A stretch of 64,000 bases of DNA from contig CAVRAG010000007.1 of the NCBI GenBank assembly GCA_963718895.1, positions 640,001-704,000 on the forward strand. Reading direction: 5' to 3'. Within the stretch, counting starts at the first letter, position 1; each line of letters begins with the position of its first letter. Positions 1 to 64,000 of this stretch are shown here, one piece after another. The position numbers were made by a program, and so were the translations under genes. Source of the DNA: an uncultured Nitrososphaerota archaeon. GTDB taxonomy: Archaea; Thermoproteota; Nitrososphaeria; Nitrososphaerales; Gagatemarchaeaceae. The notes below the pieces were generated by a model. That model was not told the DNA's origin. It did no database searches and saw only the letters and a program-made list of their open reading frames with translations.

Positions 1-138
1 CGCGACCGGACATGGACCCGTGCGCCGATTCGCAGTATGTAGTGCGCCAGAACCCCAAGTCTGGACCCAGCGTCCACAGGGTCGTTATGCTCACCGGATG
101 GCGACGCGTCCCGGTCCACGTCGGCCGGCTATCTCTGA

Positions 139-762
139 CTAATGTACGCGAGTCGGGTCCGTCATCAGCTGCCTCAGGCCGAACAGCGCGAGGGCTATTA
201 TCAGGATGCTCACTACGAAGAAGCTGTCAATGAAGATGACGTTCGAAAAGATGGAGTTCAAGGCGACGGCGACAATCAGGCCGAGTATTCCGAAGACGAT
301 GGCGACGAGAGCACCGGAGATGGCCGGCCTCCAGAGATAGAATCCGGCGGCTATGCCGATTGCGCCGAAGACCATCACGCCAAGCCCGATGAAGACTATC
401 GTGCTCTGGGAGTAGGTGAGAATCGGACCCAAGAACGCGAAGTCCGGCGAAAAGAGGTTGCCGAAGAGGTTGTTCCCCCCGAAGTCGCCTGCCAGGATGC
501 CCGCGAAGAGCACGAAGCAGCTCACTATCACAGCCACCCCTCCGACTAGGTACGCGAAGATAGATCCGGCCATGACGGCAGTGCCCCTGTTCTTCTCACC
601 AGACACAACCCTGGCCGTCAGCTTCCGTCCGAAGACCTTGTCAGCATCGTCCTTGCAGTAGAACTTCCCGCCAATCTTCACTACGCAGGCGGTGCACAGA
701 CCCCTCCCGCACGCCGAGCAGACACCTATGGCATCGGTGTTCTGGTGGACGTAGCATTTCAT
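139..762 (-). CDS. B-box-type zinc finger membrane protein
   Basis: Start moved to ATG 762: MKCYVH..CSAC..LCTAC..FYC (B-box-like Cys/His pattern), then about 4 hydrophobic TM segments; AT-rich box about 30 nt upstream. Confidence 0.75.
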   Translation of the reverse strand: MKCYVHQNTDAIGVCSACGRGLCTACVVKIGGKFYCKDDADKVFGRKLTARVVSGEKNRGTAVMAGSIFAYLVGGVAVIVSCFVLFAGILAGDFGGNNLFGNLFSPDFAFLGPILTYSQSTIVFIGLGVMVFGAIGIAAGFYLWRPAISGALVAIVFGILGLIVAVALNSIFSNVIFIDSFFVVSILIIALALFGLRQLMTDPTRVH

Positions 763-875
763 GGTCTCGGGGACCTCGGCATCAGCGTAGCCTAAAAAGT
801 GTTTACGGACGCTTCCCCGCTGCGAGGGAAACCCATATGACCGGCGGTCGGCGATGCTCCTGACCCTGATTGGAA

Positions 876-1037
876 TTGGCGAACGAGAGGCGTGGTCCAC
901 CTATCCGATGCCAGAGGTGCGGCAGCGCCAACCTGGAATCGGTCGGTTCTGACTCGAATCACTGGCACGCAAGGTGCGTGGACTGTGGGTTCGCGTTCAT
1001 TGTCGAGGGAATCGACCCCGGCTCTCCGCCGAGCTGA
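876..1037 (+). CDS. 53-aa zinc-ribbon microprotein (below the ORF-track cutoff)
   Basis: Hand translation from TTG 876: MANERRGPPIRCQRCGSANLESVGSDSNHWHARCVDCGFAFIVEGIDPGSPPS*, with two CxxCG knuckles. Confidence 0.6.
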   Translation: MANERRGPPIRCQRCGSANLESVGSDSNHWHARCVDCGFAFIVEGIDPGSPPS

Positions 1038-1603
1038 GCGGTAGCGTCCGGGAGCGTATCCTCCCCTCGTTGAATCCTGCGATACCTCTTCAGTACCTTG
1101 AGGTTCCTGCCAAAGAGGAGCCCGACCCCGAAGATCAGGAGGAGGTCGGTGGCTACCGTCCCGTAGAGAGCTGTCCCGGAAAGGGTCAGGCCGGGAGTGA
1201 AGCTAAAGGCCGACGGTCCTATGACGACGTAGTCTATGGCGAGCCTTGCAACCAAGCCGGCGAGATAGATTGCGTAAATGACGACTCCCCCCCTGAAGTA
1301 TATCGAGCCGTCGGATCCCCTCCAGAACGTTATCCTCCTGTCGGCGAAGATGTACGAGCCGACAGCTGCGGCAGCGGCGAGGAGGGCGTAGACGGGTGCC
1401 AGAAATACTGAGACCCCCTCGTAGAAGGAGGTGCCACAGAAGACCACGCCCAGGGCGATGTAGACCATCGCGAACGTCACGGTCCGGGCCATGCTCAGGC
1501 GCGTCCCCCGGTACATCCTGTAGGTCCTCCGGATCGCCACGAAGACTATCAAGGCGAAGACGATCAGAATCGTCTCTGAGCCGGAGGACTGGGACGCAGA
1601 CAA
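959..1603 (-). CDS. CcdC/DUF1453-like membrane protein
   Basis: About 5 TM helices, ITFWRGSDGSIYFRGG loop typical of the family; TATA-like box at about 1631-1637. Confidence 0.6.
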   Translation of the reverse strand: MSASQSSGSETILIVFALIVFVAIRRTYRMYRGTRLSMARTVTFAMVYIALGVVFCGTSFYEGVSVFLAPVYALLAAAAAVGSYIFADRRITFWRGSDGSIYFRGGVVIYAIYLAGLVARLAIDYVVIGPSAFSFTPGLTLSGTALYGTVATDLLLIFGVGLLFGRNLKVLKRYRRIQRGEDTLPDATAQLGGEPGSIPSTMNANPQSTHLACQ

Positions 1604-1652
1604 GATTCCGTCATGGGGTCCCTCGCGAGATTATATCTCTTCGGGCGCTGCG

Positions 1653-2688
1653 AGGTGTGTCGAATAACTAACTCCTCTGTCAACCTTCTTTCATTCGTTC
1701 CCTGATGGGATTGAGAAGATCTCGCTCTCTCGTGCCCGAGAAGAAGAAGCGGAACTGGAAGGAGTACAACGAGTCGCTGGTGAGGAGGGGAGAACTCCTC
1801 TTCGATACCGATTTTTTATCTGGTTGGAGCAGAGAACTAGAGAGTCTCAACGAGGAGAAGGAAGGAGCGAGGTATCGCTATCCAGACTCGTTAATGAGTA
1901 TGCTCGCAGCCATCCACGTGTACCTGCTCCCGTACAGGGAGCTGGAAGGGTTCCTCAGGATGTTCTCGGGGCACGTAGAAGGGTTGAGAGTCCCAGACTA
2001 CACCACGATGTGGTGGAGGATATCAAGGGTGAAGGTGGAGCTCGACCCAAGTGTGGATCCAAAGGAAGACGTGACCATAGCGGTTGACTCGACTGGCATC
2101 AAGGTCTCCAACCACGGGGACTGGATGAGGCACGTCTGGAAGGTGAAGCGGCCCTTCATCAAGGTACATCTCGCAGTGGACGTCAGGACCGGGAAGATAC
2201 TGTCGATGGAGGTGACGAAGGAAGAGGTAAGAGACGCAGAGATGCTCGTCCCGCTGGTCGAGCGAGCGTCCTCGAGCGCGAAGGTGGCGAGGCTGATGGG
2301 CGACGGGGGATACGATTCGAGAGCCAACTTCAGGTACCTCCACGATAACGGGATTGAGCCCGTCATCAAGGTAAGGAAAAATGCCTCGTCGCACGCACAC
2401 GGGTGCATGCCGAGGAAGCTCGTCGCGATGGAGCAGCTGAGAGACTACGAGAGATGGAAGACGAGGCACGGGTACGGCCAGAGAGCGAGGGTCGAGTCGG
2501 CGATATCGTCGTTCAAGAGGACGTTCGGGGAGCACGTAACCTCGGTGAGGTGGAGGAGCGTGGTCAACGAGCTGCTCGTCAAGGCGTCGGTCTACAACCT
2601 GTTCGTCGGGAAGAACCTGTAGCAATGGCTAGGAGTCGGCGAAACCACGAGCAAGAAGTGACGCACCGTCAAGTTATTCGACACACCT
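1653..2688. mobile_element. Complete IS5-family (IS903-like) insertion sequence, 1036 bp
   Basis: Perfect 17-bp terminal inverted repeats AGGTGTGTCGAATAACT (1653-1669 and 2672-2688), 9-bp target duplication GGCGCTGCG (1644-1652 and 2689-2697), single transposase inside. Confidence 0.95.
1705..2622 (+). CDS. IS5-family DDE transposase
   Basis: RNWKEYNESLVRRG N-terminus, PDYTT, AVDSTGIK, GDGGYD and YGQRARVES..K motifs (start may be GTG 1732). Confidence 0.93.
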   Translation: MGLRRSRSLVPEKKKRNWKEYNESLVRRGELLFDTDFLSGWSRELESLNEEKEGARYRYPDSLMSMLAAIHVYLLPYRELEGFLRMFSGHVEGLRVPDYTTMWWRISRVKVELDPSVDPKEDVTIAVDSTGIKVSNHGDWMRHVWKVKRPFIKVHLAVDVRTGKILSMEVTKEEVRDAEMLVPLVERASSSAKVARLMGDGGYDSRANFRYLHDNGIEPVIKVRKNASSHAHGCMPRKLVAMEQLRDYERWKTRHGYGQRARVESAISSFKRTFGEHVTSVRWRSVVNELLVKASVYNLFVGKNL

Positions 2689-2743
2689 GGCGCTGCGACA
2701 ACGGTTAATATCTAGTTCGCCCATTTAAGTACGGCGCAGCCTG

Positions 2744-3118
2744 TTGGACCCATACTCCTCGGCTTCCGTCTGGCATGAGAGAGAAGAAGCCTGGCACGAG
2801 ATACTACCGGGTGTTCGCAGACGCATCGCAAATCACTCGTCCACCGGGATGATGGTCATGTACAAGATCGATCCAGGAAAGGTCTTCGCGTGGCACAACC
2901 ACCCCCACGCGCAATTCGGAGTACTCCTGGAGGGAGGAGGGACCTTCAAGGTCGGCGAAGTGGAATGGAGGGCCGGGCCCGGAGACGGTTACTACATCCC
3001 ACCGGGAGTGTTCCACGAACTCAGGACGGACGGAGAGAAGCCCAGCGTAATCATCGACTTCTTCACCCCGGAGAGGGACGACTACCTGGGCGAGGCGCTA
3101 GCCCCTGACGACGCGTGA
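2744..3118 (+). CDS. Cupin-domain protein
   Basis: WHNHPHAQ and GDGYYIPPGVFH cupin motifs; TTTAAG box upstream. Confidence 0.85.
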   Translation: MDPYSSASVWHEREEAWHEILPGVRRRIANHSSTGMMVMYKIDPGKVFAWHNHPHAQFGVLLEGGGTFKVGEVEWRAGPGDGYYIPPGVFHELRTDGEKPSVIIDFFTPERDDYLGEALAPDDA

Positions 3119-3194
3119 CGGGATAGAACGCCCCCGTTCTCCTGATTCAACGAGATCAGGGAGCAGATAATAGTCTGCGGCTTGGTGACCGGCC

Positions 3195-3752
3195 GTGCCA
3201 GGACGAGCAGGGACTGCCAAGGAGTACCTCGGGTTCTTCAAAACCGCTGGTCGCCTGAAGGACGAACCCCGGAGAGGATGGATTCTCAAGCTCGGCGTGG
3301 GAAATCCTGAGTCGGTGGCGGACCACACGTGCCGGACCGCCCTGATGGCGATGGTCTACAGTGACCTCCGGGGATTGGACACGGAGAGGGTCCTCAAGAT
3401 GGCCCTGATCCATGATCTTCCGGAGGCGCTCGTCGGGGACTCAATCCCGGGTGAGCGCACGAGGAGGCAGAAGCTGACCCTAGAGTCCGCAGCCATGAAG
3501 AAGATCCTGGTCGTTCTGCCGCCCGAACGGAGAAAGGAGTATTGGGCCATCTGGCTCGAATTCACTCACGGAGAGTCGGAAGAGGCCCGACTGGTCAGGC
3601 AGGTCGACAAACTCGAGATGGCCGTCCAGGCCTCGGAGTACAGCCCATCTCGCGCCGATCCGACGACCGAGGAGTTCATGAAGACAGCTCGCGCCAGCTT
3701 AACCGACGACGATCTCCTCGAGCTCCTGGATCTGGTCTCCCCGACGGGATAA
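3195..3752 (+). CDS. HD-domain 5'-deoxynucleotidase-like hydrolase (HDDC2/YfbR type)
   Basis: LK..RRGW, ESVADH, LIHDLPEA..GD and VDKLEM motifs. Confidence 0.88.
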   Translation: MPGRAGTAKEYLGFFKTAGRLKDEPRRGWILKLGVGNPESVADHTCRTALMAMVYSDLRGLDTERVLKMALIHDLPEALVGDSIPGERTRRQKLTLESAAMKKILVVLPPERRKEYWAIWLEFTHGESEEARLVRQVDKLEMAVQASEYSPSRADPTTEEFMKTARASLTDDDLLELLDLVSPTG

Positions 3753-3767
3753 ACGGCCCCCCTTCTC

Positions 3768-4130
3768 TCAGAGCGGGCAGTTGACCTCCTCTGCACTGAT
3801 GATCCTGCCATCCTCGATGGTCTGGAACGCGATTACCTTGAACCTCAGACGCGTGCCATCGTTCCTTGTTGCGTCGACCGCGTGAATCTCCGCTATCGTA
3901 TTGCCGTTGGTCACCAACCTCGTAATTTCGACGGTGCTGGATCTGAGGGTCGCCTTGATGGCAGAGACGCCCTCCATGAACTGGCTGAAGCTGTACTTCT
4001 TGCCGTTCAGGTCCTGGGTGTAGTTGGCGCTGTAGAATTCGAGCATGTCACGGTCGGTCGCGGCAGGGTCGAACAGTCTGGCGAACGTCCGCTCAAGGAA
4101 CAGCCGCGCCTCTTCGGAATTCAAGGGCAT
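3768..4130 (-). CDS. SnoaL/NTF2-like protein
   Basis: 120 aa with NTF2-like pattern ending IEDGRI..EE. Confidence 0.7.
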   Translation of the reverse strand: MPLNSEEARLFLERTFARLFDPAATDRDMLEFYSANYTQDLNGKKYSFSQFMEGVSAIKATLRSSTVEITRLVTNGNTIAEIHAVDATRNDGTRLRFKVIAFQTIEDGRIISAEEVNCPL

Positions 4131-4240
4131 CTCTCTGGAGCACGGTCTAGGTGCCCCTCAAAAACGTGGCGGGGGAGAGGCTCCCTGCGACCTCCAAAAA
4201 AAGCAAATATTGGACGGCTCGCCAGCAGGGGAGGGTAAAG

Positions 4241-4726
4241 ATGGACGACACTCCAGACGACATAACCAAGATATTGGGTCCAAACGAACAGGTCGAGCTC
4301 TACATCAAGCAGAAGATCTATCATCCTGCAATAAACATAGACTCGGTTCTCATAACCAACGAGCGGATAATCCTCCGACATCCGCACGCGCTACGCCTGA
4401 AGAAGGACTACACAGATTTCAACTATCAGGACATCGCGAACGTCGTCCTTGACAAGGGCCTGATCAGGTCCACGGTCAGGTGCACCCTGCGCCTGGGGGG
4501 CGAGCCTCTTTCATTGAACGACCTGCCCAACTCGGATGCGGAAAAAGCGTACGGGCTGATCAGGGAGAATCTCGTCAGATACCAGGCGCCCTTCACCGCC
4601 GGCTACGCGGGCATCCCCATGGGACAGCAGCCCTCCGCTGCGCAGGCCGTGAGGACCTGCCCCAAGTGCGGGGCGATGGTCCCCGCAGGCCAGAAGTTCT
4701 GCGGGAGCTGTGGCACGCCGATGTGA
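4241..4726 (+). CDS. Prokaryotic PH-domain protein with C-terminal zinc ribbon
   Basis: ILGPNEQV..SVLITNERII PH pattern; CPKCG..KFCGSCG; ATG at 4241. Confidence 0.8.
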   Translation: MDDTPDDITKILGPNEQVELYIKQKIYHPAINIDSVLITNERIILRHPHALRLKKDYTDFNYQDIANVVLDKGLIRSTVRCTLRLGGEPLSLNDLPNSDAEKAYGLIRENLVRYQAPFTAGYAGIPMGQQPSAAQAVRTCPKCGAMVPAGQKFCGSCGTPM

Positions 4727-4730
4727 GAAC

Positions 4731-5168
4731 CTATCGAGTGTAGTAGAGCTCGATGAAATAGAAGGCATAGGCGCCGATGAAGCTCCCGCCCATCTGGGCG
4801 GACGCACCGTTGTCCTGAAACCCCGATAGGACGAAGAGCAGGCCGCCGACGCCAGCGGAGAGGATCGCCAGGAACCCAAGAATCGATACGATGCGGACGC
4901 TCGTTGGTTTCGACCGCTGCGACATGGCGAGCACGACCACCGAGAGCGCAAAGAGGAGCACGCCCTCTGCCGCGTGCCAGACCAGGATCGCCCCGCCTGC
5001 GGATATCGCACCGCCTACGTCACCTATCGACGGGCCAACGGTACCTGACGGGAATGTGGTGAAGAGGTTCACCGTGTCCCCCGTCCAGCCTTGGACCGTG
5101 AGTACCAAGAGGACCAGGACGATGGAGACCCTCAGGACTCGTCGGTCCCCGATAGAGGTCCTGGTCAA
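4731..5168 (-). CDS. Hypothetical 4-TM membrane protein
   Basis: Four hydrophobic segments, including WHAAEG. Confidence 0.6.
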   Translation of the reverse strand: MTRTSIGDRRVLRVSIVLVLLVLTVQGWTGDTVNLFTTFPSGTVGPSIGDVGGAISAGGAILVWHAAEGVLLFALSVVVLAMSQRSKPTSVRIVSILGFLAILSAGVGGLLFVLSGFQDNGASAQMGGSFIGAYAFYFIELYYTR

Positions 5169-5235
5169 TGCCTATCAAGCGTGACGTCGCGCCGCTCTCG
5201 ACCTTTGAACTGCACAGGAGGATGGCGGTTAGAGA

Positions 5236-5481
5236 TCATGATTGCGGGGCCCTCTCCCGGCGACCCTCGACCGCCCTTCGCCAGGCCTCCGCGAGCTTGA
5301 CCTTCTTGCTCCCCGAATCTGACTCCGCCTCGACCAGGACCCCCATGCGCAGCAACCTGTCGGTCGTCGTCCGCTCAGAGGCCGACAGGTCGGCGTACTC
5401 TACCGAAGATCCGAAGACTACGAGGTAGCTGATGAACTGCATGTCCCGAACGATCCCATCTCCCGAATCCTCCTTCTGCAC
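5236..5481 (-). CDS. Small hypothetical protein (possible winged helix)
   Basis: GTG 5481 after a GGAGAGG-like site; DRLLRMGVLVE..KVKL resembles a wHTH wing. Confidence 0.35.
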   Translation of the reverse strand: MQKEDSGDGIVRDMQFISYLVVFGSSVEYADLSASERTTTDRLLRMGVLVEAESDSGSKKVKLAEAWRRAVEGRRERAPQS

Positions 5482-5600
5482 CCTCTCCCCGCGATAGCCC
5501 ACGCGGGTATCGTGCTCTTTCTCATGGGTCGACCGCCCCTGTGAGAGTACCTGGGTCCTCCCCCGCCATCCCCACGGGGCCGCGGATCCTGAGCGACGTC

Positions 5601-6383
5601 CTAGGTCCACCCTCCCAGTATGCCTCCGTCCACGGGCAGCGCAGCCCCCGTGACGAATGAGGATTCGTCCGAGGCGAGAAAGAGCGCCATGTTCGCGACC
5701 TCCGCGGGCGACCCTATTCGCCCCAGGGGGTGCTTCTTGATGAGATCCGCTTCGGCAGCTTCAGGGTCTGTGGCCTGGGCGAGGATGTCCCTGAGCATGG
5801 GTGTATCGATCGCGCCAGGGCAGATGCAGTTGACGCGGATATTGAACTCTGCGACGTCCATCGCGACGGCCCTCGTGAGCATGAGCACACCCCCCTTCGA
5901 TGCATCGTACGCAGCCTCCTTCTTCATCGCCATCAGGGAGTTTATCGACCCCGTGTTGATAATCACCCCCCTCTTCCTCTTTATCATGTGAGGCAGGACG
6001 TACCTCGTGCAGAGAAAGGTGCCGGTGAGGTTCGTCCCTATGACATCTGCCCATTCGGCCTCGGAGGTCTCGAGCACGGTGCCCACAGGGGAGAGAGCGG
6101 CGTTGTTGAAGAGCACGTCCACCGTCCCGAACTGTTTCACCGTCGACTCGACGAGTTTCTGCACGTCGGAGCTCTTCGATACGTCGGTCCTCACAAAGAT
6201 AGCTTCGCCGTTCTCTCTCTTGATTGCGGCGACGACCTCCCTCCCTTTCGAGGCATTGCGCCCCGCTATCACGACCCTTGAGCCTTCCCTTGCAAAGAGC
6301 ATAGCCGTCGCCCTTCCTATCCCGGAGTTCCCGCCAGTAATAATTGAGACCCGGCCTTTCAGCTTCATCGCTTCAGTTGCCAC
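5601..6383 (-). CDS. SDR family oxidoreductase
   Basis: TGGNSGIG, NNAA, YDASK, RVNCICPG and VDGG motifs. Confidence 0.95.
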   Translation of the reverse strand: MATEAMKLKGRVSIITGGNSGIGRATAMLFAREGSRVVIAGRNASKGREVVAAIKRENGEAIFVRTDVSKSSDVQKLVESTVKQFGTVDVLFNNAALSPVGTVLETSEAEWADVIGTNLTGTFLCTRYVLPHMIKRKRGVIINTGSINSLMAMKKEAAYDASKGGVLMLTRAVAMDVAEFNIRVNCICPGAIDTPMLRDILAQATDPEAAEADLIKKHPLGRIGSPAEVANMALFLASDESSFVTGAALPVDGGILGGWT

Positions 6384-6655
6384 GGCGAGGCTAAAGAAGC
6401 CTTCTGGCTGGATCGGAGGAGGCGGAGGGCCAAGAAAGCCGTCTCCAGGGCAGTCGACCGCCCTCGGGCACTTTCGCGATAGGTCGTTATCCGCCTGCGA
6501 ACATAACCCGCCATGCGCACGAGGCCGTAGAGTTCTAGGATTGACCCTAGGTAGAGAATTGTGAGGACGAGCAGCGGGACGTGGACGAAGGGGTACGCGG
6601 AGACGTCGAAGACATAGACTGCGGAAATCACGCCCTGGGCAAGCAGCAGTTTCAT
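6365..6655 (-). CDS. Small hypothetical membrane protein
   Basis: Two hydrophobic segments; fills the gap between the hxlR-like and SDR genes. Confidence 0.35.
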   Translation of the reverse strand: MKLLLAQGVISAVYVFDVSAYPFVHVPLLVLTILYLGSILELYGLVRMAGYVRRRITTYRESARGRSTALETAFLALRLLRSSQKASLASPWQLKR

Positions 6656-6703
6656 CGGTCAGTGAGATTCGATGGGCAGCTATACCCCTAGCGGAGGAAT
6701 CCT

Positions 6704-7180
6704 CTATCTTCGCTCCTTCAGTCTAGAGTCCACCGTGAGATTGACGTAGCTCCTCTCGAGGTTCTTCTGCGGGAAGACCTCCTTGACCTCCCTGGGTCTG
6801 CGGTCAGCGAAGACGCTGTCCGCGTGCCACTTCGACCCGAAGGCGAAGAAGCTCATAAGAATCGGAAGCGCATCCCACCCCTTCTCGGTGAGGCTCCATC
6901 TGACGACGTTGGCGAGATCAGTATCCACCGTCTTCTGGATGATGCCTTCCCTCTCGAGCTCCTTCAGGCGGGCCGAGAGCATCCGTGGCGTCAGACCGGG
7001 TATGCCTCTGAGAAAGTCCGAGAAGCGCTGGGCGTTCTGCATCGACATCTCCCTCAGCATCAGCAGAGTCCACTTCCTCCCGAACACCCCTAGGCTGGCA
7101 GCGATGGGGCACCCCACGATCGGGGCTTCTGTGGCTATTGGTGTCCCTTTGGTCCAGTATTCGAACGGCGAGCTTGCCAA
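6704..7180 (-). CDS. HxlR-family transcriptional regulator
   Basis: CPI..SLGVFGRKWTLL, RFSDF, LSARLKELE..G and WSLTEKG motifs. Confidence 0.9.
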   Translation of the reverse strand: MASSPFEYWTKGTPIATEAPIVGCPIAASLGVFGRKWTLLMLREMSMQNAQRFSDFLRGIPGLTPRMLSARLKELEREGIIQKTVDTDLANVVRWSLTEKGWDALPILMSFFAFGSKWHADSVFADRRPREVKEVFPQKNLERSYVNLTVDSRLKERR

Positions 7181-7335
7181 ATGCGGTCTCCCAAATCACA
7201 GGGCGCGCCGCTATTTATCTTGTATACTTTGTATAGCGTGCCCGTCTCAGAGGATTGTGGTCCCATCTGGCCGAAACAATCACGAAGGAGACGCGATTGA
7301 CAATCCTGCGCCTCGGCGGAGTGCAACTCTTCGAT

Positions 7336-7923
7336 CTACTTGTGGAATCTTCCGAATATCCTCTTGAGGAAGCCGCCTTCCTGAGGCGAGGACTCAGCGA
7401 CCGGGACCTCCACAGTGAAGGTCTGCCGACTCGTCGACGCCTCCATAGCTGGAGCGGAAGACTGAACCTTGTCTGCGGCCTCCTGAGGAAAAGGTTGATC
7501 CTGAACTGGAGTGGCGACGAACCCTTCAGGCTCTGCGAGGGCCGGAACTTCCAGGGCGGGGGTCACTTCCACGGGTTCAGGCAGAACCGGGTCGGCCACG
7601 ACGGGCTGGGCTACAATTGTCTCGGCGAGGACTGGCGGGCTGGCGGCGTATGCCGATTCGACCTGCTCCACAGGCTCGACACTTGAGATAGCGTACCCCG
7701 GGCTTGCGGCGGTCTCTGACCTCTTTCGGAAGAAGACGTCGTTGTGAGAGTCCCGCCCCGATGTCGATACCTCGACCGATGCCCCTGTCTCGGCGATGGA
7801 GGACGAAGGAGACGCGAACCCAGAGGACTCCGGCACGGGTCCACCGGTGGTGAACGACGATGCTGCTAGCCTGCTAGACTTCCTCCGGCGCGTGAGGGGG
7901 TCGTCGCCTAAGCCTCGAGGCAA
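7336..7923 (-). CDS. ParA-coupled disordered acidic protein with C-terminal amphipathic helix
   Basis: GAGGAG 8 nt before TTG 7923, overlapping the parA stop; starts MPRGLGDDPL; S/P/E/A/V-rich body; ends EGGFLKRIFGRFHK (195 aa). Confidence 0.7.
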   Translation of the reverse strand: MPRGLGDDPLTRRRKSSRLAASSFTTGGPVPESSGFASPSSSIAETGASVEVSTSGRDSHNDVFFRKRSETAASPGYAISSVEPVEQVESAYAASPPVLAETIVAQPVVADPVLPEPVEVTPALEVPALAEPEGFVATPVQDQPFPQEAADKVQSSAPAMEASTSRQTFTVEVPVAESSPQEGGFLKRIFGRFHK

Positions 7924-8753
7924 CCCAGAATCTCCTCGGTGAGCTTCCCGTAGGCCTTCGCTCCGTTGCAATCGGAATCGTACTCGAAGATAGACTTGTG
8001 ATAGCTCGGCGCCTCGGCAAGCCTGATGTTGACAGGGATGACCGTGGTGAAGACAGGTCCGTCCGTGAAGCCCTTCCTCACCTTTGCCTCGACCTCTCTC
8101 GCCAGGAGCGTCCGTCGGTCGTACAGCGTGAGGACGGCGCCGAGTATCTCCAGGCTGGGGTTTATGTCCTCCTTCACCTTGTGGACGGTGTCCAGGAGCT
8201 GGACCACCCCCTCCATCGCGAAGTACTGCGTCTGGACCGGAATCAAGACCTGATTCGCGGCTGTGAGGGTGTTGACCGTGAGAATGCCGAGAGAAGGGGG
8301 TGTGTCGATCACGACGTAGTCGTACTCGTCTTCCTTGAGCTCCTTCAGCTTCTTCTTCAGCTTGAACTGCATGTTGATGTCGTTCGCCAGGCGAATCTGG
8401 CACGCGCTGAGGTCGCCGCTCGCAGGAGCGACGTCGAGGTTCTCCCTACAGTTCCGGATCAGCACGTCCGAGAGCGAGACCTCCTCGTCGAGGAGCAAAT
8501 CGGCTGTGGTCTTCACGATCGGGGTGTCGGGGCCGACGAGATAGTTCGTGGCATTGGCCTGCGGGTCCATGTCGATGAGCAGGACCCTCTTGCCCGCCGC
8601 GGCAAGCTGGCATGAGAAGTTTACCGTTAGGTCGGTTTTTCCGACACCGCCCTTCTGGTTGGCAACCGCGATTATCCTCGTGAACGCTCCCGTCGTGGCC
8701 GCGCCCGATGGTCCCCTACCGTGGGGCACCTTCTCCAGGGTGGTCATTGTCAA
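7908..8753 (-). CDS. parA: ParA/Soj-family ATPase
   Basis: Deviant Walker A KGGVGKT, DMDPQAN, IDTPPSLG, YDRRT and NIRLAEAPS. Confidence 0.93.
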   Translation of the reverse strand: MTMTTLEKVPHGRGPSGAATTGAFTRIIAVANQKGGVGKTDLTVNFSCQLAAAGKRVLLIDMDPQANATNYLVGPDTPIVKTTADLLLDEEVSLSDVLIRNCRENLDVAPASGDLSACQIRLANDINMQFKLKKKLKELKEDEYDYVVIDTPPSLGILTVNTLTAANQVLIPVQTQYFAMEGVVQLLDTVHKVKEDINPSLEILGAVLTLYDRRTLLAREVEAKVRKGFTDGPVFTTVIPVNIRLAEAPSYHKSIFEYDSDCNGAKAYGKLTEEILGCLEA

Positions 8754-8994
8754 CGATTATCACGCGTATCGCGAGGTGTCCTTCATATTAGGAGAGGGGT
8801 AATTTCCTTTTCTAGCAAGAAGCCAATTCCTTTCCACCACTGACCGAGGCGCGGTCGAGTGGGCACCTGGCACTCCGCCCACCCAGGTGGCGTCATCGTG
8901 GGCCGACCGCTTCGCACGCGGGCGGGATGCGACCGAAGCTGCACGACCCTGCATCGGTCCGGGGGGCGGTCCGAATTCGCCGGAGAGGCTGGCG

Positions 8995-10485
8995 CTATCC
9001 CTTGAGCCAGCCCAGCTTCACGAAGACGTACGTCACGAAGGACATGCTGATCACGAGCACAAGGACGACCTCCCACAGGTAACCCGAGTACGGCACGTCG
9101 AGCAGGTTCATCCCGAGCAGTCCCCCCACTGCCGAAGGGATGACCGACATGCTCGTAATTACCGCTAGGATCTTGAGTATCTTGTTGGTCTCGAAGGAGG
9201 TCTGGTTGATGTAGAGGTCGATCGTGGAGTGGATGTTGTTGACCAGGTCTTCCGCTATCTCGTTCAGGTAGGAGACCCCGTCCTGGAGCACGTGGAAGTC
9301 CTCCTCGGCCTCGCTGTCGAACCCTTCGAGGGGGACCTTCTGAGACTCTATGATGCTGAGGAGCTCCTTGAAGTGAACCAGGTTCGATACCAGCCTGGAG
9401 ACCTCCTTGTTGAGGCCGTAGACTCGCTCAAGGAAGTCTCGGGGGAGCTTGGACCGGGGGGTCCCCCCGATCCTGATCACCTCAATCTCGATGTCGGACA
9501 GCACCGACCTGTACTCCCCGAGGGTCTGATCGAGCAGCGCGTAGAGGACAGATACAACGAAGCTTGTCTCTTCCCGGCGACGCACCGACTCCATGACTCC
9601 GGAGAAGACGTCGAGCCCGTGACGGGAGACGGAGATTATCTTCCGTCCCGTGCAGATTATGATCATGCCCGAGCGAGAGATCGTCAGGAAAGCCTCGGGC
9701 CTGTCGGGGTACCTTACCTTGCCTGACTGCAAGAAGATCAGGGACACCTGCTGGACGTAGTCGACGTGCGGGAAAATCTCGTCGACCAAGTCGATTTTGA
9801 AGTGCGGCTCGGGGACCTGGACGAGCGCGCTCAGCCTCCTGACCCCCTCTTGCGTGAGGTTGCGGACGTCGAGCCACTCCTGGCTTTCGTCGACCAGATG
9901 CGACTTCAGGTCGTCCCAGGTCAGGTGGTCCGTCGCCGTGAGCGTCTGTGAATCCACGACTCGTATGACGGTCTCCACTTCCTGCCTCGATTCCAGCGCG
10001 ACGCCCTGGCTCGTCTGCATCCTGCTCCCTAGGGCCCTCCCACCCACTGCCAGCGCCCTTGGGAGCCTGAGCAACCTAAGCAACAACGAGGGTGAGCCGC
10101 GGGTACTGAGACCGAGGGCTGGAAGGTACTGAATGAACGGCAGGACGACGATCACAAGGTCGACGAGGTGCCAAGGCTCCTTGAAGTGGGCCAACCTGTC
10201 CTTTGCGAGATACAACTTCGAGGTGTACTCGGCTACGAAGAGCACAATTATCGCCCAGTCGCAGATGTCGAGGAACTCGATGGCTGACGAGGAAAGATCG
10301 ACCGCGAACGGGATGAGGATGATGGGGAGGATTGCGAAGGAGAGAAAGACCATGAACCTGTCCGAGAGGATCGAGTTGACGGTGTCCCTCAGGTTCTTCC
10401 GGGGGTCGCCTTCTGCGACGAAGAGCGACCGAGCAAGGAGACCGTTGTCCTTTGGACCACCGTCGACGTTTCCCGCATTGGACAT
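8995..10485 (-). CDS. corA: CorA-family Mg2+ channel with N-terminal voltage-sensor-like (S1-S4) domain
   Basis: Start ATG 10485; S2 LFVAEY, S3 WHLVDL, S4 RLLRLPR; then CorA soluble domain (WLDV, FPHVD), NKILKIL and the GMN signature. Confidence 0.85.
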   Translation of the reverse strand: MSNAGNVDGGPKDNGLLARSLFVAEGDPRKNLRDTVNSILSDRFMVFLSFAILPIILIPFAVDLSSSAIEFLDICDWAIIVLFVAEYTSKLYLAKDRLAHFKEPWHLVDLVIVVLPFIQYLPALGLSTRGSPSLLLRLLRLPRALAVGGRALGSRMQTSQGVALESRQEVETVIRVVDSQTLTATDHLTWDDLKSHLVDESQEWLDVRNLTQEGVRRLSALVQVPEPHFKIDLVDEIFPHVDYVQQVSLIFLQSGKVRYPDRPEAFLTISRSGMIIICTGRKIISVSRHGLDVFSGVMESVRRREETSFVVSVLYALLDQTLGEYRSVLSDIEIEVIRIGGTPRSKLPRDFLERVYGLNKEVSRLVSNLVHFKELLSIIESQKVPLEGFDSEAEEDFHVLQDGVSYLNEIAEDLVNNIHSTIDLYINQTSFETNKILKILAVITSMSVIPSAVGGLLGMNLLDVPYSGYLWEVVLVLVISMSFVTYVFVKLGWLKG

Positions 10486-10636
10486 TATCTTGGCTGACGA
10501 CCGGTGTCTAGATTGCGCTGGATAAAAACAGAGACCGTCCGATCCGCGGTCCACGGCCGGGGCGTCGGAATCCTGACCGCAGCCGACTTTCAACACCATT
10601 AATAGACCTCCGCCAAGGGGGCGCTCCCGACCCGAG

Positions 10637-11263
10637 ATGGGGCTGAGGAGCTGGCTAGTTCCGGAGGACAAGGTGTTCTTCGACCTGCTCGAGCAGGAGT
10701 CGAACAACGTCGCGAACGGGGCGAAGGTGCTCGAGGAGATGATAACTCAGTTCGACAGGCTGGAGCAGAGAAGAGCCGAGCTGAAGGAGATTGAACACAG
10801 GGGAGACGAGATAGTCCACGAGATCTACGAGAAGGTCAACTCGTCATTCGTGACGCCAATCGACCAGGACGACATAACGAAGCTCGCATCGCTCTACGAC
10901 GACGTCCTAGACTTCATGGATGCGGCCGCAAACCGCATCGTGCTCTACGAGGTGAAAGAATCGACCGAGGCCATGAAGCAGTTCGCAAGGATAGTGGCAC
11001 GCTCGGTGGCGGAGATCCACACCGCGTTCGTCGCCATGAGGCACCGTGGGGGGGACGAAATCGACCAGAAGTGCATCGAGGTTGACACCCTGGAGAACGA
11101 GGCAGATGTCATTCTGAACGACAGTGTCGCGAAACTGTTCAAGGGCAGCGACGTGATACAGATCATGAAGCTGAAGGAGATCTACGAAGAGCTGGAGATC
11201 GTGACGGACAAGTGCGAGGACGTCAGCCAGGAACTCCGGGACATCGTAAGGCGCTACACCTAG
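10637..11263 (+). CDS. DUF47/PhoU-like phosphate transport regulator
   Basis: EHRGDE, FVTPIDQDDI, LENEAD and TDKCEDV motifs; directly upstream of pit. Confidence 0.92.
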   Translation: MGLRSWLVPEDKVFFDLLEQESNNVANGAKVLEEMITQFDRLEQRRAELKEIEHRGDEIVHEIYEKVNSSFVTPIDQDDITKLASLYDDVLDFMDAAANRIVLYEVKESTEAMKQFARIVARSVAEIHTAFVAMRHRGGDEIDQKCIEVDTLENEADVILNDSVAKLFKGSDVIQIMKLKEIYEELEIVTDKCEDVSQELRDIVRRYT

Positions 11264-11274
11264 GGGCCCTCGAG

Positions 11275-12264
11275 TTGTTCACGGTCTTCGTCATAGGAAT
11301 AATAGCTGTCGCCTTCTCGTTCGACTTCGTGAACGGCTTCCATGACGCAGCCAACTCTATCTCGACCGTAATCTCCACCAGGGCGCTATCCCCCCCGGCG
11401 GCCGTCGGCCTCGCGGCGACCTTCAATTTCGTCGCTTTCCTTGTCTTCGGCTTCGCCGTTGCAAGCACGATAGGCTCCGGGATCATCGCTTCTAGCGCGA
11501 TCAACGAGTACGTCATCCTGGGGGCCCTCTTGGGTGCCATATCATGGGACCTGATCACCTGGTTCTTCGGCCTGCCCACGAGCTCCTCGCACGCGCTCAT
11601 CGGAGGGCTCATCGGAGCCGGGGTGACGGAGGCGGGCACCGGGGTCCTCGTGGTCGCGAGCCTGAGCAAGACGCTCACCTTCCTGGTCGCGTCGCCGCTG
11701 ATAGGGCTTGCAGTTGCCTTTCTCTTCATGACCCTGTTGCTCAGGGCTTTCCGACGATTCTCCGCCCGGCTCGTCAACGGATACTTTAGGAGGCTCCAGC
11801 TTCTTTCCTCGAGCCTGGTCAGCCTCGCCCACGGCAGCAACGATGCGCAGAAGACGATGGGCGTCGTGACAGCGCTGCTCGTCTCGACCGGCAACCTGTC
11901 GAAGTTTAGCGTGCCCCTCTGGGTCGCGATAATGGCCAATTCCGCCATAGCCCTTGGGACCCTGTTCGGAGGATGGAGAATCGTGAACACGATGGGCTTC
12001 AGGATCACAAAACTCGACCCGGTCCACGGATTCGCCGCTGAGACGACCGCGGCGGGGGTGATTATGACATCTTCGCTGCTCGGCATCCCGGTGAGCACGA
12101 CCCATTGCGTGAGCGGATCCATCATGGGAGTTGGCGCCACGAGGCGGCTCACAGCGGTTAGGTGGGGGGTGGCGAGGAGGATCGTGTGGGCGTGGATAAT
12201 CACGATCCCAGCATCGGCGGCGATCTCGTGCGTAGCCTACCTGGCGATAGTCCGCGTCGCCTGA
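11275..12264 (+). CDS. pit: PiT-family inorganic phosphate transporter
   Basis: GFHDAAN, PTSSSH, HGSNDAQK and PVSTTH signatures; start uncertain (TTG 11275). Confidence 0.93.
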   Translation: MFTVFVIGIIAVAFSFDFVNGFHDAANSISTVISTRALSPPAAVGLAATFNFVAFLVFGFAVASTIGSGIIASSAINEYVILGALLGAISWDLITWFFGLPTSSSHALIGGLIGAGVTEAGTGVLVVASLSKTLTFLVASPLIGLAVAFLFMTLLLRAFRRFSARLVNGYFRRLQLLSSSLVSLAHGSNDAQKTMGVVTALLVSTGNLSKFSVPLWVAIMANSAIALGTLFGGWRIVNTMGFRITKLDPVHGFAAETTAAGVIMTSSLLGIPVSTTHCVSGSIMGVGATRRLTAVRWGVARRIVWAWIITIPASAAISCVAYLAIVRVA

Positions 12265-12439
12265 GTCCCTCCCGGACATTCCGACCGAGCGGCTTGCGAG
12301 GCCGCGAGGGGCTGCGTCGAGCCTGTCTTTCCTCCCAGCGAACGGGCCTCATTGCCATCGAGAGTCGGCCCAGCGGGCTCCTGGAGCTGCTCACCTGAGG
12401 CAGAACCCGGACGTCCTGGCTCGAGCGTTCGGACCGCAT

Positions 12440-13339
12440 CTACTGCTTCACCAGCTGGATATGCACCTCTCCCACGTGCGCGTCCAACTCAGTCTCCGTG
12501 GGAAAGGTCGCCCCGCATGTGGCGCACCTGAACATGGCCTCGGTCGTCGGGTCCGCGAACATCCTGAGCTCTCTCACGAGCTTGTCCCGCTCCTCGTACA
12601 TTACCATGTGTCCGCTCCCCTCGAACCTCACGAGCCTGGAGCCCCTGATGACCTCAAGCTGGGTCCTAGTCGACTCGAATGGGACCGCCCGGTCGAAGAC
12701 TCCGTGGCAGATCAACGTCGGCATCGCGATGCTCTCCATCTCGGCTGTCAGGTCCCTGTCCCTGAGCTCCTCCAGGCCCTTCACGCTCGCGCGCAAGGAG
12801 GCAGACGTACCAATCCCGACCAGAAAATTCAGAAGCTCCGGACTGGGAGGCGTGTGGAACGCGTTCGTGATGAAGCCTCGGTCGAATGCCGCCTGGTCTG
12901 CGAGGACGGCCCTTATCGCCTCTTCCTTGGCCTGTCTGCGCTCGGGCGTTGGAGCGGATGAGGGCACTGGCGCGCCGACCAGCACCAGTCTGGACACCCT
13001 CTGGTCCGTGTCGTGGTGGGCTGCGAGGTAGGTGGCAATCGCCCCTCCCATGGAGAAACCGACCAGCGTCACACCCCGGAGGCTCAGGCCGTGGATCACA
13101 GCTTTGACGTCTGAGGACCAGGTATCGTAGTCGTTGCCCTGCCAGGGTTTGTCCGAGGCCCCAAAGCCCCTCAGGTCGATGCCCACGGTCAGGAAGCCTT
13201 CTTCTGCGAGCGCGCTCATCTGGTACTCGAAGATTCGGTGGCCAAACGGCCACCCGTGGATGAACACCACCGGTTTTGCGTTGGCGTCTCCCCACTCCTG
13301 GACGAAGATCTGGACTCCGCCGACATCAATAGAGGGCAT
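12440..13339 (-). CDS. Alpha/beta hydrolase (non-heme haloperoxidase-like) with C-terminal C2H2 zinc finger
   Basis: HGWP, DLRGFG, GFSMGG, HG..D and SGH motifs; tail FRCATCGATFPTETELDAHVGEVH. Confidence 0.88.
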   Translation of the reverse strand: MPSIDVGGVQIFVQEWGDANAKPVVFIHGWPFGHRIFEYQMSALAEEGFLTVGIDLRGFGASDKPWQGNDYDTWSSDVKAVIHGLSLRGVTLVGFSMGGAIATYLAAHHDTDQRVSRLVLVGAPVPSSAPTPERRQAKEEAIRAVLADQAAFDRGFITNAFHTPPSPELLNFLVGIGTSASLRASVKGLEELRDRDLTAEMESIAMPTLICHGVFDRAVPFESTRTQLEVIRGSRLVRFEGSGHMVMYEERDKLVRELRMFADPTTEAMFRCATCGATFPTETELDAHVGEVHIQLVKQ

Positions 13340-13595
13340 TGGTTATCTACATATCCAGGTCGATGGTCGCGGCGTCCTCGTCGTCCCGGGGTGCCTCTTG
13401 GTCCGCGTCGTCTCCCCGGCCAGCCGAGCCTCTCTGGTGTTTCTCGGTCCTCATGCCCAACGGGCTAGGATTGGCACGTACGGCCTTGTGCCTGATGGAA
13501 CATTCGACTGGGAGCGGCATACTCGCCGATCTGGCCTCGGGAACCCGTCCCGAGAGATTCACAACCCTTATCCTCAGAACGGCTCAAGGCGAGCT

Positions 13596-14228
13596 GTGCG
13601 TGTCGCTCTGTTCGGAGCCACTGGCGCCATCGGCCGGCACGTCCTGGACCAGCTGCTTGAGCAGGACTATGAAGTGAATGTACTCGTCGCTGACCCCGCC
13701 AGGCTTCCGGGAAAGGGCGGGAAAGCGACCGTGGTCAGGGGCGAGATAGTTGATCCCGAGGCGATTGGTCAGACTATCCATGGATGCGAGGCCGTGATAG
13801 ACACTCTAGGGGTGCGGGCCAACACGCAGGCGGAGGTGAATCGGCTTCTTGAGGTCATGAAACTCATACTCAAGACGATGACGAATGACGGCGTCAGGAG
13901 GTTCATCGGTGTCGCAGGAGCAGGGCTAAGCATCCCGGGTGACGAGACGGGAATCGGCTACCGGGTGGCCGCGTTGTCCTCCAAGATAACCTTCCGCCAC
14001 GGCGTGGAAGAGAAGCAGAAAGAGTTCGAGCTCGTGAGCAAGAGCGGGCTCGACTGGACCATCCTCAGGCTCCCTGTCACCACCGACGGTCCTTTGACCA
14101 AGAGGTATGAGGCGGACCCCAGAAGGCCGCCCTCCAGCAGGATATCCCGGGAAGACGTCGCGTTCGCCCTCGCCTGCCAGCTGCGGGACCGCAGGTTCGT
14201 CGGCGCGGCTCCCTTCGTCGGAAACTGA
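13596..14228 (+). CDS. Atypical SDR/NAD(P)H-binding protein (BVR-B-like)
   Basis: VALFGATGAIG, SGLDWTILR and ISREDVA motifs; GTG start 13596. Confidence 0.88.
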   Translation: MRVALFGATGAIGRHVLDQLLEQDYEVNVLVADPARLPGKGGKATVVRGEIVDPEAIGQTIHGCEAVIDTLGVRANTQAEVNRLLEVMKLILKTMTNDGVRRFIGVAGAGLSIPGDETGIGYRVAALSSKITFRHGVEEKQKEFELVSKSGLDWTILRLPVTTDGPLTKRYEADPRRPPSSRISREDVAFALACQLRDRRFVGAAPFVGN

Positions 14229-14487
14229 CTCAGGTCATGCCGACGGCCACTGCGCCTCGGCGGGACCTAGGAAGAGGGACCACGATTGCTGGAGGACGGG
14301 ACAGGTCATCTGGCAGAGCATCGACACGGCCGGCTCAGGCCTGAAGAAGGACCACGTTGGTCGAAGAGGACACCAAGAGAGCTGACCTGCGGCCTGAGAT
14401 GGTCGCTGCGCCAGCAACAACTAGGGACACTGGCACGAAAGCCCTCCAGAGGATGTCGGCCGCAGGCCCTCGACGTCGAGGTATGGG

Positions 14488-15165
14488 CTAGCGCCTGATT
14501 CCGCCATCGGCGAGGTGATGCTGGCCACTGGCTAGCGCGGCGGCGATGAGCTCGAGCCGGTCAATCCACCCAAGGCCCAGGTCGAGCTCCTCCTTGAACC
14601 GCAGGGGAACGATTGGGACCTTCTTGTCCACGATGTAGGAGTAGTCTGGCTTGAAGTCAAGTGGGTCTCCCCAATCCCACTCCGCTACCTTGATCTGCTC
14701 GTCGCCGTAGACTTGAACCACGACGGTGTTAATCGTCAACTCCGCATAGTGGCTCCTTACGTAGACCGGGAGCATCTTCCCGTCCACGTCCGCCTCTCTC
14801 GGGAGCTTCTTCTCTACCTCGGCCGGCGGCAACGTCACGTACGGCGTCAGTAGTTTGCAAATCTCCTCACAGCCGTCCTTCGTAGTTAGAATCTCCAGAT
14901 GGTCGGTCTTCACGTGGACCCCCTTGATTATCTCTCCCGCGTCACCCGAGATGGCCCATTTAGCGCCCAGGTCCTTCAGCTCCCCGCCGAGCATGATGAC
15001 GACCTTGAGGAGGTGCGCCGGCAGATACGCGACCTCTTCGGGTTTTGGGACTCTGCTCTCAAAGACCGGGATATCAGCCGACGGCCTGCCGGGAATGTTC
15101 ACCAGTGTCTTCGGAGAAGGCATCCCCCCTCCTTTCGGAGGGGGAGATAATACCTCTTCCGTCAT
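14488..15165 (-). CDS. Nucleotidyltransferase-fold-like protein
   Basis: ATGA overlap with the GMC gene; WAISGDAGEIIKGV..TDHLEILT resembles the G-[GS]..DxD region of NTases. Confidence 0.55.
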   Translation of the reverse strand: MTEEVLSPPPKGGGMPSPKTLVNIPGRPSADIPVFESRVPKPEEVAYLPAHLLKVVIMLGGELKDLGAKWAISGDAGEIIKGVHVKTDHLEILTTKDGCEEICKLLTPYVTLPPAEVEKKLPREADVDGKMLPVYVRSHYAELTINTVVVQVYGDEQIKVAEWDWGDPLDFKPDYSYIVDKKVPIVPLRFKEELDLGLGWIDRLELIAAALASGQHHLADGGIRR

Positions 15166-16964
15166 ACGAGCGGTCCCGGGCTCTTGAGGTACTTCTCGAT
15201 TCCGTCGACCGAGACGTAGGCCATCGGGCCTATCGCGTGAGTGCCCGGTGTGACAGTCGAGCCGGTCGTGTTCTGAAGCTCGCCGGCGGCGAACACGTTC
15301 GGGACGTCCCATGACTGGTGCCACATGTTGTAGCACGAGTAGGAGGGGTCTGCCCCGAGCCTTCCTCCGCCCCTGATGTGGATGCTGTAGCTGCTCGGCT
15401 GGTTGTTGCCGTTTGCCGCTGGCGCCCCGAGCGTGATGTTGGCGCACCCCATCTTCGTCAGGATGGGCTGAAGCAGCGGGGTGATAAGGTTGGCCACGCC
15501 CACCGAATTGTTGTTGTAGGTCTCGGTGAACCTCGTGAGCGGGTCACCGTAGTAGTCGCTGTAGAACGGGTCCAAGTCGAAGAGCAGGTCGGTTGTGGGG
15601 ATTGTCACGCCGCTCCCGGACAGGCTGACCGTGGTGGACGAGTGGATGTACTTGTTCTTCTGCGTCGCTTTCCAGGCGCTACCAATGGTGTTGGCGGTGC
15701 CTCCGACTGCGGTCGAGACGTCGCTGGGGGCGTTGCCCGTGTACGAGCCGACCGAGATTGATGGCCCTCCTATTCCCGGCTGCGCCATCCCGGTGTGGTC
15801 GATGTTGTCGTCGGCGAAGTCGTAGATCTGGTAGCCTCCGCCCGCTCCGTTCCCGGCCTGATAGCTGGCGTAGCCGATGGGGAGGGTTCCCGAGACGCTC
15901 CGTCCTGAGCCTGAGCTCCCATTGTTGCATCCGCCCCTGCCGAGCGCGCCGGTCACAGTCGTGGGGTTGTACTGCTTCCCGATTCCAGACTTGGCCAAGA
16001 TGTTGTACGCGTTGAAAGGCCAGAGCCCATTGAAGATGACCGTTCCAGGCTGGACGTGGACGTTCCCGGCGGCATCGTAGTAGCTGACCGAGGTCGCCTG
16101 ACCCGACGTCTGGTTGACGTTGATTCTGAAGATGTAGCTGTTGAGCGCAAGGCTCAGCTTTCCGGTTGCCACACCTGCCGTCACAGCGCGGGCTGCCGTG
16201 TTCGCCTTGGCGCCGGTCTCGCACGGGTAGCAGGGTAGGCACGAGCACCACCCATCGTAGACGCAGGCGTTCACGGCGATTCCGTAAGAGTTCATGTACG
16301 GCTGCGAGGCGAGAGCCGAGACCACAGGAAATGGAGTGTAGCCGAGCGATTCTGCGGCCGCCTGGAACGCGCTTCCGAGCGGCGTGGTCGGGTGCGGCGG
16401 GAGTGGGAAGTTCTTGTCCATCGGGACCAGGGGGCCCATGTTTGTGCCCGACACGCCCCAAGCCGCTTCGAACGCGTCGTAGTAAGGCTCCATCTGGGCA
16501 TAGGTGTAGGGCCAGTCGAAGAGGTCTGCGTTGGGTACGGTCGTCGACAAGAAGTTAGGTCCGTACCTGCTAGCGGTCGAGGAGGCCTCGGTGTAGTTCC
16601 AGGGCCCGGTGCGGTTGAAACCACCACTGTAGTGGTGCGCCGCTCCTCCCACCCCGTGCCCGTTGGCGGGGAATTGGCTGACCGTGTACCTTCGGATCGG
16701 GAGTGCGAACTGGGTGCTGTAGTTGCGCATCGTGGTGGTGAAGAGAGGCAGGGGATGGTCGAACTTCTTCATGATGGTGGTCCCCCACTCGTCGTACTTC
16801 GTCTGGGCGAAGTCGGTCGAGTAGTCCCAGAACGGACCCTTGTCTATTCCGGCCACTGTGTGGCCGTCCACCGCCAGCTGGGTTGCGACCAGCCCTCCCA
16901 TCGTTCCGAGGCCCATCACGACGACGTCCACGGCGGGTTCAGTGATTACGGTTGACATCTCCAT
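15162..16964 (-). CDS. GMC oxidoreductase, gluconate 2-dehydrogenase flavoprotein-like subunit
   Basis: GLGTMGG, GGAAHH (FAD-attachment region), DWPYTY.MEPYY, Cys cluster CVYDGWCSCLPCYPC, H..GG.RLG.DP. Confidence 0.88.
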   Translation of the reverse strand: MEMSTVITEPAVDVVVMGLGTMGGLVATQLAVDGHTVAGIDKGPFWDYSTDFAQTKYDEWGTTIMKKFDHPLPLFTTTMRNYSTQFALPIRRYTVSQFPANGHGVGGAAHHYSGGFNRTGPWNYTEASSTASRYGPNFLSTTVPNADLFDWPYTYAQMEPYYDAFEAAWGVSGTNMGPLVPMDKNFPLPPHPTTPLGSAFQAAAESLGYTPFPVVSALASQPYMNSYGIAVNACVYDGWCSCLPCYPCETGAKANTAARAVTAGVATGKLSLALNSYIFRINVNQTSGQATSVSYYDAAGNVHVQPGTVIFNGLWPFNAYNILAKSGIGKQYNPTTVTGALGRGGCNNGSSGSGRSVSGTLPIGYASYQAGNGAGGGYQIYDFADDNIDHTGMAQPGIGGPSISVGSYTGNAPSDVSTAVGGTANTIGSAWKATQKNKYIHSSTTVSLSGSGVTIPTTDLLFDLDPFYSDYYGDPLTRFTETYNNNSVGVANLITPLLQPILTKMGCANITLGAPAANGNNQPSSYSIHIRGGGRLGADPSYSCYNMWHQSWDVPNVFAAGELQNTTGSTVTPGTHAIGPMAYVSVDGIEKYLKSPGPLV

Positions 16965-16970
16965 CAGCTC

Positions 16971-18236
16971 CTATGGGGACCCCTTCTGGAACTGCCCCAA
17001 GCTCACTGGCTTCAGTATGGGAGGCTTTGTCATGAGCATTATCTGCTTAGTCGTGTAGCCCTCCCCGTAGAAGTTGCCCATGTTTACGCCGTTGTTGCCC
17101 GTGAGGATCCAGCCGACCATCCCCTTGTTGCCGCCATACATTGGGTCCATCGTGAACCCGCTGTAGACCATGAAGAAGAGCTCGTAGAAGAAGTCAGAAG
17201 GCAGTATGTCGTTGAACGCTGCCTGCTTGGGCACGTTGTTGTACAGGTCCTGCAGACACTTGACCTGGTTGGCCGATGACAGGGCCTCGAAGTTGCCGCC
17301 GTACGCGCTGTTCGCGTATGACTCGAGCGCCTGGAGACCAAGGTGCCAGAAGTATCTCAGGTTGAAGTTGTATTGATACCGCATCCCGTTGTCGGGGACC
17401 GTCTTCATCGTTCCGGCGGAGAAGGTGGTGTTCGTCCCTACGGTGTAGGCCTGGCCGTTCGCTGCCGTGAAGATTCGGGGTGTCTCGCCCGGCGTGACCG
17501 GAGTCGTCAGGTCGTGCTGGATGAACGGGCCCTGCATGTACATGTGACCGCTCGTCCCGTATTTCCCCGCCAGCTGGCCATCGATGAAATAGGCGCAACC
17601 TGCGTCTGCCCCTCCGGGACCATTGCTGTCCGTCGGTATGAAAGTCTCGGCAATCGCGTTAACGAGTGGCACTTCGTTAACCCCGAGAATCTGAAATGCG
17701 GCATAACTGTCGACCGCCGCCTGCAGCGTACTGGCCGTCGCGTTCGCGCTCGACACTGAAGAATTCAGGGATGTGACCTGGCCGCTGAGGCTCGTAATCT
17801 GCCCGTTGGCGCTCGTGAGGGCCTGCTGGGTCGCCGTGAGCTGAGCATTTGCGGTGCTCAACTGCGCACTCACCCCACTCAGCTGCGAGTTGGCGCTGCT
17901 GAGCTGAGCCTGGGTCGAGGTCAGCTGGTTGTTCAGCGAGGAGACCTGCCCCTGCGCCGAGGAGAGCTGGGACGCCGTCGAGTTGAGCTGGGCCTGCGTA
18001 GACGAGAGCTGCTCCTGGGTCGAAGAGAGCTGACCCTGCGTCGAGGAGAGCTGGTTCTGCAGAGCCGCGACCGAGCTGCTCGAGCTGCTGTTGTTTCCAC
18101 CTATCACGCTGCCGTAGTAGGGTACCTCCACCACGGTTGCAATCGCGGCACCCGCGACAACGCCGGCGCCGATCTTTAGGAACGTCCTGCGGTCAGCAGG
18201 TTTTGGCTGCCCGCCAGACTGGCTGCTGTCTGCCAT
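16971..18236 (-). CDS. Gluconate 2-dehydrogenase subunit 3-like protein with Tat signal and coiled-coil insert
   Basis: DRRTFLK twin-arginine motif plus hydrophobic helix; FIPTDSNGPGG..FIDGQLAG and DPMYGGNKGMVGW motifs; ATG 18236. Confidence 0.87.
   Translation of the reverse strand: MADSSQSGGQPKPADRRTFLKIGAGVVAGAAIATVVEVPYYGSVIGGNNSSSSSSVAALQNQLSSTQGQLSSTQEQLSSTQAQLNSTASQLSSAQGQVSSLNNQLTSTQAQLSSANSQLSGVSAQLSTANAQLTATQQALTSANGQITSLSGQVTSLNSSVSSANATASTLQAAVDSYAAFQILGVNEVPLVNAIAETFIPTDSNGPGGADAGCAYFIDGQLAGKYGTSGHMYMQGPFIQHDLTTPVTPGETPRIFTAANGQAYTVGTNTTFSAGTMKTVPDNGMRYQYNFNLRYFWHLGLQALESYANSAYGGNFEALSSANQVKCLQDLYNNVPKQAAFNDILPSDFFYELFFMVYSGFTMDPMYGGNKGMVGWILTGNNGVNMGNFYGEGYTTKQIMLMTKPPILKPVSLGQFQKGSP
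17703..18071 (-). repeat. Imperfect 21-bp/heptad repeat region (QLSSTQx) encoding a coiled coil
   Basis: About 17 heptads visible in the translation and as recurring GAGCTG spaced 21 bp apart. Confidence 0.85.
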
Positions 18237-18284
18237 GCGCAATACATATGTTATATTCCTATATACAGAATATGCCAACCATAC

Positions 18285-18296
18285 GTTGTATACAAC
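18285..18296. promoter_or_regulatory. Perfect palindrome GTTGTATACAAC upstream of the dehydrogenase operon
   Basis: 12-bp palindrome in an AT-rich promoter, 49 nt upstream of ATG 18236. Confidence 0.5.
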
Positions 18297-18418
18297 TAAA
18301 GTTTGTAGACCGACTGGGAGCACTTATCGAGGAAGCCAGAAGTTGAACTCGTCGGAAGAGACGAGAAAATTGTGGGTTATGTCCCCGTAACATGGAGGAA
18401 TACTATCGTTCAGCAAAC

Positions 18419-18991
18419 CTATCTGAATGACTCTATCCTCGACTCTTTTTCCGCCGCTATCTCGGCGATGGAGCGCTTGCTCACCGCCGAGTAGTCGTAG
18501 TCCTTGGCGTCATGTCCCGGCTTCGAATGCGGATCCTTGTGCTTAATCAAAAGCCAGGATTCCCTGCCGCCAAACCCCTTCGTCCGGACAAGGGCGAACG
18601 AACCACGAAGTTTCTTCCCGTACAGGGTGAACTTGACATTTCCCTTCTTCAGGCTCTCGGCCGCGACCTTCTCAGCCTCCCCGGCGTCTGTGACCTCTCT
18701 CCTGACGCCCTTGGTCACCTCGATTTCAGGGTTGTAGGTCCCTTCGTCCCATATCATCACTGGTCCTGCGCCGTAGCCCGGGGGGAGCACCCCCTCGAAG
18801 TGCCGATACTCCAGGTCGTGGTCGCCCGTAGGCATCGCAAGGCGCTTGACGCCGCTGTCCAAGGACGGTCCCTTGGGGACGGACCAGGAAGGCATGACAC
18901 CCCCTATCTCCAATCGGAAGTCATAGTGAAGCGAGGTAGCTTTGTGCTTCTGCACTACGAAAGCGAGTCTTCCCTTCTTCGTCTCCTTCAA
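18419..18991 (-). CDS. Stand-alone LigD 3'-phosphoesterase (PE) domain
   Basis: FVVQKH..LHYDFRLE, SWSVPKGP, RLA..DH..Y, IWDEGTY and WLLIK motifs; GAGGTG before TTG 18991. Confidence 0.9.
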   Translation of the reverse strand: MKETKKGRLAFVVQKHKATSLHYDFRLEIGGVMPSWSVPKGPSLDSGVKRLAMPTGDHDLEYRHFEGVLPPGYGAGPVMIWDEGTYNPEIEVTKGVRREVTDAGEAEKVAAESLKKGNVKFTLYGKKLRGSFALVRTKGFGGRESWLLIKHKDPHSKPGHDAKDYDYSAVSKRSIAEIAAEKESRIESFR

Positions 18992-19119
18992 GTGACAAGC
19001 CACCTCACGAACCGAAAGATAAGCTTCGTCCACCTGGAGCACCAGCTGCCCGTCACAACCGTCCGTCTGTTCGGCCGATGAATACATTTTAGAAGAGCGA
19101 CCCAGCGGATAGGATCAAG

Positions 19120-19446
19120 TTGAACCAGCCGAAGGTAGCAGACTTCCGGAGGATCGGCAACACGGTCTACACCGGAGGCGTGACAGGAAAACCCGGGGAC
19201 GTTCCCATGCAGATCAGAGACATAATGAAGAAGCTGCAGGCGACTTTGGAGCAAGCTGGAGCAAGTCTGGATACAGTCGTGAAGGCGACCGTCTATCTCG
19301 CGTACATGCCGGACTGCGAGCAGTACCTGAATCCGATGTGGAACGAGTACTTCGGCGATAACCCACCCGCTAGGACGGTCCTCCAGACGGGCCTTGAGAA
19401 TGGGATCTTCGTCAAGATCGAGTTGGTCGCGGAAGCTCACGGCTAA
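19120..19446 (+). CDS. RidA/YjgF family protein
   Basis: VVKATVYL, N..WNEYF and PPARTV motifs. Confidence 0.88.
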   Translation: MNQPKVADFRRIGNTVYTGGVTGKPGDVPMQIRDIMKKLQATLEQAGASLDTVVKATVYLAYMPDCEQYLNPMWNEYFGDNPPARTVLQTGLENGIFVKIELVAEAHG

Positions 19447-19565
19447 AACCGTCGAACCACGCTCCCTCCGCACCTCGACTGTTGTCGCTCTCAGGGCCGA
19501 GTTTCCTGGGCCTCGTCCCGGCGGCGGGGCAATCGCATAAAAAGAACGCAGAGGTAGTCTGCCCG

Positions 19566-20666
19566 ATGGCAGAGCCCTGGCGAGATGTGACCCGCTGGAG
19601 GAGAGAGCTTCTTCACGACATCGCCCGACTCGACTGGTCGCGCCTTGACACGACGACAGGTGTGAGGGCCGCGCTCTTCGTGGTCACCCCGATGATGGTC
19701 GGAGCTGCGACCGGCAATCTGCTCCAAGGGCTATACGCGACCGTGGGCGCGAACTTCCTGGTGAACACAGAGGGAAGCGGCCCAAACGCGACCAAGTTGA
19801 AGATCCTTGCGGCGGCATGCCTGATAGAACCTGTTGCGATGGCGCTCGGGACACTCACGGGGTCTACGGGACTCCTCGCGGTCCCTCTCGTGAGCCTCGG
19901 AGTCTTCCTGTTCCTGCTGGCGAAGACATCGACCTCCTGGGCGCAGGTCGCCCTGGTGGCTGCTGTCGTCTTTGTCGTGGGGGTCGGACTCCCGGGAGCC
20001 ACCGTCTCTGACTCGGTCGAGAGGCTCTGGACTCTGATGGCGGGCGATGTGTGGGTCTTGCTCGGGATAGCCTTCCAGCGATCGCGCCAACCCCCGGTCG
20101 GCACTCCCGGAGGTCCCAGGGTGGCGCCGCAGGATTCACGCCACCTGCACCCGTTCCTTGGCGACCTGTCCCAGCATCCGGAGGTCTTGGGCCAGGCATT
20201 CGTGACCGCCATAGCAGCGGCGATCGGGCTGGCCATAGGGATCGCGCTCCACCTTCCAAGGGACATCTGGATCATGGTCACGATCATAATCGCCATACGC
20301 CCAGGGATCGGGCCCACAATCAACTCCACGATCGTGCTCGCCGTCGGCACGGTCTTCGGAGCCATGATCGCAGCCGCGGTAACCCTGGAGGTAACCAGCC
20401 TCTTCATCCTCGCGGCTCTGCTCTTCCTCTTCGCCTTCGGGATGTTCGCATCCCGATTCGTCAATCAAGCGCTCTTCCAGGCCCTCGTAACCCCCTTCCT
20501 GATCGTGCTACTGAACATCATCTACCCCGGGGACTGGTGGTTCGCTTTCGCCCGGATAGCCGACGTCGCGGTCGGAGGGGTCGTGGCGGTGCTCGTCGTG
20601 TACCTCCACTACCTGGAACTCAGTCTAGTAGGTTCGCGAGGACAGGCGCACGTCACCTCCCGATGA
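19566..20666 (+). CDS. FUSC-family membrane protein
   Basis: Multi-TM protein; WIMVTIIIAIRP, GTVFG and ARIADVAVG motifs. Confidence 0.8.
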   Translation: MAEPWRDVTRWRRELLHDIARLDWSRLDTTTGVRAALFVVTPMMVGAATGNLLQGLYATVGANFLVNTEGSGPNATKLKILAAACLIEPVAMALGTLTGSTGLLAVPLVSLGVFLFLLAKTSTSWAQVALVAAVVFVVGVGLPGATVSDSVERLWTLMAGDVWVLLGIAFQRSRQPPVGTPGGPRVAPQDSRHLHPFLGDLSQHPEVLGQAFVTAIAAAIGLAIGIALHLPRDIWIMVTIIIAIRPGIGPTINSTIVLAVGTVFGAMIAAAVTLEVTSLFILAALLFLFAFGMFASRFVNQALFQALVTPFLIVLLNIIYPGDWWFAFARIADVAVGGVVAVLVVYLHYLELSLVGSRGQAHVTSR

Positions 20667-20740
20667 GATAGGAGGACGACACATCGCCCTCCCTCGGTCA
20701 TACTCCTTGTTATATCCCGGGTGCTGGCGTCGAGACAGGC

Positions 20741-21031
20741 TTGGCCGGAGCCACCGATGGGAAGGAACCGAAACACCAGCGACCGCCGAGGTCTGATGCC
20801 AACCTGTACCTGACGGTCGCGGCGCCGATCTTCTTCGGCTTATTCTTCGTTGAGTACCTGCCTCTCTTCGCGGTCGGTTACTGGTCTTGGAGCGGAGCGG
20901 TCCACAAGATACTTTCCGGGGCCATCCTCATCCTGAACCTTCTCATCGCCGAGTACTCGGTCAGGAGGTCGCGCGCCCGTGACAGAATCCGGAGCGCGGC
21001 GACGACCGGATCTCGGGGTGAGCATTCATGA
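20741..21031 (+). CDS. Small 2-TM hypothetical protein
   Basis: Two hydrophobic helices; TTATAT box about 30 nt upstream. Confidence 0.5.
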   Translation: MAGATDGKEPKHQRPPRSDANLYLTVAAPIFFGLFFVEYLPLFAVGYWSWSGAVHKILSGAILILNLLIAEYSVRRSRARDRIRSAATTGSRGEHS

Positions 21032-21168
21032 GAAGGGCTGCCTGAGTGTGGACGCGGCGGCCTTCAAGACCTGGATGTCTTTCAAATCCTAGGAGGGGAA
21101 GACCGGACATCCTCGAGCAAGATCGCATCCCAGCTTAAGTACAGGTCGACTCTAACAAGGGAACGGCA

Positions 21169-23244
21169 TTGAGCAAGAAAACGAGCCTTGGTCTTGCGTC
21201 CTCTGCTTTCACCGCCGTATCCCCTCCTGAGATCGGTCCTCGCTTCATATCCGGCAGAGGGAGGTTCATCGAAGACCTTCGCCTCGACGGGATGCTCCAT
21301 CTGAAACTCGTGCGGAGCCCCCATGCGAGGGCGAGGGTCACGAAGGTCAAGGGCGGGATAAACGGCTCTGAGTTCAAGGCGAACCTGACCGCCGTCGGCG
21401 AGGGCGCCTGGGGAGGCGGTCCCCCCACCGCGCCGTTCCCCGCGCTGGCCTCGGACTACGTCAGCTACGTCGGTCAGCCCGTGGCGGCGGTCTTCGACGC
21501 CGATCCGTATCGGGCAGAGGACCTTACAGAGGCGGTGGAGGTCGACTATGAACCTCTGAAGCCTCTGGTCGACCCAGAGAGGGCGTCGACCTTTGAGCCG
21601 ATACACCCTGGGACAAGATCGAACATCGTGAACAGCGTCCAGTCCGGACAGGATTTCGAGGTCTCGGCCCCGGTCGTCCTCGAGGACGAGTTCGTCAATG
21701 AGAGGATTTGTCCGAACCCGATGGAGACAAGGGGGCTGGTGGCCTACTATGACGGCTCCAGGCTCACCGTCTGGGCGTCGACCCAGTCCGTCCACTCCTG
21801 GAAGGGCGGGATATGCAGCGCCATGCAGCTCCCGCGGGAGGCCGTGAGGGTCATCCAGGTGGACACCGGAGGCGCCTTCGGGTGCAAGAGCGGATTCTAT
21901 CCGGAGTACGCGGCCGCGTGCTACGTCTCGATGAAGACGCGCCACCCGGTCAAGTGGATAGAGACGAGGTCAGAGCACCTTCAGGTCACGGGCCAAGGCA
22001 GGGGCGCGAGGGGAAGGATGAAGCTCTTCGCGGAACGCAGCGGCCGAGTCCTCGGGCTCAAGGGGGACATCCTCATCGACAGCGGAGCGTTCGCCCTGGG
22101 GGTCGCCGTCTTCGCCCCCAGGTTCATGAGCTCCCAGCTCACAGGTCCCTACGCGATCGAGAGAGGCTTCGTGACCGCCAGGTCTGTCTACACGAACAAG
22201 GCTCCCTACGGGCCCTACAGGGGGCAGGGAAGGCCCGAGGTCGCGTTCTTCCATGAGAGGATGATGGACATGCTCGCGGACGAACTGAAGATGGATCCCG
22301 TCGAAGTGAGGCTTAGGAACGTGAGCCCGAACCCATTCGTCTCACCACTGGGAGTTAAGATCGACGCCTACGAACCATTCCTCAAGGCTGCCGTGAGTGA
22401 GCTCGGATACTCGACGAGGGCGAAGGGAGAGGTCGGATTCTCAAGCTTCATCCTTTCGTCGGCGGTACAGCCGGGCGAGTCATGTAGGATTGCGATCAGG
22501 GGAGGCAAGCTGAGGGTCTGGCTGGGAGGCAGCGAGGGCGGGCAGGACTTCGAAGTCATCCCCAAGGTCATACTCTCAGAGGAGCTTGGCGTCCCCCAGG
22601 AGACAGTTGAGCTGCAACAGGGGGACACCGACCAGCTGGACCAGGGGATAGGTACATGGGGAAGCAGGACGGCCATCGTCGCGACCGGCGCGCTGGTCGA
22701 GGCGGCCGCCAAGATAAGAGACCAGGCACACGTCAAACTGGGCGACTACGTGCCCGATGAGCTCCTGAAGCATGAGTTCGACGTCACGGTCTTCCATCGC
22801 GAGACCGAGCAGGCCAACTCCTTCGGAGCGAACCTGGTGAGGGCGTCTCTCGATGGGGATACCGGCGAGGCGAAGGTCGAGGAGTGCATCGCATACTACG
22901 ACACCGGGAGGGTCCTGAGTCCCTACATGGTCCAGAGCCAGATAGTCGGCGGCTCGGCGCAGGGGATCGGTCAGGTCCTCTACGAGACCTCCGCGTACAG
23001 CGAGGACGGCAAGCCCCTCGTCGCCGCACTGGCAGACGCAGGTCCGATTCACACGACCCTGATGCCCACCATCATGGTGAGACTGGCGAGACAACCCCCG
23101 TCCCTTCCGCAGAGAGTGAAAGGGGTGGGCGAGGCTCCGACCGTGGGCGTGCCTCCCGCCCTAGTGAGGTCGATAGAGTCACTCCTCGGCAAGCGGCTGC
23201 GCAGGACGCCTCTGGAGCCGGAAGACCTTCGGGCCAAGCACTGA
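21169..23244 (+). CDS. Xanthine dehydrogenase-family molybdopterin large subunit (CutA/CoxL-like)
   Basis: RSPHARA, PMETRG, GGAFGCK, PYRGQGRPE, QIVGG..QGIG and KGVGE motifs. Confidence 0.92.
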   Translation: MSKKTSLGLASSAFTAVSPPEIGPRFISGRGRFIEDLRLDGMLHLKLVRSPHARARVTKVKGGINGSEFKANLTAVGEGAWGGGPPTAPFPALASDYVSYVGQPVAAVFDADPYRAEDLTEAVEVDYEPLKPLVDPERASTFEPIHPGTRSNIVNSVQSGQDFEVSAPVVLEDEFVNERICPNPMETRGLVAYYDGSRLTVWASTQSVHSWKGGICSAMQLPREAVRVIQVDTGGAFGCKSGFYPEYAAACYVSMKTRHPVKWIETRSEHLQVTGQGRGARGRMKLFAERSGRVLGLKGDILIDSGAFALGVAVFAPRFMSSQLTGPYAIERGFVTARSVYTNKAPYGPYRGQGRPEVAFFHERMMDMLADELKMDPVEVRLRNVSPNPFVSPLGVKIDAYEPFLKAAVSELGYSTRAKGEVGFSSFILSSAVQPGESCRIAIRGGKLRVWLGGSEGGQDFEVIPKVILSEELGVPQETVELQQGDTDQLDQGIGTWGSRTAIVATGALVEAAAKIRDQAHVKLGDYVPDELLKHEFDVTVFHRETEQANSFGANLVRASLDGDTGEAKVEECIAYYDTGRVLSPYMVQSQIVGGSAQGIGQVLYETSAYSEDGKPLVAALADAGPIHTTLMPTIMVRLARQPPSLPQRVKGVGEAPTVGVPPALVRSIESLLGKRLRRTPLEPEDLRAKH

Positions 23245-23376
23245 CGTCGGCAGGACGACTCGCTCCACGAGATACGTCGTGGTTTATCCGCGTCTACCAT
23301 GGCTAGAGCGTCATCTGCGATCACGCGAAACGCTCGCTGCCATGGTATTAATAGAGCAGAGACCCGATTGTAGCCG

Positions 23377-23678
23377 ATGGCTCCTGTGGGAAGGCTCTTC
23401 AGATTCTCCGCGCGCGTCAGCAGCGACAACCCTCCCGCCGTCAAGCCTGTCCTCGAGCGAATCGTCGGCAGACGGGGCGAGATAAGGCCCATCGAGGGTG
23501 GATTCGAGATCCGGGGGAGCTAGAGGGAGAAAGCGCCAGAGAACTGAACCGCGTCCTGCTCTCGGAGATGCGCAGGGCCGAGAAGAGGACCAGAATGCGC
23601 GCAGAATGGACATCAGGAAAGACGGCCGAGAGGTTCTTCGACTACGTCCCGAAGGGCACCGGGAAACCGCAGACCTAG
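23377..23678 (+). pseudogene. Hypothetical protein, frameshifted at the G5 run 23513-23517
   Basis: Adding one G joins MAPVGRLFRFSARVSSDNP..FEIRG to ELEGESARELNRVLLSEMRRAEKRTRMRAEWTSG..FFDYVPKG; TATTAAT box upstream. Confidence 0.65.
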
Positions 23679-23695
23679 GGACAGGAGTGCTCGAC

Positions 23696-25194
23696 TTGGA
23701 CAAGCCGGTCTCGGAGGGAAGATATCGGGCCGCGGCGCTGGCGATCGTGATGACGGGAGTGATGATGAGCGCCATCGACACCACCGCTGTCGTGCTCGGC
23801 CTGCCCGTCATGATGCAGGACCTTCACTCTGACATAGTCAGCATGATCTGGGTGATCATGTCCTATCTCCTGGTAATCACGATCTTCGGCACCCAGGTCG
23901 GGAGGCTCGGTGACATGTACGGGAGGGCGAAGATGTACAACCTCGGATTCGCCGTCTTCACGTTCGGGTCCCTCCTCTCCGGAATATCCTTGACGGGCCC
24001 CGAGCTGATTGCGTGCCGCGTGGTGCAGGGCGCGGGTGGCGCGTTGATATCCTCGAACAGCGGCGCGGTGATAGCCGACACATTCCCTGCGAACGAGAGA
24101 GGAAAGGCCTACGGCTTCACTGGTGTCGGCTGGTCCGTCGGCGCGATCCTCGGAATCCTCGTCGGGGGTGCATTTGTGACGTTTCTGAACTGGCGCTACA
24201 TCTTCTTCATCAACCTCCCGATCGGGATCGTCGCGACCGTGGCGGGGTACTCCGTCCTGAAGGAACGGTCTCCGAGGATAAAGGCGAAGATCGACCTCGT
24301 CGGGATGGGGCTGCTCGGCGCGGGTCTCTTTCTGGTGCTGCTCGGGCTGACGGACCTCACAGGCTCGGGGTGGTCGGCGACCTACGCCGCCGAGCTCGTC
24401 GCTGGCTTCGCCACCGTGGCGGCATTTATCCTCTACGAGAGACGGGTGGCGTCCCCGCTGGTTGACTTCGGCCTGCTTCGGCAGCGAATCCTCACAGCGT
24501 CGGTCTTCGCCGCGTTTTTTCAGGCCCTCGCGAGCTTCGCGGTGCTCTTCCTGGTCATAATGTACCTCCAGGGCCCTGGGGGCTCTCCCCGTTCAACGCG
24601 TCCCTCCTTCTCGTCCCCGGGTACGTCCTCGGCGCCATCGTCGCGCCTTTCGCGGGACGGTTCGCGGATAGGTTCGGGGCGAGGGTAATAGCGTCTCTGG
24701 GGCTGATCCTTCAGATCACCGGCATCCTCGTCTACTCGACGCTCTCCCTAGGGTCCTCGCTGGATGTGGTGGTCCTGGGCTCGATCGTGACCGGGGCAGG
24801 TTCGAGTTCCTTCTTCCCGGCCAACAACAGCGCGGTCATGGCCAGCGCCCCACGCAACGCGTACGGGGTCGCTTCCGGGTTGCTCCGGACGTTCTCCAAC
24901 ATAGGGATGGTCAGCAGCTTCGCGATGGCGCTCCTGATCGCCTCCCTGTCCATCTCACGCCAGATGGCGTTCTCGATCTTCCTCGGCGTCGGCAAGATAT
25001 CCGGGACGCTCTCGGCGGCCTTTGTGCAGGGCATGCACTCGGCTCTGGAGGCCTCCATCGCCCTGCTCGCAGTCGCGCTGTTGCTCTCCATTACGCGAGG
25101 GAAGGAGGTACGGACGGACAGGCGGACTGGCGAGGGAACGTCGAGAGAGTCGGTCCCTCAGACTCCTACCGCGCCAGCTCGCGAGAAGACCTGA
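23696..25194 (+). pseudogene. DHA2 (EmrB/QacA-type) MFS transporter, frameshifted at the G5 run 24578-24582
   Basis: MSAIDTT, GRLGDMYGR and WRYIFFINLPIG motifs; adding one nt restores GLSPFNASLLLVP..GRFADRFG into ORF 24766-25194. Confidence 0.8.
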
Positions 25195-25269
25195 GAGACG
25201 CCTTCGGCCCCATGGGAGTTCTTGGAGGTTGGAGACCTTAGCTACTCGCGGCCCGTCTTTCGCACACGA

Positions 25270-25686
25270 TTCCCGGCGTAAGCGTAGTCACGCTGGGCGT
25301 GAAGGACCTACTCGTTCGATTGGCTTCTACAAGGGGGACTTGGGTGGCCCGCTGACCCAAATGAAGCAGATGGGATAGTGTCCTTCCAGCTGAACGAGAT
25401 GGTGCTGGCGCTCTATCCCAGGGAGAGTCTGGCAGAGGACGCCGCGGTGAGCGAGAAGGGGCGGGTTCTCCTGCGTGACGCTGGCGCACAACACAAGGAA
25501 CGAGAAGGAAGTCGATGCCATCTTCAGGGGCCTGAGGGCATGGGAGCGAGCATAACCAAGAGACCGCGGAAGGCCGAGTGGGGAAGCTACAGCGGACACC
25601 TTGTCGATCCTGACGGATACCTGCGGGAGGTCGTTTACAACCCCCAATGGAAGGTCGACAGCAAGACCAGGGTCACGCTTCCCTAG
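25270..25686 (+). pseudogene. VOC/glyoxalase-family gene with about 4 frameshifts
   Basis: Segments VSVVTLGVKDL / RSIGFYK / GLGW..LALYPRESLAEDA / GFSCVTLAHN..EVD / WGSYSG..DPDG..EV.YNP lie in different frames. Confidence 0.75.
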
Positions 25687-25766
25687 GGAAGGGTCCAGGA
25701 ACCTATTCTCGAATTCCCGGCTCCCAGCCAAAGGGCTTTATCCCGAACCCAACTGTCTCGGCGACC

Positions 25767-26948
25767 ATGGCGGACAGGGATACTCCGAAGGGCAGGAGGC
25801 TCGACTTCTCCCGCAGGCTCAAAAGGAAGGGGATAGGCATGGCCGTGGTCTCGAATCCCCGGCACATCCTCTACCTGACAGGTCTCGCGTCCAACATGGA
25901 CATGTACCTCACTCTGCAGAAGGGCCAGCGCTCCACCTCCTTCCTGGCGGTCTCCAGCGAAGGGGACAGTTCGCTCTTCCTCGGCGAGTCCGAGACCAAA
26001 AGTCCGTTCACGGGTGCACGGGCCCTCCTCGCAGAGGGCTTCGACGGCTCGGTCTTCACCTATCCCGACTACGACCTCGACATCCGTATGGTCGCCTATG
26101 CCCCCGACCTCTGGAGAGAGATGGGCAGGTGGCTCCGGAGCACTGCCGCGGGCATGCCGAAGAGGATCGGCATCGAGGAGTGGAACTTGGCCGCGGGATA
26201 CCGCGCAGCCATCGAGAAGGCCTGTCCCCCCTCGTCGATCGTCGGCGTCTCCGAGACCCTCATGGATATGCGCCGGACAAAGGGCAGCGACGAGCTCTCG
26301 AGCCTGAGGGAGGCGACCATGATGCTTGACCTCGCGTTCGGGGTCGCGAAGGAGAATGTCCGGGAGGGAAAGACCGAGCTCGACCTGTACCGTGAGATGA
26401 ACCACGCCACGTTCGAGAAGTACGGCCCCTTCGGGTGGGTGACCGGCGACGTGGTCTCGGGCGAGAGGTCGCTCGAGGTCGGGGGCCCCGCGACCTCGCG
26501 AAGGCTCACCGACGGGGACACCGTGATCCTCGACCTCCAGGCATCGGCGGGCGGCTACTGGTCTGACCTCGCGAGGACCTTCGTCGTGGGGAGACCCAGC
26601 GCGAAGCAGAGGAAGACCCATGAGACACTGATCAAGGCCAAGGAGAGAGCGGCGGAGATGCTCACACCGGGGACCCGCGCCAGGAGCATCCACGAAGCCG
26701 TGGACAGGGTGCTGACCGAGGGGGGGTACGACCGAATGAAGCACCATACGGGCCACGGGATCGGCCTGGACTCCCAGGAGGCACCGTGGATAATCCGCGG
26801 CTCGAACGACACCATCAAGGAGAGCGACGTCTGCGTGATAGAGCCCGGAACCTACGTAAAGGACGTCGGCGGGATCCGCGTCGAGGACTGTTATCTCGTC
26901 ACCAAGCACGGGAGCGAGAGGGTCTCCCAGTCCCCCGTCGACCTTTGA
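25767..26948 (+). CDS. M24 (Xaa-Pro) peptidase family protein
   Basis: Metal ligands ILDL, YWSDLART, HTGHGIG, IEPG and GIRVED; ATG 25767. Confidence 0.9.
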   Translation: MADRDTPKGRRLDFSRRLKRKGIGMAVVSNPRHILYLTGLASNMDMYLTLQKGQRSTSFLAVSSEGDSSLFLGESETKSPFTGARALLAEGFDGSVFTYPDYDLDIRMVAYAPDLWREMGRWLRSTAAGMPKRIGIEEWNLAAGYRAAIEKACPPSSIVGVSETLMDMRRTKGSDELSSLREATMMLDLAFGVAKENVREGKTELDLYREMNHATFEKYGPFGWVTGDVVSGERSLEVGGPATSRRLTDGDTVILDLQASAGGYWSDLARTFVVGRPSAKQRKTHETLIKAKERAAEMLTPGTRARSIHEAVDRVLTEGGYDRMKHHTGHGIGLDSQEAPWIIRGSNDTIKESDVCVIEPGTYVKDVGGIRVEDCYLVTKHGSERVSQSPVDL

Positions 26949-27047
26949 CGGTCGTCTGCAGGACGCCGACCGACGCTAGCTTAAGACCTCTGCCGGTGCC
27001 CCCTCGCGACAGGCCGATAGCATGGCTTCAGTGAGACGCTGACTTCG

Positions 27048-27875
27048 ATGAGGCTCTCCGGGCTCGACGTACCGTTCCTCTGCCTCGTGGTGAGCGAACC
27101 CACCGTCAAGGGCTGTCTCAAGGTGGTCGACAGGTTCGAACCCGTGGCGGACTCATTCGAGATCAACCTCCCCCCTCTCGAGCCTTCCCAGATGGGCGAC
27201 GTCTTTCACTCCACCCTGAGGCCCTGTATCGCCACCAGCCGGAGGTCGGACTTCATGAAGGTCTACGGCTATTCCAACCTTCCCAGGGTCAGCGACAGGT
27301 CCAGGGCCGAGGCGCTCAAGCGGGCGGTCGGACTCGGTGCAGCTGCCGTCGACTTCGAGCTCGACCTCTTCCAACCGCCGGCGTCGGATCAGGCCGGACC
27401 AGAAGGAGCGGATAACAGGGTCAGCGGGTCAAGCCGCCCGAGACTCGTCGAGTTCTCGACCGATCCCGAGGTAGTGAAGAGTCAGACAACCCTCGCGTCG
27501 GAGATAAGGGCCGCGGGGGCCGAGGTCGTCATGTCCTGCCATACGAAGAGCGTCCTGCACGAGGAGCAGGCCCTTGAGATCGTCCATGGCGTCGCCGGGA
27601 GAGGAGGACAGTTTGCCAAGGTCGTCTCCGTGACGCCTCGGAGGGAAGATGTCTTCGAGATGCTTGCGTGCGCGTTCTCCCTTAACAGGAAGGCCCTGAT
27701 GCCGTTCACTCTGATGAACATCGGCGCGGACTCGCCGTCCGACCGGCTCCTCTCGGTCTTGGCGGGCTCGACCTGGCTCTACTGCCGCCCCCCGAGCAAG
27801 CACAGCTACGCGGGTCAGCCTACCTTCGAGGACGCCAGGGCGTTCGTGGAGTCTCTGGGTCTGCGGGAACTCTAG
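27048..27875 (+). CDS. Type I 3-dehydroquinate dehydratase-like protein
   Basis: IAT.R, VDFEL, VMSCH, AKVV (Schiff-base Lys position) and GQ motifs. Confidence 0.7.
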   Translation: MRLSGLDVPFLCLVVSEPTVKGCLKVVDRFEPVADSFEINLPPLEPSQMGDVFHSTLRPCIATSRRSDFMKVYGYSNLPRVSDRSRAEALKRAVGLGAAAVDFELDLFQPPASDQAGPEGADNRVSGSSRPRLVEFSTDPEVVKSQTTLASEIRAAGAEVVMSCHTKSVLHEEQALEIVHGVAGRGGQFAKVVSVTPRREDVFEMLACAFSLNRKALMPFTLMNIGADSPSDRLLSVLAGSTWLYCRPPSKHSYAGQPTFEDARAFVESLGLREL

Positions 27876-28996
27876 GCCATCGCGAACTTCCTCATGACGT
27901 CCTCGTTCAGCTCGATTCCGAGCCCAGGGGATTCGGACGGGCTGACGTAGCCCTCGGGGTCGACATGAAGGCTCTCCTTGGTCAGGCTCCTCCTGAGGAC
28001 GGATTGGTTGACGGAGAACTCGAGGTACCGGGCGGTCGGTGCCGCGAGGTCCACGTGGAGCGTAGCTGCGAGCCCGATTCCGGTCTTGTAGGCGTGTCCG
28101 GCGAACTCTATCCTGTTCTCCTCCGCCATCCTGGCGATTCGCATCAGCTCTGTTATCCCTCCAGAGTGCGTGACATCGGGTTGGACGATGTCCACGTGAC
28201 CTCTCCTGATAAGGTCCTCGAACTCGAACCTCGTCGTGAGGTTGAGGTCGCCCCCGGCAATCTTCACGTCCACGGCGTCCGCGAGCTTGGCGTACTTCTC
28301 CACGTCGTCGGGGGGGAAGGGCGCTTCTATCCAGTAGACCCTGAATTTCTCGATCGAGCGCGCGACCGCGATCGCCTTCGACGTGTCTGTCCAGCACATG
28401 CACGCGTCGACCATTAGGTCGTTCTCGTCCCCGAGCCCCTCCCTCGCCGCGGCCACCATCTTCACGTCGTAGCGCGGGTCCCTCCCGAAAGGTGCGCACT
28501 GGAACTTGGCGGCCCTGAAGCCCTCTCGGGTCCACTTCCGCGCCGTCTTCGTAATCTCGTGCGGTGTGTTCCCGAACGGGTAGATGCTGGCGTAGGGCCT
28601 GATCTTGTCGCGCTTGGAGCCCAGGAGCTTGTGGACGGGCTTGCCCTTCGCCTTCCCGAGTATGTCCCAGAGTGCGATGTCAACCCCGCTCATGGCCGAG
28701 ATGACGACGCCTCGTCTTCCATGATAGATCGTCGCTTGATACATCAGGTCCCAGACCTTCTCCGGGTCGAGGGGGTTCGCCCCGATCAGGACCTCGCCAA
28801 GTCCGCGCGACCATCCGTGGGAGGTTGGAGCCTCGATGACCGCCTTGACGATCGTCGGGGGCGCGTCCACCTCACCGATCCCGACTATCCCCTCATCCGT
28901 GTGGACCTTGACTACGAGGTCGTCCTGGGACCCGTCGATGGCCTCGGAGACCTTTGGCAGCCGGAGCGGGATTGCCTCTACCTTTGTGATTTCCAC
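27872..28996 (-). CDS. Mandelate racemase/enolase-superfamily acid-sugar dehydratase
   Basis: TDEGIVGIGE, SGVDIALWD, MVDA, WIEAP and VQPD..GGITE motifs. Confidence 0.9.
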   Translation of the reverse strand: MEITKVEAIPLRLPKVSEAIDGSQDDLVVKVHTDEGIVGIGEVDAPPTIVKAVIEAPTSHGWSRGLGEVLIGANPLDPEKVWDLMYQATIYHGRRGVVISAMSGVDIALWDILGKAKGKPVHKLLGSKRDKIRPYASIYPFGNTPHEITKTARKWTREGFRAAKFQCAPFGRDPRYDVKMVAAAREGLGDENDLMVDACMCWTDTSKAIAVARSIEKFRVYWIEAPFPPDDVEKYAKLADAVDVKIAGGDLNLTTRFEFEDLIRRGHVDIVQPDVTHSGGITELMRIARMAEENRIEFAGHAYKTGIGLAATLHVDLAAPTARYLEFSVNQSVLRRSLTKESLHVDPEGYVSPSESPGLGIELNEDVMRKFAMA

Positions 28997-29016
28997 AGCG
29001 AAGTCTCCCGGGGGGG

Positions 29017-30639
29017 CTACTCGGGAGGAATCTCCCTGAACACGTAGTCCAGGTTGAGTCCCTGGCGCTTCCTGATCGCCGCGATGATGTAGTAGGCGAC
29101 AAGGCCGCCGATCATCAGAATCACGATCGAGCCCTCGGCCCAGACCGGCTCGGCGGAGGTCGAGATGTACTCGTACGTACCGAGCGCCTGGGTGACCGCC
29201 ACGAAAGCTCCCAGCCAGGTGATTATTGGGAGGCCCACTTTCTTCTTGAATGCCTCAGGCATCACCCTGTTGTAGAGGTCCTTGTTTATGAATGGGAACA
29301 GGGCGAAAATCACGGCTGCGATCGTCCAGGCCGCCGGCGCCACAGCGGTCACGCTGAAGAAGACCGTCGCGAACGAGATGTTGCTTGGGTTCCAGAAGAG
29401 GCCATAGACGTACTGCGAGAACCAGACCACGACGAGTATCACGGTCAGGACCAGGGCCGCGATTGGAACCCTTACCCTCGAGTTGATGCTTGCGAAGGCC
29501 TTGGGGAGCACCCTGTCGAACGACATCGAGAAGATGAGCCTGCTGAACGCGATGTACGGTACGACGAACCAGGTGAACGTCCCCGCGATGAGGCCTGCAT
29601 TGATGAGGAAGACGAGGATGGGGTTGCTCTTGAACATGACCGTAAGGAGGAACGGGAAGGTCGGGGGTACCGAGAAGGGCAGGCTGCCTGCACCGGCCGC
29701 GGCCCCTATGGAACCCAACCAGTCGCTCCCCATCAGGTTGAACAGGCCTCCAATCAAGAGGAAGTAGAGAACGCCCGTTACCACGATCGCCAGGACGAAC
29801 GGCACCCAGACCCTGCCTGCCTTCTTGATCTCGCCGGACGACCAGACCGGGTACTGGAAGTTGGAATAGAGGCTGAAGTAGCCCAACGAGAAACCGATGA
29901 AGATCGTGGTCCTGAGGTTGGTCGTGTAGCCGGAGAACCCCGCCGCCGAACCAAGCTGGAGCACCTTGGCATACTCTCCCGATCCGAACTGGTTGTTGAA
30001 GGCAGTGACGAAGTCCGAGTTGTTGAAGGCGAAGGCCAAAATTATCCAAAGGAAGGTGACGGCGAGGCTGAAGAAGAAGAGGACGTTGATTATCTTCGAA
30101 CCCATCCGCGCACCCAGAGCGACTGTGAGGAGTGCGAGGAAGACGAGGAAGAGTCCCGTTATGAAAAGACCGTTGCCGGAGACCATCCATGTCCCGAGGT
30201 TCACGAGCGAGGTGTTTCCATAGATCAGGCCCAGCGATCCGAAGGTCGGCGAGAGGATCCCGTTGGTGAAGAGCCAGACCTGGAAGCCCATGTTGAATGC
30301 GATCGCGAAGCCGAGCCCGTAGGTGACCGCGTACATGAATCCGACCGAGGGCGCCCTTGGTATGATCCTGGATATCCAGACGTAATCTCCACCACTCCTC
30401 GGCATCGCCGCCGACATCATCGACCAGACCGCCGCGAAGCCCAGGCCGACGATGCCCGCGATGAGGATGACCCAGAACAGGTTTGCTCCGGGGTAGAACG
30501 ATCCCACCGACTCCAGAAGGAAGACGATGCCGATTCCAATCTGCATGATGGAGATCGCCTGGACAAACAGGTCCAGATGTGAGAACTCCCTGACGAGGCC
30601 CGTGGCCTCACGGACAAAGCCCTTGGATCCGGCTCCCAA
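29017..30639 (-). CDS. APC-family permease
   Basis: FVREATGLVRE, MPRSGGDYVW, SRLIFSMSFDR and FREIPPE; about 12-14 TM. Confidence 0.9.
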   Translation of the reverse strand: MGAGSKGFVREATGLVREFSHLDLFVQAISIMQIGIGIVFLLESVGSFYPGANLFWVILIAGIVGLGFAAVWSMMSAAMPRSGGDYVWISRIIPRAPSVGFMYAVTYGLGFAIAFNMGFQVWLFTNGILSPTFGSLGLIYGNTSLVNLGTWMVSGNGLFITGLFLVFLALLTVALGARMGSKIINVLFFFSLAVTFLWIILAFAFNNSDFVTAFNNQFGSGEYAKVLQLGSAAGFSGYTTNLRTTIFIGFSLGYFSLYSNFQYPVWSSGEIKKAGRVWVPFVLAIVVTGVLYFLLIGGLFNLMGSDWLGSIGAAAGAGSLPFSVPPTFPFLLTVMFKSNPILVFLINAGLIAGTFTWFVVPYIAFSRLIFSMSFDRVLPKAFASINSRVRVPIAALVLTVILVVVWFSQYVYGLFWNPSNISFATVFFSVTAVAPAAWTIAAVIFALFPFINKDLYNRVMPEAFKKKVGLPIITWLGAFVAVTQALGTYEYISTSAEPVWAEGSIVILMIGGLVAYYIIAAIRKRQGLNLDYVFREIPPE

Positions 30640-30722
30640 GTTAGGGTCCCTCGTATCTCAGTCCTTTATTTAAGCCTGAGTCAGGAATCTGGGTTCATTC
30701 GTCGCTAGACGGAATCTCGGCG

Positions 30723-31841
30723 TCACTGCGGAGGCTCAGAATGCTCGGAGAGGGCGAAGTAGCTCCGGCAGGCCGTCAGAAAGGGACCCTGACCCCACGG
30801 GACCATCGCCCCGGTCGGCATGGTCCGGTAGTGCTCGGCTCTGGTCCCTGGATGCGTCTCGAATGATACCCCCCGGAGGAGGCCTTCCGGGCTGAGTTGT
30901 CTCCACGTCGCAGCCCAGGCGCGCTCGACGACCTCGAGGTGAGACCGAGGGATCCAGCCCCTCCTGATCGCGAGGCTGAAGCCGTCGACCACGAACGCGG
31001 CGATAGAAGACTCCAGGTAGGAGTCCCGATCGTCCAGGACCGTGTGCCAGCCTCCGGACTCCTCCTGGAGCTCGGAGAGCCTGGAAGCCAGGTCTCCGAC
31101 TCTCCCTCTCAGGCGCTTCGAGAGGGCGCTGCTCCTGGGCAGGAATTCCAACGTGTGAAGCATCCCGAGGAGCGCCCAGCAGTTCCCGCGCCCCCAGAAG
31201 ACCCCGTTCCGCCTCGCGGCCTTCTCCATCCAGAAGTGGTGGAAGAGCCGACTGTCTTCATCCCAGAGGAGGTCCACCTGCGGTCCGATGGTCGACTCGG
31301 CCTGGGCCAGATACCTCTCGTCCCCGGTCGCATTGTAGAGCATGGCAAGGAAAGGCCCCTGGAAGTGAATGGAGTCTACGAAGACACAGGGGCCCGATTC
31401 CTTGGGGGCGGACCCGGTCCTCGCTCCGAACATCGGATGTCCGCGAGGAACCTCTGGCGGAAGGTCGAAGACAACGTCCTCGTAGTGTACGGGGCACCCC
31501 GTGCTGGTCCGGCGGAAGCTGCTGAGGTAGTCGGCGTGGCTTCGCGCTGCCTCGAGCAGCTCCGGGTCCCTCGTGATTGCGTAGGAACGGAGCAGCGCCA
31601 CGCCGGGTGCCGTGTGGTCGAACCGGCTCCTGGACTTCATGCGGGGGATCCAGGCCTTGAAGACGCCGTAGACGAAGCTCGAGTACTTCTCGGTGCCGAT
31701 GAGGTCAGAGGCGTCTAGCAGGCCTTCCATCCCGATGCTGTCACCCCAGAACCAGACCTTCCATGGATAGCCCAAAAGCAGATTCGCCGCCTTCCTGCAC
31801 TCCTCGATCACCGAGTCACGGGTGGGCCCTCGGGACATCAT
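30723..31841 (-). CDS. GH105/GH88 unsaturated glycoside hydrolase family protein
   Basis: VDS..F.GPFLA, LFHH, FWGRGNCW, ESS and PWGQG motifs. Confidence 0.83.
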   Translation of the reverse strand: MMSRGPTRDSVIEECRKAANLLLGYPWKVWFWGDSIGMEGLLDASDLIGTEKYSSFVYGVFKAWIPRMKSRSRFDHTAPGVALLRSYAITRDPELLEAARSHADYLSSFRRTSTGCPVHYEDVVFDLPPEVPRGHPMFGARTGSAPKESGPCVFVDSIHFQGPFLAMLYNATGDERYLAQAESTIGPQVDLLWDEDSRLFHHFWMEKAARRNGVFWGRGNCWALLGMLHTLEFLPRSSALSKRLRGRVGDLASRLSELQEESGGWHTVLDDRDSYLESSIAAFVVDGFSLAIRRGWIPRSHLEVVERAWAATWRQLSPEGLLRGVSFETHPGTRAEHYRTMPTGAMVPWGQGPFLTACRSYFALSEHSEPPQ

Positions 31842-31842
31842 C

Positions 31843-32781
31843 TCACCCTGAGCTCAGCCTGGCGTCACCGATACCCATCGTTCCTATCAGGCTCCTGAGT
31901 TCAGCGATGGCCTGCCGACCCAGGGGCACGACGGGCTCCCTTACCGAGGATGTCTGAGTGACACCACGCATCCTGAGGACCTCCTTCTCCACGGCCACGA
32001 ATGAGTCGAAGTGCCCAATCAGGAAGTCGAGGTAGGGAAGGAGGGTCATGAAGACTGTCCTCGCGCGCTTCACGTCTCCCGCAATCGCAGCGCCGTAGAC
32101 GGTCGCCAGGAGGTCGGCCATCTCGGCCCCCGGTATGGAGCCTCTCGTCCCGAGGGCGAGCTCTTCGAGCAGGTATCGTCCGGCCATCCCCCCGAAGACG
32201 GTCATCCGGGTCCCCATCAAGTCGGTTATCGCCTTGACTCTCTTCAGGTGTTCACCCCCCTCGACCTTCACATAGCGGACGTTCGCGGATGTCTTCGCCA
32301 TACCCTCGAGGTCGGTGGCAGAGAGGTGGACACCCCCGGCCGTCTCGAAGTCCTGGATCATTACGGGCGCGTCGAGCCTGTCTGCCACCTCCTCGTAGTG
32401 CCTGCGAATAGACAGCGAAGCTTCCCTCACGAAGTTCGCGTGGTAGGGGGGCGTGACTATGACCCCGTCCGCACCCGCATCAAGGGCTTGGAGGCCCAGC
32501 TGGATGCTCGGGAGCGTGCCACTGTGCGAAATGCCGACCAGCACTGGGACCTCGCCGTTCGCCTCGTCCACGACAATCCTGGCTACCCTCGACCGCTCAG
32601 CGTCGGAGAACTTGTAGAACTCCCCGGCGAAGAGGAGGCAGGCAAGCCCGTCGGCCCCGCTCTCTACGCAGAACCTGACGACGGACCTCTGCCCAGCCTC
32701 GTCGATCTCGCCGCTCTTGGCGCAGATCGTCGGAAGCGACGGGAAGATTCCTTGAAAGTCTCCGCGGCGGCTCGTCACCAT
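31843..32781 (-). CDS. DHDPS/NAL-family enzyme (2-keto-3-deoxy sugar-acid dehydratase/aldolase type)
   Basis: GE...S..ER, TPPY, MIQD and VKVE motifs (Q, K and E as in the L-KDA dehydratase subgroup). Confidence 0.82.
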   Translation of the reverse strand: MVTSRRGDFQGIFPSLPTICAKSGEIDEAGQRSVVRFCVESGADGLACLLFAGEFYKFSDAERSRVARIVVDEANGEVPVLVGISHSGTLPSIQLGLQALDAGADGVIVTPPYHANFVREASLSIRRHYEEVADRLDAPVMIQDFETAGGVHLSATDLEGMAKTSANVRYVKVEGGEHLKRVKAITDLMGTRMTVFGGMAGRYLLEELALGTRGSIPGAEMADLLATVYGAAIAGDVKRARTVFMTLLPYLDFLIGHFDSFVAVEKEVLRMRGVTQTSSVREPVVPLGRQAIAELRSLIGTMGIGDARLSSG

Positions 32782-32834
32782 CGATCACGCGCAGAGAGGG
32801 GCGTTGGTCTGCCCCGATGTTTCATCGGCGCGCA

Positions 32835-33851
32835 TCAGACCCTCGACCGGAGGATTACCTTCGAGTATGGCGCCGTGCCGAGCGACTGCTCGGTGAACGA
32901 GGCCTGTCCCGCATCGAGGCCCCTGACGTCGAGCCACCCGCTCGAAGTCTCGAGGAAGCCGCCATCGGCCAACACCACCGCTCTCCTGAAGTCCTCGTCA
33001 GAGTAGGAGAACGATCCGACCAGCTGCTTCTCGAACCTGACGATCTCGTTGCCGGGGAAGCTCGTCGCGTTCTCGTGCAGCCCCACCAAGACGACCCTGC
33101 CCCCCCTGCGCACCGCAGCCAGACCTTGGGCCCTAGTCTGTGAGGACCCCACCGCGTCGATGACGCTGTCGACCCCCTCTCCAGACGTCGCGCCCTTGAC
33201 CAGGGCGAGTACGTCGTCGGTCTTCGGGTTCATCACCGTGGTTGCGCCCCAGTTGGAGGCCCAGCGGAGCCGGGCGGAGTTTGTGTCGACGACCGTGCAG
33301 CTGCTCGCCCCCCTCGACTTGGCGAGCCTCGCCGCCATGAGCCCGATGGTTCCGGCACCTATGACCATCACGGAGTCCCCGGCTTCTATCTGGGCCAGGC
33401 TCGTCGCTCTTACGCCGCAGGCGAGCGGCTCGACGAGGGACCCCACCAACGGGTCCCCGACCTTGAAGCAGGCCCCGACCGGGACCGCTACGTACTCGGC
33501 GTACGACCCAGGGTAGTCCACCCCGATGATCTTCCTGAAGGCGCAGAGCTGGCGCAACCCTCTCCGGCACGTCCTGCACTGGCCGCACGAAAGGATAGGA
33601 TTCACCGCCACGAGCTCCCCCTCCCACTCCTTCGGTACCTCCGAGCCTTCCTCGACCACCACCCCCGAGAACTCGTGACCCATGATCAGCGGGGGTCTCC
33701 TCAGCTCGTTGTGGCCCAGAAACGCACCTATCTCAGACCCGCAGATGCCGGAGTCCTCAACGGCAAGGAGAACCTGGCCCGGACCCGGGCGCGGCCTCGG
33801 GCTCTCCTCGATCTCCATCAGCGAAGGGCCCTTCCAGACGAGAGCTTTCAT
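32835..33851 (-). CDS. Zn-dependent MDR alcohol/sugar dehydrogenase
   Basis: GICGS, GHEFSG, C..C..C....C and GAGTIG motifs; ATG 33851 preferred. Confidence 0.92.
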   Translation of the reverse strand: MKALVWKGPSLMEIEESPRPRPGPGQVLLAVEDSGICGSEIGAFLGHNELRRPPLIMGHEFSGVVVEEGSEVPKEWEGELVAVNPILSCGQCRTCRRGLRQLCAFRKIIGVDYPGSYAEYVAVPVGACFKVGDPLVGSLVEPLACGVRATSLAQIEAGDSVMVIGAGTIGLMAARLAKSRGASSCTVVDTNSARLRWASNWGATTVMNPKTDDVLALVKGATSGEGVDSVIDAVGSSQTRAQGLAAVRRGGRVVLVGLHENATSFPGNEIVRFEKQLVGSFSYSDEDFRRAVVLADGGFLETSSGWLDVRGLDAGQASFTEQSLGTAPYSKVILRSRV

Positions 33852-33876
33852 GACCTTCCTGAGGTCGGGGATGGGC

Positions 33877-33883
33877 ATTTAAG
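33877..33883. promoter_or_regulatory. Candidate bidirectional TATA box (ATTTAAG)
   Basis: Only AT-rich element in a 55-bp gap; 25 nt from ATG 33851 (-) and 23 nt from ATG 33907 (+). Confidence 0.55.
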
Positions 33884-33906
33884 CTGCATCGGCATGCGGT
33901 CCGACC

Positions 33907-35043
33907 ATGAAGATCACTGACGTCCGAGCGATTCCGCTTCATTCCACGGAAAGGTCGCTCTCAGCCGGCCCCGGAGCGTGTCTGGTGGAGATAGAGACGG
34001 ACAAGGGCATCGTCGGCGTCGGGGAGGCCTGCACCCAGAGCGAGCACGACGAGGCCAGCCTCGCGGCCCAGGTGTTGATCGAGCGGGGGATGAAACCGCT
34101 CCTTGTGGGAAGGGACCCCCTCAACGTCAGGCGAATCTGGGAGGACATCTACCTCCGGACAGAGTGGTTCGGCCGGGCCGGCATCTCCCAGTACGCGCTG
34201 AGCGGCGTCGACACCGCTCTTTGGGACCTCGCCGGGAAGAGCATGGGCGTCTCGGTATCTAGGCTTCTCGGGGGACGGTTCAGAGAGGACGTCAAGGTCT
34301 ACGCCAGCATAATCTTCGACATGGAGGACTTCGGGGCAATGGCGGCCGAGGCGAAGAAGTGGACGAAGGAGGGCTACACGGCAGTCAAGTTCGGCTGGGG
34401 GCAGACAAGAGAGGCTTCCTACGGGCTGGACGCCGAGAGGGATGAGTCGGCCGTGAAGTACCTGCGGGAGGCCCTGGGGCCCAAGGTGGACATCATGGTA
34501 GACGTCGGGAGGTACGTCAACTGGAGCGTCTCCCACGCCATCCGGATGGCCAGGAGGCTGGCCAAGTACGACATCTACTGGCTGGAGGAGGCGCTGCCCC
34601 AGGACGACGTCGAGGGCTACATACGCTTGACCAAGAACAGCCCGGTCAGGATAGCCGGCGGGGAGGGAGAGTACAACCGGTTCGCGTTCGAGAGATGGAT
34701 AAGGGGACACGCCGTCGACATCATCCAGCCCGACATCTGCAGGTCGGGAGGCTTCACCGAAGGGATGCGCATCGCCGACCTCGTCCAGTTCCACAACATC
34801 ACTCTCGTACCCCACGGGTTCAGCACGGCCGTCAGCGTGGCCGCGAACCTTCAGTTCATCTCGTCGATCCCGGGTGGCGAGCTCCTGGAGTTCAGGCGGA
34901 CCAGGTCCCCGCTGATGGCTAAGCTGGTGAAGAAGCCTTTCGAGGCCAAGAACGGGCGCCTCGCAATCCCTGACAGGCCGGGCCTCGGCATAGAGCTGGA
35001 TGACGAGACCGTAGAAGAGTGCAGGGTCAGGGCGAGCCGCTAG
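33907..35043 (+). CDS. Second mandelate racemase/enolase-superfamily enzyme
   Basis: SGVDTALWD, VKFGWG, MVDVG, WLEE, GGEGE and PH motifs. Confidence 0.9.
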   Translation: MKITDVRAIPLHSTERSLSAGPGACLVEIETDKGIVGVGEACTQSEHDEASLAAQVLIERGMKPLLVGRDPLNVRRIWEDIYLRTEWFGRAGISQYALSGVDTALWDLAGKSMGVSVSRLLGGRFREDVKVYASIIFDMEDFGAMAAEAKKWTKEGYTAVKFGWGQTREASYGLDAERDESAVKYLREALGPKVDIMVDVGRYVNWSVSHAIRMARRLAKYDIYWLEEALPQDDVEGYIRLTKNSPVRIAGGEGEYNRFAFERWIRGHAVDIIQPDICRSGGFTEGMRIADLVQFHNITLVPHGFSTAVSVAANLQFISSIPGGELLEFRRTRSPLMAKLVKKPFEAKNGRLAIPDRPGLGIELDDETVEECRVRASR

Positions 35044-35696
35044 TCCCCCGGTCCGTCTCTGGGCAGAGGACCCGCAGCAATCCCACGGGTCGGCGAGACC
35101 TCTCTCTCGGGCTCCCTCCGCTGAGAAATCAGGAAGACTCCAAGGTCGGCCCTCAGGTTCGGGAGGACGCCCACCCGCTTGTCCTTCCTCACGAAGGCCG
35201 AATCCTCGATTGTAAAGTCACGCCTCCTGCAGTAATCGATGAAGTCCGAGATGCTCAGAAAGTGAAGGTTGGGTGTGTCATACCATTCGTGAGGTAGAGA
35301 AGACGTCACAGGCACCTTGCCTCCGAGGAGTATCTGGAACCGGACGGTGTAAGAGGCGAAGTTCGGAAAGTCCACGATGATTCGTCTTCCCACCCTCATC
35401 GCCTCGCTGAGGATAACGTCAGGCTTCCTCACCTGCTGCAGGCTCTGGTCGAATATCAGATAATCGAAAGAAGCGTCCGGATATCCAGAGAGCCCCCCCT
35501 CGAAGTCCTCCTGGAAGACACTGAGGCCCTTCTCCACGCACTCGTGGACCGCCTTGGCGTCGATCTCTATGCCCTGAGCGCGAACCCGCTTCTCGGCGAC
35601 GAGCAGCGCCAGGAGGGTCCCGCCCCCACAACCGAGCTCCAGGACGGTCGAGTCGGGATCGACCCAGTCAAGGATGATTCTGTGCTCTAATCTCAT
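35040..35696 (-). CDS. metW: Methionine biosynthesis protein MetW
   Basis: [12 protein letters not shown] and WYDTPNLH motifs; follows metX. Confidence 0.9.
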
Positions 35697-36837
35697 GGGA
35701 CGATCGCCCTGCCTCAGGCCCTGCGTGGCCGTTCTCCGAGACCGTCCTTAGGAAATGCTGGATCAGGTGGGTCTCCTCCTCCACCTCGAGAAGGAACGCG
35801 TCGTGGCCGTAGGTCGAGTTGATCTCACAGTAGCTCGCGTCGACGCCGGCCAGTTTGCAGGCCTTCACGGTCTCCTTGGACTGGTAGGCGGGGTACAGCC
35901 AGTCGGACCGGAAGGCTATGACGAGCACCCTCGCTTTCAGGCCCATGAAGACCTCCTGGAGCCTCTTCTCGGCCAGCAGGTCAAAGTTGTCCATCGCCTT
36001 GGTTATGTAGAGATAGGAGTTCGCGTCGAACCTCTTCACGAAGCTGTCCCCCCTGTATCGCAGATACCCCTCCACCTCGAAGTCGGCCCCGAACTTGCCC
36101 TGCTCTCCCTCGGTCTTGAGGCGCCGGCCGAACTTCTCGGCCATCGACGCGTCGCTCATGTAGGTGATGTGTCCGACCATCCGGGCCACCGACAGACCCT
36201 TCGACGGCAGGGGTCCTCCGTAGTAGTCGCCCTCCTTCCAGTTGTTGTCGGCCATGATGGCTTGCCTCCCGACCTCGTCGAAGGCGATCTGCTGGGGCGC
36301 GTGCTTCATCGTCGTCGCGATGGGGATCGCGGCGCGAATCCTCGCTGGGTACGAGACCATCCACTGGAGGACCTGCATCCCTCCCATCGAGCCCCCGATC
36401 ACGGCGAGGAGCCTTCTGATGCCGAGGGTCTCGACCAGTCGGCTCTGCGCGTCGACCATGTCCTTGATCGTCAGGACCGGAAACTCCAGGCCATAGGGTC
36501 TGCCCGTCTTGGGATTAGTCGACGCGGGCCCCGTCGACCCCTTGCACCCGCCGAGCACGTTCGAGCAGATCACGAAGTACTTCTCCGTGTCCAGTCCCTT
36601 GCCCGGACCTATCATCTCGTCCCACCATCCCGGGCTCTTCTCGCCCTCGTGGAATCCGGCAGCGTGCGCGTCGCCGGAGAGGGCATGGAGCACCAGGACC
36701 GCGTTCGACTTGTCGGCGTTGAGGCTCCCGTAGGTCTCATAGGCGAGCGTGACCGGTGCGAGACTCCTCCCGCAGTCCAGCGGCAGCCCCGTGGGTGGGT
36801 CTGCGAAGGTGAAGAACCTCGTCTCTACGAGGCCCAC
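35668..36837 (-). CDS. metX: Homoserine O-acetyltransferase
   Basis: HALSGD, GWW, GGSMGGM, RFDANSY, SDWLY and GHDAFL motifs. Confidence 0.95.
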
Positions 36838-36918
36838 GCTGCCGCCGCCGGATGTTAACTCACATCGTCTCCACGCGTATGTGCACCGAATCTCTGAGTC
36901 GCTGTCTTGCCCCCCGGC

Positions 36919-38226
<1,308 letters not shown>

Positions 38227-38257
38227 TCAGCATCCCGTCCATTTAACGAGTCGTGTC

Positions 38258-38297
38258 AAGAATATGAATATCAGAATATCATTCTTAAATGAATATC
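38258..38297. promoter_or_regulatory. GAATAT repeat cluster upstream of metY
   Basis: GAATAT at 38260, 38266, 38274 and 38291; AAGAAT/ATTCTT inverted pair spanning 38258-38286. Confidence 0.45.
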
Positions 38298-38423
38298 TGG
38301 CAGGCGCCTGAAGTGTAGGACTCTTTCAGAGGATTACCTTCGGAGTTTGTTACCGGTTCCCTAAGGCTGCCCCGGAGGAGGTACTCCGCCATGAGAGAGA
38401 GGATTTCTCGGACGCAGTCGGTC

Positions 38424-38894
38424 ATGCAGAGCCGAGCCTTCAGGAAGGTCATGGTAGCTGTGGATGGTCCGGAGAACTCAGCCAAGGAGCTGGAGGTCGC
38501 CACCACCATCGCGGCGCAGAACCGCGCAGAGCTCGTCATACTTCACGTCGTGACACCGCCTCCGACTCTTTTCGTAGCCCCGGACTTCGGCGTGCAGCCG
38601 GCCTTGTTCTCCAGGTACTACGAGAGCTTCTATGAGGAGCCGAGGAAGAGAGACTGGAGGTGGCTGTCTGGACTCGCGCGGGCCGCCGAGGAGAACGGCG
38701 TGAGGGCGACGGCCAAGGTGGCAATGCCAACGGCCTCGGTCGCCGAGGAGGTCGTCAGGGTCGCCGAGGGCGAGGAGGTCGACCTGATCGTCACAGGTAC
38801 AACGAGTGGAGGGATCTTCGAGAGACTCCTCCGCGGGAGCGTCTCGAAAGGGGTCGTGGACCGCGCCAAATGCCCTGTCCTGACCGTCCGCTAA
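38424..38894 (+). CDS. Universal stress protein
   Basis: KVMVAVDG, DLIVTG, GSVS and CPVLTVR motifs. Confidence 0.92.
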   Translation: MQSRAFRKVMVAVDGPENSAKELEVATTIAAQNRAELVILHVVTPPPTLFVAPDFGVQPALFSRYYESFYEEPRKRDWRWLSGLARAAEENGVRATAKVAMPTASVAEEVVRVAEGEEVDLIVTGTTSGGIFERLLRGSVSKGVVDRAKCPVLTVR

Positions 38895-38956
38895 CGTCCG
38901 AGGACGACTGACCCCTGACCCAGGAGCGCGAGCGGCGCCCGGATAGAAGCATTCGG

Positions 38957-39526
38957 CTACTTGGTTCTAGTACGGCGCGTCTTTTCCCCGGCGCGGGTCC
39001 CCGGCGGGTTTCCACCCCCTCCGAACCGGTAGCTCGCCACGACCCTGGATCCTAGCTCGGGCCTCACACCGTTCGTCCCATCCCCGAAGAGGATCTCGGA
39101 GAGGTCCCCGTCTTCCCGGATGACATAGACCCTGTCCTGGGACCCGCTCTCCGAGAGCGACCCGACCCGCTTCCAGAGAACCCCATCTACGCTGACCTCG
39201 AGTTCCGGGAGAGCGAAGGACGCCTTCGAGTGATCGTTCGGGCTCCCAAGCCCCACGTGGAGCGTGGTGGAGACCTCACCGCCCTCGGTCACCTCTCGGA
39301 CCATCCGCAGGCCCGGGCTGCCTTGGGCCGGCGGTGTCAGCGGCGGAGCCGGCCCGGCCACCTGGAGGTTCCTCTCCCATACGTCCAGGTAGACCAGTCC
39401 GGGCTGGAGCTGGAACTCGGACTTTTCGTTCCAGTCCGTGTCAAGTTGCACCCGTCCCTGCTGCATCGTGACGCTGCCATAGCGCATCCTCGCGCTGAAC
39501 GTCGACCTGCTGAACTCGCCCCTCAT
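38957..39526 (-). CDS. Mosaic of contractile-injection-system motifs (DUF6519 N-terminus plus baseplate-assembly domain)
   Basis: MRGEFSRSTF..MQQGRVQLDTDWNE, VYLDVWER, then VDGVLW..FGDGTNG.RP..VVASYRFGGG; TTTAAG box about 23 nt upstream. Confidence 0.65.
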   Translation of the reverse strand: MRGEFSRSTFSARMRYGSVTMQQGRVQLDTDWNEKSEFQLQPGLVYLDVWERNLQVAGPAPPLTPPAQGSPGLRMVREVTEGGEVSTTLHVGLGSPNDHSKASFALPELEVSVDGVLWKRVGSLSESGSQDRVYVIREDGDLSEILFGDGTNGVRPELGSRVVASYRFGGGGNPPGTRAGEKTRRTRTK

Positions 39527-39628
39527 GGCTCCGCGCCCTCCACGGGGGCTTAAATTATCTGCTGGAGGCCGCCTCCGAGCTGGCGTCGACCAACCGTTAA
39601 ATCGAGAGAGGGCGCTCGCGAAGAGGCG

Positions 39629-40807
39629 ATGAAAATCGCCGTCATAGGCGCGGGGATGATGGGTTCGGCCGTCGCATGGGACCTGGCACGGTCCAAGGAC
39701 GTCGACGAGATGATAGTGGCAGACATCAGCCAGGCCAAGCTCTCGGCCGTGAAGGAGAGGCTCGGCGAAAGGGCTTCGATCAGGAGGATGGACGTAACCG
39801 ACGCGGCTGGGCTAGGACGGTTCCTGAAGTCGTGTGACGTCGCCGTGAGCGCCCTCCCCCACGGAGCAGTCCATCCGGTCGACCTTGCCGCCGTCGAGTG
39901 CGGTGCAAGGATGGTCAACACCGCATTCGAGGATCAGCAGATGGACCTTGACCGGAGGGCGAAGGAGAAGGGGTCGGTCCTCATCCCGGGATGCGGCCTC
40001 GCCCCAGGGCTCTCCAATATCCTGGTCGCGGAGGGCGCCAGATCGATGGACCTGGCGGAGGAAGGTCACGTCTACGTCGGCGGGCTGCCCCAGAACCCCG
40101 AGCCCCCGCTCTCCTACAGGCTTGTCTTCTCGGTCAGAGGGCTAATCCGGGAGTACCTGAGCGCCAGGATCATCAGGGAACGAGAGGTGAAATCTGTCGA
40201 TCCATTCGGGGAAGTGACGAGGGTGAGATTCGGCAAGCCGATCGGAGCGCTGGAAGCGTTCTTTACGGACGGGCTCGGCTCCTCTATCTTCACGCTCAAG
40301 AACCTCAGGCAGCTGGACGAGAGGACACTCAGGTATCCCGGCCACGCCGAGAGGATAAAGTTCCTGATCGAGGCCGGCTTCTTCAGCAGCGACAAGGTCT
40401 TGGTCGGGGGCACGGCGGTCGCTCCGGTGGCCGTCTCGGAGGCCATCCTCCAGAAGGTCCTGACGCGGGGGGACCCGGCGGACGTCACAGTCATGAGAGT
40501 CAGGGTAGTCGGGAAGAGGGACGGGAAGAGGCTCAAGACAACGTTCGAGCTGATAGACTACTACGACAAGGCTAGTGGGGTGACGTCGATGGGACGCACC
40601 ACAGGTTTCACCGCCGCCATCGTCGCGAGGATGCTGGGCAGGGGCGAGATAGAGGGTCCCGGTGTGCTCCCTCCCGAGACCGCGCTGGGAGGGCGCGAAG
40701 TGAAACGGCTGCTCGCAGAGCTCGCGTCAAAGGGCGTCTTTGTGAAGAGGAGAACCCGGCGAGGCCCGACGCAGGAGTCCGAGCGCCGAACGACCGGACA
40801 TCCTTGA
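39629..40807 (+). CDS. Saccharopine dehydrogenase / lysine 6-dehydrogenase family protein
   Basis: GAGMMG, GCGLAPG, VGGLP, TLRYPGH and SMGRTTG motifs. Confidence 0.9.
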   Translation: MKIAVIGAGMMGSAVAWDLARSKDVDEMIVADISQAKLSAVKERLGERASIRRMDVTDAAGLGRFLKSCDVAVSALPHGAVHPVDLAAVECGARMVNTAFEDQQMDLDRRAKEKGSVLIPGCGLAPGLSNILVAEGARSMDLAEEGHVYVGGLPQNPEPPLSYRLVFSVRGLIREYLSARIIREREVKSVDPFGEVTRVRFGKPIGALEAFFTDGLGSSIFTLKNLRQLDERTLRYPGHAERIKFLIEAGFFSSDKVLVGGTAVAPVAVSEAILQKVLTRGDPADVTVMRVRVVGKRDGKRLKTTFELIDYYDKASGVTSMGRTTGFTAAIVARMLGRGEIEGPGVLPPETALGGREVKRLLAELASKGVFVKRRTRRGPTQESERRTTGHP

Positions 40808-40859
40808 GCAAGGCTTACGAAGGTGCTCCGCACCACCACCGGAGCCAAGGCACCATCCA

Positions 40860-42188
40860 TTGAGATCAGTCTTCGTCCCGTGGTCGGTCGCGCTCGGTGA
40901 GTCGGAGAGGCTGCTCGACGACCTCTCCAGATACACCAAGGTCGACGGCATCGAGCTGCTCGATTTCTCCTCACAGATAGAGAAGGCCTCCTACGGCTCC
41001 GCCCAGAGGCCAGCCTGCAGGGTCCTACCATCGAGCAAGAGGCTCGGCCTCGAGCTCCCAGTGGTGAAGCGGGAGGAGCTCAAGGCGGCCCTGAAGTTCA
41101 TGAGCGACGCAAAGTCGAGGGGGTTCAAGATAACGTGTAACTTCGTGCCCCTCTGGCTGGGGACCGACAAGCTCAGGGAATCTTCGCTGGTCGACGTGAC
41201 TGGGAGGCACCTGGGAGGGCCCGGTGACTTCCCGGTCTATGGTTGCCCGAATGACCCTGACATGATCAGGTACGGGGAGTTCATGATGCGCGAGTTTGTC
41301 CAGGCTTGGCCGGACATGGAGATAATGGCCCTCAACCATCTGGAGTATCCCCACATCCTCCTCTGGGCCTACCCCAGGGTTGACCTCGAGAGCATATTCG
41401 CGTGCTTCTGCAAGTCCTGCGAGGACTCGGCGCTCGAGCACGGCCTCGACCTCGAGAGGATGAAGAACGAGGCGAAGGTGCTCCTCGCCACCCTCGGGCG
41501 CGGTCCCCCGTCCGGGAACGGAGGCACCCCGCCCGTCGTCAACGCCGACGATGTCGTGAACTTCTTCCTGAGGAGACCCCACCTCGCCGAATGGCTCAAC
41601 TTCAGGATGCGTTCGATGACCGACTACGCCCGCTCGCTCATCGCAGCCGGGAGGGAGGCCGCGAAGGAGCACAACCCTGACCTTCGGTTCGGGATGGAGT
41701 TCCAGCTCCCTTCGCTCAGCCCGTTGCTGGGGACAGACTTCCTGAGTCTCTCGTTCGACCTCGACCTGATGATACCGAAGTTCCCCGACTACCTGCCTGG
41801 GTCCGTACTGCCCCTGTTCGCCCAGGAGGTCGGCGCGAGGAGCGGTATCGACAAGGATGCCCTGCTGAGCATGATCCGCGAAGCGTTCGACCTCGGTCCG
41901 GGTCCGAAGCGGTACTCGCCGTACCAGCCCTACGGGGAGCTTAGGCATATCCTCCTCTACTCGAACGCGTTCGACCACTCCATCGTGGCCCGCCAAATGA
42001 AGTACCTGAGGACCCTAGTCGGCAAGGTACCAATCCAGCCCTACATCTGGGAGAGCAACAACGACGAGGAGAGCTTAAGGAAGAAGATCGAGGCCCTCTC
42101 GAGCGCCGGTTTCGATGACTTCTTCCTTTGGTCCTGGGAGGAAGGGATCAAGACGGAGCACCTCAGGGCCCTGAAGGACATACTCTGA
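40860..42188 (+). CDS. Hypothetical protein, probable GH-like TIM barrel
   Basis: CPNDPD..Y, CFC..C and WLNFR patterns seen in GHL10/DUF187-like barrels. Confidence 0.55.
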   Translation: MRSVFVPWSVALGESERLLDDLSRYTKVDGIELLDFSSQIEKASYGSAQRPACRVLPSSKRLGLELPVVKREELKAALKFMSDAKSRGFKITCNFVPLWLGTDKLRESSLVDVTGRHLGGPGDFPVYGCPNDPDMIRYGEFMMREFVQAWPDMEIMALNHLEYPHILLWAYPRVDLESIFACFCKSCEDSALEHGLDLERMKNEAKVLLATLGRGPPSGNGGTPPVVNADDVVNFFLRRPHLAEWLNFRMRSMTDYARSLIAAGREAAKEHNPDLRFGMEFQLPSLSPLLGTDFLSLSFDLDLMIPKFPDYLPGSVLPLFAQEVGARSGIDKDALLSMIREAFDLGPGPKRYSPYQPYGELRHILLYSNAFDHSIVARQMKYLRTLVGKVPIQPYIWESNNDEESLRKKIEALSSAGFDDFFLWSWEEGIKTEHLRALKDIL

Positions 42189-42189
42189 G

Positions 42190-42311
42190 CGTCCAGGGCA
42201 CGAGCCAGAGTCGACTTCCGCCAATCGGTAGAGCTCCTCGAACCGACCCGTCGGGTCGCCTCGATCAATCGAGGTCAGGGCCAGCTTCCTCGCGACGGAC
42301 GTCTCCTCCAC
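42190..42311 (-). pseudogene. N-terminal remnant of a SAM-dependent methyltransferase-like gene
   Basis: ARKLA..GDPTGRFEELYRLA, then VPW in a shifted frame; CTTATA box upstream; rest of the gene absent. Confidence 0.45.
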
Positions 42312-42438
42312 CCCTTCGGTCGGCGCGACTCCGAAGATATAAGCCGAACCGTACCCCTACACGTCGACGCGATGGAGCCGGTGCAACCCTGAGGTCCGGG
42401 CGGGGCGTAGGGCGAGGAAAGGAGGCCGAATAGGTCCG

Positions 42439-43272
42439 ATGGGCTCGGTGGTCGACCCGGCCAACCGCGAGCGCAGCCTTCACTCTTCAGCGGGAGATGT
42501 GCTCCAGCTTACGCTCGTCGGTCTGCCCGTCGCCGCGTTCGTTCTGGTCATGGTGTGGCTCTCCGAGGACCGCATCGCCCCCTCTGCCGCCGTCGAGGGC
42601 TCGTCGTCGAATCCCCTGGGCATCCTCACCTCGAACTTCGTCTACGACGGTTCGGTCAACGTCCTGAACATCGTGGCGTCTTCGGTCTTCCTTCTGCTGG
42701 TCCTGTTGTACTACCCGAAGGCCCTGCGCACCTTCTTGGCATACCTCCTGCCCTTTGTGGCGGTCGCCTGCGGCGGCTTCGCGGAGCTCACCGCCATCTC
42801 GACGGTCTACGCCACGCCGGCTATCTGCGGGACCTCCTGCTCCTTCTACGGGATGTCAGGGGTCTCCAACGGTGTCGTCGGATTCACCATCGCGAGTTTC
42901 CTCGTCTGCTTCGGGATCATGATACTGCAGAAGAGGGGACGCCTTGCGACTATGGAGCGCACTCCGTTGCGCTCAAGCCGGCCGAGGAACCAGATAGGTC
43001 TGGTCCTGGCGTTCTGTGGGTACCTAGTGCTTCTGCTGATCTTCGCAGGGCTGATAGTCTTTCCCACCACCGGCCAGGGTGCGCCGGGGACGGGTACGGC
43101 AGGTCCCCCTCCTCCCCCCGCCATCTTCGCCCAGACACCTCCCGTCGCCTTCGTGCACTCCGCGAGCCTCGCCTACGGCTTTCTGCTCTCGATTGGGGTC
43201 TTCTTGCTCGTGAACCGGCGCTACCGGATCTTCGTCCCATCGGCTAGTCAGGACCCGGCGCCAAATGCGTAA
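42439..43272 (+). CDS. Divergent rhomboid-like intramembrane protein
   Basis: About 6 TM; ILTSNFV..N, GMSG (GxSG) and FVHS..YG motifs. Confidence 0.55.
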   Translation: MGSVVDPANRERSLHSSAGDVLQLTLVGLPVAAFVLVMVWLSEDRIAPSAAVEGSSSNPLGILTSNFVYDGSVNVLNIVASSVFLLLVLLYYPKALRTFLAYLLPFVAVACGGFAELTAISTVYATPAICGTSCSFYGMSGVSNGVVGFTIASFLVCFGIMILQKRGRLATMERTPLRSSRPRNQIGLVLAFCGYLVLLLIFAGLIVFPTTGQGAPGTGTAGPPPPPAIFAQTPPVAFVHSASLAYGFLLSIGVFLLVNRRYRIFVPSASQDPAPNA

Positions 43273-43298
43273 ATACCCGTGGCCCCGGTTTTTTGCAC

Positions 43299-43547
43299 AT
43301 GTCTGAAACTCAAGAACGAGCCGGAGGCTTGGATAGGGGGATGCTAGCGGGGCTGCTAGAGGCTCTTGCCAACAAACACTCGGAGCTGGACCTCAATTTC
43401 CAGAGGGTGAGCGTAACGCTCCCGAACGTGCGGATGAGCGTCGAACTGAACGGCATGATCACAGTCTCGGTACACATGCGGGACATGACCGAGGAAGAGA
43501 GGAAGGCGTTGTCTGCCAAGAGAGTCGAGATGCTCTCTACGGCCTGA
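43299..43547 (+). CDS. Small hypothetical protein
   Basis: 82-aa ORF with TAAATA box about 25 nt upstream. Confidence 0.6.
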   Translation: MSETQERAGGLDRGMLAGLLEALANKHSELDLNFQRVSVTLPNVRMSVELNGMITVSVHMRDMTEEERKALSAKRVEMLSTA

Positions 43548-43569
43548 TGCCCAGCCCGTCGCCCCCTGG

Positions 43570-43953
43570 CTATTTCAGGGCGTCGAGCAGGCCCTTCAGC
43601 TTCAACGGGTTGACGCTCATGTGCCCCGTCAGCCTCGAGACCCCGCTTCCAATCACCGCCGCTCGGCTCCCCTCGTTGTAGAGCGTGAGCCTCCATCCGA
43701 GGCGCGATAGCTCTCTGGCGATCGACTCGGCGCCCCTGAGGGGGTGGGATTCCCGCCCCTCCTGCTTCTCCATGAGGTCCGAGAGCTTGAGTCCCGCCTC
43801 CTTCGCTCCCTGGATTTCCACGTCCAGCGTCCGCTGCTGGGAGTCTATGGAGAGCAGGGGGAATCCACCCACGGTTACGGTGATCGCTCCAGAGGAAAGA
43901 AGGGAGAGGAGGTTGAGCGGGCCCGAGCCCGCGCCGTCCTTGTCTGAAGGCAT
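43570..43953 (-). CDS. Hypothetical protein
   Basis: 127-aa ORF, TTTAT box upstream, convergent with the previous gene. Confidence 0.6.
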   Translation of the reverse strand: MPSDKDGAGSGPLNLLSLLSSGAITVTVGGFPLLSIDSQQRTLDVEIQGAKEAGLKLSDLMEKQEGRESHPLRGAESIARELSRLGWRLTLYNEGSRAAVIGSGVSRLTGHMSVNPLKLKGLLDALK

Positions 43954-44096
43954 GTCTGTTCTTCTCTGCCTCTGTCACTGATAAAGGTGCGCGACGGGGT
44001 GTTGTGAGCCTCCGACGCGCGCCCGCGGGTGACACAGTCACATCATACGGTGACTTTATTCTGGGGCCACTTGTTGGCCGTCGAGGCTTCTAGAGT

Positions 44097-45023
44097 ATGA
44101 AAGGGAAGAAACGGATCATATTCGACTGCGACCCTGGAGTAGACGACGCTCTCGCTCTTGTCCTGGCTCTGAACTCAGGACAGGTGGAGCTTGCAGGGAT
44201 AACCACGGTCTCTGGGAACGTGTCGGTGAACCAGACCACGCTGAACGCGTGCAGGCTCCTGGACTACCTGGGACAGGACATCCCAGTCTCCAGGGGGGCG
44301 AGCCGGCCCCTGAAGACACGGCCCTCGCACGCCGCAAGAGTGCACGGGAGCGATGGTCTGGGGGACAGCTCACTGCTCCCTCGGGGCTCGACTAGGAGGC
44401 CCGAACGCGAGGGGGCGGCGGGATTCATCGCACGGTCGGTCGAGTCCGGAACGAAGACAATCGTAGCCACCGGTCCGCTGACCAACATCGCGCTGGCGTT
44501 CCGGGGAAGTCCGAAGGCCATGAGGGGTGTGGAAGAGCTGATAATCATGGGCGGCGCGATCCGAGTTCCCGGCAACGTGGACAGCGTGTCCGAGTTCAAC
44601 TTCTACGCCGACCCCGATGCTGCGGATTACGTGGTGCAGAAGACCACGGTCCCCAAAGTTCTCGTACCGCTCGACGCCACTCACAGGGTCATCCTCGCCC
44701 CCGCGGATCTCGACCAGATTCGCGATTCCCAGTCCGGGAAGCTCGTCAAATCGGTGGTTGCCAAGTACCAGGGTGAGTACATCAGTTCTGGTCTCCCGGG
44801 GAGTCCGTTGCACGACCCTCTGGCGATGGGCTACTGCATTGACAGGTCCTTCCTCGAGCTCCAACCGATGCAACTCCGTGTCGAGACCTCAGGAATCTAC
44901 ACCAGGGGAATGTGCGTCCCCGAGGAGAGGACCAAGATTCATAGGAGGCCCAACATCAAAGTCGCTCTCGGGGTTGACTCGGAGAGGTTCCTGGACTACT
45001 TCAAGGGGACCGTCTCGAGGTAG
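44097..45023 (+). CDS. Nucleoside hydrolase (IUNH family)
   Basis: DCDPGVDD, TGPLTNIA, SEFNFYADP and LHDPLA motifs. Confidence 0.95.
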   Translation: MKGKKRIIFDCDPGVDDALALVLALNSGQVELAGITTVSGNVSVNQTTLNACRLLDYLGQDIPVSRGASRPLKTRPSHAARVHGSDGLGDSSLLPRGSTRRPEREGAAGFIARSVESGTKTIVATGPLTNIALAFRGSPKAMRGVEELIIMGGAIRVPGNVDSVSEFNFYADPDAADYVVQKTTVPKVLVPLDATHRVILAPADLDQIRDSQSGKLVKSVVAKYQGEYISSGLPGSPLHDPLAMGYCIDRSFLELQPMQLRVETSGIYTRGMCVPEERTKIHRRPNIKVALGVDSERFLDYFKGTVSR

Positions 45024-45094
45024 CCGTCGAGCACCTCGCCGGGGCCCCGGTGTGGAGACTCAAGGCATAAAACATGGGAAGGATTCGTTCGCCC

Positions 45095-45493
45095 ATGCGA
45101 TTCACCGAGAGGCGCGAGTTCAGCGGCGACCCGGCGGTAGTCTGGGCGAGGGTCTCGAACCTTCGGGCCATTCCAACGTACTGGCACGGAACCAGGGTTT
45201 TCAGCGTAACCCAGGTCGGCGGCAAGACCGAGGCAGAAGTGGTCTTCGCATTCGGTGGAAAGGGCAGAGCCGAGGTGTCCGTCGACGAGAAGCATAGGAC
45301 ACTCGCCATAGAGTACCTGGAGGGACCCTTCAGGGGCACCCAGACCGTGGCCGTCACCGACCGCGCCGTTCAGGCTGACTGGGACGTGGCCTTCAAGGGG
45401 ACATTCAAGGTGCTCGGTCCCTGGAACGCGTCACACTTCAGGTCCGGGACGCGTCACACGCTCGAGAGGATCTGCGCGACCCCGACGGTCTGA
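45095..45493 (+). CDS. SRPBCC/START-domain protein
   Basis: VWARVSN..IP.YW and GPF.G patterns. Confidence 0.7.
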   Translation: MRFTERREFSGDPAVVWARVSNLRAIPTYWHGTRVFSVTQVGGKTEAEVVFAFGGKGRAEVSVDEKHRTLAIEYLEGPFRGTQTVAVTDRAVQADWDVAFKGTFKVLGPWNASHFRSGTRHTLERICATPTV

Positions 45494-45545
45494 GCATCCA
45501 TCAGGACGAATCTGGGGAAGAGCGTGGGATCTGTATCCTTCCACT

Positions 45546-46436
45546 TCAGACGGTTATCCCCGTCTCGGCCCTGATCACATATCCGAAGACGTAGAGGGCC
45601 ACGGTCACGCCTAGAAGTATTCCGAGCAGTTCGAGATAGTCGCGCGTGAACGGCTTGGTCGATATGATCGCACTGTAGTAGGAGGCGAACGTGACTATCA
45701 CAACGGCAAGCACCATGGAGACGCCGATGGCGTAAATCTGGCTCCCTGTGAGGAAGTAGGGTGTCGCTAGGACGAGCGCCGTGACGAAGTACGAGATACC
45801 GGTGTATGCAGCGGAGAGCTTCGCGGACCCTTTGAAGCCCTGCTTAGCCTGGGCGTAGGCCGCGGAGGCCATCGCAAGTGAAGCGGCGCCCCCCGCGATT
45901 ATGCCTGCGAGCCCCGCTATCTCGGTCTTGTTGTAGATTCCGAGCGACCCCGCGTGGATCCCGGTTATCTCGACGAGCGCATCGGCCAGACCCAGAACCA
46001 CGAAGGAGATGTACCGGATGGTGGAACTCTCGATTCCGCCGCTCAGATCGTTCTCGTGCTGCTCCTCGTCGGCGAGGACCTCTTCGAACGCCGCCTTGTC
46101 CTCGGGAGGCACGAGGTGGGCGACCGCCCTGTACCTCTTGAGGGAGTCCGCCTCATGCCTCTCGAGGTAGCGTATGGAGAAGGTGAGTCCGAATATCCTC
46201 TTGAAGATGAGCGCTCTGCGGATAAGTCCGGTGTTCAGTCGCGGTTGGACATCGGGCACGAACTTTTGCCAGAACTCGAGGTGCCGGTGCTCCATAAGGG
46301 CCAGCTTCCTGAAGACCTCCACGAACGCCCCGTTGTGATGGGTCGCGGAGAGCCTGGTGTAGAGCGTATAGTCGGTGAGCTCGTCGTCGATGCCCTCTCT
46401 CGCGACCTCGACTAGAGCAGGGTCTACCGCAACCAT
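45546..46436 (-). CDS. Rubrerythrin-domain plus VIT1/CCC1 iron transporter
   Basis: E..D..Y, EHRH and DEEQHE diiron-type motifs, then VLGLADALVE and 5 TM; ATG 46436. Confidence 0.88.
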   Translation of the reverse strand: MVAVDPALVEVAREGIDDELTDYTLYTRLSATHHNGAFVEVFRKLALMEHRHLEFWQKFVPDVQPRLNTGLIRRALIFKRIFGLTFSIRYLERHEADSLKRYRAVAHLVPPEDKAAFEEVLADEEQHENDLSGGIESSTIRYISFVVLGLADALVEITGIHAGSLGIYNKTEIAGLAGIIAGGAASLAMASAAYAQAKQGFKGSAKLSAAYTGISYFVTALVLATPYFLTGSQIYAIGVSMVLAVVIVTFASYYSAIISTKPFTRDYLELLGILLGVTVALYVFGYVIRAETGITV

Positions 46437-46598
46437 GCGAAGGCGCGATTTGGCCCCTCCTTTGAATCTTTTCAAGGCTGCATGATGAAAGGACGACCCG
46501 CTCCAAGCTACGGCCCGCCTGAGCCTGGGATCGCGGCCCCGACGACGCGGCGAACCCGTCGAATGATTATAAGCGACCGGGAAGCTAGAAGGGCTGGC

Positions 46599-46847
46599 AT
46601 GAAAGCTTACGTGTTCTTGGTTACGAAGGCTGGTACATCTGAGGAAGTGCTTCGGTATCTGAACAAGGTCGCGAAGGTCAAGGGTGTGACGCAGGTCGAT
46701 TCGGTCTACGGCAGGTTTGACGCCATAGTAACCGTCGAGGCCCCCGACATGGAGAGCCTGGGCGACCTGATCTACAGGGTCATCGAGAAGGTCCCGAACG
46801 TGATCCACACCGAGACCGCGCTCGCCCTGTCCCACGCCAAGGCGTGA
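46599..46847 (+). CDS. Stand-alone Lrp/AsnC ligand-binding (RAM) domain
   Basis: KAYVF, VYGRFDAI and VIHTET motifs; no HTH; TTATAA box upstream. Confidence 0.85.
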   Translation: MKAYVFLVTKAGTSEEVLRYLNKVAKVKGVTQVDSVYGRFDAIVTVEAPDMESLGDLIYRVIEKVPNVIHTETALALSHAKA

Positions 46848-46854
46848 TCTGGCG

Positions 46855-47250
46855 TTGGCCGTCATAGCCTACGTGCTGCTGAGGACGAAGCCGGGCACCT
46901 CCCACCAGATAATAGCGTCCAGGAAGATTCCGGGCGTGCAGATGGCGAGCAGCGTCTTCGGGAGGTACGACGCGGTCCTGGTGATATCTGCGAAGGACAT
47001 GGACGAGCTCTCCAGCACGCTCTACGACGTGATCGAGAAGCACCCCAACGTCGAGCACACCGAGTGCCTCATCTCGATCCCCTATCCTCCGGAAGAGAAG
47101 CCCAAGGCTCCGCCGGAGACGTACTCGGTGATATCGTTCCCGTGCCCGAGCTGCAACGGGCTGAACAGGCAGGGCTCAGCCTACTGTCACCTCTGCGGGT
47201 ACGCCTTCGAGACGGCCGAGGACTTCCTAGAGGGCAAGCACGAGCGTTAG
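46855..47250 (+). CDS. RAM-domain protein with C-terminal zinc ribbon
   Basis: AYVLL, VFGRYDAV and VEHTE motifs; CPSC..YCHLCG. Confidence 0.82.
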   Translation: MAVIAYVLLRTKPGTSHQIIASRKIPGVQMASSVFGRYDAVLVISAKDMDELSSTLYDVIEKHPNVEHTECLISIPYPPEEKPKAPPETYSVISFPCPSCNGLNRQGSAYCHLCGYAFETAEDFLEGKHER

Positions 47251-47409
47251 GAACGTCTGCACAATCCAAGACGGCGCAGAGAGGAACGAGAGTGTGACGA
47301 GGAGACACGGGACCGAGGTCTGGGCTACTCCCGGCCGCTGGAGTTGGGCTCCCCGCGTGGGCCTTAAAGCCGCCGTCCACGTGGTCGTTGCAGCTAGGTT
47401 GGACACCTC

Positions 47410-48111
47410 TTGACCGTCTACTACACCTCGAACGAGATGAGGAGCCGGGTCCCCGGCCTCCTCGGCGTGAACGGCGTGCCGAACGAGCGCAGGGAGCTCA
47501 AGGTCGGCGATTACTTCTGTGGGGAGATATCGGTCGAGGGCACGTACGTCGGGACCCCCGTCGAGAGGAAAGAAATCGGAGACTATCTCCGCTCTATGAA
47601 CGACGGAAGGCGCGACGAACAGCTCTACAACATGTCCTACGGCTTTCCACTGTCGTACATAGTGACGATCGGCACGGCCTCGAGGGCGCTGCGGGGGACG
47701 AACGTGACGCTGAACGCCTACATCTCCTCCCTGGTGGGGTCGTCGCTGAAGCGCGCGCCAGACGGGGTGGGCGGTCAGGTGGTGACGGTCAACCTCGAGA
47801 GCGACGGCGAGTTCGTCCTCTTCCTGAAGTACCTCGACGAGAAGGTGAAGGAGGGGAGCTTCGCTCGGGTTCCGGTGATGCAGAAGCGCGCCTGGAAGCC
47901 AGAGGAACTCCTAGTCTACGTGGTCTCGAGCCTACCCGGGATAGGGGCCAAGACCGCGGACAACCTCCTGGCGCACTTCGGCTCGGTCCGCGGGGTGATG
48001 AACGCCTCGAGGGAGGAGCTGATGGAGGTCGACGGTGTCGGGCCGAAAAGGGCAGAGGAGATCCACAGCGTGCTCACTACGTCCTACGCGATCAAGGAAC
48101 TGACCCCGTAG
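47410..48111 (+). CDS. ERCC4/XPF-family nuclease with (HhH)2
   Basis: VGDY..VERKEIGD motif; LPGIG..A and VDGVG..A HhH pair. Confidence 0.85.
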   Translation: MTVYYTSNEMRSRVPGLLGVNGVPNERRELKVGDYFCGEISVEGTYVGTPVERKEIGDYLRSMNDGRRDEQLYNMSYGFPLSYIVTIGTASRALRGTNVTLNAYISSLVGSSLKRAPDGVGGQVVTVNLESDGEFVLFLKYLDEKVKEGSFARVPVMQKRAWKPEELLVYVVSSLPGIGAKTADNLLAHFGSVRGVMNASREELMEVDGVGPKRAEEIHSVLTTSYAIKELTP

Positions 48112-48236
48112 GCGGCTCAGAGCTACTCTGTATCGGTCCTTGAGTCCGCCGGAAAGGCCCAGCAACCGCCGCAGGACCGACCAACCGTTATTACCGTAGG
48201 CGAACTCGGCAGCGGGAGAGCCGTTTGTTCAGGGAC

Positions 48237-49397
48237 ATGGAGAACCGGAACGCTGTCGCGACTCTCATCACCGTCCAGTTCGTGTGCGCGATAAATTGGT
48301 ACAGTGTCTCTTCCGTCTTCTCACTCATCGCCTCGGACTTTCACCAGAATGTCTCCGGCCTCGGCTTGGTCACGGCCACGTTCGTGCTGGGGGTGGCGGT
48401 CTTCCAGCTCCCGGCAGGGTTGGTCGCAGCGAAGTACGGCCCCAGGAGGGCCCTGCTGCTCGGCACACTCCTCATTGCCTCCTCGTCCATCCTCATCGGC
48501 CTGGCGGACGCGGTCGTCTTCCTGACCGTACTGAGGTTCGTCGAGGGCGTCGGAGAGGCGTTCATCTTCGGACCCGGGGTCATCCTGATCATGAGGTACT
48601 TCAAGAAGGGGTCGGAGGGGCTCGGAATAGGCCTCTTCGGCGGAGCATTCGACGTCGGGGGAATCCTAGGTATCTCGGGATGGGCCGTGCTTGGTGACGT
48701 GGCAGGATGGAGGCTGAGCGTGGTCGCGGGAGGAGTCCTGGCACTCGGGGCATTCTCGCTCCTCGTCGTGATGGTTCCCAAAGACCCCGTCGTCGGCAGC
48801 CTCTCGATACGGTTCTCCGAGTTGAAGGGGATCATCCTGAACAGATGGCTGCTCATCGTGAGCGCCGGCCTCGTCGTCTCTCAGGTCGCGTTCGGCATCA
48901 ACAGCTACTTCATGGTGTACTATCTCGAAGAGAGCCTGAGGACGGGCGTGTACATCGCTGGAGCGATCGGAGGGCTCACCCTGGTTGCCTCGGTCATCGT
49001 CGCGCCGATCGTGGGGAGGGCCTTCGACAGGAGCCCGAGCCCGAAGACGATGCTGATCCTTCTCTGTCTTGCGGCGGCGGGCGGACTTGCGATAGCCGCC
49101 GTGAACTCGGTCTATGCCGCCCTGATCTCGGGCCTGGTCGTGGGAGTCGCGACCGCCGGGGCGTACGTCTTCGGGGTGGGCATCGGGAGGGCGATCGGCG
49201 GTTCGAGGAAGGAGTATGAGGCGCTCGGCATCTCCTGGATCAACGGGATAGCCCTCTTCGGCGGCGTCGTGATGCCGCTGGTCTTCTCGGTGACCGCGGC
49301 GGGGTTCGGATACCCTCTCGCCTGGGCGCTCTCGGGGGTCTTCCTGGTTCTGGTCACGGTGCCCCTGTTCGCGCTCAGAGGCGAAGCGGGGACCTAG
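48237..49397 (+). CDS. MFS transporter
   Basis: 12 TM; G..AAKYGPRR and LRFVEGVG motifs. Confidence 0.9.
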   Translation: MENRNAVATLITVQFVCAINWYSVSSVFSLIASDFHQNVSGLGLVTATFVLGVAVFQLPAGLVAAKYGPRRALLLGTLLIASSSILIGLADAVVFLTVLRFVEGVGEAFIFGPGVILIMRYFKKGSEGLGIGLFGGAFDVGGILGISGWAVLGDVAGWRLSVVAGGVLALGAFSLLVVMVPKDPVVGSLSIRFSELKGIILNRWLLIVSAGLVVSQVAFGINSYFMVYYLEESLRTGVYIAGAIGGLTLVASVIVAPIVGRAFDRSPSPKTMLILLCLAAAGGLAIAAVNSVYAALISGLVVGVATAGAYVFGVGIGRAIGGSRKEYEALGISWINGIALFGGVVMPLVFSVTAAGFGYPLAWALSGVFLVLVTVPLFALRGEAGT

Positions 49398-49530
49398 CGG
49401 CAGGCCGGATTGACAAGTCTGGGATGGTCCTCCGAATCATCGTGCGGCGATTCGCATAGTCTTTGGGACACGTCGCACGACCCAGGTCTGGCGCAATGCG
49501 AACGCCGGCCGAAGTCTGGGCGGAGAGAAG

Positions 49531-49962
49531 TCACTTCTTCGGCGTCTTGGCTTTCTCAGAAGGCCTCGCCGCAAGCTCCAGTCTCTCAGCGATTTCCGCT
49601 TCGCTCAAATCACTTATCGGAATGCTCTGGAGGTACCTGTATCGTTCCTCGGCTTTGTCAGGGGTGAGACTCTCCACCTTCTTGGTCGCTTCAACCTTCA
49701 GCTCCCTCGGGCTCGCTTTCTCCTGCTTCGCGTCTTGCCTGGAGTACTGGAGCTTCAGCGATTCGACCACCTCGAGATTCCTTCCGCTCGTCCACTTCTC
49801 AACGGTGCTCCTGAGGCTCGACCACTGCGACGGATTCATGTTGTCCGGAAACTGTAGAGTCCGATGCGCCTTGTCGTAGTTCGCGACCGTGAACCTCTTG
49901 TCCTGTAGGTGCTCTCGTAGTTCCTCGGCCAGCGCCTCTGACGGTAGCTCGATTTTCCTCAA
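49531..49962 (-). CDS. Hypothetical protein
   Basis: 143-aa charged ORF filling the gap. Confidence 0.5.
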   Translation of the reverse strand: MRKIELPSEALAEELREHLQDKRFTVANYDKAHRTLQFPDNMNPSQWSSLRSTVEKWTSGRNLEVVESLKLQYSRQDAKQEKASPRELKVEATKKVESLTPDKAEERYRYLQSIPISDLSEAEIAERLELAARPSEKAKTPKK

Positions 49963-50069
49963 TGCCTGCCCCGACTGACAATCTTGATGGTCCGTCCTGA
50001 TATGCTTTCCTTTCTCCTAGGCTGGCGGGAGATTCGTCTGGGTGAAACATCCTTTCATAACTTTCATCT

Positions 50070-50804
50070 ATGGGAAGGCCGGCTGTGAATCCATGGTCCC
50101 TGGCGTCGCTGAGTTCCAAGACCCTGCCCGGAGCGCTTAGAGGATGGTCGATCACAGTGGATGTCAGCTCTCTGTACCTTAGGGTCTTCCTGGGAGCCAA
50201 GTCCTTCGAGTCTCCCGAGCTCGACCAGCTCGCCGGACGGATGGACGCGCTGCGCCTGCTGGACGGAGACAACCAGGAGAGGTACTTTAGGACGAAGGCG
50301 AGCGTGGCGGCTATGAGCCTCGGCAACAAGATGCTCTTCGGGGCAAGGTATTACGATCGACTTGACGAGAGTCAGAGGCTCGCCGTCGGCGCGCACGAGT
50401 TTGCCCACATGCTGACGGGAGACCACTATCACGTAGGAAGGCGGGTGTCCATCCCGTCGCTGGCGGCAACGCTCCTGCTCACCCTGGGTGCCCTGCTGGC
50501 CACGGGTTCGATGCTGCTCGCGGAATTCGTGCTCGTCGCTGGCTTTCTATCCATATTTTACATCCTATCGAGGCGCGATGCGCAACTATCACAAGAGGAA
50601 GAGCGGAGATGCGACCGGATGGCCCTCTCATTCGTCGACGGACTGGACCTGATAGCAGCCATCGAGATGGGTGGCCGCCTGGGCGGCCGGAGGTCCGAGA
50701 GAAGTCCCCCTCAAGCCGCCGGCGTCAGGAGCAGTCCCAACCTGGAAGAGAGGATCGAAATGATCGGGAAGGCGCTCGCCGGGCGCGCATCTCAGCCTCC
50801 CTAG
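50070..50804 (+). CDS. M48-like zinc metalloprotease membrane protein
   Basis: HEFAH, two TM, EE..CD and P.LEERI motifs. Confidence 0.7.
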   Translation: MGRPAVNPWSLASLSSKTLPGALRGWSITVDVSSLYLRVFLGAKSFESPELDQLAGRMDALRLLDGDNQERYFRTKASVAAMSLGNKMLFGARYYDRLDESQRLAVGAHEFAHMLTGDHYHVGRRVSIPSLAATLLLTLGALLATGSMLLAEFVLVAGFLSIFYILSRRDAQLSQEEERRCDRMALSFVDGLDLIAAIEMGGRLGGRRSERSPPQAAGVRSSPNLEERIEMIGKALAGRASQPP

Positions 50805-50817
50805 GCCTCGACAGATC

Positions 50818-50991
50818 CTAGAGGGCTATCACCGTCCCGAATAGGAGAGCCAAGAGGAACAGCGCAAGGAAGACGACGAGGATGACCTTGGCTATCTCTA
50901 GTGTGAAGCCAGCTATCCCTCTGGCCCCGAGAGCGTACGCGATCAGAGCTATCACCAGGAAGACCACCGCCAGACCGAGCAGTGTTACCAA
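50818..50991 (-). CDS. DUF1328 (UPF0391) small membrane protein (below the ORF-track cutoff)
   Basis: Hand translation MVTLLGLAVVFLVIALIAYALGARGIAGFTLEIAKVILVVFLALFLLALLFGTVIAL* (57 aa). Confidence 0.82.
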   Translation of the reverse strand: MVTLLGLAVVFLVIALIAYALGARGIAGFTLEIAKVILVVFLALFLLALLFGTVIAL

Positions 50992-51240
50992 TTCGACTCT
51001 CTCCGAAGAGAGCTGTGTCCCATCTGGCTTAGTCGGTTTCTCTAGACCGCTCGCGAAAATTGTTCGGGGAGACCCCGATCGCCGTCATCTCATGAAGAAG
51101 TTGCTGACGTATTCTGAAGTCAGCGTGGCGGCCGATTGAAAGCTCGCGACACTTAGCGTTGGTGGCCGTTTCCGGTCAAGGGCAGGAGCACAAGAACTGG
51201 TTTAAGAGAGGTGAGAAACGTGACCTCTCGGGTCGACCCG

Positions 51241-52167
51241 ATGATTGCGCTCGAAGCCACGGACTTGACCAAGAAGTACAGAGGGTCGCAGAAGCCCGCC
51301 CTCGACAGGCTGAGCCTGAAGATCGAGGGAGGCCAGATATTCACGATCCTAGGTCGAAACGGGGCGGGAAAGACCACATTCCTGAGGATCGCCGGCACTC
51401 TGCTGATGCCCACGTCGGGCACGATCTCGGTGCTCGGTTTGGACGCGGTCAAGCAGGCGAAGGAGCTCAGGGAGCGCATAGCGGTCACTCCGCAAGAGGC
51501 GGATACGATATACCCGCTGACCGCCAGCGACCACGTGATGCTCGCCCTCCGCATGCGGGGGATGGACAAGTCCGTCGCCGTGGAGAAGACGCGGGCGGTC
51601 TTCGAAGAACTCGAGCTGACTGCGGTCGCCGACCAGAACTCCAGCTGGCTCTCGGGGGGCTTGAAGCAGCGGGTGATAGTGGCGATGGCGATCGCGACCG
51701 ACGCGGAGCTGATCTTTCTCGACGAACCTTCGGTCGGCCTGGATCCCGTGAACCGGAGAAGGGTCTGGGACCAGCTGACCCGCATGAAGCAGGAAGGAAA
51801 GACCATCATCCTGACGACGCACTACATGGACGAGGCGGACGCGCTATCTGACAACCTCGTGATAATCAACAAGGGCAGGCTCGTCGTCCAGGGGACCCCG
51901 CAGGGCGTCAAAGCGTCCTTCACGAACCGGAGCTCCCGCGTGGACGTCTACGACAAGTTCACGGAGCAGGACCTCAAGGCCTTCGGGCGGGTCGTCAAGG
52001 TCGCGAGCAGCTACCGGGTCATGACCGACGCCGCTGGCGCGAGGAGCCTCAGCGAAGAGGCCGTGGCGAGGGGTGCGAGCATAGCGATGAGCCCGGTGTC
52101 GCTCGACGACGTGTTCGTCGACATAGTCGGCGAGGCGGAGAAAGGGGAAAATGGATACGACGGCTAG
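51241..52167 (+). CDS. ABC exporter ATP-binding protein
   Basis: GRNGAGKTT, LSGG, LDEP and TTHY motifs. Confidence 0.95.
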   Translation: MIALEATDLTKKYRGSQKPALDRLSLKIEGGQIFTILGRNGAGKTTFLRIAGTLLMPTSGTISVLGLDAVKQAKELRERIAVTPQEADTIYPLTASDHVMLALRMRGMDKSVAVEKTRAVFEELELTAVADQNSSWLSGGLKQRVIVAMAIATDAELIFLDEPSVGLDPVNRRRVWDQLTRMKQEGKTIILTTHYMDEADALSDNLVIINKGRLVVQGTPQGVKASFTNRSSRVDVYDKFTEQDLKAFGRVVKVASSYRVMTDAAGARSLSEEAVARGASIAMSPVSLDDVFVDIVGEAEKGENGYDG

Positions 52168-52894
52168 GAGGAGGCTGAAGTCGCTCTGGGCGATAATGTA
52201 CTACCTCGGGTTCACTCCGATCATGAGGAACCCTCTCTTCATCCCGTTCGTCTTCTCGTCCCCGTTCACGCTGCTCTTCATACTCTTCGTGGCGAGCAAC
52301 GGGGCCGCGCTCCCCTACGGGCTGGCCGGGGCGCTGACCATGGTCACCACCCAGCTCGGGCTCTTCGTCGGGACGGACCTGGCTTCTTACAAGATCCAGA
52401 ACAAATTTCAGGATGTCGTCGTGGCTTCTCCGGTCTCTCCCCTCACCTACCTGTTCGGGGTGGCCATCTCGGAGCTGATCTTCGGTTCCCCCGCCCTCGT
52501 CGTGCTATTCGGCCTGATGGCGTGGCACGGAGCTTCGGCGGCCGCGCTGGCCACTTCGCTGGGGGTCGTCGCCCTCCTCTGGGTGACCGTGACAACCCTG
52601 GGTTTCTTTTTCTCGGCATATGCTCCGAACACCCAGAACGCGTTCATCATAAACGGGTTCATAGCGACGATACTCTCCGTGCTGCCGCCCGTCTACTACT
52701 CGATCTCGGTCCTTCCGCACTTCCTCGTCCCGATTGCTGAGATCATCCCAACTACGGAGGCAGCCTCGCTCTTCCAGGGCGCGATAGGGCTCGGCTACTC
52801 GATCAACCCCGTCTACAGCTTCATCATCCTCCTCGCTGCAACGGTGCTGCTCGTGCTTCTGGTCTCGTTCAAGATGAAGTGGCGCGAGACATAA
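52151..52894 (+). CDS. ABC-2 type permease
   Basis: 6 TM; ASPVS..Y and PVYY..LP motifs; overlaps the ATPase gene. Confidence 0.88.
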   Translation: MDTTARRRLKSLWAIMYYLGFTPIMRNPLFIPFVFSSPFTLLFILFVASNGAALPYGLAGALTMVTTQLGLFVGTDLASYKIQNKFQDVVVASPVSPLTYLFGVAISELIFGSPALVVLFGLMAWHGASAAALATSLGVVALLWVTVTTLGFFFSAYAPNTQNAFIINGFIATILSVLPPVYYSISVLPHFLVPIAEIIPTTEAASLFQGAIGLGYSINPVYSFIILLAATVLLVLLVSFKMKWRET

Positions 52895-52926
52895 GGTAGG
52901 TCACCGGCCTCGGCAACAAAAGTGTG

Positions 52927-53589
52927 CTAGCGATGAGGATCACAGAACCTTCGGACGTATTCCTGTGTCAAGCCTGCGGCAGCCTCCAGAGCTGGGTCGT
53001 CTATGCCGGGGACCCCGCACATCATGAAGAGGACTTTGGTCGTGTTCTCAGTCACCTTGCTGGCGTCCGAGTCCCTGTACGGGTACACCGCGATGAGATT
53101 GTGCAGACTCTGGTCTTCGACGACGACCTCGACTCCCGATAGTGAGTCAGGCGACGCCATCCCTATTCCGTGGAAAGGCTCGCCCTTCACCGCCTTTCTC
53201 ATTATCAAGGCGTCCTCCCTCACCCTAGACAGGTCGAAGGCAGCTATCGCTATGGAGGTCTCCACCGAGACGAGATTGTAGGCGTCGACGAGGGTGTTGA
53301 TTCGAGGAAGGTCCCTTCCCCCCAGGACCCTCCTCGTCAGAGCCTCTCCGGCTGGCCGAAGCTTCGTCGGATCGATGCCCACCCTCCAGAAGAAATCCCG
53401 ATAGGCCCTGAAGACGGGCTGGTTCTTGACCTCCTCGAGGGAGGCCGTCCGACGACGGACTCGATCCTGCACCTCGAGCTTGAACGACTCCAGGTTCGGG
53501 TCGGAGCTCCTCACGGTCAGATCCTGCATCTTCAGCTCGACCACCCTCAGCCCGGGGAAAGCCGACCGAAGCTCTGGGGAAAGTTCCAT
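52927..53589 (-). CDS. Stand-alone B3/B4 (tRNA-editing) domain protein
   Basis: AYRDFFW..GIDPTK.RP..EAL.RR and INTLVDAYN motifs. Confidence 0.9.
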   Translation of the reverse strand: MELSPELRSAFPGLRVVELKMQDLTVRSSDPNLESFKLEVQDRVRRRTASLEEVKNQPVFRAYRDFFWRVGIDPTKLRPAGEALTRRVLGGRDLPRINTLVDAYNLVSVETSIAIAAFDLSRVREDALIMRKAVKGEPFHGIGMASPDSLSGVEVVVEDQSLHNLIAVYPYRDSDASKVTENTTKVLFMMCGVPGIDDPALEAAAGLTQEYVRRFCDPHR

Positions 53590-53651
53590 CCTTCATTGGA
53601 TGACACTCCGCTCATAAATAGAATCGCGCGTCGTAAATATCAATATTGTTA

Positions 53652-53669
53652 TATAGCGTATCTGTTATA
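53652..53669. promoter_or_regulatory. Imperfect palindrome TATAGC-N6-GTTATA, candidate ArsR autoregulatory site
   Basis: Overlaps the AT-rich promoter of the VOC-ArsR-SRPBCC operon. Confidence 0.4.
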
Positions 53670-53678
53670 CTATGACCC

Positions 53679-54089
53679 ATGGATGGGAAAGTGGCTCAGA
53701 TAACGGTCGTTGTGAGGAATCAAGAGGCGGCACTAGACTTCTACACAGAGAAGGTCGGTTTCGAGAAGAAGACCGACTTCACCCCGCCTGGAAGCTACAG
53801 ATGGGTCACCGTTGGCCCCAAAGGGCAGGACCTCGAGCTGGCGCTCTTCCAGGCCGGGATCGCAGACGCCAACAGCTGGTCGAGCCATTGGCGGCCAGGC
53901 AGCGCTCCCCCGATCGTCCTCCGCGTCGACGACTGCAGCAAGGTCTTTGTGGAGCTGAGGTCCCGCGGAGTGGAGTTCAAGCAAGCCCAGCCTGAGGAGT
54001 ATGCCTGGGGTATCTCCGCGACGTTCGCCGACCCCGATGGGAACCTCTTCTCAATCAACCAACGACGGTCATCCGCTTCCCGGTCCTAG
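53679..54089 (+). CDS. VOC/glyoxalase family protein
   Basis: ALDFYTEKVGF, RWVTV and FADPDGN motifs. Confidence 0.9.
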   Translation: MDGKVAQITVVVRNQEAALDFYTEKVGFEKKTDFTPPGSYRWVTVGPKGQDLELALFQAGIADANSWSSHWRPGSAPPIVLRVDDCSKVFVELRSRGVEFKQAQPEEYAWGISATFADPDGNLFSINQRRSSASRS

Positions 54090-54094
54090 AGACC

Positions 54095-54460
54095 ATGTCA
54101 CAAGAGGCTGAGGTCGAAAGTAACGCGGTCTTCGCGGCCGTGTCGAACCCGAGCCGCCGGAGAATCCTGGACCTCCTCAAGGCCGGTGGACGACCTGCAG
54201 GAGACCTGGTCGCGGCCTTTCCTGACCTCCCGCAGCCGGCCATCTCCAGGCACCTAAGGATCCTCCGCGAGGCCGGCCTCGTAACCGTGCTACCGAAGGC
54301 CCAGCAGCGCATCTACTCGCTTCGGCCCATGAAGCTCCGCGGCGTGGATGCCTGGGTTTCGCTCTACCGCGAGTTCTGGTCGAGCCGCCTCGATTCGCTA
54401 GCAACGCACCTGGATGGATCTGACGATGGAGATGCCAGTAGACGAAGGGAGGAGAAGTGA
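54095..54460 (+). CDS. ArsR-family regulator
   Basis: F.A..P.RRRIL, QPAISRHL..L..AGLV and FW..RLD.L motifs. Confidence 0.92.
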   Translation: MSQEAEVESNAVFAAVSNPSRRRILDLLKAGGRPAGDLVAAFPDLPQPAISRHLRILREAGLVTVLPKAQQRIYSLRPMKLRGVDAWVSLYREFWSSRLDSLATHLDGSDDGDASRRREEK

Positions 54461-55134
54461 TGCCGCGAGATGAATTCGGTCCGATGGGAGCGGTCGTCGG
54501 AGAGGGGGCGTGGGCTACTCTCGTGTTCCGACGCCGACTCACGCACCCTCCCGAGAGGGTCTGGAGGGCCCTCACAGACCCGGCCGAACTGTCGGGCTGG
54601 TACATGACCAAGGCGACCATCGACGGACGCGAAGGAGGCAGCGTTGACCTCCTTGCAGGACCCTCGCGGTTGCACGTCACCGGCCGGATTCTGACCTGGG
54701 ACCCGCCTTGGACTTTCGAGCACGAATGGAAGGTCTCACCTCGGCCCGAGCTCCCGTCGGGCGAAGACGGTGTCATCAGGTGGGAGCTGAGCAGGGACGG
54801 AGGCGGGACCATACTGCACCTGGAACACAGGAAGCTCAACCGTCAGACCGCGCTCGGCTTCGCCCCGGGGACGCACGCGTTTCTGGACCGGCTCTCGGCC
54901 CACCTGGGTCAAGAGTCATTGCCGAACTGGCAGGAACGGTACCAGCAGGTGGCCCCCCAGTATCCCCCTTCGTGGCTGACGCGCTCAGGACCGGGACCCG
55001 GGCGCATCGCCCCTGTGAGACAGGTTGAAGACCCGGCGGCGTCTGCCCTGACTCCGAGACACAACCAGGGGCGGAGGGCCGTGCCCCTCAGTTCCCGTAG
55101 ACATCCTGGTTCTGTTGGATGTGAAGGGCCGTGA
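54457..55134 (+). CDS. SRPBCC/AHA1-domain protein
   Basis: PPERVWRALTDP and G.H..LD.L motifs; the C-terminal tail is uncertain. Confidence 0.85.
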   Translation: MMPRDEFGPMGAVVGEGAWATLVFRRRLTHPPERVWRALTDPAELSGWYMTKATIDGREGGSVDLLAGPSRLHVTGRILTWDPPWTFEHEWKVSPRPELPSGEDGVIRWELSRDGGGTILHLEHRKLNRQTALGFAPGTHAFLDRLSAHLGQESLPNWQERYQQVAPQYPPSWLTRSGPGPGRIAPVRQVEDPAASALTPRHNQGRRAVPLSSRRHPGSVGCEGP

Positions 55135-55477
55135 AGGTGGGAATAGCCGCGGTGATGAATGCCGCATCCAGGATTCCTTCGTAGATGGGAAGCTGGAGCG
55201 CCTGGGTCACGTCCCACGAGAGATCGAAGACCGTGAGGGCGAGGATGAAGGCGTAGAGGGTCAGCCTGAACCCCTTGTTCCGCACGAACAGAGCGACTAC
55301 GACTATCGCGGCGCTAATCGCCAGGAACGACCCGAGGCAGTATGGAAGGGATATCTGAGACAGAGGGTTGAGCTCCCTTCCTCCGTTCGAGAGTACGAAG
55401 AGGGTGACCCCGGCGACCGAGACCTTCAGGACAAGCGCGGCGAGGACCATCTCCCCTGCCAGCCTCTCGACGTGCAT
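55088..55477 (-). CDS. 4-TM membrane protein (DUF5658-like)
   Basis: GGRELNPL after the first TM. Confidence 0.5.
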   Translation of the reverse strand: MHVERLAGEMVLAALVLKVSVAGVTLFVLSNGGRELNPLSQISLPYCLGSFLAISAAIVVVALFVRNKGFRLTLYAFILALTVFDLSWDVTQALQLPIYEGILDAAFITAAIPTFTALHIQQNQDVYGN

Positions 55478-55992
55478 GGCGCGGCGCGGATGCAATCTGC
55501 TCCGATCCGCAACTGCGCCATCGATCAACCGCATCCACGAAAAAATGCCGAAGAAACAGCGCTTTTAACCACGTCATACGATTGCCACAACTGAGAACCA
55601 CACCCCGAGCGTGGGCGTGGTTCTTGACTCGTTCAGCCGAGGCGTCTCGTGAGTCTAGGCGAAACTGCCCCTGGCGCATCCTCTTCTCGCTGACGCCAGC
55701 CCTCCCAGCGTGGGCAGAAGCGCCGCGGCGATGGCTCCAGGCCCGAGGTATGTCCAAGAGATCGAGGAAGAGGAACTGGTGGAGGTAGTCGTGGTGTTTG
55801 GCGAAGAGGAGGCGAGGAGGTCGTCATGTGAGAGGATGTGGTCGAAGCGGGGAACACCACTTTGGACGCACCCCGAACTTGAGATGTTGGTCGTCGGAAT
55901 ATCCTCCGAGGCGGAGCACCTCAGGGGTGGAGGCGCGGGCCTGCCTCGTTGCGGTAGCCCGCGATTCCCCCGGCCCTGCTAGCGGTCCGCGC

Positions 55993-57087
55993 TCAGGTGG
56001 CGGCCAGGCCCGTCGCCGAACCTGGCAGTCCCGTCGCCGAAGATGTCTGTGCGATGCTTCCATCCTGGTAGACCTGGAAGGTCGTTATCGACCCACCGTT
56101 CAGGACATACAGGAGGGGGATGTGGTTGTTGCCGCCGAAGGCAAGGTCGAGGGTTGGGATGGACGTCTTGGCTGCGACGGAGCTGAAGAGACCCATCATT
56201 CCGTTCTCGGAGACCGCGTAGCCGGAGATCGTCCCTCCGTGGGCGTTGCTCGCATACACGTAATCCCCGTTAGGTGAGACGGCGACCCAGCACGGGGCAA
56301 GCCCGAAGTCAGGTATCGAGCCGCTCAGCGTCCGCAGGCTGCCACCGTCGGAGACAGCGTAGGAAGAGAGCGTCCCTGCCGCAGCCTCGCTCACGATCAG
56401 GTAGCCCTGCGGAGTGAAGGCGAAGCCGTAAGGGCCTGCCGAGTTCGAGGGCGTGATGGTCGGAGCGGACGGAACCGCCGACTTCCCGACAGAGTAGGTG
56501 TCGATCACTCCTGCTGCCTTCTCGGTGACGACGAGGACGTTCCCGTTGTTGCTGAACCCTATCTGCTCGGGAGAGGTGTTCGCAGCACCGCTCAGGGGTT
56601 GAACCGAGCCCGGGATGAAGGTCAGCGCTCCGCTGCCACTGAGGGCGAAGCCCGCGATGTTCCCGGGGACCGTCGACGTGCCGTTGTCCAGGACATAGAC
56701 CAGGTTCCCGTGCGTTGTGACACTTATCGGAACGTTGCCTTGGGAGCCGGTCACGCTCGCGAAGGTGAGGCTGCCGTCGGTGTTCACCCTGAAGACCGTT
56801 ATCTGGTTGCTCCCTGCGTCGACGACGAGGAGCCACTGTCCGTTCTCAGTCAGCGTGACCGCACCCTGGCTTGCGAGCTTCGATCCGGTGCCGCTGCCGT
56901 GGGTGGAGTATGTCCCTGCCAGACTCAGGACACCGTTGGGCCCCGCTTGGAACTGCAGGACGGAATTTGCCGCGGAGTTGTCTATTGTATAGACAGCCCC
57001 TACCTTTGCTGCGTTGGCCGTCGCCAGCAGCGGAGAAGCCGCCAGGATGGCCAGAACTAGAGTCAGACCCGCTAGAATCAGTTTCAT
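55993..57087 (-). CDS. Secreted lactonase-family beta-propeller protein
   Basis: Sec signal ending ANA; repeated blades with AGSNQIT, P.SVT, GPYGFAF and APCWV. Confidence 0.8.
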   Translation of the reverse strand: MKLILAGLTLVLAILAASPLLATANAAKVGAVYTIDNSAANSVLQFQAGPNGVLSLAGTYSTHGSGTGSKLASQGAVTLTENGQWLLVVDAGSNQITVFRVNTDGSLTFASVTGSQGNVPISVTTHGNLVYVLDNGTSTVPGNIAGFALSGSGALTFIPGSVQPLSGAANTSPEQIGFSNNGNVLVVTEKAAGVIDTYSVGKSAVPSAPTITPSNSAGPYGFAFTPQGYLIVSEAAAGTLSSYAVSDGGSLRTLSGSIPDFGLAPCWVAVSPNGDYVYASNAHGGTISGYAVSENGMMGLFSSVAAKTSIPTLDLAFGGNNHIPLLYVLNGGSITTFQVYQDGSIAQTSSATGLPGSATGLAAT

Positions 57088-57227
57088 GGTCCCTCGAAAG
57101 GTGAGCCAAATCTATTATAGCGTTTTTCAAGATTGGTTACAAATTAGTTCCAAAAGTATCCGTGGACGCATCCCTATTCCAGCGAGGGCGGGGTTCGAAC
57201 GGCGCGTCCTTCCCGGGCGATGACGAG

Positions 57228-57509
57228 CTACAAGGTTATCTTCAGGAGCGCCGCCAGGCCGAAGAACTCGAGGACGGAAATCACCGAGAGGTATGGAAGG
57301 GCCTCGCTCCCGAAGAAAGGGGCCATCGCGGAGTACGAATACACGGTCAGGAGGCTGTTCGAGAGCAGGAGAAGAGCGAAGAACATCATGCCCACCGAAT
57401 GAGCAGCCCTGCTCTTGACTGCGATCCGCGTGTAGAAGTACAGCAGGGCGACGAGTACGCCGGCATTGAGGCCTGAGAAGAGGATTGCCACCTCCATTAG
57501 AGTTTCCAA
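57228..57509 (-). CDS. Small 3-TM protein
   Basis: Hydrophobic 93-aa ORF divergent from the wHTH gene. Confidence 0.7.
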   Translation of the reverse strand: METLMEVAILFSGLNAGVLVALLYFYTRIAVKSRAAHSVGMMFFALLLLSNSLLTVYSYSAMAPFFGSEALPYLSVISVLEFFGLAALLKITL

Positions 57510-57626
57510 AATCGTTGTCCTTGAGTCTGTGAGCCCGCTTTTGGCTTCGAACGTATAAGTCTATTTCAAGATTGGGGAGGAAGATTTGCTCCAACGATTA
57601 AATATAATGAATCGTTCGCGGACCTC

Positions 57627-57941
57627 GTGCAGGACAACCCGGACCTGCGTCGCCTCCTGTGGTACTTTCTTGGCGCGACCAGGGGTGGAGAGACCAGGGC
57701 GCGGCTCATCCACCAGCTCAGGACCAAGCCCGGGAACATGAACCAGCTCTCGAAGCGGATAGGAGTGGAGTACAGGACGGTACAGCACCACATGGAGATC
57801 CTGAAGAAGAACGCCCTCGTGGATTCGACCGGGGAGTCCTACGGGGTGACCTACTTCCTCACTCCGTGGCTTGAATCCCACATCGAGATCTTCGACGACC
57901 TCTGCGTCAAGCTCAACTTCAAGCTTGACGAGCAGAGATGA
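57627..57941 (+). CDS. Archaeal ArsR-like winged-helix protein
   Basis: RRLLWY..TRGG.TR, N.NQLS, YRTVQHH and YG..YF motifs. Confidence 0.85.
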   Translation: MQDNPDLRRLLWYFLGATRGGETRARLIHQLRTKPGNMNQLSKRIGVEYRTVQHHMEILKKNALVDSTGESYGVTYFLTPWLESHIEIFDDLCVKLNFKLDEQR

Positions 57942-58029
57942 AGGGGCCTTCACGAACCCGACCCAGGTGCGGGTCGTTCTTGGTCTTAAACGGTTAAATC
58001 ACATATGTTGTCTAGCCTCTTGCGTGGAG

Positions 58030-58481
58030 ATGGCCGCTGGGATCGGAGAGGTAAGGAAGCACCTCGCCTGGTCCAACACCACCGTAGCCATATTCTCGTT
58101 CTCCGCCGCGGTCATTGTTCTAGTTGGGTCCTATGCTGCCTACGGCTCGGGGGGCTAGGTAGCGCCATCTTCTCAGAAGCACAGACTGTGGTGGAGATAC
58201 TCTTCTTCCTCATGGTCTTCCAAGGTGCGTACTATCTCCTCGTCACCAGGGGCATGTTCCAGCTCTCGGCCGAGGTGAGTGTTTACTCGGTCATCGATGC
58301 TGAGAGCACGTATTTCATCGCGTTTTCTGCCGCAGCGTCATCCTGCGTGTACATTGTTTCCGTGGTCGGGCACTTCTCCAACAGCGTATCTGCTCTGACC
58401 GCAGCCACAATTCTGGGATTGTTGTTCGTCATTCAGCTGGCCTACGTGACCATAAGTGGGAGACGTGAAGGTCGGAAGTAG
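58030..58481 (+). pseudogene. Membrane protein frameshifted at the G6 run 58149-58154
   Basis: Adding one G joins MAAGIGE..YGSGG to LGSAIFSEAQ.., giving a continuous 4-TM protein. Confidence 0.55.
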
Positions 58482-58962
58482 AAGGTCAGCCGGCATCGCG
58501 GCGGTGCCCGTATTAGCCGTTCTCGTGATAGTGACCGCTACGCTGGGGGTCGGCATATCGACCACTATCTATGCCAACGGACCGACAACCACCAGCTACG
58601 TCACCCTCACCACGACGGCCAGCCCGATCACGTCCACTGTGACGACTCCACAAATCCTGACCGTAACGAGCACGCAGATCAACAATGAAACCCAGACCCT
58701 GACTTCGACGACGATCTCCACTACAACCACCACTACGACCACGACCTCGGTCGCGACCACGACGGCCATCCCGAGCACAACCACGGTGACGACCATACAA
58801 TCCACGACCCTCACGAGCACCCAGACCCAGACCCAGACCTCGACCCAAACCGTTACTCAGACAGTCACTCAGACCGTTACCCAGACCAACACTGTCACCG
58901 AGACGGTAACGGTCACAGAGACCGTGACGACGACGAGTTCAGGGAGCGGCGCAATCGGCTAG
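58465..58962 (+). CDS. Thr-rich surface protein
   Basis: RRSAG plus hydrophobic helix (class III-like signal), then poly-Thr and TQTV/TETV repeats. Confidence 0.7.
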   Translation: MKVGSRRSAGIAAVPVLAVLVIVTATLGVGISTTIYANGPTTTSYVTLTTTASPITSTVTTPQILTVTSTQINNETQTLTSTTISTTTTTTTTTSVATTTAIPSTTTVTTIQSTTLTSTQTQTQTSTQTVTQTVTQTVTQTNTVTETVTVTETVTTTSSGSGAIG

Positions 58963-59052
58963 GAGCGGCCAGTCTCCTCTCTTGGGAGGTCCCTGGCCGC
59001 GGCGCACGGGTGGGCAAAACGTCTTATTACCGGCCCAAGGGTCTTATCCGTC

Positions 59053-59622
59053 ATGTCCGCTCCGATCGCATATGTCTTTTGGCACTGGCCCCGTCCCGGG
59101 ATACCGGCAGAGGAGTACGAGTCGAAGTTGGGTTCGTTTCTGCGCGTCCTGAGTGAGGAGAAACCCGTTGGCCTCATCGAGGCGCTGAGCTTCCGGGTGG
59201 ACGCCCTGCCTTGGAGTCCCCAGCGCGGCAGCCTGTACGAGGACTGGTATGTCGTCGAGGGCTTCTCATCGCTCGGCGCTCTAAACGAGGCCGCTGTCGG
59301 CGGAGAGACCAGGGGGCCGCACGACTCGATCGCGAAGGACTATCTGAAAGGGGCCGGGGGGATACTCAAGGCGATAGGGGGAGAGCTTAGCCTGCGAGAA
59401 GCGCGCTACGCCACCTGGATCGAGAAGCCAATCGGGCCATCCTATCAGTCGTACTATCAGGAGGTTGCAGGGGTCGTGGGGAACAGGAGGTCGGACCTGT
59501 GGCGACGACAGATGGTCCTCGGCCCGTCCCCCCAGTTCTGCGTGCACAGCGAAGAAGCTCTGCAGATTCCGGAGAATCTTCGTCCCATCAGATCGAAGCT
59601 CGACCTGGTCAAGTCTGAGTGA
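59053..59622 (+). CDS. Hypothetical protein
   Basis: 189-aa ORF with AYVFWH, YEDWY and LWRRQMVLGP blocks that look conserved; TTATTA box upstream. Confidence 0.7.
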   Translation: MSAPIAYVFWHWPRPGIPAEEYESKLGSFLRVLSEEKPVGLIEALSFRVDALPWSPQRGSLYEDWYVVEGFSSLGALNEAAVGGETRGPHDSIAKDYLKGAGGILKAIGGELSLREARYATWIEKPIGPSYQSYYQEVAGVVGNRRSDLWRRQMVLGPSPQFCVHSEEALQIPENLRPIRSKLDLVKSE

Positions 59623-59694
59623 GTGGAAGGCAGGAACGAAGAAGAGGGGAGAGCCTCCTTGGATAGGGGAGCGTCTCCCGACCTGCGCGGGTAT

Positions 59695-61935
59695 CTACGG
59701 GCCTACGAAGTTGACCGAGCTTCCCCAGTTCGCGAACGGGGTCCTGGTTCCGCCACACGTCGGGTCGCTGAGGAAGACCTTGTCGCTGCAGTTCGGGTAC
59801 TGGATGTACTCCGTGGCGAAGTAGGTCAGGCCCGGCCCCTTGGTCTGTGGGACGAAGATTGCTTGGCCATAGTCTCCCCATCGCGGTCTGGTCCCGAGGG
59901 TTCCGGGCGCATAGCCCAGGTACTCGCTGAAGCCGTCCTGAGGCGCCTTGCCGAGGTCGGCTACGTATATCTTGTTGCCCTGGACCGCGGAATCTCCTCC
60001 CAGGCGGGCGTACGCCGTGCTCGGGTAGAACCCGCCGCTGTTGGCTGCAGTGGGGCCGCCATTGCCGGACAGCGTGAACGCTATCACGGCGCCGTCGCTG
60101 CCGCCCGCCGCTATGGCCGGGAACTCGATGTCCTCGTGGATCGCAGAGACGTAGCCCTGGTTCGCTATTGAGAACGAACTCGAGAAGAAGTTGGAGCTTG
60201 TGGCGGCGTCTGGATTCCCGAAGCCGCCGGTGTTGATCATCCAGAAGGCGGCGCCCAAGTGGAGCTCGCTCGAGACTGCTTGACCTGGGCCGTGCTGGCT
60301 GAAGGTCTGGTCCACAACCGTGCTGATTGCCGTCCAGAGCTGGCCGTCCGCATAGGAGACCTGGGTGACTCCATCACCGTTGGTCGCTATCCCAGACTCG
60401 GGGCATGGGGAAGCGGTCTGCCCAGGGATGAGGTTGCAGTTGTCTCCCAGGGGAATCGGGCCTGCCTTTTGTGGACCGAGGCCGCAGAAACTGGATATGC
60501 CCGAGTTGACGAGACAGGGTGCTCCCTCATCCATGTAGGTCGTCTGGCTGGTCAGGAGCTGACCGCCGAACGTTATGATCTTGCATGAGGCGCAGGAGTA
60601 CGTGTTCAGGCTCGACAGGCCCGACCAATCGAAGACCGCGATGCGGTTGTCGCCCGCGCCCAAAAAGTCGAGGGAGGCGAGCATGTACCCATTGCCTCCA
60701 TCGCTGAAGATGGAGGATGATGACGCGCCGAGGGATGCGGACGTTGACGCGACCGGAGATTGCGCTGGGATGACCTGATACCAGCATACGGATCCGGCAT
60801 AGGTTCCGCTGAAGCAGCTGGCCGCATCCGGCTGGAACTGACCGTTGGCTGGGATTGGGTAGAGGTTCGGGGAGTCGCCCATGTTTTCGTAGGCGGCGTT
60901 GAACTTCGGGTTGGAGGGTGAGAGGCCCTGCTCAAAGGCCGCCTTGCTGAAGGCCAACTCCTGCGCCCCGTTGAAGGTGTTGCAGCCGAAGGCTGGGCAC
61001 GCCGGATATGTCGAAGGGTTCTGGTTGAACTCATCGTAGAAGAGCAGGAACGCGTCGTTCGTGGTTCCTATCTTAGCGAAGTCGTTGAGGAGATACCCCT
61101 TGCCTGGGTCGTTGTTGACAGCGTTCGGGTTGAAGAAGTAGACGTTGTACGAGCCCATGGGATTGCTGGTCGCGCTCACGGCGATTCCCTCAAGGCAGGA
61201 GTTCAGGACGCCTGCGAAGCACCCGGTGAACGGCCCTCCTGAGGCTTCCGTGTTGGTGGAGACGAACTCTGTAATGAACCAGTGGCCACCGCTACCCGAG
61301 TCGTATAGGCAGGATATGTCGCCGCCGCTGCTCCAGCCCGCCGCGGTGAGGCCCATCAGGGTGTCGAGTGACACGACCCCCGAGACGGGAGAGAGGCCGG
61401 AGTTGTAGACCTGCAGCTCACCCTGGTTTAGTATCTCCATGACGTAACCATTACCGCCGCACAGCCCCTGGTCTGGGGGCTCTATGACGCCGCCAAACTG
61501 GGAAGCGTCGCTGACCGCGCTCAGTGCGTAGGGGTTGGACGTCGCGCCGCCCGACCCGAGGCTTATGCTATCGCAGCCATCGGAGAGAGGCTGGCAGCTG
61601 ACCGTGGGAGGGACGGTCTGGGGGTGTGATGGGGGATCGCTGACAGCAATGTCCTTGGCGACGATGGGTTTGGGGTTCTGCGCGGGGATTACATTCGATC
61701 CCGCGGCTCCGGCAGCCAGAACCAGCGAGTGCGGTGTTGGAGTGCTGAAGGGAGACGTCTGGGTCGGGCCGGTGAGGAACGCTCCTGCGGAGCCGACGTA
61801 GCTCGGCGCACCCGGCTTGAACGAGGTGACCGCCGTCGTGCTCGGCTGCGCGGTCGCAAGCGGCAGAGCGGCGCTGCTCGACAAGAGGAGCGCCAGGAGG
61901 AAGAAGCTAGCAAGAGATGAGATGGAGAGCCTCAT
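59695..61935 (-). CDS. Large secreted Cys-rich protein (probable beta-propeller)
   Basis: Sec signal; EPPDQGLC and RWGDY motifs; many paired Cys; CTTAAAT box upstream. Confidence 0.75.
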   Translation of the reverse strand: MRLSISSLASFFLLALLLSSSAALPLATAQPSTTAVTSFKPGAPSYVGSAGAFLTGPTQTSPFSTPTPHSLVLAAGAAGSNVIPAQNPKPIVAKDIAVSDPPSHPQTVPPTVSCQPLSDGCDSISLGSGGATSNPYALSAVSDASQFGGVIEPPDQGLCGGNGYVMEILNQGELQVYNSGLSPVSGVVSLDTLMGLTAAGWSSGGDISCLYDSGSGGHWFITEFVSTNTEASGGPFTGCFAGVLNSCLEGIAVSATSNPMGSYNVYFFNPNAVNNDPGKGYLLNDFAKIGTTNDAFLLFYDEFNQNPSTYPACPAFGCNTFNGAQELAFSKAAFEQGLSPSNPKFNAAYENMGDSPNLYPIPANGQFQPDAASCFSGTYAGSVCWYQVIPAQSPVASTSASLGASSSSIFSDGGNGYMLASLDFLGAGDNRIAVFDWSGLSSLNTYSCASCKIITFGGQLLTSQTTYMDEGAPCLVNSGISSFCGLGPQKAGPIPLGDNCNLIPGQTASPCPESGIATNGDGVTQVSYADGQLWTAISTVVDQTFSQHGPGQAVSSELHLGAAFWMINTGGFGNPDAATSSNFFSSSFSIANQGYVSAIHEDIEFPAIAAGGSDGAVIAFTLSGNGGPTAANSGGFYPSTAYARLGGDSAVQGNKIYVADLGKAPQDGFSEYLGYAPGTLGTRPRWGDYGQAIFVPQTKGPGLTYFATEYIQYPNCSDKVFLSDPTCGGTRTPFANWGSSVNFVGP

Positions 61936-62087
61936 GCTTTCGTACTGACCCGAGTCTAGGAAATTATTTAAGCGCCCAAGAAAATCTTCTAGTACTTTTC
62001 TCTAGAACAATAACTCACCGTCTCCTCGGATCCTTCGCGCTCTCCACCTTGTCGCCTTTAAGGCGGTTCTGCGGGACTCCGGAGTCA

Positions 62088-62396
62088 ATGGCAAAGAGGA
62101 AGATGAGGCGGGACGATTCGACTGAAGGCTGTGATCCTCCCGGCTCTGGTCCCAAGGTGGACGCCGAGAAAGAGGTGAATCGCCCGTGCACCCTCTGCGG
62201 CAGCAAGATGTATTTCGCGGCGGACTTCCAGGTGCACGTCTGCCTGAACAAGGAGCACGGAGCGCTGGCGTATTACGGCCTCGATGACTGTTACTTCACC
62301 TCTCAAGACGCTGTGGCCTCGAGGTTCGAGAAGGAGGGTAAGAAGTTCCACATGATCGAGCCTGAGGTTCTGCAAATGATAGGGGTCGAATCCTGA
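62088..62396 (+). CDS. Small zinc-binding hypothetical protein
   Basis: CTLCG..C..EH pattern; TTTAAG box about 25 nt upstream. Confidence 0.55.
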   Translation: MAKRKMRRDDSTEGCDPPGSGPKVDAEKEVNRPCTLCGSKMYFAADFQVHVCLNKEHGALAYYGLDDCYFTSQDAVASRFEKEGKKFHMIEPEVLQMIGVES

Positions 62397-62477
62397 TCCC
62401 GGAATCCTCCGCTTGACAAAAGTTGGAGAGAGGGCACGGCATCACCCGCGCCCTCCGTCTGTTCTTGTCTTCGTCTT

Positions 62478-64000
62478 CTACTCGTTGAGGAGGTAGGCCT
62501 GGTAGGAGGCTGTGCCGGTCTGGCTACGGTCTCCTGTGTAGTCGCTTCCGCCCTCGCCTGTGGCCCCTGCAACCAGGTTCGTCTTGTAGTTCTCTGGGGT
62601 TCCTGCTAGGTCACCGGTCGAGTGGGCGCTGATCCCGCTTGGACTGGTCGGTTCGACGCCGAGACCGTTGTAGAGGGCACTTGCACTGGATAGGCTCAGG
62701 GTGCCGAAGCTGCTGTAGAAAGCAGCGCCCCACTGCCAGTCGAGCTTGAATGAGTTCGTCGTTCCACTGAAGGCGCCGAGCCAGGTCACTTTGGCTCCCT
62801 GGAGCGAGACGCCGCTGGGTACCTGGTAGGCGAGGCCTGAGAGGAAGACGCTCCCCGCGTAGCTCGTGGGGACCGTGGTCACCCACTGTCCGCCGGTGAA
62901 CGTGGTCGTAGGTGTCGTTGCTGTTGGGCTGTAGACCACTTCGGCGTTCGGCGCCGGCAGCTGGAGCGTAGTGCCGCTCTTGAGCTGGACGTCTATCCAC
63001 TGCCCGCTGAAGTGGGCCGTAAGGCCTGTCGAAGGGACGCTTGAGGTCAGGGCCATCGAGGTGCTGAACCAGACGTAGCTTCCCGCGGTCACTGGCGTGT
63101 TGTTGAAGATCGATTGGATGGCGCAGACGCCGGGGTCGGTGTCCTGGTCGGTGCAGGTGTGCAGGGAGGAGAGAGAGGATGGGTCCGATTGGAGGCCGAA
63201 CAGTCCTTCACTGGTCCGGACCGGCTCACCGGTCTGGGGGTTGAGGAAGAGCCTGTCCGCGGATGGGCGCTGGTTGAAGTTGAACATGTTGTCCAGTGTG
63301 CCGGCGAGGTTGTCGAAGGACGTCGGGCCGACGCTGCCGAGATGCCAGTTGTCCTCGATGAACTTGAGTATCGAGGTCTGGTCGGTGAGGGTGTTGTCGA
63401 CGAAGTTCTGCTTGGCGTAGGGCGAGATTACGAGGAGCGGGATGCGAGGTCCGTATCCGCACCTGTCCTCGACGCCGAGCGGTGAGGCCCCGGCCCCGCA
63501 GGCGTTCCCGTTGAGCACGTCATTGGTCGGGTCGCTCGATGGGTTGACGATCGGACCCATGACCTGGTCGTACCAGCCGTCTGAGTCGTCCCAGTTGATG
63601 ATGACCGCTGTGCTGGACCAGGTCGGGAGGCTCTCGAGCTGGTTGATGGTGTTGGCCAGGAAGGTCTGCTCGTCCAGAGGGTCAGAGTTCCCAGGGTGGC
63701 CGTCCTGATACCTGTCCGGCTTGAGGAAGCTGACGGCAGGAAGGTTGCCCGAGTCCGCCGCGATCCAGAACGAGGAGAGGTCGTACTGGTGGTTAGCCTG
63801 GTCGGTGTATCCGATCATGGAGGGGGAGCTCGGAGGGAGGTGGTGGGGGTTGGCGGTAGAGAGGAAGTACTGGAACGGCTCGTGGTGGGCGCTGTAGTCC
63901 GCCTCGGTCGTCCCTCCGACCTGCACGTTGGATGCGCCGCAGACCGCCGGCGAGCCCGTCACTGGGTTGTATGGCACGGTCGGCGTGAAGCCGCCCTGGA
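62478..64000 (-). CDS. Phospholipase C/acid phosphatase (AcpA-type phosphoesterase) with C-terminal beta domain, 5' part outside the window
   Basis: HHEPFQY, LPAVSFLK, DGHPG, WDDSDGWYD, GPRIPLLVISP and DQTSILKFIE motifs. Confidence 0.9.
   Translation of the reverse strand, partial: QGGFTPTVPYNPVTGSPAVCGASNVQVGGTTEADYSAHHEPFQYFLSTANPHHLPPSSPSMIGYTDQANHQYDLSSFWIAADSGNLPAVSFLKPDRYQDGHPGNSDPLDEQTFLANTINQLESLPTWSSTAVIINWDDSDGWYDQVMGPIVNPSSDPTNDVLNGNACGAGASPLGVEDRCGYGPRIPLLVISPYAKQNFVDNTLTDQTSILKFIEDNWHLGSVGPTSFDNLAGTLDNMFNFNQRPSADRLFLNPQTGEPVRTSEGLFGLQSDPSSLSSLHTCTDQDTDPGVCAIQSIFNNTPVTAGSYVWFSTSMALTSSVPSTGLTAHFSGQWIDVQLKSGTTLQLPAPNAEVVYSPTATTPTTTFTGGQWVTTVPTSYAGSVFLSGLAYQVPSGVSLQGAKVTWLGAFSGTTNSFKLDWQWGAAFYSSFGTLSLSSASALYNGLGVEPTSPSGISAHSTGDLAGTPENYKTNLVAGATGEGGSDYTGDRSQTGTASYQAYLLNE

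Follow-up and report, generated by a model that had tools for sequence, protein, structure and literature searches.

A Soj-type ParA and an overlapping gene for a largely disordered partner with a MinD-like terminal helix: a candidate positioning module in Nitrososphaerota

ATPases of the ParA/MinD group are sorted, in the available portion of PMC11407121, by the site at which they act: ParA-like members use a basic patch to sit on the nucleoid, MinD-like members a C-terminal helix of their own to sit on the membrane. The window analysed here, the whole stretch of 64,000 nucleotides from an uncultured Nitrososphaerota archaeon, carries a parA gene that is overlapped at its 3' end by a second reading frame, ORF2, whose product ends in a MinD-like helix (Table 1). 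Are these frames one gene or two, and what could such a helix do there? Carried by the partner of an ATPase of the nucleoid type, it would couple the nucleoid and membrane matrices. The ParA itself is of the known Soj type; the partner family is unannotated, and the MinD-like helix appears to lie on the partner and not on the ATPase.

Table 1. Positions of the features of the parA/ORF2 locus, numbered from the first letter of the window
Feature	Position	Strand	Basis
parA, Soj-type ParA ATPase, 281 aa	7908..8753	minus	ORF list and translation; Pfam and PDB matches
Deviant Walker A, K34-G-G-V-G-K-T40	8634..8654	minus	translation; K34 to T40 invariant in 16 orthologues
R214 codon (YDRRT)	8112..8114	minus	aligned with the arginine of Soj YDGRT (1wcv); invariant
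R244 codon (NIRLAEAP)	8022..8024	minus	aligned with NVRLAEAP of T. thermophilus Soj (1wcv); invariant
GAGGAG Shine-Dalgarno-like box, within parA	7932..7937	minus	8 nt 5' of the ORF2 start
parA/ORF2 overlap, 16 nt	7908..7923	minus	parA stop TAG 7910-7908, ORF2 start TTG 7923-7921
ORF2, 195-aa partner protein, unannotated family	7336..7923	minus	translation; stop codon 7336-7338
N-terminal island, residues 1-15 (M/L-PRGLGDDPLTRRRK), proposed ParA-binding peptide	7879..7923	minus	conservation
Middle island, residues 59-69, SHNDVFFRKRS	7717..7749	minus	family consensus SYNDVFFxRR
Acidic A/P/V/E/S-rich low-complexity linker, residues 70-182	7378..7716	minus	composition
Amphipathic helix at the C-terminus (residues 183-195, GGFLKRIFGRFHK), putative membrane-targeting sequence	7339..7377	minus	

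The ATPase and the overlapping gene

The product of parA, which has an alternative start at ATG 8747, contains the Walker A sequence NQKGGVGKT, fitting KGGxGK[ST], and matches the Pfam families AAA_31 (2.3e-57, 194.3 bits, cut-off 27) and CbiA (1.6e-25, 89.9 bits, cut-off 25.4). Its best solved relatives in the PDB are the ParA 8ray (2.5e-57) and Soj of T. thermophilus, 1wcv (3.3e-54), with McdA (4.6e-19), SegA (7dut, 2e-15) and an archaeal MinD (1g3q, 1.6e-15) as distant matches. The MinD models stay far under their cut-offs (minD_arch 77.6 vs 201.75 bits; minD_bact 67.7 vs 212.9 bits), and a model search of the whole genome found no MinD over cut-off. By these matches, gene 1 is a ParA/Soj of the chromosomal type and not a MinD. 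The alignment to solved Soj/ParA structures ends at residue 276-277 of 281, leaving 4-5 residues; therefore ParA has neither a tail nor a helix of its own past the fold, as the original prediction had stated. That prediction also placed YDRRT and NIRLAEAP at the two arginine positions of Soj, and the alignment with 1wcv bears it out, R214 and R244 being invariant across 16 ParA orthologues (alignment A2). We take these sites to be the Soj positions for non-specific DNA binding; Hester and Lutkenhaus reportedly found in 2007 that the Soj arginines at both positions act in DNA binding.

The ORF2 translation reads L/M-PRGLGDDPLTRRRK ... GGFLKRIFGRFHK*, its first residues being MPRGLGDDPL. The overlapping start and its GAGGAG box, proposed beforehand, are present in the sequence, and the start recurs in 20 of 20 orthologous loci, always in the same alternative frame relative to parA. 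The start codons of these loci (TTG in 16, ATG in 3, GTG in 1) are all valid, the overlap measures 16 nt in 19 of them and 31 nt in the remaining one (L020), and the GGAG core precedes the start at equal spacing in 19 loci of the genus. Gene callers of several sources chose the identical start. In three close pairs dN/dS is 0.39-0.44 for ORF2, whose indels keep the frame, and 0-0.09 for ParA. By these signs of coding, ORF2 is a real gene, and the overlap with parA implies coupled translation.

Separate genes or a divided fusion

It may still be asked whether both frames belong to one gene for a long-tailed, MinD-like ParA, divided by an assembly frameshift or read through by programmed ribosomal frameshifting. 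One extra G at CTGGGTTG fuses the frames, as had been noted as a caveat, the frame of ORF2 extends upstream for about 160 codons without a stop, and indel errors occur in some long-read relatives. Against this, the layout is the same in 20 of 20 loci, with a valid start codon each time, and the bases ahead of the start differ among loci (GGGTTG, GGGATG, CGCTTG, ATCGTG, AATTG and others), so that there is no shared slippery site or homopolymer. Among the best 150 of 167 profile matches, none lies between 257 and 1021 aa, a range that includes the fused size of 400-500 aa; the family-type matches in that set are stand-alone proteins of 63-256 aa. Short contigs from 4 DNA runs were examined at the junction, and those of the two public runs that span the overlap cross it with 0 differences. 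The single fused protein is thus contradicted by the loci, by the profile search and by the bridging contigs, and we regard the one-gene reading as extremely improbable. One apparent ParA-ORF2 fusion, P0131, proved to result from a frameshift, the alternative frame having been read through.

A short ORF downstream of homologous parA genes, conserved at both ends and variable between them, had been anticipated. It was found in the 20 orthologous loci and also in all 22 loci returned by an ORF2-motif search of 185,579 species genomes, which come largely from the same genomes; ParA lies directly upstream in 22 of 22. At E<=1e-10 the whole-library profile search yields 126 clusters for the ORF2 family, which is confined to Nitrososphaerota (Gagatemarchaeaceae-like) MAGs, each time immediately 3' of ParA. 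None of 16 homologues bears a functional name. Strict regular expressions for three motifs matched 71 of 161 proteins; most listed rows among the remaining 90 are fragments or one to two residues off a pattern, and about 9 of these 90, longer than 1000 aa, are low-complexity false matches.

Searches for known relatives were negative. Pfam and NCBIfam models gave no family for ORF2 at E<=0.1, PADLOC and ESM Atlas gave no match, a comparison of the ORF2 profile with every PDB chain yielded a single chance match (E 1.3) and no SegB chain, and the first 30 residues matched no PDB chain. A literature search, to which the texts and supplements of the Gagatemarchaeaceae papers did not belong, returned no description of such a partner.

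Three conserved islands in a largely disordered partner

According to an AlphaFold2 model of low confidence (mean pLDDT 55.8; about 90% disordered), ORF2 is a mostly disordered protein. Across 21 sequences, three islands are invariant or nearly so, with variable linkers between them. Only two short helices are predicted, the tail helix 185-190 being the block of best pLDDT. The acidic low-complexity stretch of the original prediction is seen in residues 73-180, rich in A/P/V/E/S and with a net charge of -14; AlphaFold2 gives the linker no secondary structure, and across relatives it evolves fast, varies in length and has its indels in frame. The linker would act as a flexible spacer.

In the N-terminal island R3, L5, G6, P9 and L10 are invariant among 21 ORF2 sequences, and the genome holds no second copy of this tag at up to one mismatch. 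N-terminal peptides of ParB, MinE, McdB and PomX dock on and modulate their ATPases. MPRGLGDDPL and its basic cluster, possibly together with SYNDVFFxRR, may likewise dock on the ParA dimer and modulate its ATPase. The likeness of this peptide to the LGRGL of ParB, claimed at the outset, holds in part: R-G-L is what ORF2 has in common with LGRG(L) and LGKGLG of ParB, but the leading L-G is absent and D7 and D8 are present. For comparison, the N-terminus of HpParB is MAKNKVLGRG, with Leu7 and Arg9 conserved (PMC11229316), and a canonical ParB of the same phylum (L055) starts with MLKKNSLGKGLGAMF. The pair resembles ParABS (Soj/Spo0J) in its close Soj ATPase (E 3e-54, T. thermophilus) with the aligned arginine positions kept, in a partner gene directly downstream, and in a partner that starts with a short conserved R-G-L core and basic residues. 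It differs in that Pfam and NCBIfam find no ParB/Srx CTPase, HTH or dimerisation domain in ORF2, which is instead predicted to be about 90% disordered and has an amphipathic end, and in that parS-like repeats are lacking around the pair.

The middle island, in which N61, V63, F64 and F65 are invariant in the same 21 sequences, was missed by the original prediction. Judged by eye, SYNDVFF is not a PIP box, since N61, which never varies, sits where a hydrophobic residue is required.

The third island is the C-terminal helix. Its hydrophobic moment, 0.78, is the maximum within ORF2; F/L/I/F/F occupy one face and K/R/R/H/K the opposite one, and the helix is preceded by GG. Of the 21 sequences all keep G184, and R188, F190 and G191 are conserved in at least 90%. 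The near identity to the MinD helix that had been proposed is found in the core GFLKR[L/I]FG, where 7 of 8 residues agree with the GFLKRLFG of MinD from E. coli K-12 (NC_000913.3), which ends in ...EEEKKGFLKRLFGG. The tail is terminal, short and provided with hydrophobic and cationic faces, as helices of the MinD/FtsA type are, with a moment that was reached in 119 of 2000 shuffles and is not exceptional for its composition. We propose that it serves as a membrane anchor. The locus shares with MinCDE a C-terminal cationic amphipathic helix and an ATPase of the ParA/MinD family encoded upstream of a small partner. Unlike in MinCDE, the helix is on ORF2 and not on the ATPase, which stops at its fold and scores far under the MinD cut-offs; there is no MinC and no MinE, and Pfam finds no MinE domain in ORF2. 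The tetraether membranes of Thaumarchaeota are unlike bacterial bilayers, and the analogy to MinD may for this reason not transfer.

The sister family f4 puts this end of the protein in another light. It shares the N-terminal peptide with ORF2 and also retains YxxxFF (RYLR[RP]FF[EK][RK], with the Y-x3-FF spacing of the ORF2 middle island), and hhalign of the ORF2 and f4 alignments (A1 vs A3) aligned columns 1-19 with a probability of 77% and E 2e-5; in place of the ORF2 linker and helix, f4 has a four-cysteine module. Since f4 shares the N-terminal module and swaps the C-terminal part, the partner is modular; since it has four cysteines and no helix, the membrane anchor would be a lineage-specific cargo end rather than the core of the system, and an anchor of this kind does not extend to the whole of the wider family. 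The prediction of a two-gene module stands as far as the architecture, the Soj-type ATPase and the partner with a MinD-like end helix are concerned, and is revised in the rank given to the anchor. A constant ATPase-binding end joined to a variable cargo end is the pattern expected, by analogy, of ParA/MinD partners, which are so described in the available parts of PMC11407121 and PMC10241942.

What the pair may do

A partner of this kind need not bind membranes. The helix might serve self-association or condensates, or bind a protein cargo or DNA, and the pair would then position a cytoplasmic assembly on the nucleoid, as McdAB of carboxysomes and PomXYZ do. In those systems, too, a nucleoid-binding ParA-like ATPase works with a partner that is small and for the most part disordered; in the present locus the partner gene lies 3' of parA. 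In the accessible sections of PMC11407121 and PMC10241942 the N-terminal region of their partners contacts the ATPase and the rest serves the cargo. The four-cysteine domain of f4 marks the C-terminal end as an exchangeable cargo module, the invariant SYNDVFF could be a cargo contact, and the shuffle test does not single out the tail. Weighing against a role other than anchoring are the form of the tail, two-faced and following GG, with its agreement with a proven membrane-targeting helix, and the flanking genes, which vary across the 22 motif-found loci with no cargo gene consistently linked. We consider this alternative unlikely. The locus departs from McdAB and PomXYZ in that it has no linked genes for carboxysomes or division, the structure of McdA matches this ParA only distantly, the proposed cargo is the membrane, and ORF2 has no detectable sequence likeness to solved proteins. 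The archaeal SegAB is also a two-gene ParA-like module, in which, as far as the consulted text of PMC12139799 goes, the N-terminal region of the partner binds the ATPase and SegB is a folded DNA-binding dimer; SegA is distant from the present ParA, no SegB chain answers to the ORF2 profile, and ORF2 is predicted to be disordered.

Another possibility is that ORF2 is merely co-transcribed, for instance as a small membrane-active or envelope protein, and that ParA works with a distant ParB in an ordinary ParAB system. ParB, SegB and MinE had been declared absent. No such domain was found in ORF2, but the statement does not extend to the contig, which carries a ParB_N gene 68 kb away, outside the window; its product (303 aa, Pfam 2.5e-21) bears GxxRxxA-like and ENIQRR motifs. 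This protein could be a partner of ParA: its gene order is the same in genomes G007 and G010, and parA has an Orc1/Cdc6 gene at a distance of 19-24 kb in three of the four genomes checked for it. Its orthologues, however, occur in 9 of 41 genomes vs 21 with ParA orthologues. Genome G024 has one where no ParA orthologue was found, and none was found in G017 (95% complete) and G018 (87% complete), which have the ParA-ORF2 pair; ParB_N is not co-inherited with ParA. Nor was an LG-R/K-GL-like peptide seen by eye at its N-terminus. ORF2, for its part, occurs without ParA in 0 of the 22 motif-found loci and is presumably translated in coupling with it. An ordinary ParAB system with ORF2 as a bystander appears distinctly unlikely. 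Of the features usual in ATPase-activating partners of ParA/MinD proteins, which are encoded beside the ATPase, contact it by a charged, disordered N-terminus and devote the remainder to the cargo, ORF2 shows the adjoining gene and a conserved basic N-terminal peptide, and its C-terminal end is exchangeable between lineages; it would be a candidate for this group.

The patchy occurrence of Soj-type ParA in the phylum (8 of 401 genomes) could suggest a mobile element or a defence function, either the partition cassette of a plasmid or provirus or a ParA-based immunity system of the kind recently catalogued in bioRxiv 10.64898/2026.10.19.760177, as its available text has it. Yet the synteny around the pair in closer relatives (CorA, PhoU/Pit, HxlR, SDR) is stable and chromosomal, and ParA orthologues are present in 19 of 22 other genomes of the genus. 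Around the pair, a search for repeats and parS-like or centromere-like arrays gave only short matches at chance level. PADLOC gave weak P-loop matches for ParA and none for ORF2, and the part of the preprint at hand describes no such partner. A mobile or defensive origin is accordingly very improbable.

We therefore favour, with moderate confidence, a ParA/partner positioning module in which the partner is anchored to the membrane. On this view the two genes make up a module, conserved and coupled in translation, of non-ammonia-oxidising Nitrososphaerota (Gagatemarchaeaceae-like). The Soj-type ParA should, by homology, dimerise as an ATP sandwich and attach to the nucleoid without sequence specificity. 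ORF2 would be the partner dedicated to it and would work as an intrinsically disordered adaptor through its three short islands. The cationic helix would hold ORF2 at the cytoplasmic side of the membrane, much as MinD is held by its own C-terminal helix, and ParA on the nucleoid would thereby be joined to the membrane by transient, ATP-dependent tethers. Such tethers could serve to spread the chromosome, or to position or segregate it with respect to the envelope; they could also place membrane-associated cargo over the nucleoid. From the sequences we infer ParA binding by the N-terminal peptide, membrane binding by the helix and this cellular role. A fuller version is possible, and we put it forward only tentatively: the activating partner of a Soj-type ATPase on the nucleoid is anchored in trans by its MinD-like helix, the membrane itself is the 'cargo', and the tethers position or segregate the chromosome with no linked centromere-binding ParB. 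ORF2 would then belong to a modular family of 'luggage-tag' adaptors, in which the N-terminal peptide and YxxxFF are constant and the C-terminal end is either a membrane helix or, in f4, a zinc-ribbon-like module.

The short, defined ends of the ORF2 family could be portable tags for synthetic positioning systems. For the organism, the matter touches on how its chromosome is segregated: the mode of segregation in Thaumarchaeota is not known, according to the available portion of an archaeal cell-cycle review, and the module, lying about 20 kb from orc1/cdc6 in three genomes, is thus a candidate for it. If the favoured reading is true, the pair would be a minimal, reconstitutable nucleoid-membrane tether and an undescribed link between chromosome and membrane in a soil archaeon.

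The ParA ATPase and the gene that overlaps it

As judged from its sequence, the parA product is a typical Soj/ParA-family ATPase, and among proteins of solved structure the bacterial chromosomal ParA/Soj are nearest to it. It contains the Pfam domains AAA_31 (2.3e-57) and CbiA (1.6e-25), and scores far under the cut-offs of the curated MinD models. The nearest solved structures are 8ray (2.5e-57), Thermus thermophilus Soj (1wcv, 3.3e-54) and Helicobacter pylori Soj (6iub, 7.3e-45), with McdA (4.6e-19), archaeal SegA (7dut, 2e-15) and archaeal MinD (1g3q, 1.6e-15) more remote. The alignment with Soj extends up to residue 277 of 281, in agreement with the original prediction that no membrane anchor follows the fold. 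It also pairs YDRRT and NIRLAEAP with the YDGRT and NVRLAEAP of Soj; R214 and R244, invariant in 16 orthologues, occupy what we take to be the positions of the DNA-binding arginines of Soj, reportedly described by Hester and Lutkenhaus in 2007, and the predicted retention of both is thereby confirmed.

The partner gene, ORF2, starts at TTG 7923, 8 nt past GAGGAG, and shares 16 nt with parA up to the parA stop. Its 195-aa product begins L/M-PRGLGDDPLTRRRK, ends GGFLKRIFGRFHK, and belongs to no family in Pfam, NCBIfam or PADLOC. It had been cautioned that a frameshift might have split a single long-tailed protein. Of the 22 other genus genomes, 19 yielded a ParA orthologue, as did G027 from another family; G005 (90% complete), G016 (57%) and G019 (59%) yielded none. 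All 20 loci have the same alternative frame with a valid start codon (TTG in 16, ATG in 3, GTG in 1) and an overlap of 16 nt (19 loci) or 31 nt (one), and 19/19 genus loci have a GGAG box ahead of the start. The bases immediately 5' of the start vary among species; hence, there is no common homopolymer or slippery site. A search of 1.84 billion representative proteins with a profile built from 21 ORF2 sequences gave 167 matches at E<=0.001, 126 of them at E<=1e-10; among the best 150 of the 167 none falls in the size range of a ParA-ORF2 fusion (257-1021 aa), and about nine proteins of more than 1000 aa align solely via their low-complexity part. The sole apparent fusion, P0131, is a frameshifted call in which ParA runs on into the alternative frame, which is open. 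In two public DNA runs, which may include the source sample, short contigs span 7908-7923 with 0 differences. The conserved two-ORF layout, the lack of a fusion-sized protein among those matches and the bridging contigs thus reject the single-protein reading.

ORF2 is intact, at 128-209 aa, in 16/19 genus loci. In L015, L016 and L019 a mid-gene frameshift places the terminal helix in a different frame; these breaks are taken to be indel errors, and in those assemblies, or a relative's, ParA itself is fragmented (G012, G022). In three close species pairs the dN/dS of ORF2 is 0.39-0.44, compared with 0-0.09 for ParA, and the ORF2 indels are all in frame. By these measures, ORF2 is a genuine, rapidly evolving gene. 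Its frame has no stop for about 160 codons further 5' within parA, so ORF lists give a 355-aa ORF, and the database proteins P0124 and P0131 are mis-extended or frameshifted through it.

Coordinates of the features (unprefixed positions, window; G000:C7, source genome and contig; L, fetched loci)
Feature	Position	Strand	Remarks
ORF2, 195 aa	7336-7923	-	partner
parA, 281 aa	7908-8753	-	deviant Walker A NQKGGVGKT
96-aa ORF	6365-6655	-	hydrophobic stretches (MKLLLAQGVISAVYVFDVSAYPFVHVP...), no Pfam family
ORF2 frame inside parA	7924-8403	-	open
570-aa protein	8995-10707	-	5' of parA; Ion_trans-like N-terminal part 1.1e-08, CorA-like transporter domain 2.4e-31
ParB_N protein, 303 aa	G000:C7:715962-716870 (L044:916-1827)	-	Pfam 2.5e-21
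orc1/cdc6	G000:C7:623837-624097		~16 kb ahead of window start, 24 kb from parA
f4 partners	L064:2253-2492, L065:1637-1870, L066:2256-2480, L062:2256-2525		N-terminal peptide + YxxxFF

Conserved islands and an exchangeable C-terminal end

The expected pattern, a short ORF with conserved termini and a variable middle following homologous parA, was found in 20/20 loci. In the 21-sequence alignment, three islands are separated by A/P/V/E/S-rich linkers of variable length: residues 1-12 (R3, L5, G6, P9 and L10 invariant), SYNDVFFxRR (N61, V63, F64 and F65 invariant) and the tail GGF[F/L]KR[L/I]FG[K/R]F (G184 invariant; R188, F190 and G191 at least 90% conserved). The net charge over residues 73-180 is -14. 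The AlphaFold2 model built on the ORF2 alignment (mean pLDDT 55.8) predicts helices at 9-21 and 185-190 only, with both termini as the top-scoring blocks.

The tail, PQEGGFLKRIFGRFHK, shares 7/8 core residues with the C-terminus of E. coli K-12 MinD (EEEKKGFLKRLFGG; NC_000913.3), bearing out its predicted likeness to the MinD membrane-targeting sequence. The helical hydrophobic moment of ORF2 is maximal at the last 11 residues (0.78), with F, L, I, F and F on one face and K, R, R, H and K opposite. This moment was attained by 119/2000 shuffles, a weak control, and the argument for the tail therefore rests on its conservation and extreme-terminal position, not on the moment. Many copies of a similar motif, KRKSGIFSGIFGKKDK, occur in P0144, a eukaryote-like ankyrin-repeat protein of 3883 aa whose profile match is confined to that stretch and a low-complexity part.

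The N-terminus had been likened to the ParB/Spo0J peptide. According to PMC12462528, a ParB N-terminal motif of aliphatic residues flanking a central R or K binds ParA; PMC11229316 gives the H. pylori ParB sequence as MAKNKVLGRG and reports Leu7 and Arg9 to be conserved. R-G-L and a leucine further on recur in ORF2, but the leading L-G is absent and two acidic residues follow RGLG. The likeness is one of appearance, short of demonstrated homology. A degenerate DNA pattern of the ORF2 peptide has a single match in the 3.1-Mb genome, that in ORF2.

A shorter partner is found in the sister family f4, that of G027, where 6/9 genomes have a ParA orthologue. An overlapping ORF starting M[PS]x[RK]L[RQH][DN]NP lies 3' of parA in 6/6 full-length loci, one of which (L063) ends with the contig; a further locus, L068, has no more than a truncated second copy of ParA. 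The 5/5 loci that read on continue with a basic stretch and RYLR[RP]FF[EK][RK], with the Y-x3-FF spacing of SYNDVFF. These partners have just 75-90 aa, and CPxC...WCxCG plus an acidic tail replace the linker and helix. The cysteine part, present in 3/4 distinct full-length sequences (the G027 cysteines are lost), matches no Pfam family and from its pattern could be a zinc-ribbon-like module. In a profile-profile comparison with ORF2 the first 19 columns align (probability 77%, E 2e-5). Hence, the constant part is the N-terminal peptide plus YxxxFF, and on this comparison the partner family is modular, its C-terminal end being swapped between ORF2 and f4. This matches the pattern of ParA/MinD partners, in which, according to PMC10241942 and PMC11407121, a charged, disordered N-terminus makes contact with the ATPase and the remainder binds cargo.

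Linkage, distribution and other candidate partners

A scan by two ORF2 peptide patterns alone, covering one genome per species in 185,579 species, returned 22 loci, all from Nitrososphaerota, Thaumarchaeota or 'archaeon' MAGs. A ParA orthologue lies immediately 5' in 22/22, and the flanking genes vary (CorA, PhoU/Pit, HxlR, SDR, a small two-TM ORF). These loci are mostly from the genomes of the ParA-orthologue survey, and the two counts are therefore not independent. Homologues of the 96-aa ORF lie just 3' of ORF2 in L004, L006, L010, L011, L025, L026, L028, L031, L032 and L042, though not in all relatives. The Ion_trans-like/CorA-like combination of the 570-aa protein is an unusual fusion.

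Across the phylum, 8/401 sampled genomes carry a Soj-type ParA (E<=1e-40). Six belong to family f45 (L056-L061), whose ParA (37-39% identity) has a longer tail, RLRGEVIRGES...GLEGGE, followed by an ORF of ~150 aa with an HTH-like stretch (LGVSRGTYAKILGQALRNISQS) and no ORF2 motif, which may represent another kind of archaeal partner. In genome G087 (L055), a ParA of 42% identity precedes a ParB start of canonical type, MLKKNSLGKGLGAMF (MLKKNSLGKGLGAMFPDLLEK), where the contig ends: a bacterial-type parAB within the phylum, or possibly a contaminant contig.

ORF2 is not a ParB, MinE or SegB. The original prediction had found none of these; it holds for ORF2, but a ParB_N protein is encoded 68 kb from parA, ~12 kb past the window end. 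This protein has GSRRFEAA (GxxRxxA-like) and ENIQRR, and its N-terminus is devoid of an LG-R/K-GL peptide. Its gene order is the same in G007 and G010. Orthologues occur in 9/41 genomes, against 21/41 for ParA; 8 of the 9 also have the ParA orthologue (the exception is G024), and none was found in the pair-bearing G017 (95% complete), G018 (87%), G008 (88%) and G020 (87%). No archaeal MinD above cut-off was found in the source genome, a Nitrososphaerota MAG that is 80.5% complete. The distance from orc1/cdc6 to parA is 24 kb in the source genome, 19 kb in G007 and 20 kb in G010, with a different contig in G018; the pair may lie near a replication origin.

A possible positioning module

No ORF2-type partner was described in the literature searched, outside the Gagatemarchaeaceae genome papers and supplements, nor in the available part of a 2026 survey of ParA-linked systems (bioRxiv 10.64898/2026.10.19.760177). 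From the architecture, conservation and family assignments of the pair, which are observed, we infer the two binding events and a role in the cell; the best-supported reading, given about an even chance, is a ParA/partner positioning module with membrane-held ORF2. ATP-bound ParA dimers would occupy the nucleoid and the terminal helix would hold ORF2 at the membrane, while the long acidic spacer would let it reach ParA, the N-terminal module making the contact. The SYNDVFF island would either contribute to a two-part ParA contact or bind a third component, and the tether would be released through ATP hydrolysis. In its working ORF2 would most resemble McdB and PomX, both disordered adaptors, and it carries a MinD-type helix. 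Such tethers could spread the chromosome or segregate it against the envelope, or could place a membrane-associated structure over the nucleoid.

What the first reader, a model, noticed from the sequence alone, without database searches (positions are those of the whole stretch)
8995..10485. Voltage-sensor domain fused directly to a CorA magnesium channel
Seen: four N-terminal helices with voltage-sensor hallmarks, namely S2 F-x-x-E (LFVAEY), S3 W-x3-D (WHLVDL) and S4 R-x-x-R-x-x-R (RLLRLPR). There is no S5-pore-S6 or K+ filter. A short linker leads into a complete CorA with the GMN motif, all in one frame. Established: CorA is a pentamer gated by cytoplasmic Mg2+, and voltage sensors are portable modules (voltage-sensing phosphatases, Hv1, SLC9C1). 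The topology fits, since S4 ends in the cytoplasm where the CorA regulatory domain begins. I know of no characterised VSD-CorA. Inference: Mg2+ flux gated by membrane potential or pH.
Basis: partly seen in the sequence, partly recalled or inferred. Interest (0 to 1): 0.85.

Follow-up and report, generated by a model that had tools for sequence, protein, structure and literature searches.

The report
Voltage-sensor domain fused to CorA channel
This archaeal gene joins a complete four-helix voltage sensor, of the kind found in nerve ion channels, to a complete CorA magnesium channel in one protein; the design recurs in many uncultured archaea and bacteria and appears never to have been studied.

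Summary
Window 8995..10485 (minus strand) encodes a 496-aa protein. Residues 47-146 match only the S1-S4 part of Pfam Ion_trans (35.3 bits, cut-off 25). Residues 203-488 match CorA (110 bits) and carry a GMN motif. There is no S5-pore-S6.

The N-terminus, folded alone, matches voltage sensors in ranks 1-28 of an all-PDB structural search (Nav1.5 Z 13.1, Ci-VSP 11.3, SLC9C1 10.5).

The fusion is not an assembly artefact:
- 119 of the 120 best homologues carry both domains.
- 31 named genome records encode both parts.
- 71 divergent full-length representatives exist, with identity down to 21%.
- Some members carry Verrucomicrobiota or Planctomycetota labels.

Across 72 such proteins the voltage-sensor hallmarks hold: F83 in 72, E/D86 in 70, D109 in 68, R137 in 68, R140 in 66 and R143 in 57.

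Ten literature searches found no description of this design.

Best reading: a CorA-type divalent-cation channel whose gating is biased by membrane potential. This function is inferred, not shown. An Hv1-like proton path or pH role is disfavoured.

The parts
8995..10485 (-). Whole gene, 496 aa plus stop: VSD-CorA fusion protein (P0001)
   Evidence: Start supported by homologue N-termini.
10522..10528 (-). TTTTTAT, a possible archaeal TATA box about 40 nt upstream of the ATG. It lies in the intergenic region shared with the divergent DUF47-PiT genes.
   Evidence: Read directly from the sequence. Promoter function not tested.
10363..10485 (-). Cytoplasmic N-terminal segment, residues 1-41. It includes the conserved DPR..R motif and a short pre-S1 helix (30-39).
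   Evidence: pLDDT is below 50 for residues 1-26.
10303..10362 (-). S1 helix, residues 42-61. No intramembrane acidic residue.
   Evidence: AF2 helices, hydropathy, column counts.
10207..10290 (-). S2 helix, residues 66-93, with D76, F83 (hydrophobic plug), E86 and K90.
   Evidence: In the 72-protein alignment F83 is present in 72 of 72 and E/D86 in 70 of 72.
10126..10197 (-). S3 helix, residues 97-120, with the P-W-H-x-x-D109 motif.
   Evidence: D109 is present in 68 of 72.
10015..10092 (-). S4 helix, residues 132-157, with R137, R140, R143 and R150. The helix kinks at P142.
   Evidence: Counts out of 72: R137 68, R140 66, R143 57, R/K150 64.
9973..10014 (-). Flexible linker, residues 158-171, between S4 and the first beta strand of the CorA domain.
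   Evidence: pLDDT below 50 for 153-168. Mean pairwise sequence identity over 151-171 is 0.119. The R150-to-T172 length is 16-23 residues, median 21, in 72 proteins.
9196..9972 (-). CorA cytoplasmic domain, residues 172-430: alpha/beta N-terminal domain and long stalk helix.
   Evidence: Pfam CorA. Foldseek to T. maritima CorA, E 1.2e-15.
9103..9195 (-). CorA TM1 (pore helix), residues 431-461. The GMN motif is at residues 458-460 (nt 9106-9114).
   Evidence: HMM alignment to the M. jannaschii and T. maritima CorA GMN.
9016..9090 (-). CorA TM2, residues 466-490, followed by the conserved KLGWLK C-terminus.

Best explanation
The gene encodes a six-helix membrane protein. A complete voltage-sensor domain (S1-S4) has its charge-transfer centre intact: F83, E86 and D109, plus three S4 arginines at every third position. 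A linker of about 21 residues joins the cytoplasmic end of S4 to the N-terminal regulatory domain of a complete CorA-type channel, which has a stalk helix, TM1, a GMN loop and TM2.

Shown here: the architecture, the fold of both parts, the topology, deep conservation of the voltage-sensing residues, and the existence of a large family in archaea and bacteria.

Inferred: the protein assembles like CorA into a pentamer with five peripheral voltage sensors. Movement of S4 with membrane potential is then passed on to the channel, most simply through the length-constrained linker that tethers the cytoplasmic domain. In canonical CorA, asymmetric rigid-body movements of that domain open and close the pore. 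The movement would bias the channel between closed and open ensembles, so that uptake of Mg2+ (or Co2+/Ni2+) depends on voltage.

The polarity is unknown. I cannot tell whether it opens on hyperpolarisation or on depolarisation.

The protein acts beside an ordinary CorA in the same genome, which suggests a specialised role rather than a housekeeping one.
For: Architecture:
- Pfam gives Ion_trans profile positions 8-107 only, plus a full CorA.
- Of 72 divergent full-length members, 72 match CorA and 68 match Ion_trans.

Fold:
- The VSD-only AF2 model (pLDDT 72.9) has voltage sensors in ranks 1-28 of a search of 48,161 chains. Examples are Nav1.5 Z 13.1, Kv4.2 12.8, Ci-VSP 11.3 and SLC9C1 10.5. 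The first non-VSD hit is at rank 29, Z 9.8.
- All 50 listed Foldseek hits are VSDs.
- The CorA part matches T. maritima CorA at E 1.2e-15.

Sequence profile: Cav3.3 VSD 7.6e-15, Ci-VSP 4.2e-4 and M. jannaschii CorA 8.6e-19.

Constraint on the sensor, in 72 proteins of 21-55% identity to the window protein:
- F83 72, E/D86 70, D109 68, R137 68, R140 66, R143 57, R/K150 64.
- Mean pairwise identity is 0.347 in the VSD against 0.235 in the CorA cytoplasmic domain.
- The linker is unconserved in sequence (0.119), but its length is held to 16-23 residues.

Topology: the loop charges follow the positive-inside rule.

Single family: the CorA parts of the 72 fused proteins, together with 9 unfused proteins nested among them, form one clade (SH-aLRT 100) apart from 8 canonical CorAs.

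Accessory role: 3 of 3 genomes with the fusion also hold an unfused CorA-family gene.

Background on CorA gating comes from passages of PMC12933068 read. These describe an intracellular Mg2+ negative-feedback loop and asymmetric movements of the cytoplasmic domain that are coupled to the pore.
Against: - No functional datum exists. Voltage dependence, ion selectivity and pentamer formation are all inferred.
- The full-length AF2 model places the domains with low confidence (pTM 0.53), and the linker has pLDDT below 50. The coupling route is therefore unknown.
- A minority of family members have lost S4 charges. The first arginine is Q in 3 of 72, the second is not R in 6 of 72 and the third is not R in 15 of 72. 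Voltage sensing is therefore not obligatory for every member.
- GMN is replaced by GEN, GVN, GQN and other forms in 23 of 72, so the family is not uniformly a Mg2+ channel.
- The protein scores 73 bits against the NCBIfam corA equivalog cut-off of 200.75, so it is not an equivalog of characterised CorA.
- Prokaryotic resting potentials are very negative. A sensor with a typical midpoint would sit in one state most of the time. This point is from general knowledge, not a call.
Confidence: 0.6

Rival explanations
1. The S1-S4 bundle no longer senses voltage. It serves as a static membrane anchor, an assembly or localisation module, or a lipid or ligand sensor. It holds the CorA N-terminal domain near the membrane, and the conserved charges persist as structural salt bridges.
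For: Some members have lost S4 arginines (for example Q at position 137 in 3 of 72 and non-R at 143 in 15 of 72), yet they keep the fusion. Nine unfused proteins nest inside the fused clade, so the CorA part can apparently work alone. Inter-domain geometry is not predicted with confidence.
Against: The full charge-transfer set is conserved far above background at 21-55% identity: F83 in 72 of 72, E/D86 in 70, D109 in 68, R137 in 68 and R140 in 66. The VSD is more conserved than the CorA cytoplasmic domain (0.347 against 0.235). A mere anchor would not need regularly spaced arginines facing a conserved Phe, Glu and Asp.
Confidence: 0.2
2. The VSD is itself a conduction pathway (an Hv1-like proton pore or an omega pore). 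The protein would then couple or combine H+ and Mg2+ movement, or sense pH.
For: S4 carries three regularly spaced arginines, which is also the number in Hv1 (recalled). The family profile matches the Hv1 chimera 3wkv at E 5.7e-5.
Against: S1 positions 45-62 are hydrophobic throughout the 72-protein alignment. There is no conserved acidic residue of the kind that Hv1 needs in mid-S1. The Hv1 requirement is taken from the abstract of PMC3840923 in the listing. The hydrophobic plug F83 is invariant. Matches to Nav, Cav and Kv sensors are stronger than the match to Hv1.
Confidence: 0.07
3. The effector part is not a Mg2+ influx channel. It is a CorA-superfamily transporter of another substrate or direction (for example ZntB-like Zn2+ or efflux-type), still under VSD control.
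For: The GxN motif varies in 23 of 72 family members (GEN 8, GVN 6, GQN 3, GSN 2, GIN 2, others). The NCBIfam corA equivalog cut-off is not reached (73 against 200.75). The T. maritima D253 position aligns to a hydrophobic residue (V399; only 4 of 72 are acidic at that column).
Against: The window protein and its close relatives keep G-M-N (49 of 72). Its best solved sequence relatives are the Mg2+ channels of M. jannaschii and T. maritima. The D253 alignment is uncertain by a helical turn, and D/E402 is conserved in 53 of 72.
Confidence: 0.1
4. The fusion is an artefact of assembly or gene calling, and two separate genes were joined.
For: The window comes from a metagenome-assembled genome (80.5% complete, 5.41% contamination). 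No public-run contig bridges the junction.
Against: The frame is open, without a stop, from S1 to the CorA C-terminus. The same single-chain layout occurs in 31 independently assembled named genome records. These include a record labelled complete (CP170178.1, title 'chromosome, complete genome') and a chromosome-level one (OY970286.1). It also occurs in 119 of the 120 best hits of each of two searches.
Confidence: 0.01

Closest known systems
Voltage-sensing phosphatase (Ci-VSP)
   Same: An S1-S4 voltage sensor without a pore domain, whose S4 C-terminus is linked to a cytoplasmic effector domain. The VSD model aligns to the Ci-VSP VSD (4g7v) at Z 11.3, rmsd 3.5 over 128 residues. The sequence profile matches at E 4.2e-4.
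   Different: The effector here is a channel-forming CorA, not a phosphatase. The expected assembly is pentameric. The linker (about 21 residues, unconserved) differs from the VSP phosphatase linker.
Sperm Na+/H+ exchanger SLC9C1 (sNHE)
   Same: A VSD appended to a transport protein of an unrelated fold, giving voltage control of ion transport. The SpSLC9C1 VSD (8pcz) matches at Z 10.5.
   Different: In SLC9C1 the VSD follows the transporter domain and acts together with a cyclic-nucleotide-binding domain in a dimer (recalled). Here the VSD precedes a CorA channel, and no nucleotide-binding domain is present.
Canonical CorA Mg2+ channels (T. maritima, M. jannaschii)
   Same: Cytoplasmic alpha/beta domain, long stalk helix, TM1, GMN loop, TM2 and a basic C-terminus. 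Foldseek gives E 1.2e-15 to T. maritima CorA and the profile gives 8.6e-19 to M. jannaschii CorA.
   Different: The protein has an extra 170-residue N-terminal VSD and linker. It falls below the NCBIfam corA equivalog cut-off. Its CorA part lies in a separate clade from the 8 canonical CorAs sampled. Whether the regulatory Mg2+ site residues D89 and D253 are conserved is unclear.
Voltage-gated cation channels of the Ion_trans family (KvAP, NavAb, Cav, Nav)
   Same: The same S1-S4 module with the same hallmark residues. The best structural and sequence matches are Nav, Cav and Kv sensors.
   Different: There is no S4-S5 linker, S5, P-loop or S6. The pore comes from a different, pentameric superfamily.
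Voltage-gated proton channel Hv1
   Same: A VSD with three S4 arginines and no separate P-loop pore. The profile matches 3wkv at E 5.7e-5.
   Different: There is no acidic residue in mid-S1, the hydrophobic plug is invariant, and a separate CorA pore is present.

Membership tests
Voltage-sensor domain (S1-S4 module of Pfam Ion_trans, PF00520) | Significant match to the S1-S4 part of the family profile | tested here: met
   35.3 bits against cut-off 25, profile positions 8-107 of 241. 68 of 72 family members match. Family profile against the Cav3.3 VSD gives E 7.6e-15.
Voltage-sensor domain (S1-S4 module of Pfam Ion_trans, PF00520) | Four-helix antiparallel transmembrane bundle | tested here: met
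   The AF2 domain model has helices 18-37, 42-69, 73-94 and 107-135. Ranks 1-28 of the all-PDB search are VSDs, Z 9.9-13.1. This is a predicted model, not a solved structure.
Voltage-sensor domain (S1-S4 module of Pfam Ion_trans, PF00520) | S4 with basic residues at every third position | tested here: met
   R137, R140 and R143, conserved in 68, 66 and 57 of 72.
Voltage-sensor domain (S1-S4 module of Pfam Ion_trans, PF00520) | Charge-transfer centre: aromatic plug and acidic residue in S2, Asp in S3 (definition recalled) | tested here: met
   F83 in 72 of 72, E/D86 in 70 of 72, D109 in 68 of 72.
Voltage-sensor domain (S1-S4 module of Pfam Ion_trans, PF00520) | Gating charge movement in response to voltage | not testable with these tools
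   Needs electrophysiology or fluorometry.
CorA / metal ion transporter superfamily (PF01544) | Match to the family profile over its full length | tested here: met
   110.2 bits against cut-off 27, profile positions 5-290 of 292.
CorA / metal ion transporter superfamily (PF01544) | G-M-N motif at the end of TM1, followed by a second C-terminal TM helix | tested here: met
   GMN at 458-460, TM1 431-461, TM2 466-490. It aligns with the GMN of solved CorAs. In the wider family GMN is present in 49 of 72.
CorA / metal ion transporter superfamily (PF01544) | Cytoplasmic alpha/beta domain plus long stalk helix | tested here: met
   Foldseek to T. maritima CorA: E 1.2e-15, TM-score by target 0.68 over 332 columns.
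CorA / metal ion transporter superfamily (PF01544) | Homopentamer | not tested
   A pentamer (2,480 residues) exceeds the size limits of the structure tools.
CorA / metal ion transporter superfamily (PF01544) | Regulatory cytoplasmic Mg2+ sites (T. maritima D89 and D253) | tested here: inconclusive
   The HMM alignment puts D89 on I231 and D253 on V399. The column of 399 is acidic in 4 of 72, but the neighbouring 402 is D/E in 53 of 72. The alignment is uncertain at about 18% identity.
NCBIfam TIGR00383 corA (equivalog of characterised CorA) | Score above the curated equivalog cut-off | tested here: not met
   73 bits against 200.75. The protein is a CorA-superfamily member, not an equivalog.
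Voltage-gated cation channel (full Ion_trans: S1-S6) | S5, P-loop and S6 pore domain | tested here: not met
   The profile match stops at position 107 of 241. There is no hydrophobic segment between S4 and CorA TM1.
Hv1 voltage-gated proton channel | Acidic selectivity residue in mid-S1 (from the abstract of PMC3840923 in the listing) | tested here: not met
   Positions 45-62 are hydrophobic in the 72-protein alignment.
Known anti-phage defence proteins (PADLOC) | Match to any PADLOC model | tested here: not met
   0 families at E up to 0.01.

The most novel reading that the evidence does not exclude
This is the founding member of an uncharacterised class of voltage-gated divalent-cation channels. 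In this class five S1-S4 sensors control a pentameric, non-P-loop CorA pore. To my recollection it would be the first natural case of a voltage-sensor domain governing a pentameric channel, and the first dedicated voltage-gated Mg2+ channel. The class is spread by gene transfer among soil and sediment archaea and among bacteria labelled Verrucomicrobiota or Planctomycetota. It would link Mg2+ uptake directly to the energisation state of the membrane.
Probability: 0.5. Interest if true: 0.88.

Novelty: new variant of a known kind. Interest (0 to 1): 0.78.

Why it matters
Voltage-sensor domains are known to control tetrameric P-loop channels, a phosphatase, a proton path and one Na+/H+ exchanger. 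A natural VSD wired to a CorA pentamer would be a further coupling solution, with a different symmetry and a different gate.

Several features make it an attractive system for studying how S4 movement is passed to an unrelated effector:
- It is a small prokaryotic protein.
- Its partner fold has been solved many times.
- The family offers natural controls: members with neutralised S4 charges, unfused relatives nested in the family tree, and members with altered GxN filters.

It would also show that some uncultured archaea and bacteria tie divalent-cation uptake to membrane potential. Canonical CorA is understood to be regulated only by cytoplasmic Mg2+.

The family is already visible in automatic annotation. 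One source names a member 'CorA-like Mg2+ transporter protein/Ion transport protein', and four Atlas clusters of 51-222 members carry both domains. Its existence is therefore not new. What is new is the recognition that the Ion_trans part is a complete, constrained voltage sensor, and that nobody appears to have studied it.

Tried and rejected
- Read support for the junction: the gene's words occur at shares of 0.09-0.26 in 8 DNA runs of 4 studies (soil, peat, sediment, bioreactor). No RNA holder is listed. Contigs of the 4 runs I laid are 151-273 nt pieces at 99% identity or more. None spans nt 9935-10013, between S4 and the CorA domain. This says nothing either way.
- Docking of the VSD (residues 28-160) on the CorA stalk-end and TM hairpin (400-496): no verdict, score 0.00 in both runs. 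This is not evidence.
- Foldseek with the full-length model returned only CorA chains among the rows listed, so I folded the VSD alone.
- Foldseek with the VSD model gave E 0.03-0.1, with none at or below 0.001. The exhaustive aligner was needed to get clear scores.
- Conserved gene neighbourhood: none across the family. The window's DUF47 and PiT neighbours recur in only 1 of 33 other loci (L037). ParA recurs in 2 and HxlR in 1. The commonest neighbours are topoisomerase VI A (12 loci) and B (9 loci), which is most simply inherited synteny.
- The search for related loci with the 72-protein alignment failed because it had no conserved stretch. I repeated it with the closer alignment.
Its taxon labels rest on 6 named database members: 2 labelled Planctomycetota and 4 labelled Verrucomicrobiota or one of its subgroups. 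One further hit, P0118, labelled 'Candidatus Acidoferrales bacterium', is 55% identical to the window protein and groups with the archaeal sequences. I did not follow it up.
- Defence-effector reading of CorA: no PADLOC match.
- Supplementary files of papers were not consulted. No claim here depends on them.
Full report
**1. The observation**

The finding sits on the minus strand. Window 8995..10485 translates without a stop to 496 residues. The open frame continues upstream to a TTG at 10707, and one database copy is called at 534 aa (P0002). The ATG at 10485 is the likely start. I aligned the protein with 33 homologues picked from the 120 listed. Thirty of them are 476-505 aa long and the other three are 517, 518 and 537 aa, and all align from the same conserved LPRSL...DPR N-terminus. 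A TTTTTAT box also lies about 40 nt upstream, at 10528-10522.

Pfam reports Ion_trans for residues 47-146, matching profile positions 8-107 of 241 only. That stretch is S1 to S4 (35.3 bits, cut-off 25). It reports CorA for residues 203-488 (110.2 bits, cut-off 27). A hydropathy scan finds hydrophobic segments only for S1, S2, S3 and the two CorA helices. There is therefore no S5-pore-S6.

Loop charges follow the positive-inside rule. K+R counts are 0 in S1-S2, 4 in S2-S3, 1 in S3-S4 and 5 after S4. S4 thus ends in the cytoplasm, where the CorA regulatory domain begins.

**2. Is the N-terminus really a voltage sensor?**

A profile of the close family matches solved voltage sensors by sequence:
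- Cav3.3 at 7.6e-15 and Cav3.2 at 1.2e-13.
- Nav channels at about 1e-8 and the Nav1.7 VSD4-NavAb chimera (5ek0) at 4.9e-7.
- The Hv1 chimera 3wkv at 5.7e-5 and the Ci-VSP VSD at 4.2e-4.

The same profile matches M. jannaschii CorA at 8.6e-19.

The full-length AF2 model (pLDDT 71.5, pTM 0.53) has helices at 42-61, 66-93, 97-120 and 132-157, then a low-confidence linker, then the CorA fold. Foldseek with this model listed only CorA chains, the best being T. maritima CorA at E 1.2e-15.

I therefore folded residues 25-164 alone. The alignment was cut from 30 of the 33 related loci L034-L066. I left out L036 (it starts inside the VSD), L065 (it has stops) and L059 (a slip; its ends match L035, which was kept). 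The model has pLDDT 72.9.

- Foldseek's 50 listed hits are all voltage sensors, but their E-values are weak, 0.03-0.1.
- The exhaustive aligner, run over 48,161 chains, puts voltage sensors in ranks 1-28. Examples are Nav1.5 Z 13.1, CatSper 12.9, Kv4.2 12.8, Ci-VSP 11.3 and SLC9C1 10.5. The first unrelated helical bundle, ClyA, is at rank 29 with Z 9.8.

The tool warns that helical bundles reach Z of about 13 by arrangement alone. The fold match therefore counts only together with the sequence evidence. The two agree.

**3. Is the fusion real and recurrent?**

- Of the 120 best hits to the protein, 119 carry both Pfam domains at similar length. In all, 272 hits reached E 0.001 or better among 7,999 scored candidates.
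- An exhaustive search of 1.84 billion representatives gave 959 hits at E 0.001 or better, and 92 at 1e-30 or better. Of the 150 listed, I picked by eye the 71 that match in one stretch from about residue 12-47 to 492-496, with identity as low as 21%. The 79 rows I left out are shorter pieces, partial matches or unfused CorA-like proteins.
- Of these 71 plus the window protein, 72 of 72 match CorA and 68 of 72 match Ion_trans.
- A scan of one genome per species found 34 loci, of which 31 cover both domains. One of these (L065) has stops in the VSD region. By the records' NCBI labels the 31 are: 15 Bathyarchaeota/Bathyarchaeia, 5 Nitrososphaerales, 4 Thermoplasmata, 1 Methanocella, 1 Methanomethylicia (listed as Methanosuratincolia), 1 Thermoproteota and 4 unlabelled. 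The other 3 loci match only the last 30-44 residues, and all three are labelled Bathyarchaeota.
- A second, larger clade is bacterial at least in part. Its named members are labelled Verrucomicrobiota (or a subgroup) or Planctomycetota. Again, 119 of the 120 best hits to its representative P0181 carry both domains.
- The ESM Atlas holds four clusters of 51, 78, 89 and 222 members with both families.

The distribution is patchy. In a sample of 400 other genomes of the window's class, none has a fused match; every hit there covers only the CorA part, at 20-33% identity. In 400 other genomes of the phylum, 2 have it (G672 at 58% identity and G649 at 53%). The 11 other genomes of the window's own family gave no match.

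Together with the mixed taxon labels at 48-85% identity, this suggests horizontal spread. I did not test that formally.

**4. Are the sensing residues under constraint?**

Counts in the 72-protein alignment, at 21-55% identity to the window protein:

| Position | Count out of 72 |
|---|---|
| F83 | 72 |
| E86 | 65 E plus 5 D |
| D109 | 68 |
| R137 | 68 |
| R140 | 66 |
| R143 | 57 |
| R150 | 57 R plus 7 K |
| Outer S2 position 76 | 43 acidic, 24 N or Q |

Mean pairwise identity by region:

| Region | Mean pairwise identity |
|---|---|
| VSD | 0.347 |
| Linker | 0.119 |
| CorA cytoplasmic domain | 0.235 |
| CorA membrane part | 0.469 |

The linker has no conserved sequence, yet its length from R150 to T172 stays within 16-23 residues, median 21. 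That pattern fits a tether with a geometric role.

A few members have degenerate S4 charges. For example, the first arginine is Q in 3 of 72.

**5. The CorA part**

The window protein keeps GMN and aligns through TM1, GMN and TM2 with the solved M. jannaschii and T. maritima channels. It does not reach the NCBIfam corA equivalog cut-off (73 bits against 200.75).

In a quick maximum-likelihood tree of the CorA parts, the 72 fused proteins and 9 apparently unfused relatives form one clade (SH-aLRT 100). This clade is separate from 8 canonical CorAs, namely the genome's own second CorA and 7 from genomes of its class. The unfused ones sit singly inside fused subclades. They may be secondary losses or miscalled starts.

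Three caveats apply to the tree. The unfused rows were chosen from the same search. The outgroup is small. The root is at the midpoint.

By HMM alignment, the regulatory Mg2+ site residues of T. maritima CorA fall on I231 (for D89) and V399 (for D253). The column of 399 is acidic in only 4 of 72. The nearby position 402 is D/E in 53 of 72. At about 18% identity the register is uncertain, so I leave this point open.

In the family the GxN motif is GMN in 49 of 72. The rest are GEN 8, GVN 6, GQN 3, GSN 2, GIN 2 and others. The non-GMN forms are concentrated in one subclade. Selectivity probably differs among members.

**6. Genomic setting**

The window's genome is 3.13 Mb in 11 contigs and 80.5% complete. 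It has one other CorA-family gene, which is unfused (C3:2671-3555), and no other Ion_trans match.

The two other sampled genomes with the fusion also hold an unfused CorA, making 3 of 3. MgtE was found in 1 of 3. The fusion is therefore an accessory paralogue.

Neighbours in the window are an HxlR regulator, a ParA-type ATPase, a divergently transcribed DUF47 (PhoU_div) plus PiT phosphate transporter pair, and an alpha/beta hydrolase. The DUF47-PiT pair recurs only in the 70%-identical relative L037. No neighbour is conserved across the family.

**7. Mechanism**

Shown: the architecture, the topology, the folds, the conservation and the family.

Inferred: CorA-like pentamer assembly with five peripheral sensors, and transmission of S4 movement to the gate.

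Canonical CorA is closed by cytoplasmic Mg2+ binding between subunits. It opens through asymmetric movements of the cytoplasmic domains that are coupled to the pore (passages of PMC12933068). A tether of constrained length runs from the inner end of S4 to the first strand of that domain. This is the simplest route by which voltage could bias those movements, and it is analogous in principle to Ci-VSP and SLC9C1.

Direct packing of the VSD on TM2 is an alternative route that I could not evaluate. The polarity of gating is also unknown.

I put 0.6 on voltage-biased gating of a divalent-cation channel, 0.2 on a non-sensing anchor or other role, 0.1 on a different substrate or direction, 0.07 on an Hv1-like path or pH role, and 0.01 on artefact.

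**8. Novelty**

Ten full-text searches found no paper that describes a voltage-sensor domain joined to CorA. They combined CorA with voltage sensor, VSD, S1-S4, Ion_trans, archaea, fusion, 'voltage-gated Mg2+' and related terms.

[quoted passage not shown] The abstract of a 2023 review (PMC10651576, seen in the listing) names channels, Ci-VSP and sNHE.

The library lacks most subscription journals and I could not see supplements. 'Not in print' therefore means not found in these searches.

Automatic annotation already records both domains. I rate this as a new variant of a known kind: a portable voltage sensor on a new effector of different symmetry.

Noticed in passing
window 10637-12264 (+), and L037: A DUF47/PhoU_div gene and a PiT (PHO4) phosphate transporter are transcribed divergently from the VSD-CorA gene and share its intergenic region. 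The pair recurs beside the 70%-identical homologue in L037 only. A different PhoU-domain (AbrB/MazE-PhoU) gene lies just downstream of the fusion in 6 other loci, for example L047 7512-8624. This may hint at a Mg2+/phosphate link, or it may be coincidence.
   Followed up: partly
alignment A2, column of residue 459 (window nt 9109-9111): The M of GMN is replaced in 23 of 72 family members (GEN 8, GVN 6, GQN 3, GSN 2, GIN 2, others). The replacements are concentrated in one subclade of the tree. That subclade may have a different ion selectivity.
   Followed up: partly
G000 as a whole; By the tool's kinship the window's genome belongs to an order with many 1.3-3.9 Mb genomes, and its closest named homologues are from MAGs labelled 'Nitrososphaerales archaeon'. 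None of 400 sampled class members has the fusion, whereas most named holders are labelled Bathyarchaeota. The gene looks horizontally acquired, or the lineage is atypical (3.1 Mb, about 60% G+C).
   Followed up: partly
tree: P0155, P0205, P0209, P0227, P0241, P0246, P0263, P0264, P0265: Nine CorA-only proteins of 308-347 aa, each starting with M, sit inside the clade of fused proteins; eight of them are nested in its three fused subclades (seven paired with a single fused protein, P0265 in a trio with two) and P0263 branches at its base. They may be secondary losses of the sensor or miscalled starts. Two of them (P0155, P0205) were scanned and match only CorA in Pfam.
   Followed up: partly
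L065 6025-6444: One homologous locus ('uncultured archaeon', contig of 453 kb) has stop codons within the VSD-linker region when read in the frame of the match. It may be a pseudogene, a frameshift or an assembly error.
   Followed up: no
L043 and L050: Two separate contigs of one Bathyarchaeota MAG (isolate AS06rmzACSIP_217) each carry a full-length VSD-CorA gene, both 58% identical to the query. Some genomes may therefore hold two copies.
   Followed up: no
window 7908-8753 (-) and 6704-7180 (-): A ParA/MinD-type ATPase (AAA_31, E 2.3e-57) and an HxlR-type regulator lie downstream of the fusion gene on the same strand. ParA recurs in L036 and L037 and HxlR in L036 only.
   Followed up: partly
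P0210 (649 aa), P0173 (367 aa), P0233 (558 aa), P0216 (518 aa): Some representatives combine the VSD with only part of CorA, or with extra length. They are likely chimeric or truncated gene calls and were not examined further.
   Followed up: no
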